12,029 bases of DNA from a virus (Duplodnaviria > Heunggongvirae > Uroviricota > Caudoviricetes), in IMG/VR virus record IMGVR_UViG_2703718839_000007; one strand, written 5' to 3'. The translations under genes were made by a program, and so were the position numbers. Positions within the stretch are counted from its first letter, which is position 1. Every line of letters starts with the position of its first letter. The notes beneath the pieces were generated by a model. It worked only from the letters and a program-made list of their open reading frames with translations. It searched no databases and was not told where the DNA came from. Positions 1-12,029 of this stretch are shown piece by piece.

Positions 1-20
1 ATTGACAGATTGAATCTACA
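1..20 (-). mobile_element. Possible terminal inverted repeat of an IS30-family element; the element body would lie outside the window
   Basis: Reverse complement of 1-20 reads TGTAGATTCAATCTGTCAAT, close to the IS30 terminal repeat as I recall it (TGTAGATTCAATTGGTCAAC). It replaces the expected 3' end of the adjacent IS3-family orfA. Recall-based and short. Confidence 0.3.
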
Positions 21-283
21 GTAGCCTTTTTTAATATTTCATTCTCCATTTCAATGCGTTGTAGCTTTTTCCTCAGCTTACGTATTTCGATTTGTTCTGG
101 TGTTATCGGAGAGGCTTTTGGTGTTTTGCCCTGACGCTCATCACGCAGTTGTTTGACCCATCTTGTCATTGTGGAAAGGCCAACATAGATAGCTTTGGCG
201 GCATCTGCCACCGTGTATGTCTGGTCAACAACCAGTTGAGCGGATTCGCGTTTAAACTCTGCGCTAAAATTTCTTTTTTTCAT
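21..283 (-). CDS. insN: IS3-family transposase OrfA (InsN-like helix-turn-helix protein), C-terminally truncated
   Basis: Minus-strand ATG at 283-281. Translation reads [88 protein letters not shown], then diverges from IS911 OrfA where the IS30-like repeat begins. Confidence 0.7.
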
Positions 284-355
284 TGGAGCACCTGTGTTGT
301 TCTGAGGTGAGCATATCACCTCTGTTCAGGTGGCCAAATTCAGTAAACCACTTCA
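21..355 (-). mobile_element. IS3-family insertion sequence, IS911-like left end (terminal repeat, leader and most of orfA), truncated or interrupted near position 20
   Basis: Minus-strand terminus at 355 begins TGAAGTGG...TGGCCACC, typical of IS3-family ends (5'-TG). The orfA start lies about 70 nt inside, and the orfA product is near-identical to IS911 InsN as recalled. Confidence 0.7.
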
Positions 356-375
356 GAGCAGACGAGACAAAAAGA

Positions 376-948
376 ATGGTTGACGCATCAGCTCAACCCC
401 ATATAGTTGTAACACTTGAGCCAAACCCTTGGGCCGCTTTTTACTTTGATATTAACATTGCTAATACAGGGAACGCACCTGCCTATAATGTTGAGGTTGT
501 GTTTGATCCTCCACTAGTAAATGCGGAGCATAGAGAAAAAAGTGAGATTCCGTTTAGTAAGGTAAGCGTGTTAAAAAATGGGCAATCACTTACCAGCAAT
601 CTCTGTAAGTATGAACAAATCAAAGATCAAATTTATAATATTAATATAAGCTGGGCAAGCAAACCTAAATCAAACGATAGAGAAACAAATGAATATGTGT
701 ATGACATGGCGACATTTGAAGGAATAAGTTATCTAGGAGCGAGAAGCCCATTGACGCAAATTGCAGAACAAATTAAAGGTATAAGAGAGGATTGGAAACC
801 TATTGCACAAGGAGCTAAAAAAGTAAAAGCAGACGTATATACTTCAAGCGATAGAAACGAAGAACGCACGTATCTGCAAGAGCAACACGATTTGGCAATA
901 AAAAGGAGAGATGAGAAAAGAGAAAAAAGATTAGAGTCTGGTGAATAA
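376..948 (+). CDS. Hypothetical protein (190 aa from ATG 376); AT-rich accessory gene, possibly 5'-truncated by the adjacent IS
   Basis: Uninterrupted frame to TAA at 946-948. The six-frame ORF starts at a TTG at 283 inside the IS, so the first ATG outside the IS (376) is taken as start; its ribosome-binding site is weak. N-terminal beta-rich segment followed by a charged K/R/E/D-rich C-terminus. No family recognised. Confidence 0.5.
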   Translation: MVDASAQPHIVVTLEPNPWAAFYFDINIANTGNAPAYNVEVVFDPPLVNAEHREKSEIPFSKVSVLKNGQSLTSNLCKYEQIKDQIYNINISWASKPKSNDRETNEYVYDMATFEGISYLGARSPLTQIAEQIKGIREDWKPIAQGAKKVKADVYTSSDRNEERTYLQEQHDLAIKRRDEKREKRLESGE

Positions 949-957
949 TTTTAAAGG

Positions 958-978
958 GAGTGGGTAACTAACCCACTC
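958..978. terminator. Stem-loop between convergent genes, candidate terminator mainly for the minus-strand gene
   Basis: GAGTGGGT (958-965), loop AACTA, ACCCACTC (971-978): perfect 8-bp stem. On the minus strand it is followed by a T/A-rich tract (CCTTTAAAATTATT). Confidence 0.4.
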
Positions 979-996
979 GTAACTATAAACCTGTAA

Positions 997-1821
997 TTAA
1001 TCACTTATTTTTGACAACAGATAATTACTGAACGCACTGCAAGTGACTAACATAAATTTAGCTTCAGCTAAGGTAGGATTTACATCTTCTTCTGTTAGCG
1101 CATGACGTATTCCACCCTGATCACTTGTATAACCATAGAGCTGACTAAAAGCGCCTTTCATTGCAGAGTGTATATATCCTTTTTCCTCTATAGCTTTAAG
1201 ACAAGCCCCCAAGGTTCCTTTATCATTGCCCGTGATTTTCCTGCATAAAGATTCAATTGCAGAGATAGACTCTTTAATCGAGTTTCTGTAGTCTGGCTGC
1301 TCTCTATCCGTCATTAGTTGTAACGCCCTTTCGAAATGGCTACGCGATGAATCAGTGCCATTATCAACTGCGTTCTGAACACTTTCAATTTCGTTATCAT
1401 TTGAAATAGGAGTAATACAACCATTTATTATGGTATAACCAACGCCATGCTTTTTAAAGATGGAATTGAGATGCTTCGATAGATTAATATATGAATTAGT
1501 TCTCTCAATGATGAACTCAATTAAATCATATACCAAATACCATGCTTCCCCATATATATAATCTCGGATAGCAGTCAGCAACGTCTTATCACTTTTGTAT
1601 CCACTTTCATAACGAGGAATATTATCCGCAGGTTGATTTAGATAATATATCCACACAGACTGCGCACATTTTGTTGCTGTAGCAGTTTGACGATTGTTAG
1701 TCCAAAGGAAAAGATATAAGCAATTCCACAATGCCATGCGTGTATCAGAATTAAGATCATTCAGCTGGACATGCTCTCTAACGTCAACATGACCATACCT
1801 CACAGAAAATGGCTTTATCAT
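997..1821 (-). CDS. Hypothetical protein (274 aa), AT-rich accessory gene; possibly abortive-infection-like, unverified
   Basis: ATG at 1821-1819 preceded by GGGGAAGA; stop TAA at 999-997. Sequence composition differs sharply from the GC-rich satellite core. No catalytic motif recognised confidently. Confidence 0.6.
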   Translation of the reverse strand: MIKPFSVRYGHVDVREHVQLNDLNSDTRMALWNCLYLFLWTNNRQTATATKCAQSVWIYYLNQPADNIPRYESGYKSDKTLLTAIRDYIYGEAWYLVYDLIEFIIERTNSYINLSKHLNSIFKKHGVGYTIINGCITPISNDNEIESVQNAVDNGTDSSRSHFERALQLMTDREQPDYRNSIKESISAIESLCRKITGNDKGTLGACLKAIEEKGYIHSAMKGAFSQLYGYTSDQGGIRHALTEEDVNPTLAEAKFMLVTCSAFSNYLLSKISD

Positions 1822-2354
1822 TCTTCCCCTGCCTGATTGTTATGTTCGTTTAAATTATGCAGTCTAAGTTTGATACAATCATATATTAAGCAATAGAATC
1901 CATAAAGCCCCGTTGGTGGTAAGACAACAAGCGGAGCCTCTTGCGACTTCATCAGGGTTATGTCAGTTAGTGAGGCTTATCAGGATGACCATGTACCCAA
2001 GGGGAGCGAGGCCGAACCGCTGGCAGAGCTTGCATATGGTCTGCAAGTACCGTGACCACCATAAACCTGTTTATCCCCTGCGGCGTCTCGCGACGGCGAC
2101 AGAATGGGGGCATCGGGCTAAAATGCGCTGCACTAAAAGTTTTGGGATTGTTTAGAGACGGTGGCTACGTCATAGCTTTCAAGTTGAGTCAGTACGTGTT
2201 TGACGCTTGGAACGACACGCCGCTATGAGTTAACATCCCAATTACCACTATCAACCACAGCGGCTTTTTCAAGGGACATAACAGAGCATTTCTTACAGGC
2301 AAAAGAGACAGATTTAATCGTCTAACTAACTGTATTGTAAGGAATTTAGTAACT

Positions 2355-2377
2355 TGGTGCGAAGGCCGGACTCAAAC
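2355..2377 (-). other. att core: partial copy of a tRNA 3' end (tRNA-Leu/leuX-like), the likely satellite-host junction
   Basis: Minus strand reads GTTTGAGTCCGGCCTTCGCACCA, i.e. T-arm, acceptor 3' strand and CCA, differing at two positions from the leuX 3' end as recalled. The upstream sequence is not tRNA-like, so this is a partial repeat rather than a tRNA gene. P4 integrates at leuX with att adjacent to crr/alpha. Confidence 0.55.
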
Positions 2378-2520
2378 ATCAAAATAAGTTAATGATAAAA
2401 AACAAATAATAAAATACAACAATGAAATATGCCCCCTTTTGTGCCCCCACTGTTTTTCTGACCAATCTATTTTCAGCCCATCAATAAATCGGAAAGTTAA
2501 ATCATTTTTAATCAGTAAGT

Positions 2521-2543
2521 TTGGATCCGTAGCTCGGATCCAA
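2521..2543. repeat. Perfect inverted repeat (9-bp stem, 5-nt loop) between att and the crr-like repeats
   Basis: TTGGATCCG (2521-2529), loop TAGCT, CGGATCCAA (2535-2543); contains two GGATCC sites. Confidence 0.5.
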
Positions 2544-2589
2544 ACCAGTGCATCTTTTATCCACATAAAAAATTTTTTTTCGAAAGAAC

Positions 2590-2870
2590 TGTTCACACTG
2601 TTCACCTTTCTTTTTTCTCCTTTTATTTCAGAGTGATAGGTGGTGAATAATGGGTGAAGGGTGAACATTCGATTCTTCACCTCCGGCATTCTGCCGGTGT
2701 GACTCATACCGGTGATTAATCCCCCGTACTGAAATCACACAGGGAGAAAAAAAGTTTTTTTTGATTTGATTGTTCACACTGTTCACCTTTCGTTTTTCTC
2801 TTTTAATTTCAGTGTGATAACGGGTGAATATACGGTGAAGGGTGAACAGTGGATTGTTCACCTTCGGGGA
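2590..2870. repeat. cis replication region (crr-like): two ~100-bp direct repeats carrying alpha-binding type I iterons
   Basis: Copy A about 2590-2690 and copy B about 2771-2870 are near-identical (both start TGTTCACACTGTTCACCTTTC... and contain GGTGAA / GGTGAACA inverted copies). P4 crr is described as direct repeats with TGTTCACC octamers next to the 3' end of alpha. Confidence 0.7.
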
Positions 2871-2921
2871 ATTCAGGGATAAAAAAAGACCGGCAGATGC
2901 CGGTCAGATGAGTCATGATGG

Positions 2922-5255
2922 TCAGGTTGTTGCAGGGTCGTCACATTTTGGCAGCCAGTCGCCGTAGCTTTCCTCTTTCAGCGTCAGGTTGGTCTGTATC
3001 CCCTGTTTGGTATGGCGCTTCTCGTAATTCAGTCCGTATTCTTTCAGCATCACCGGCAGCCCCAGCCCGAACATTTTCAGACTGAGTACATTCCGGTAGC
3101 CGTTTGCCTCCATGTAGGCCAGATAGGCGTGATAGAGGTATTTACGGTAATTACGCGGGATGATACTGGCGTTCCCCATATACATGCCGCTGGTCTGCGG
3201 CAGGGTTTCCAGATAGCCGATAAAATCAAACGTCGGGTCGGCATCCCGTTTGATGTTCAGTGCCTCGTCTGAGTTCTGCTGGGACTGAAGCAGTGACCGG
3301 GCGAGCATCGGGTCGCTGAACTTCTGCATCAGGTGACGCACGATGACCGCCAGCTCGCGGGTGATTTTGTCCTTAAGCTGCGGGTCGCGCTCCTGCGGGG
3401 CTATCTGTTCCGGGAAGTGAATAATCACCCGCCGGCGTGACACGCCGCCGCTGCGGTCGGTGAAGCGCATCGGGTTATTGTTCACGGCCAGAATCACCGC
3501 CGGGATGTGCGTGGAGTACGCATCCCGGTATTTCGGGTCAACGGACACTGCATCGCCGCCGGTGATGGCCTTGAGTCCGGCTCCGTCGCCGCTCCATTTT
3601 TCCTGGTCCGGCAGGCGTATCAGTGAGAAGCCAGTTAACGCGGCACGTTCACGCGGGGATTCCAGCGTCTCAATGGTGGCCGACGTGGCGTTATCCTCCC
3701 CGGCCAGCAGGGTGGCTATTTCGGCCATGATACTTTTGCCGCTGCCGCCGGGACCGGTCACCTCCAGAAAGAGCTGCCAGTCGTAGCGGTTTGCCAGCAC
3801 CATAAACAGTGCGGCCAGAATCACGTCGCGTTTTTCCGCACGGCCACCGGCGGCACGGTCAAGCCAGCGCCAGAACGCGGGGGCGTGGGTTTCCAGCGTT
3901 TCCCCTTCCACCGGCGGGGTGAAATCCACATCGCACAGGGTGCGCATCCAGTGTGACGGACTGTGCGGGTGGAACGTGCCGTTCTGCGTGTCGAGCACGC
4001 CGTTACGAAAGCCAATCAGGCGGCGGGAGGGGGCTTCCTGCTGCGGAATAATCAGCTTCAGGGTGTCCACCACGGAGGCCACCTTCCCGGAGGAGAACGG
4101 CGCGCGCAGCCGCTGAAACAGCCCGGCCACATCCCGGGCAAAGTCCTGTGGTGGCAGCACCTTCCAGACACCATTTTCATAACGGGACAGAAGCTGGCCG
4201 TTGGCATCAACCGCGAGCGCCTCGCCGTAATGCTCATAGATACGCATGGCCTTTTCGCTGGTACTCATGGCGGAAAACTCCGCTTCGCTCATGGTGTCGA
4301 ACGGGCTTTCAGCCGGTGGCCGGATGGCATCATAAATGGCCTTACGGGTGGCTTCCCCGCCGTACTGCGTGAAGGCATCATTCCAGTCACCGAAGACCGG
4401 CGGCAGGGCAACAACACCTTCACACGCATCTGCGGCTGCGGCGGCTTTTTTCTGGCCGTCACCGCTGAGGTCACGGTCTGCGGCAAGGACAATCTGACAG
4501 GCCGGATGCTTCTGCCGGGCAAGGCTGGCCAGAGAAAGGAGGTTCACGGAAGAAAGCGCCACCATCACCGTTTCACCGGTCAGGTGATGCACGGTAAGTG
4601 CGGTCGCGTATCCCTCCGCTATCCACAGACGTTTTCCGGCCTGATTCTGTCCTTCAAGGGTGTGACAGGTGCCCCTGACCTGTCCGCCTTTCAGGGTACG
4701 CTTACGGCCGTCAGCACTGATTAACTGAAGGTTAACCAGTTCGCCGCTGTCGTCATACAGTGGCACCACAAGGTCACCGGCGCGCCAGCTCACGCCACCG
4801 GCTCTGTGTGTGCCGGTCAGCATCCGGCATTCCCGGCCGGGAAAGCCCTTGCGGGTCAGGTAGGCGTTACCGGTTCCGGGACGGGTTTTCGCCATCAGGG
4901 TTTGTGCCAGTGCGGCGGCGTTCTTCCGGGCAGCGTCTGTTTCAGCAACGGCGGCGGTCGTCACTGCCGGGTCAGCCGGTGGCAGGCTGCCGGTCACGGC
5001 AGCCACCTTTGCGGCCGCGTCGGACGGGGAAACACCAAACACCTTTTCAACCAGTTTCAGGCCGTCACCGGCACCACACTGATTGCAGTACCAGGTGCCG
5101 CGCCCCTCCCTGTCATCAAAACGGAAGCGGTCACTCCCGCCACAGACCGGACAGGGCTGATGACGGTTCTTCAGCACCTGAATCCCCAGCGCCGGGAGAA
5201 TACGCGGCCAGTGGCCGAGCGCATGGCTGACGGTGGCGGTTACGTTCATTTTCAT
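2922..5255 (-). CDS. alpha: P4 alpha-type replication protein: primase, SF3-like helicase and origin-binding domains (777 aa)
   Basis: ATG at 5255-5253 preceded by AAGGAG. N-terminal zinc motif CPVCGGSDRFRFDD...YCNQCG, primase motif EGYATALTV, Walker A GPGGSGKS. Length 777 aa equals P4 alpha as recalled. Iteron clusters lie on both sides. Confidence 0.93.
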   Translation of the reverse strand: MKMNVTATVSHALGHWPRILPALGIQVLKNRHQPCPVCGGSDRFRFDDREGRGTWYCNQCGAGDGLKLVEKVFGVSPSDAAAKVAAVTGSLPPADPAVTTAAVAETDAARKNAAALAQTLMAKTRPGTGNAYLTRKGFPGRECRMLTGTHRAGGVSWRAGDLVVPLYDDSGELVNLQLISADGRKRTLKGGQVRGTCHTLEGQNQAGKRLWIAEGYATALTVHHLTGETVMVALSSVNLLSLASLARQKHPACQIVLAADRDLSGDGQKKAAAAADACEGVVALPPVFGDWNDAFTQYGGEATRKAIYDAIRPPAESPFDTMSEAEFSAMSTSEKAMRIYEHYGEALAVDANGQLLSRYENGVWKVLPPQDFARDVAGLFQRLRAPFSSGKVASVVDTLKLIIPQQEAPSRRLIGFRNGVLDTQNGTFHPHSPSHWMRTLCDVDFTPPVEGETLETHAPAFWRWLDRAAGGRAEKRDVILAALFMVLANRYDWQLFLEVTGPGGSGKSIMAEIATLLAGEDNATSATIETLESPRERAALTGFSLIRLPDQEKWSGDGAGLKAITGGDAVSVDPKYRDAYSTHIPAVILAVNNNPMRFTDRSGGVSRRRVIIHFPEQIAPQERDPQLKDKITRELAVIVRHLMQKFSDPMLARSLLQSQQNSDEALNIKRDADPTFDFIGYLETLPQTSGMYMGNASIIPRNYRKYLYHAYLAYMEANGYRNVLSLKMFGLGLPVMLKEYGLNYEKRHTKQGIQTNLTLKEESYGDWLPKCDDPATT

Positions 5256-5269
5256 GGTGTTGTTCTCCT

Positions 5270-5590
5270 TCAGTGCAGTACCGGCGCTTTTATGTGACGG
5301 GCACAGAGTTCATCCATCACAACCAGCCCGAGAAAGGACAGCGACGGCGCGGCCTTCAGGGGGCCGGATTCCATTAAATCTTCCAGCAGGGCACAGGCTA
5401 TCTGACGCCCTTTTTCCTCACCGTGCTGGCGCAGATAAAAGCCTTCCAGCTCAGCGGCGATGGCCGCCTCCAGTGATTCAAGGGTGAGATGCGGGTAGCG
5501 GTGCTGACGTTCGCACACGGTCAGCCAGGCACAGGCGACAGCGCGACGGTAAAGGGCAGCGCGTAAGACGGGCGGTAAGGGGGTTTTCAT
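5270..5590 (-). CDS. Small protein of the alpha operon (106 aa), P4 orf106-like; function unknown (a copy-number-control role is only a guess)
   Basis: ATG at 5590-5588 preceded by GGGAGG at 6-nt spacing. Stop is 14 nt upstream of the alpha start, same strand. Confidence 0.7.
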
Positions 5591-5725
5591 TTGTTTTCCT
5601 CCCTGTGACAGATGACTGCATTCCGTGCCGGTTGCATTAACTGATAAGGCATATCTGCGTCTCCTGAAGACGTGCGTATCCCTGCGCGAATACGCACATT
5701 TAATTTTTCGGGTGTCGTTTTTTAA

Positions 5726-6181
5726 TTACAGATAATTGCGGTAACTGTTATCCGGGGTGATTTCCGGGTCAGGCTCCGTGCGGGGAATTTCCCGCCATTC
5801 CCGCGCCACCGGTGCCGCCCGGCTGACCGGAACAGGGTCCTGCGGGTAAATATCCAGATATTTCTCCCGCCATTTCTGTAATTCCGGGTCTCCGGCCATT
5901 TCTTTCAGTACCGCATGCCGGTTTACGGGGCTGCGTCTGAACAGGTCAGGACGGTCACAGGTAAATTCCCGCAGAAAACGCCCCAGCGGGATGTCTGTGG
6001 TGCGCCCGTCAGCGAGGATACGCACAAGGATACTGAATTTACGGCGGTACGGGTTCCAGACAATTTCCGGGCAGCGGTACGGCATTTCCCACGGAATACC
6101 GTCTTCCAGAATGCCGACCACGGCCACATCGGGAAAACCGGCAGAACGGTAAATCTCACCGGGCTGGGGAAAATCAAACAT
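5726..6181 (-). CDS. Hypothetical protein of the alpha operon (151 aa), P4 orf151-like
   Basis: ATG at 6181-6179 preceded by AGGA. Start overlaps the stop of the upstream gene (ATGTTTGA), indicating translational coupling. Confidence 0.7.
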   Translation of the reverse strand: MFDFPQPGEIYRSAGFPDVAVVGILEDGIPWEMPYRCPEIVWNPYRRKFSILVRILADGRTTDIPLGRFLREFTCDRPDLFRRSPVNRHAVLKEMAGDPELQKWREKYLDIYPQDPVPVSRAAPVAREWREIPRTEPDPEITPDNSYRNYL

Positions 6182-6461
6182 GCGTCCTGTCTCCCCGGTC
6201 TTGCTGCTGGGCGAGAAAATCGCGGCACAGGCCTTTGGCTTTCAGCTCATTCAGCACAAAATCAATATCTTCATTCAGGTAGCTGAAAATATGCGGAATG
6301 TAGAGCTGATGCAGGCCGGAGAGTTCACGGTGAATCAAATCACCCCCAACAAACTGGGATACGGCGCTGGCGCGGTTGAGCTTATGGTAAGCCTCAATGC
6401 TGAGGTGTTCACGGGCGTCATGACGCGCTGAGACGGTCTGAGGGGCTTTTTTATTACGCAC
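6174..6461 (-). CDS. Epsilon-like small protein (95 aa), candidate P2-derepression (anti-repressor) protein
   Basis: There is no in-frame ATG after the upstream stop, but a GTG at 6461-6459 sits 6 nt after GGAGG (6472-6468), giving a 95-aa product. That equals P4 epsilon length as recalled. Stop overlaps the start of the 151-aa gene. Confidence 0.55.
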
Positions 6462-6651
6462 GGGACACCTCCACCACCGGCAGACGGGCAGCAAGGGAGA
6501 GCACATAGTCACGGACAAGGGAACGGCGGGCGCTGCGTTCATCACCGGCGACGGTGCGAAGCATGCAGATACGGGGATGACGGTCTGCGCGACGGACAGC
6601 CGCAAACACAAAGACAAATTCAGGGTGTGAGGGGGTAAGGGTTGTAGCCAT
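6454..6651 (-). CDS. Small protein (65 aa), first well-supported translated gene after the leader; kil-like by position (unverified)
   Basis: ATG at 6651-6649 preceded by GGAGG at 8-nt spacing; stop TAA at 6456-6454. The same frame is open upstream to an ATG at 7053 (199 aa), see findings. Confidence 0.5.
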
Positions 6652-6984
6652 GATGGCAGCCTCCTGTGAATAGCAAATAACGCTATCGCCGGAGTTTCCA
6701 CGCTCGATGGCGATAGCCCAGACGGGGGTGGAAATACCGGCTTCACAGGATACCGGCCAGCCCGGAGGCTGCCCCGCCTGAGCTACCATTGACTCTGCGG
6801 CATAATGAGCGGACGCGGGCAGGATGCACGGAATGCCATCTGCACGACTGACCACACACCACACCATAATCTGGCGCTCTGTGGCGTTGATTGCGACACA
6901 AAAAAAGACGCATGGCGCGTCATATGTCGCCTGTGAATTGCTCGGGTTTCCACGCCCGGCTGCCGATTTTGCGGCAGCGGAAAA

Positions 6985-7014
6985 ACTATATCCGCAAATG
7001 CCGGAAAAAGGCAA
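6985..7014 (-). promoter_or_regulatory. Candidate sigma-70 promoter (PLE-like) reading leftward into the leader and kil/epsilon/alpha operon
   Basis: Minus strand: -35 TTGCCT (7014-7009), 18-nt spacer, -10 TATAGT (6990-6985), about 60 bp downstream of the vis stop. Pattern match only. Confidence 0.3.
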
Positions 7015-7049
7015 GCCAGAAAAAGGGAGTTTTTGCAGAGCGGGCATCA

Positions 7050-7316
7050 TCATGCGTCATACCCCCGTTTGCGTCCGGCAATGCGGCCGGCCATCCATGC
7101 GGTGACTTCAGAGTGCAGCCAGGCCACATTTTTACCGCCAAGACTCACCTGCGGCGGAAATTCCCCCTTACGGATGAGTTCATAGATGGTCGAGCGTGAC
7201 AGGCCGCACAGGTGCATCACTTCCGGCAGACGTAAAAAACGCTCCTGCGTGATGTCCGGCAGCGGCATCAGTGGCGTCACAGGGGCGGGAGACGGGGAAG
7301 AAAAAACAGCTTGCAT
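7050..7316 (-). CDS. vis: Vis/AlpA-family DNA-binding protein (88 aa): excision and late-promoter regulator of P4-like elements
   Basis: ATG at 7316-7314 preceded by GAGGT. Helix-turn-helix region [27 protein letters not shown] is typical of the AlpA/Vis family. Length 88 aa equals P4 Vis (orf88) as recalled; it is the first gene downstream of the leftward late promoter. Confidence 0.8.
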
Positions 7317-7418
7317 CGGGCTACCTCGTTAATGTCCATACAGCACCGGATAAGTCCGTCCGGCTTCGGGTAGCGCTTTATTTTGTGAATATTTTCGGCA
7401 GACGCAACAGGGGGGATT

Positions 7419-7436
7419 TGTTCCGGCAGCCTTACA
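7419..7436 (-). promoter_or_regulatory. Delta/Ogr-type activator site (TGT-N12-ACA) of the leftward late promoter (PLL-like)
   Basis: TGTtccggcagccttACA at 7419-7436. A site centred near -55 would put the leftward start near 7372, upstream of vis (ATG 7316). Confidence 0.45.
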
Positions 7437-7460
7437 ATGCTTGTGTATTTTTTGTTCATC

Positions 7461-7490
7461 TCCACTTAAAGTCATTTAAAGCCACTTAAA
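7461..7490. repeat. Three tandem 10-bp repeats, a candidate protein-binding array
   Basis: TCCACTTAAA / GTCATTTAAA / GCCACTTAAA in exact 10-bp register (one helical turn), in the vis-sid intergenic region. Confidence 0.5.
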
Positions 7491-7595
7491 GCAATTCGTA
7501 ATTTTTATAGTGAAATACAAATCGTTTCTTCTTATTCATTCCCGGCGAATTAATAAAAACAAACAGTAGTAAACAGCACAAAAAGTCCATGAGCG

Positions 7596-7700
7596 GGTGA
7601 ACAGTGGTGAACAGACGGTGAACAGTCATTACTGCGATTGTTCACCCTTTAACTTACTGTATTACTTATCTTTTTTCTTAAGGTGAACAGAGGTGAACAG
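7596..7700. repeat. Second type I iteron cluster (ori-like) between the divergent late promoters
   Basis: GGTGAACAG at 7596-7604, 7606-7614, 7617-7625, 7682-7690 and 7692-7700, plus an inverted TTGTTCACC at 7638-7646. Same octamer as the crr-like repeats about 4.9 kb away; P4 ori and crr are about 4.5 kb apart. Confidence 0.65.
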
Positions 7701-7778
7701 TAAAATATAAAAAAACAAACAGTAAGCCGGTTTTTCCTGCGACCTTTTCCTGGCTTGCCGGTCTGAGGATGAGTCTCC

Positions 7779-7836
7779 TGTGTCAGGGCTGGCACATCTG
7801 CAATGCGTCGTGTTGTTGTCCGGTGTACGTCACAAT
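7779..7836 (+). promoter_or_regulatory. Psid-like late promoter with two TGT-N12-ACA activator sites
   Basis: TGTgtcagggctggcACA at 7779-7796 and TGTccggtgtacgtcACA at 7817-7834, centres 38 bp apart (about -55 and -17 relative to a start near 7843). A -10-like CACAAT lies at 7831-7836. P4 late promoters are reported to carry a second delta site near -18. Confidence 0.5.
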
Positions 7837-7868
7837 TTTCTCAACCTGAAGTGACGAGGAGCCGGAAA

Positions 7869-8603
7869 ATGTCTGACAACACCATCCCTGAATATCTGCA
7901 ACCCGCGCTGGCACAACTGGAAAAGGCCAGAGCCGCTCATCTTGAGAACGCCCGCCTGATGGATGAGACCATCACGGCCATTGAACGGGCAGAGCAGGAA
8001 AAAAATGCGCTGACGCAGGCCGACGGAAACGACGCTGACGACTGGCGCACGGCCTTTCGTGCAGCCGGTGGTGTCCTGAGCGATGAGCTGAAACAGCGCC
8101 ACATTGAGCGCGTGGCACGCCGGGAGCTGGTACAGGAATATGACAATCTGGCCGTGGTGCTGAATTTTGAATGTGAACGCCTGAAAGGGGCGTGTGACAG
8201 CACGGCCACCGCCTACCGGAAGGCACATCATCACCTGCTGAGTCTGTATGCAGAGCATGAGCTGGAACACGCCCTGAATGAAACCTGTGAGGCGCTTGTC
8301 CGGGCAATGCATCTGAGCATCCTGGTACAGGAAAATCCGCTCGCCAACACCACCGGCCATCAGGGCTACGTCGCGGCGGAAAAGGCTGTCATGCAGCAGG
8401 TGAAATCATCGCTGGAACAGAAAATAAAACAGATGCAAATCAGCCTCACCGGCGAGCCGGTTCTCCGGCTGACCGGACTGTCAGCGGCAACACTCCCGCA
8501 CATGGATTATGAGGTGGCAGGCACACCGGCACAGCGCAAGGTGTGGCAGGACAAAATAGACCAGCAGGGTGCAGAGCTTAAGGCCAGAGGACTGCTGTCA
8601 TGA
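7869..8603 (+). CDS. sid: Sid, capsid size-determination external scaffold protein (244 aa)
   Basis: ATG at 7869 preceded by GAGGA at 8-nt spacing, downstream of the late promoter. Coiled-coil-like and alanine/glutamate-rich. Length 244 aa equals P4 Sid as recalled. Stop overlaps the delta start (ATGA). Confidence 0.85.
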   Translation: MSDNTIPEYLQPALAQLEKARAAHLENARLMDETITAIERAEQEKNALTQADGNDADDWRTAFRAAGGVLSDELKQRHIERVARRELVQEYDNLAVVLNFECERLKGACDSTATAYRKAHHHLLSLYAEHELEHALNETCEALVRAMHLSILVQENPLANTTGHQGYVAAEKAVMQQVKSSLEQKIKQMQISLTGEPVLRLTGLSAATLPHMDYEVAGTPAQRKVWQDKIDQQGAELKARGLLS

Positions 8604-9100
8604 TTTACTGCCCGTCGTGTGGACATGTTGCTCACACCCGCCGCGCACATTTCATGGACGATGGCACCAAGATAATGATTGCACAGTGCCGGAATATTTA
8701 TTGCTCTGCGACATTTGAAGCGAGTGAAAGCTTTTTCTCTGACAGTAAAGATTCAGGAATGGAATACATTTCAGGCAAACAGAGATACCGCGATTCACTG
8801 ACGTCAGCCTCCGGCAGTATGAAACGCCCGAAAAGAATGCTTGTTACCGGATATTGTTGTCGGAGATGTAAAGGCCTTGCACTGTCAAGAACATCGCGGC
8901 GTCTGTCTCAGGAAGTCACCGAGCGTTTTTATGTGTGCACGGATCCGGGCTGTGGTCTGGTGTTTAAAACGCTTCAGACCATCAACCGCTTCATTGTCCG
9001 CCCGGTCACGCCGGACGAACTGGCAGAACGCCTGCATGAAAAACAGGAACTGCCGCCAGTACGGTTAAAAACACAATCATATTCGCTGCGTCTGGAATGA
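8600..9100 (+). CDS. delta: Delta, late-gene transcriptional activator with tandem Ogr-like zinc fingers (166 aa)
   Basis: Two Cys clusters (CPSCGH...CRNIYC and CCRRC...CTDPGC), consistent with a fused dimer of Ogr-like domains. Length 166 aa equals P4 delta as recalled. Confidence 0.85.
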   Translation: MIYCPSCGHVAHTRRAHFMDDGTKIMIAQCRNIYCSATFEASESFFSDSKDSGMEYISGKQRYRDSLTSASGSMKRPKRMLVTGYCCRRCKGLALSRTSRRLSQEVTERFYVCTDPGCGLVFKTLQTINRFIVRPVTPDELAERLHEKQELPPVRLKTQSYSLRLE

Positions 9101-9173
9101 GGGCTGCCGGTTAACACCGGCCGTCGCCGCACACCGTATTTTTATTCTTCAGCATGATGAGAAAGAGATAACG

Positions 9174-9746
9174 ATGGAAAGCACAGCCTTACAGCAGGCC
9201 TTTGACACCTGTCAGAATAACAAAGCAGCATGGCTGCAACGCAAAAATGAGCTGGCAGCGGCCGAACAGGAATACCTGCGGCTTCTGTCAGGAGAAGGCA
9301 GAAACGTCAGTCGCCTGGACGAATTACGCAATATTATCGAAGTCAGAAAATGGCAGGTGAATCAGGCCGCCGGTCGTTATATTCGTTCGCATGAAGCCGT
9401 TCAGCACATCAGCATCCGCGACCGGCTGAATGATTTTATGCAGCAGCACGGCACAGCACTGGCGGCGGCACTGGCACCGGAGCTGATGGGCTACAGTGAG
9501 CTGACGGCCATTGCCCGAAACTGTGCCATACAGCGGGCCACAGATGCCCTGCGTGAAGCCCTTCTGTCCTGGCTTGCGAAGGGAGAAAAAATTAATTATT
9601 CCGCACAGGATAGCGACATTTTAACGACCATCGGATTCAGGCCTGACGCTGCTTCGGTGGATGACAGCCGTGAAAAATTCACTCCTGCGCAGAACATGAT
9701 TTTTTCGCGTAAAAGTGCGCAACTGGCATCACATCAGTCTGTGTAA
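9174..9746 (+). CDS. psu: Psu, polarity suppression and capsid decoration protein (190 aa)
   Basis: ATG at 9174 with an upstream GAGA/AAGAG; position after delta and before cos. Length 190 aa equals P4 Psu as recalled. Confidence 0.8.
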   Translation: MESTALQQAFDTCQNNKAAWLQRKNELAAAEQEYLRLLSGEGRNVSRLDELRNIIEVRKWQVNQAAGRYIRSHEAVQHISIRDRLNDFMQQHGTALAAALAPELMGYSELTAIARNCAIQRATDALREALLSWLAKGEKINYSAQDSDILTTIGFRPDAASVDDSREKFTPAQNMIFSRKSAQLASHQSV

Positions 9747-9781
9747 AACTCCCCGAAAATCCGCCCGTTTTTACTGAAAAA

Positions 9782-9810
9782 AGCCATGCATCGATAAGGT
9801 GCATGGCTTT
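9782..9810 (+). terminator. Stem-loop downstream of psu, candidate terminator of the late operon
   Basis: AGCCATGCA (9782-9790), 9-nt loop, TGCATGGCT (9800-9808): perfect 9-bp stem followed by TT. The U-tract is short. Confidence 0.35.
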
Positions 9811-9910
9811 GCATGCGTTTCCCTGCCTCATTTTCTGCAAACCGCGCCATTCCCGGCGCGGTCTGAGCGTGTCAGTGCAACTGCATTAAAACCGCCCCGC
9901 AAAGCGGGCG

Positions 9911-9929
9911 GGCGAGGCGGGGAAAGCAC
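9911..9929. other. cos site: 19-nt P2/P4 cohesive-end sequence
   Basis: GGCGAGGCGGGGAAAGCAC at 9911-9929, an exact match to the P2/P4 cohesive end as I recall it, flanked by GC-rich dyads, immediately after psu. Confidence 0.75.
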
Positions 9930-10055
9930 TGCGCGCAAGGCTGATAACATAAATAAAATACAATGAACTCATTACGTTTTATTAAATGCCGCAATGATCA
10001 CACACAATAATCTATCAATAGAGGATATTAATTTAGTAACTACAAAGGAGAACGT

Positions 10056-10367
10056 ATGCGCGATAAATTCATTGATGCCATTCATAGTTGTTTAAAAATT
10101 CAGCTAACTTTTTATTCAAAAGAAGATAACGCGACAATCACAAGATTAACTGCGCCTATGGACTTCGGTCCTAGTCGTAGAGCTCATGATAAAAGTGACA
10201 GATTCCATTTTTGGGATTACGAAAGCGATAAAAAAAGTCATGTTCTCAGTTTGCAACCTGAAGCGATTGTATCTCTAGTTGTAATCCCTCAAAACTTTCA
10301 TCCGCAAGAGTTTGTTAGCTGGACGCCAAACTGGTTTATTGCCAGAGATTGGGGCCAGTACTCTTAA
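10056..10367 (+). CDS. Hypothetical small protein (103 aa), stand-alone cargo gene in the post-cos variable region
   Basis: ATG at 10056 preceded by AAGGAG (10045-10050); stop TAA at 10365-10367 followed by a terminator-like hairpin. AT-rich relative to the core. Soluble, aromatic-rich; no family recognised. Confidence 0.7.
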   Translation: MRDKFIDAIHSCLKIQLTFYSKEDNATITRLTAPMDFGPSRRAHDKSDRFHFWDYESDKKSHVLSLQPEAIVSLVVIPQNFHPQEFVSWTPNWFIARDWGQYS

Positions 10368-10374
10368 ATACATG

Positions 10375-10395
10375 AGGCTACATACGTAGCCTTTT
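10375..10395 (+). terminator. Rho-independent terminator candidate after the 103-aa gene
   Basis: AGGCTAC (10375-10381), loop ATAC, GTAGCCT (10386-10392), then TTT. Confidence 0.5.
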
Positions 10396-10515
10396 AAATG
10401 GAATCTCCAGGGAATACGCGCGTACATTACCCGCCTCCAAAAGCCCACACTTTAAAAACGCAGGCATCATTATGATTTAATTGATTTTTATTATCTTCTT
10501 TGATGCTTAAATTGA

Positions 10516-10524
10516 TGTTATACT
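10516..10524 (+). promoter_or_regulatory. Extended -10 promoter candidate for the membrane-protein operon
   Basis: TGtTATACT at 10516-10524 in an AT-rich intergenic region about 40 bp upstream of the start codon; no good -35. Confidence 0.3.
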
Positions 10525-10564
10525 GTTTTTATATACAGATACCAGGGCAGATAAGGAGGATAAT

Positions 10565-11080
10565 ATGTTAAATAAGCTTGCCAAATATCTTCTTACTGCC
10601 AGCTCAGTTGCTCCGGTATTTTTTACCTTAGCTTTTCTTTCATGTATATCAAAACACTATAAATTTATGATTGCTTACTTATCATTGTGTGCAATTATAC
10701 TTTTACTGTGTGTTTTGATTGTTAAATACGCAATTAAATATAATTCTGTAACCAGTAAAAAATTAACTACCGCCTCTCCAGCAGATAAGGAGATAACAAA
10801 TTATTTCTTAACCTATTTATTTCCCTTAATCAGTGGTCCAGATGCATTTATGGATATTAGGATTGCTTCTTTCTTTGCTGTGAGTTTATTTTTTTACATC
10901 AGTTTTTCAGGTTCCTACAGTTTCAACCCATTATTATCATTTTGGGGATATAAATATTATGAAGCCGAAGACGATACAGGCGTAAGCTTTGTTATATTAT
11001 CGAAAAAGCCACTGTTAAAAGCATCAGGCAATCGTGTTAATTTGATTAAGCTTACTGATTACACATATATAGCAATATAG
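10565..11080 (+). CDS. Small integral membrane protein (171 aa, about 4 predicted transmembrane helices), first gene of a two-gene cargo operon; candidate defence component (KwaA-like architecture, unverified)
   Basis: ATG at 10565 preceded by AAGGAGG. Hydrophobic stretches at roughly residues 9-28, 34-57, 80-92 and 99-117, with a soluble C-terminal tail. Stop is 8 nt before the next gene. Confidence 0.75.
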   Translation: MLNKLAKYLLTASSVAPVFFTLAFLSCISKHYKFMIAYLSLCAIILLLCVLIVKYAIKYNSVTSKKLTTASPADKEITNYFLTYLFPLISGPDAFMDIRIASFFAVSLFFYISFSGSYSFNPLLSFWGYKYYEAEDDTGVSFVILSKKPLLKASGNRVNLIKLTDYTYIAI

Positions 11081-11088
11081 GAATAAAT

Positions 11089-11982
11089 ATGGAACTGTTT
11101 GCAATAACAGATAATACAGTTGGCACACGCATTGTAAAAATTGTTACTGACAGGCCGACTCAAAATGTAATCACACAGCTATTCAATGAACAAAAAACTT
11201 TTTTTGAAGAACGCTATACAGAAGGCGTAGAATTTTCAGGTGGCTACATCACTAGTGGAGATGAGTTTTTTGTCATTCCTGACTTTGATGATGTTATCGC
11301 TGTATTAGATGCTATTAATAATCCCACAACTATCCCTCCATGGGAGCCGGAAGAAATATCAGTCTTCAATATAATCGCTCTGTTTTCAGGCTATCCTGAA
11401 GAGGATGGAAAACCTGCAACTGCCTTAATCCAAAGCTTCGATAAAAGGCAAGTTATTGATAACAGAAGAACAATTTTCCAAAAACCATTTCAGGCAAGCA
11501 ATACCTTTTGCCAGTCTACTGAGCATGGTATAGTCATCGACAATAAGCTAACAGCTATTCTTGCAGGTACAGAATTAAAGTTTAAAAGCTTCCATATGCT
11601 CCGCAGGATATTTGATGTAGATGCTTATTTCAGAGAAGCCACTAATGAAGAATTAACAAGTTTTTCTTCTCATGAAAAATTTTCAGTAGCTCCGGGTTTT
11701 GATTTAACAACAATTGCTGACTCTGTTATTAGAAAGAAAGTTTCCTTGATTAATAAATCAAGAATACTTGAGGACTACTCTGTGACTGAGTTAAGAATAT
11801 CAGCGGCTGAAATTGGTGTTGTTCTAGAAACTGAAAAAATCGGTGAATTAGAAAAAATAAAAATGCCGCAAATAAGAAAAGATGTAAAAAGATTATTGCA
11901 TTTTTTAGATGAGGACTATTTCACATCCCATATAACCAGAACGCTATATCGCGCAAACTCTAAACGTCGAGAAGATGTTTAA
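11089..11982 (+). CDS. Soluble protein (297 aa) co-transcribed with the membrane protein; candidate defence component (KwaB-like by size and context only)
   Basis: ATG at 11089, 8 nt after the upstream stop, with AGGA upstream. No nucleotide-binding or nuclease motif recognised by eye. AT-rich. Confidence 0.75.
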   Translation: MELFAITDNTVGTRIVKIVTDRPTQNVITQLFNEQKTFFEERYTEGVEFSGGYITSGDEFFVIPDFDDVIAVLDAINNPTTIPPWEPEEISVFNIIALFSGYPEEDGKPATALIQSFDKRQVIDNRRTIFQKPFQASNTFCQSTEHGIVIDNKLTAILAGTELKFKSFHMLRRIFDVDAYFREATNEELTSFSSHEKFSVAPGFDLTTIADSVIRKKVSLINKSRILEDYSVTELRISAAEIGVVLETEKIGELEKIKMPQIRKDVKRLLHFLDEDYFTSHITRTLYRANSKRREDV

Positions 11983-11996
11983 TTTTTATAAAAGTT

Positions 11997-12013
11997 GGGG
12001 GGGGGAATCCCCC
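11997..12013 (+). other. G9-AAT-C5 hairpin or homopolymer tract after the cargo operon
   Basis: GGGGGGGGG AAT CCCCC at 11997-12013, 15 nt after the stop of the 297-aa gene; no U-tract follows. Confidence 0.3.
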
Positions 12014-12029
12014 ATAAGCGCTAACTTAA

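Follow-up and report, generated by a model that had tools for sequence, protein, structure and literature searches.

Gene content of the leuX-proximal island end

The window analysed here is a 12,029-nt stretch of DNA (IMG/VR record IMGVR_UViG_2703718839_000007), which derives from the leuX (tRNA-Leu) island region of E. coli. Its left part contains two convergent genes, encoding a 190-aa and a 274-aa protein, which lie between the end of an IS3-family element and the att repeat of a P4-like satellite (Table 1). Megablast searches found window positions 1-2900, at a coverage of at least 80%, in 453 complete E. coli genomes. The annotated order of the locus begins with the fec operon and IS30/IS3 debris, continues with a 190-aa 'hypothetical/DUF8453' gene and a 274-aa 'AbiJ-NTD4 domain-containing protein' gene, and ends with the P4-like satellite (primase, Icd-like, Delta-like, Psu, cargo, and integrase), tRNA-Leu, ahr, and yjgR. 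The GC contents of the two genes are 0.375 (376-948) and 0.372 (997-1821), compared with 0.562 in the satellite core (2922-9746). A preliminary description of this sequence had reported the two ORFs, their AT-richness, and their convergence on a shared hairpin, all of which we confirmed. Both genes have thousands of homologues, and their dN/dS against the Enterobacter copy is 0.10-0.12; they are real genes rather than chance ORFs.

The hairpin lies between the two stop codons. The 61-nt intergenic stretch folds more stably than shuffled sequences (−15.2 and −15.8 kcal/mol; z-scores −2.3 and −3.1). A terminator scan called no site at this position, because no T-run follows the stem. A partly U-rich tail follows the hairpin in the minus-strand transcript only. 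The hairpin is identical in two compared loci that carry the AbiJ gene (L004 and L020) and absent from three that lack it (L019, L018, and L015). It is probably a transcript-end structure of the AbiJ cassette.

Table 1. Coordinates of the features at the left part of the window.
Feature	Position	Strand	Remarks
IS3-family element, left end	1-355	-	OrfA codons 1-94 at 283-2; terminal inverted repeat ends ...CCACTTCA at 355
Retained native coding stretch	356-375	+	In frame (R)ADETKR, upstream of internal Met
5'-truncated DUF8453/phrog_11802 relic, 190 aa as annotated, WP_000227281	376-948	+	Alignment, junctions, models
Hairpin, 8-bp stem and 5-nt loop	958-978	.	GAGTGGGT-AACTA-ACCCACTC, between both stop codons
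Intact 274-aa AbiJ-NTD4 and HEPN-fold protein, WP_000594911, PADLOC candidate PDC-S32	997-1821	-	
HEPN-fold domain, residues 155-274, predicted RNase effector	1000-1359	-	
R239-H240 dyad codons	1102-1107	-	Invariant in 83/83; just after helix-3
AbiJ_NTD4 domain, residues 4-153, predicted sensor/regulatory	1363-1812	-	Pfam
AbiJ upstream region, right end of variable cargo block	1822-1889	-	With GGGGAAGA-ATG, plausible ribosome-binding site
leuX-proximal spacer, conserved	1890-2354	.	Without annotated gene; common to loci with different cargo
Distal att repeat of P4-like satellite	2355-2377	-	Degenerate copy of tRNA-Leu (leuX) 3' end

Domain architecture of the 274-aa protein

The minus-strand product matched the PADLOC candidate PDC-S32 over its full length (PDLC04997, 5.6e-104, residues 3-272; PDLC04996, 1e-86), with the same single-gene architecture. 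The PDC set comprises 145 candidates that were selected because some of their members lie within BREX, DISARM, or type I RM systems (Payne et al. 2024, 10.1101/2024.01.29.577857). The N-terminal part matched AbiJ_NTD4 (PF18863, 5.8e-27) across the 152-position model, as did all 83 homologues examined. A computational study of 2013 introduced AbiJ-NTD4 as a domain that is joined to AbiJ-type HEPN and has a predicted sensor or antitoxin-like role (PMC3710099), and its modelled alpha+beta secondary structure in our protein agrees with that description. In the model, the C-terminal part forms an up-down bundle of four helices in which an insert separates helix-2 from helix-3, as in the HEPN superfamily. 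Upstream of the gene, homology to loci with other cargo starts only at 1890/1891; no consensus promoter was found on the minus strand there, and RefSeq annotates no small ORF in that position.

Among the 83 homologues, which extend down to 39% identity, twelve polar residues are invariant: H162, D177, R179, N180, K183, E184, S185, S187, E190, H218, R239, and H240. The canonical Rx4-6H motif of HEPN domains is located at the end of helix-3 (PMC3710099). In our model helix-3 spans residues 219-233, and R239-H240 follows directly after it. Within the last 125 residues, an R-x(4-6)-H pattern was present in 8 of the 83 homologues, at scattered, non-conserved places. Helix-2 (178-197) holds the acidic residues, often arranged as Ex3[KR], that are looked for in HEPN domains, with E184 and E190 invariant and the query reading E190-S-L-C-R194. 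The insert that joins helix-2 to helix-3 supplies H218. Variant motifs are documented for some HEPN families, including an alternative-His form in AbiV and AF0298 (PMC3710099), and the combination of R239-H240, H218, and E190 matches this arrangement. By analogy, H218 and E190 probably contribute to the predicted, non-canonical catalytic centre.

Structural comparison gave AF0298 as the best match of the HEPN domain. The resemblance to AbiV/AF0298-type HEPN proteins (PDB 9bj5, 2hsb) is accompanied by a sequence identity of only 10-18%; those proteins stand alone without NTD4, and the adjacency of R and H is specific to the family of the 274-aa protein. When PDB sequences were searched with a profile built from the AbiJ alignment, no match was significant. 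Pfam Abi_C (PF14355) was not matched by the full protein at E ≤ 1, by its C-terminal 121 residues at E ≤ 10, or by any of the 83 homologues at E ≤ 0.01. PF14355 appears as a precomputed annotation on a few homologues in the database, but our own scan of two proteins (P0104 and P0119) did not reproduce it.

Other known systems share parts of this design. Lactococcus AbiJ and S. aureus SadR likewise combine a variable N-terminal domain with a C-terminal HEPN domain and are cargo of mobile elements, and the N-terminal domain of the 274-aa protein belongs to the AbiJ-NTD1-5 set that was defined on AbiJ proteins. SadR, an Abi_C HEPN protein, has RNase activity, and mutation of its motif abolishes this activity together with defence (PMC13590631). 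Its R-N-x5-H motif is replaced by G-G-I-R-H, without the spacer, in the 274-aa protein, where the R-polar-x(3-5)-H RNase motif validated in SadR is absent. RnlA and LsoA are toxins of type II toxin-antitoxin systems with a cognate antitoxin gene, whereas the 274-aa protein has no antitoxin-like partner. A co-transcribed small antitoxin gene, the hallmark of type II systems, is not found here; the neighbouring gene is convergent, has a different history, and is dispensable. A literature search on PDC-S32, P2-EC53, DUF8453, and both WP accessions returned no relevant paper.

Candidate RNase function of the 274-aa protein

The preliminary description had proposed that the locus carries defence or toxin-type cargo, and for the minus-strand gene the predicted AbiJ-NTD4 and HEPN domains and the PADLOC candidate found by HMM search support this as a prediction. 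From its family, we infer for the AbiJ protein an RNase activity, a trigger, and an anti-phage role. The N-terminal AbiJ-NTD4 domain would keep the HEPN domain inactive until a phage-derived cue appears. At that point the HEPN domain, which is probably dimeric, would cleave RNA independently of metal ions, so that growth would stop and the infection would be aborted.

Catalytic competence is not assured, since a conserved Rx4-6H motif is lacking and Pfam Abi_C does not detect the HEPN domain. The 274-aa protein might instead be no anti-phage RNase at all, and serve as a non-catalytic HEPN binding module or as an island maintenance or addiction gene. HEPN families that have lost the motif can be non-catalytic substrate-binding domains (PMC3710099), and no RM or BREX locus surrounds the gene in this window. 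We consider this alternative unlikely on several grounds. It is in the HEPN domain that the twelve invariant polar residues cluster, three His and two Arg among them, and together with the dN/dS of 0.02 for this domain they fit an enzyme better than a scaffold. The R-H dyad occupies the motif position and is kept in a distant homologue, gp056 of the lytic Rhizobium phage RHEph01, which corresponds to AbiJ residues 117-270 (probability 99.8%), most of the N-terminal domain being absent. Among the structures that match best is the alternative-His class (2hsb, AbiV), whose members are possibly active according to the authors who described it (PMC3710099). The clusters behind the PDC-S32 models, moreover, include proteins encoded within BREX, DISARM, or type I RM systems, whereas the gene in the window occupies a tRNA-island cargo slot.

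Truncation of the plus-strand gene at the IS3-family end

The minus strand from 283 to 2 encodes the first 94 residues of an IS3-family OrfA (NF033516, 1e-13, by translation). The element ends at 355 with ...TTCA, and its OrfA N-terminus and this end agree with the IS3 family, whose termini are TG...CA. It is probably IS911-like, judged by its OrfA and IRL sequences. RefSeq labels this position 'transposase, incomplete'. The distance from the IS end to ATG376 is 20 bp, which agrees with the preliminary description, where an IS3-family element next to the plus-strand gene, a weak ribosome-binding site, and a possible 5' truncation by the insertion were noted. All three points held.

Homologues outside E. 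coli are 228-235 aa long. The additional 37-38 residues are located at their N-terminus, where they make up a hydrophobic helix (residues 13-31 give a Kyte-Doolittle peak of 1.88). Alignment with these homologues demonstrated that the 190-aa product lacks about 37-38 N-terminal residues. From the IS end to ATG376, the sequence still encodes (R)ADETKR, in agreement with the LLA-x-ETKR that is conserved in the intact proteins, and nucleotide homology to the intact Enterobacter locus (L004) starts at 357, just past the IS end. The native N-terminus is present in intact homologues, and the start at 376 is very unlikely to be native. In intact homologues the native start reads GAGGGAGAAGA-ATG, with GAGGGAG as a good ribosome-binding site, whereas no Shine-Dalgarno sequence precedes ATG376 (GAGACAAAAAGA). 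No promoter was found upstream of ATG376; the sole promoter-like site, at 380-407, is inside the ORF.

A search of about 12 kb around the IS debris, carried out in four E. coli loci, recovered neither the missing 113 bp nor the serine-recombinase gene located upstream in intact loci. Because the missing 5' end was not found there, an IS-associated deletion rather than a simple insertion is indicated. This deletion left the plus-strand gene of the window without its membrane helix, ribosome-binding site, and promoter. The gene has been hit by IS elements more than once, as independent junctions were found at four positions: 355/356 in this window, 387/388 in TW10722, about 476 (IS600 in O26:H11), and about 710-734 (IS3 in OkiPb01685).

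The family to which the gene belongs is widespread. An intact Enterobacter allele (P0040) aligned with positions 1-228 of the 230 in phrog_11802 (1.3e-115), and a full-library profile search placed the DUF8453 family in 1,790 representative clusters. Only phrog_11802 was recovered when the 190-aa ORF, an upstream-extended 221-aa form, and an intact homologue were searched, with no match in Pfam, NCBIfam, or PADLOC. Intact copies include those of Enterobacter (L004, 234 aa) and of E. coli E2348/69 at leuX (L019, WP_000569068, 230 aa), and others occur in P2-like prophages. In the AF2 model of an intact member, a long helix at the N-terminus is followed by a 7-strand beta-sandwich and by helices at the C-terminus; the structures that match it are Ig-like folds of a generic kind. 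As positive charges lie on the C-terminal side of the membrane helix, the beta-sandwich is predicted to be cytoplasmic. In the window, homology begins at about family residue 38, so that the remainder encodes the 7-strand beta-sandwich and C-terminal helices, and the membrane helix (codons 1 to 37-38) is gone from the full architecture.

In phages P2-EC53 and R18C and in P2-like prophages of E. coli, a gene of this family stands alone between the tail-fibre and tail-sheath genes, in the Z/fun region. In P2-EC53 it is ORF1, annotated as a 'putative lysogenic conversion protein' (AJ512682); the inverted repeats annotated around ORF1 in that record were not recovered by self-BLAST. The plus-strand gene is of the same family as this P2-like Z/fun cargo, with 79% amino-acid identity to P0040, the intact allele of Enterobacter. 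The copy in the window differs from the phage cargo in lacking the N-terminal membrane helix and in lying on a chromosomal island rather than in a phage tail-gene hotspot. Since the Z/fun locus is listed as a P2 defence hotspot (PMC13586616), the prediction of defence or toxin-type cargo also extends to the plus-strand gene by way of its family, for which an anti-phage or exclusion role is plausible but unsupported.

It might be argued that ATG376 still gives rise to a working, soluble 190-aa protein that has gained a new function or represents a native short isoform. The ORF remains open throughout in 476 E. coli genomes with an identity of at least 99%, its first residue is a nearly invariant internal Met of the family, and a few database entries of 190-203 aa (P0075 and several others) start at this Met. 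However, identity of at least 99% reflects recent spread and does not show constraint, and short database entries are often fragments from short contigs. The lack of a Shine-Dalgarno sequence and an upstream promoter at ATG376, the absence of the membrane helix present in nearly all homologues, and the toleration of three further independent IS disruptions also speak against a functional short form, which we therefore regard as improbable. The region 376-948 is best described as a dead or dying 5'-truncated relic of a DUF8453/phrog_11802 gene, and the 190-aa 'hypothetical/DUF8453 protein' in hundreds of RefSeq genomes should be re-annotated as an IS-truncated relic.

Relationship between the two genes

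The preliminary description had treated the two genes as a pair. They are convergent neighbours, but the link between them was overstated, and the evidence points to independent cargo rather than an obligate pair. The opposite reading would make them one two-component system, in which the membrane-anchored beta-sandwich is the sensor or regulator and the AbiJ-NTD4/HEPN protein is the effector, and which has been crippled in most E. coli. It draws on an intact pair with the same convergent layout and hairpin at leuX in Enterobacter roggenkampii, on an intact pair split by an IS in E. coli OkiPb01685, and on phage RHEph01, where gp056 is convergent with gp054, a transmembrane beta-sandwich protein. 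If this were true, an IS-decapitated version of a sensor-effector system would be present in 8-9% of E. coli strains, E. coli C and Nissle 1917 among them.

Most of the comparative data do not favour such a system. Convergent transcription is unusual for a single system, and the recurrence of an intact pair with the same hairpin was limited to leuX islands, namely those of Enterobacter and of a single E. coli strain. Each gene also occurs without the other: DUF8453 without AbiJ in P2 Z regions, E2348/69, Klebsiella, Pectobacterium, Citrobacter, and Mesorhizobium, and AbiJ-NTD4 without DUF8453 in Klebsiella, Pectobacterium, and Xanthomonas. The same kind of search gave 4,437 proteins for the DUF8453 family and 91 for the AbiJ family. 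The AbiJ protein has stayed intact and unchanged while its neighbour was repeatedly disrupted by IS elements. PDC-S32 is, in addition, a single-gene candidate of PADLOC, if its 'S' is read as 'single' in a set that the source calls 'single- and multi-gene'. As for the phage parallel, gp054 resembles DUF8453 at the fold level only; sequence homology between them had a probability of 2%, and we rejected gp054 as a DUF8453 homologue. A two-component system, and with it the idea that DUF8453 and AbiJ-NTD4/HEPN form a new sensor-effector pair echoed by gp054/gp056, is thus highly improbable. A more modest variant of the sensor-effector reading would be that the HEPN domain is an active RNase built on the R-H dyad and the insert His instead of Rx4-6H.

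The two genes also differ in their divergence from the Enterobacter copies. The AbiJ gene has a dS of 0.24 and a dN/dS of 0.12 (0.19 for the N-terminal domain and 0.02 for HEPN), and the relic region has a dS of 1.12 and a dN/dS of 0.10. The five-fold difference in dS indicates that the module is a mosaic, and a recombination breakpoint was located inside the plus-strand gene, near 710-734. We also considered relaxed or diversifying selection, in view of a protein identity of 78-79% against a DNA identity of about 90%. This was rejected as an averaging artefact, as the per-gene dN/dS is about 0.1 for both genes.

Position relative to the P4-like satellite

The att repeat (tggtgcgaaggccggactcaaac) is nearly identical to the 3' end of leuX (tggtgccgaaggccggactcgaac). 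On sequence comparison, it is the border between the satellite on its right and an older island remnant on its left. Homology to the Enterobacter locus and to satellite-free E. coli loci stops exactly at 2377, a position that lies inside tRNA-Leu there. In Enterobacter roggenkampii, a 2-kb module corresponding to window positions 357-2377 (89.8% nucleotide identity) ends inside tRNA-Leu(CAA). E. coli LR-21-1 has no satellite, and its gene pair lies 533 bp from tRNA-Leu with no annotated feature between them. The lack of an integrase left of the att repeat, which the preliminary description had pointed out, is matched in LR-21-1, where none is annotated in that interval. The satellite-free LR-21-1 and Enterobacter loci show that both genes are older than the satellite and, as had been proposed, outside it.

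Their position outside the satellite matters because a survey from 2026 placed 7% of P4 defence systems in a minor hotspot between primase and one att site (PMC13586616). That both genes are P4-like satellite cargo in this hotspot is scarcely credible and was rejected: the primase gene is only about 1.1 kb away, but the att repeat separates it from the two genes, which adjoin leuX without any satellite in LR-21-1 and Enterobacter and persist beside different P4-like variants, whose homology breaks at about 2450.

The region adjoining the att repeat is conserved among loci with different contents. The spacer is 95-97% identical to those of two loci with other cargo (L017 and L019), 630 E. coli genomes match query positions 1822-2360, which include it, and an Rfam scan of 1822-2355 gave no credible match. 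In E2348/69 and RS571, the AbiJ slot (about 865-1890) is occupied by unrelated genes, and the spacer at 1890-2377 is still at least 95% identical. We conclude that the leuX-proximal island end is a swappable, att-proximal cargo slot with independent genes.

A probable remnant of an older island at leuX

On the basis of these comparisons, window positions 356-2354 would be what remains, on the tRNA side, of an older island that had integrated at leuX. The same tRNA gene would later have been entered by a P4-like satellite, which displaced the remnant away from it. The cargo of the remnant would be two independent genes, an intact AbiJ-NTD4/HEPN candidate and a DUF8453/phrog_11802 relic. We consider it likely that this account, an older leuX remnant with an independent Abi-type RNase candidate and a dead or dying relic, is the best explanation of the whole. 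The comparisons described above directly show how the region is built, that the plus-strand gene is truncated, which fold is present, how selection has acted, how the genes are distributed, and that they lie outside the satellite. The interpretation given in the preliminary description is supported, and novelty is low as both genes were already catalogued.

The practical value of the locus is modest, and current ideas are left unchallenged. A single-gene defence candidate in widely used strains such as E. coli C and Nissle 1917 could nevertheless affect phage host-range experiments, and the O26 and O111 EHEC lineages are also among its carriers. The predicted non-canonical R-H centre would make the protein a small but useful test case for the flexibility of HEPN active sites.

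The distribution of the AbiJ-NTD4 gene is that of mobile solo cargo. It follows an integrase gene in Klebsiella, lies between gpV and gpW of a Pectobacterium prophage, and stands beside a DUF4365 gene in Xanthomonas. Within E. coli, it was present in 469 of 5,426 complete genomes, 468 of them at an identity of at least 99%, and this near-identity shows recent spread, not selection within E. coli. The carriers include E. coli C, Nissle 1917, and O26/O111 strains, and O103 and ATCC 25922 contain adjacent parts of the same module.

Island backbone and its cargo slot

One island backbone, consisting of a serine recombinase and a helicase-type protein (about 610 aa), was found in three genera, where it occupies more than one integration site: leuX (L004 from Enterobacter roggenkampii, L019 from E. 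coli E2348/69, and L020, like L004 an AbiJ-bearing locus), and a usp-adjacent site in Klebsiella (L023-L025, L005-L007). DEAD/DEAH domains were present in the helicase-type protein of L004, L019, and L020. The att-proximal cargo slot of this backbone held the gene for the defence candidate AbiJ-NTD4, the DUF8453 gene (convergent with it in the window), both, or unrelated genes.

The DUF8453 gene carried four independent IS junctions across different E. coli lineages, and the AbiJ protein encoded beside the disrupted gene was unchanged. DUF8453 is either an insertion hotspot, or else under relaxed or negative selection.

Between the AbiJ-NTD4 gene and the satellite att repeat lies a 533-bp spacer (window 1822-2354) of higher GC content (46%). 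It adjoins leuX at 95% conservation or more, regardless of the neighbouring cargo, and a query containing it matched 630 E. coli genomes. The spacer holds no annotated genes or features, nor did an Rfam scan of it give a match; it may represent island-end or att-flank sequence.

AbiJ-NTD4 relatives in phages

In a P2-like Pectobacterium prophage (L026, 6001-6855), an AbiJ-NTD4 gene has inserted as a moron, with baseplate genes V and W on either side; this may constitute a further cargo position within tail genes. The lytic Autographiviridae phage RHEph01 of Rhizobium (L021; loci 454-951 and 1246-2121) encodes gp056, a 165-aa protein without the sensor domain, whose homology to the AbiJ-NTD4 protein is confined to residues 117-270. 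It retains the R-H dyad, with R179-N180 replaced by A-G. The gene convergent with gp056 encodes gp054, a transmembrane beta-sandwich protein. The gp056 product could be a decoy or counter-defence protein, or the likeness could be coincidental.

Features of the satellite

The octamer TGTTCACC was present in 11 copies, against 0.29 expected by chance, in two clusters (window 2567-2867 and 7596-7699), the first falling within a direct repeat of 120 nt (copies at 2567-2686 and 2748-2867, 83% identical). The clusters resemble the iterons for the alpha protein in crr and ori of P4. Overlapping the repeats is an ORF (2372-2707, minus strand) called 'integrase' in one RefSeq record, probably a mis-annotation, because the ORF has no Pfam or PADLOC support.

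The psu-int hotspot of the satellite contains a Kiwa defence system; the 103-aa ORF directly upstream (10056-10367) matched nothing in Pfam or PADLOC. The satellite's RNA immunity region is of the P4 type and comprises the C4 antisense RNA, isrK, and the c4-a1b1 target element.

Coordinates of satellite features and of IS junctions in DUF8453 (window positions unless a locus is named)
Feature	Position	Strand	Evidence or detail
C4 antisense RNA	within 6706-6991	-	Rfam, 76.6 bits
isrK	within 6706-6991	-	Rfam, 74.9 bits
c4-a1b1 target element	within 6706-6991	-	Rfam
KwaA	within 10565-11982	+	171 aa; PADLOC 1.6e-76
KwaB	within 10565-11982	+	297 aa; PADLOC 6.5e-117
DUF8453 IS junctions	356-948; L002 ~8001; L028 2033-3703; L020 6152-8117		IS911-like, another IS3-family element, IS600, IS3

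What the first reader, a model, noticed from the sequence alone, without database searches (positions are those of the whole stretch)
10565..11982. Two-gene cargo operon (4-TM membrane protein + 297-aa soluble protein) in the post-cos variable region of a P4-like satellite
The genes sit between psu/cos and the expected integrase side, where P4-like satellites carry variable cargo, often anti-phage systems. They are visibly AT-rich against a GC-rich core, separated by 8 nt, with a strong ribosome-binding site and their own promoter-like sequence. A small membrane protein paired with a roughly 300-aa cytoplasmic protein matches the Kiwa (KwaA/KwaB) layout, but I cannot confirm a DUF4868 domain by eye. 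It could equally be an undescribed membrane-effector abortive-infection pair or the P4 gop/beta-type genes.
Basis: partly seen in the sequence, partly recalled or inferred. Interest (0 to 1): 0.8.

Follow-up and report, generated by a model that had tools for sequence, protein, structure and literature searches.

The report
Known Kiwa defence operon on P4 satellite
The two genes are a Kiwa anti-phage system (membrane protein KwaA plus DNA-binding KwaB) carried as swappable cargo on a P4-like satellite; this exact cassette was published and tested in 2022, so it is not new, but its promoter carries a conserved SOS (LexA) operator that I could not find reported in the papers I could search.

Summary
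ORFs 10565-11080 (171 aa, 4 TM) and 11089-11982 (297 aa) are AT-rich, lie 8 nt apart and sit just past cos of a satellite whose core is 98.5% identical to P4.

It is not new. Rousset et al. 2022 list these identical proteins, plus the upstream 103-aa gene, as P4-hotspot system 14 ("WYL/DUF4868", 93 occurrences). They cloned the cassette (pFR79, "WYL-Kiwa") and list it among tested but not validated systems.

One possibly new point: a LexA box (TACTGTTTTTATATACAGAT, 10521-10540) overlaps the -10 element of the kwaA promoter.
- It recurs upstream of kwaA in 25 of 26 genomic and 64 of 68 viral homologous loci whose flanks are otherwise unconserved.
- The same scan recovers the recA, lexA, umuD and sulA boxes as controls.

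This clade of Kiwa is therefore probably SOS-regulated, which might explain the published negative assay. No paper in the searchable library links Kiwa to LexA.

The parts
2355..2373 (.). P4 att core (TGGTGCGAAGGCCGGACTC), the left boundary of the integrated satellite. Everything to its left is flanking island DNA.
   Evidence: It aligns with the P4 attP core at 4078-4097 with a 1-nt deletion, and identity to P4 starts here.
2922..5255 (-). P4 alpha primase/helicase gene (777 aa), part of the satellite backbone.
   Evidence: ORF; 98.5% DNA identity to P4; annotated as a P4-family primase in near-identical loci.
6706..6793 (-). C4/CI antisense immunity RNA of the satellite. isrK (6901-6978) and the c4-a1b1 targets (6939-6991) lie nearby.
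   Evidence: Rfam matches above the gathering scores.
7869..9746 (+). Late operon: sid (7869-8603), delta (8600-9100) and psu (9174-9746).
   Evidence: ORFs; P4 identity; annotation of L001 and of P4.
9911..9929 (.). 19-nt cos cohesive end. The variable cargo region starts just after it.
   Evidence: The sequence reads GGCGAGGCGGGGAAAGCAC. Identity to P4 ends at 9910, which is the P4 right end at 11624. The same sequence precedes other cargos in Rousset Table S2B clones.
10056..10367 (+). 103-aa gene, the first gene of the published three-gene cassette. Rousset et al. call it a WYL-domain protein, possibly regulatory. It has no HTH region.
   Evidence: Identical to protein 1 of system 14 and of pFR79. 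HMMER support for WYL is weak here: 3 of 32 homologs, best E=0.042. Homologs also occur without Kiwa, and Kiwa homologs occur without it.
10375..10392 (+). Terminator-like hairpin (AGGCTACATACGTAGCCT followed by TTTTAAAT) that separates the 103-aa gene from kwaAB.
   Evidence: conserved in three different genomic contexts.
10516..10540 (+). kwaA promoter core: an extended -10, TGtTATACT (10516-10524), overlapped by a LexA/SOS box, TACTGTTTTTATATACAGAT (10521-10540).
   Evidence: CTGT-N8-ACAG occurs against 0.12 expected per window. A box is present upstream of kwaA in 25 of 26 genomic and 64 of 68 viral loci, with 2 and 3 hits elsewhere in 203 kb and 232 kb. Anchored identity is 0.75 in the box against 0.33 in the flanks, and the scan recovers the recA, lexA, umuD and sulA boxes as positive controls.
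10553..10559 (+). Ribosome-binding site AAGGAGG of kwaA.
   Evidence: invariant in the alignment.
10565..11080 (+). kwaA: a 171-aa membrane protein with four TM helices and a cytoplasmic beta-barrel.
   Evidence: PADLOC KwaA PDLC00216, E=1.6e-76, full length. Homologs carry Pfam PF28043 KwaA. AF2 model pLDDT 78. The only strong Foldseek hits are KwaA 9mrx_A, 9mrr and 9mrg, all seven at E<=0.007 with TMq up to 0.68.
11089..11982 (+). kwaB: a 297-aa cytoplasmic protein with an alpha/beta N-terminal half and a C-terminal DUF4868/KwaB domain.
11997..12013 (.). G9-AAT-C5 hairpin after kwaB, a likely bidirectional terminator, cut short here by the IS.
12014..12029 (+). Terminal inverted repeat of IS421 (ATAAGCGCTAACTTAA), inserted into the hairpin.
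   Evidence: In L001 the IS421 copy ends with the reverse complement of this sequence, then a GGGGAATCCCCC target duplication, then sequence like that of TA280.

Best explanation
Window 10565-11982 is a kwaA-kwaB (Kiwa) anti-phage operon of a divergent short clade: KwaA is 171 aa and KwaB 297 aa, with 13-20% identity to the structurally solved Kiwa. It sits in the psu-cos-int cargo hotspot of a P4-like satellite integrated at a tRNA-Leu gene. Together with the upstream 103-aa gene it is the cassette already catalogued as P4-hotspot system 14, 'WYL/DUF4868' or 'WYL-Kiwa'.

Mechanism, inferred by homology to characterised Kiwa and not shown for this cassette:
- KwaA tetramers in the inner membrane hold KwaB dimers on a cytoplasmic beta-barrel.
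- Membrane distortion at a phage attachment or DNA-entry site activates the complex.
- KwaB binds the incoming DNA through its DUF4868 half and stalls replication and late transcription without killing the cell.

Regulation, inferred here from comparative sequence evidence: the operon has its own promoter whose -10 element is overlapped by a LexA operator. Expression is therefore probably repressed in unstressed cells and raised during the SOS response.
For: Identity:
- Full-length PADLOC KwaA and KwaB hits. Pfam KwaB is above its gathering score. Pfam KwaA (PF28043) is precomputed on the homologs.
- RefSeq labels gene 2 'KwaB-like' in 38 complete E. coli genomes.
- The AF2 models hit only solved KwaA and KwaB structures.
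- The KwaB family is large: 1125 cluster representatives, nearly all 285-300 aa.

Context:
- P4 backbone.
- The same backbone and the same site carry a different cargo in strain 5735.
- The same Kiwa clade sits in other mobile elements: an ArdC/PilI island, a Photorhabdus prophage and a lambdoid prophage.

Prior record: proteins identical to Rousset Table S1B system 14 and to clone pFR79.

Mechanism of characterised Kiwa: Zhang, Todeschini et al. (PMC11785009).

LexA box.
Against: [quoted passage not shown] It did not place the cassette among the validated defence systems.
- Neither single-sequence nor profile sequence searches reach the solved Kiwa chains. The mechanistic transfer therefore rests on fold and family profiles at 13-20% identity.
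- The DNA-contact residues of the biochemically studied KwaB do not map by number onto this protein.
- NCBIfam's KwaA equivalog scores 32.9 bits against a cut-off of 100.
- LexA binding is predicted, not measured.
- A Pseudomonas Pf-phage Kiwa at 38% identity shows no box.
Confidence: 0.85

Rival explanations
1. The pair is a Kiwa homolog that no longer works, or never worked, as an anti-phage system in E. coli. It could be an inactive passenger, or a module with another role tied to DNA damage, such as acting on conjugative or induced-prophage DNA during SOS.
For: The identical cassette is listed only among 'additional tested systems', not the validated ones. The conserved LexA box ties expression to DNA damage rather than to infection as such. 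Characterised Kiwa systems also reduce conjugation, and KwaB prefers ssDNA.
Against: Both genes are intact and nearly identical in 31 complete genomes. The clade is widespread and keeps full length. It sits in known defence or moron positions of satellites and prophages. Rousset et al. note that their small phage panel underestimates activity, and that another system (PARIS-1) was silent from its native promoter but active when induced.
Confidence: 0.12
2. The genes are the P4 non-essential-region genes (gop/beta/cII type) or close relatives of them.
For: They occupy the same position, just after cos.
Against: BLASTP of KwaB against beta and of KwaA against gop shows nothing (E=3.9 and 22). 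The DNA has no match in the phage collection that holds P4. A tblastn of KwaB finds only two phage records, neither of them P4.
Confidence: 0.01
3. It is an undescribed membrane-effector abortive-infection pair that only looks like Kiwa in its layout.
For: Direct sequence searches against solved Kiwa chains find nothing.
Against: Full-length family profile hits at E=1e-76 and 1e-117. Unique fold matches to KwaA and KwaB. Curated Pfam KwaA and KwaB assignments.
Confidence: 0.02
4. On the regulatory sub-claim only: the conserved palindrome upstream of kwaA is not a LexA operator. It could be a promoter element, or the site of another regulator such as the 103-aa protein.
For: It overlaps the -10 element, so part of its conservation could be promoter constraint. 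No binding data exist. One published expression survey finds defence genes on the whole negatively correlated with recA.
Against: Conservation peaks at both CTGT and ACAG half-sites (identity 1.00), 12 nt apart, and the distal one lies outside the -10. The boxes score 15-18 of 20, like the genuine recA, lexA, umuD and sulA boxes found by the same criterion. The box is present in loci that lack the 103-aa gene.
Confidence: 0.15

Closest known systems
P4-hotspot system 14, 'WYL/DUF4868' (clone pFR79 'WYL-Kiwa', E. coli TA280), Rousset et al. 2022, Cell Host Microbe (PMC9122126)
   Same: All three proteins are identical in Table S1B. The position between psu/cos and int is the same, and the gene order is the same. 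The forward primer of the clone matches window 9625-9644, so the published clone contains cos, the 103-aa gene, the LexA-box promoter and kwaAB.
   Different: There is no difference of substance. As printed, the TA280 KwaB reads QKLFEERY where the window reads QKTFFEERY, which is either a one-residue variant or a typo. The window copy has IS421 inserted after kwaB. The paper mentions neither LexA nor SOS.
Characterised Kiwa (E. coli O55:H7 RM12579 structures 9MRX, 9MRR, 9MRG, 9MTN, 9NYU, 9O0I; functional work on ECOR8, ECOR12, ECOR49, D9 and Ralstonia), Zhang, Todeschini et al. (PMC11785009)
   Same: A two-gene kwaA-kwaB operon. KwaA has 4 TM helices and a cytoplasmic beta-barrel built from the intracellular loop and the C-terminus. 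KwaB has an alpha/beta N-terminal half and a DUF4868 C-terminal half. Both models match these structures uniquely.
   Different: Identity is only 13-14% for KwaB and 20-21% for KwaA. The proteins are shorter: 171 and 297 aa against chains of 195 and 315 aa. They are not detectable by phmmer or by a profile search. The listed DNA-contact residues do not correspond by number. I could not determine whether any functionally tested Kiwa belongs to this clade, because no supplementary sequences are held.
P4 gop-beta-cII
   Same: It occupies the same cargo slot after cos, and in P4 it is itself an anti-phage system according to Rousset et al..
   Different: The proteins are unrelated.
LexA-repressed SOS promoters (recA, lexA, umuDC, sulA)
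   Same: A 20-bp CTGT-N8-ACAG operator scoring 16 of 20 to the consensus, overlapping the promoter and lying 25-44 nt before the start codon. The same scan finds the genuine boxes at 15-18 of 20.
   Different: The cargo is a phage-defence operon on mobile elements, not a repair gene. Binding and induction have not been tested.
WYL-domain defence regulators (BrxR, CapW) and DNA-damage regulators (DriD, PafBC, DdaA)
   Same: Rousset et al. assign a WYL domain to the 103-aa protein. WYL domains sense ssDNA and regulate defence or DNA-damage responses.
   Different: The 103-aa protein has no HTH or WCX region. HMMER support for WYL is marginal here. It is not an obligate Kiwa partner.

Membership tests
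Kiwa (KwaA/KwaB) | KwaA is a small inner-membrane protein with four TM helices and a cytoplasmic beta-barrel formed by the intracellular loop and the C-terminus. | tested here: met
   Hydropathy and the AF2 model show helices at 2-28, 32-59, 75-89 and 98-113, and strands at 62-72, 130-136, 141-146, 157-162 and 167-170. Foldseek TMq is 0.68 to 9mrx_A. PADLOC KwaA E=1.6e-76. Pfam PF28043 KwaA is on the homologs. The NCBIfam equivalog is below its cut-off, 32.9 against 100 bits.
Kiwa (KwaA/KwaB) | KwaB is a cytoplasmic protein of about 300 aa with a C-terminal DUF4868/KwaB domain. | tested here: met
Kiwa (KwaA/KwaB) | kwaA is immediately followed by kwaB on the same strand, as one operon. | tested here: met
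   The gap is 8 nt and there is no terminator between the genes. The same order, with gaps of 2-19 nt, holds in 19 homologous loci.
Kiwa (KwaA/KwaB) | KwaA tetramers and KwaB dimers form a membrane supercomplex, and KwaB binds DNA. | not tested
   No multimer modelling was available. Only conserved basic residues in the C-terminal half were noted: K153, K166, R172, R173, R182, R215-K217, K256, R263, K264, K267.
Kiwa (KwaA/KwaB) | Confers resistance to phages, and reduces conjugation. | not testable with these tools
   The published test of the identical cassette did not validate it (Table S2B). Five other Kiwa systems are active.
P4-like satellite psu-int defence hotspot (Rousset et al. 2022) | The cargo lies between psu/cos and the integrase of a P4-like element. 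| tested here: met
   psu at 9174-9746, cos at 9911-9929, cargo at 10056-11982. The integrase and tRNA-Leu follow in near-identical loci L001 and L016. They are not in the window because of its end and the IS421.
P4-like satellite psu-int defence hotspot (Rousset et al. 2022) | The same backbone carries different cargo in other strains. | tested here: met
   Strain 5735 has the same left flank and backbone but a cargo of 313 aa plus a 151-aa RexB-like protein. P4 itself carries gop-beta-cII.
P4 gop/beta/cII | Sequence similarity to gop, beta or cII. | tested here: not met
LexA (SOS) regulon | A CTGT-N8-ACAG operator close to the consensus, located in the promoter. | tested here: met
   Box at 10521-10540, 16 of 20 matches, overlapping the -10. 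Conserved in 25 of 26 and 64 of 68 loci. The controls recA, lexA, umuD and sulA are recovered.
LexA (SOS) regulon | LexA binds the site, and transcription rises on DNA damage. | not testable with these tools
   No binding or expression data for this locus were found in the searchable literature.
WYL-domain proteins (for the 103-aa gene) | Significant match to the WYL domain (PF13280). | tested here: inconclusive
   The window protein has no Pfam hit. Of 32 homologs, 3 hit WYL weakly, best E=0.042. A PDB profile search found nothing. Rousset et al. report WYL.

The most novel reading that the evidence does not exclude
The whole enterobacterial and Aeromonas clade of short Kiwa systems, including this P4 cargo, is a LexA-repressed, SOS-induced defence. 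It would be kept low in unstressed cells and deployed when DNA damage, prophage induction or incoming ssDNA activates RecA. This would explain why the identical cassette scored negative from its native promoter. It would also make Kiwa one of the few defence families with a conserved, clade-wide link to the SOS regulon. The 103-aa gene may add a second input.
Probability: 0.55. Interest if true: 0.55.

Novelty: already known. Interest (0 to 1): 0.3.

Why it matters
As a discovery the locus adds nothing. Kiwa is a described system, its presence in the P4 hotspot is published, and these exact proteins have been tabulated and cloned.

The useful residue is regulatory. A near-consensus LexA operator sits on the kwaA promoter in almost every member of this Kiwa clade, across satellites, prophages and islands. 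If it is functional, three things follow:
- Standard plaque assays on unstressed cells from native promoters would under-report this clade.
- It gives a concrete reason for the published negative result.
- It links a membrane-sensing, DNA-binding defence to the SOS response, which can be tested with simple reporters and lexA alleles.

Tried and rejected
1. Sequence searches of both proteins against PDB chains found no Kiwa chain. I tried single sequences at E up to 10 for KwaB, and family profiles for both. Only fold comparison connected them.
2. The generic sigma-70 scan gave no site upstream of kwaA and no excess over shuffles. It was replaced by comparison between loci.
3. A second CTGT-N8-ACAG lies at the start of kwaB (11095-11110). 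It is not conserved in any homolog, because the Leu and Thr codons differ, so it is a by-product of the MELFAIT coding sequence.
4. The WYL assignment of the 103-aa protein stays inconclusive.
5. I tested whether the 103-aa gene is an obligate Kiwa partner, and it is not. It is absent from Kiwa loci in Aeromonas, Photorhabdus and a non-P4 E. coli island, and it occurs without Kiwa in Pantoea and Acinetobacter.
6. I tried to place the functionally tested ECOR8, ECOR12, ECOR49 and D9 systems relative to this clade. No supplementary sequences are held, none of the 38 near-identical genomes is an ECOR strain, and residue numbering does not match. This is unresolved.
7. A Pseudomonas Pf-phage Kiwa (38% identity) has no recognisable LexA box, and neither does a Lachnospiraceae homolog. 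The box is therefore clade-limited. Cluster-1 (O55:H7-type) Kiwa loci could not be fetched and were not tested.
8. Two scripts failed because the P4 locus file was not yet exported. Other tools did the comparison instead.
Full report
**1. The observation**

The window holds the two ORFs exactly as described: 10565-11080 (171 aa) and 11089-11982 (297 aa), both on the + strand.
- The kwaA stop codon (TAG, 11078-11080) and the next ATG are 8 nt apart. AAGGAGG lies at 10553-10559, 5 nt before the first ATG.
- GC content is 0.31 and 0.36, against 0.56 for the satellite core.
- The first protein has four hydrophobic helices and a beta-rich tail. The second has no hydrophobic segment.

The satellite context is solid.
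- Window 2920-9910 is 98.5% identical to phage P4 positions 4634-11624.
- The identity continues leftwards through the crr repeats to the att core, TGGTGCGAAGGCCGGACTC, at 2355-2373.
- Rfam finds the C4/CI RNA, isrK and the c4 target sites.
- The 19-nt cos end lies at 9911-9929.
- In a near-identical locus of E. coli 64EVA, the cargo is followed by an integrase and tRNA-Leu.

**2. What the genes are**

PADLOC profiles match both proteins end to end: KwaA (PDLC00216, E=1.6e-76) and KwaB (PDLC00222, E=6.5e-117).
- Pfam's KwaB/DUF4868 model passes its gathering score, 28.2 against 26.3 bits.
- Homologs of protein 1 carry the newer Pfam family PF28043, named KwaA.
- RefSeq already names gene 2 'Kiwa anti-phage protein KwaB-like' in 38 of 5426 complete E. 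coli genomes. Gene 1 is left as 'hypothetical', which fits its sub-threshold score against NCBIfam's KwaA equivalog, 32.9 against 100 bits.

This is a divergent clade. Neither phmmer nor family profiles reach the solved Kiwa chains. Fold comparison does.
- The KwaA model (pLDDT 78.2) matches only KwaA chains (9mrx_A at E=1.3e-5, TMq 0.68, 20% identity). It shows the published architecture of four TM helices plus a barrel built from the intracellular loop and the C-terminus.
- An exhaustive profile search finds 1125 cluster representatives of this KwaB type, nearly all 285-300 aa.

The rival readings fail. KwaB against P4 beta and KwaA against P4 gop show no similarity. The DNA has no match in a phage collection that contains P4.

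**3. It is already in the literature**

Rousset et al. 2022 (PMC9122126) name Kiwa among the known systems in the P4 psu-int hotspot.
- Their Table S1A lists the arrangement WP_001205027 + WP_000932801 + WP_000418440. These are the accessions annotated on the 64EVA locus.
- Table S1B, system 14 ('WYL/DUF4868', 93 occurrences), prints three protein sequences identical to window ORF 10056-10367, KwaA and KwaB. [quoted passage not shown]
- The cassette was cloned from E. coli TA280 as pFR79, 'WYL-Kiwa', with its native promoter. The forward primer matches window 9625-9644, so the clone carries everything from cos onwards.
- The clone appears in Table S2B, 'additional tested systems', and not in Table S2A, 'validated defense systems'. 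Of the 19 cloned systems (the canonical P4 genes plus 18 others), seven were validated. Only the TIR-NLR system protected against P2-like phages.

The exact cassette is therefore known, and its single published functional test did not show defence. The authors themselves caution that their panel was small. They also report that another system was silent from its native promoter but active when induced.

**4.

The cargo begins at 10056 with the 103-aa gene. A hairpin followed by a T-run (10375-10392) comes after it and is conserved in three different contexts. The 103-aa gene and kwaAB are therefore probably separate transcription units.

The 103-aa gene is not an obligate partner of Kiwa.
- A copy of this Kiwa 93% identical at the DNA level lies in a non-P4 island. 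It keeps only the last ~70 nt of the 103-aa gene, plus the intergenic region.
- Aeromonas and Photorhabdus homologs lack it altogether.
- Its own homologs occur without Kiwa in Pantoea and Acinetobacter.
- Support for the WYL assignment is marginal here.

After kwaB there is a G9-AAT-C5 hairpin. In this window it is interrupted at 12014 by the end of IS421.

**5. A regulatory feature I did not find reported**

The block from -10 to the start codon is conserved between the P4 cassette, the non-P4 E. coli island and a Klebsiella grimontii element, while the sequence further upstream diverges. The block contains TGtTATACT, an extended -10. Overlapping it is TACTGTTTTTATATACAGAT (10521-10540), a CTGT-N8-ACAG palindrome that matches the gammaproteobacterial LexA box consensus at 16 of 20 positions. 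The whole window has two CTGT-N8-ACAG sites against 0.12 expected. The second, at the start of kwaB, is not conserved in any homolog and is dismissed.

I scanned with a fixed criterion: at least 15 of 20 matches to the consensus, and at most one mismatch in the two 4-nt cores.
- A box lies within 70 nt upstream of kwaA in 25 of 26 genomic loci, spanning Escherichia, Klebsiella, Kluyvera, Leclercia, Citrobacter, Enterobacter, Serratia, Erwinia, Photorhabdus, Xenorhabdus and Aeromonas. Only 2 hits occur elsewhere in 203 kb.
- In IMG/VR viral contigs, 64 of 68 testable loci have a box within 80 nt upstream, with 30 distinct sequences. Three hits occur elsewhere in 232 kb, and three of the four misses are near-variants.
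- Two further E. coli relatives (KwaB 44% and 39% identical) and a Klebsiella phage also have it.
- When 15 diverse loci are anchored on the box, mean pairwise identity is 0.75 inside it (1.00 at CTG and CAG) but 0.33 upstream and 0.32 downstream.
- As a positive control, the same criterion finds exactly one site in each of four 3.5-kb K-12 regions. In each case it is the known box upstream of recA, lexA, umuD or sulA, scoring 15-18.
- A Pseudomonas Pf-phage Kiwa and a Lachnospiraceae homolog lack the box, so the feature is limited to this clade.

Neither the Kiwa mechanism paper nor Rousset et al. mentions LexA or SOS. Full-text searches found no paper linking Kiwa to LexA.

**6. How it most likely works**

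Shown here: family membership, operon structure, mobile-element context and a conserved operator-like site.

Inferred from characterised Kiwa (PMC11785009):
- KwaA tetramers anchor KwaB dimers in a membrane supercomplex.
- The complex responds to membrane distortion at phage attachment sites.
- KwaB then binds the entering DNA through DUF4868 and stalls replication and late transcription, without abortive infection.
- Lambda Gam antagonises KwaB.

The clade keeps a set of invariant basic residues in the C-terminal half. That is compatible with DNA binding but does not prove it.

Inferred from the box: LexA occludes the -10 element, so the operon is SOS-inducible. This could account for the negative native-promoter assay in lexA+ MG1655. 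However, basal expression from a 16-of-20 operator may not be negligible, so this explanation remains a hypothesis.

**7. Verdict**

The finding is an already published member of a known system in a known hotspot. The LexA-box footprint is the only element that I did not find reported. Interest is therefore low to moderate.

Noticed in passing
window 10521-10540, and homologous loci L009-L034 and L039-L108: A near-consensus LexA/SOS box overlaps the -10 of the kwaA promoter. It is conserved upstream of kwaA in 25 of 26 genomic and 64 of 68 viral loci of this Kiwa clade, although the flanks are not conserved. I found no report of it in the searchable literature.
   Followed up: yes
window 12014-12029: The last 16 nt, ATAAGCGCTAACTTAA, are the terminal inverted repeat of an IS421 (IS4 family). 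It is inserted into the G9-AAT-C5 hairpin 15 nt after the kwaB stop. In E. coli 64EVA the same insertion shows a GGGGAATCCCCC target duplication. Most other carriers lack the IS.
   Followed up: yes
window 997-1821 (- strand): A 274-aa AbiJ-NTD4 protein matches the PADLOC candidate defence family PDC-S32 (E=5.6e-104). It lies outside the satellite, to the left of the att core, in a flank found in 453 complete E. coli genomes. The window may therefore touch a second defence gene in the leuX-side island.
   Followed up: partly
window 283-948 (+ strand) and 1-280: A 221-aa ORF matches phrog_11802 (unknown function, E=1.1e-86), next to transposase remnants and the end of an IS30 copy. The corresponding annotated CDS in strain 5735 is shorter (573 nt).
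   Followed up: no
window 10056-10367: The 103-aa protein belongs to a compact, well-conserved family of about 103 aa with an invariant FHFWDY..S..H.LSL motif. The family is spread across Gammaproteobacteria and carries no Pfam assignment. It is found both with and without Kiwa. The published WYL call could not be confirmed with HMMER.
   Followed up: partly
window 2372-2707 (- strand) and 2540-2870: The ORF that RefSeq annotates as 'integrase' (111 aa) overlaps the P4 crr region with its two 120-bp direct repeats. It corresponds to P4p05, a GeneMark-only prediction, so it is probably not a real integrase gene.
   Followed up: partly
locus L016 (E. coli 5735) 21137-22542: The same P4-like backbone, the same left flank and the same tRNA-Leu site carry a different cargo: a 313-aa protein plus a 151-aa protein with a weak RexB match (E=4.4e-6). 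This is a clear example of cargo swapping at this hotspot.
   Followed up: partly
Rousset Table S2B, pFR79 protein 3, against window 11089-11982: The printed TA280 KwaB reads ...NEQKLFEERY... where the window and Table S1B read ...NEQKTFFEERY.... If this is real and not a typo, the only clone ever tested carried a one-residue deletion variant next to the invariant F39.
   Followed up: no
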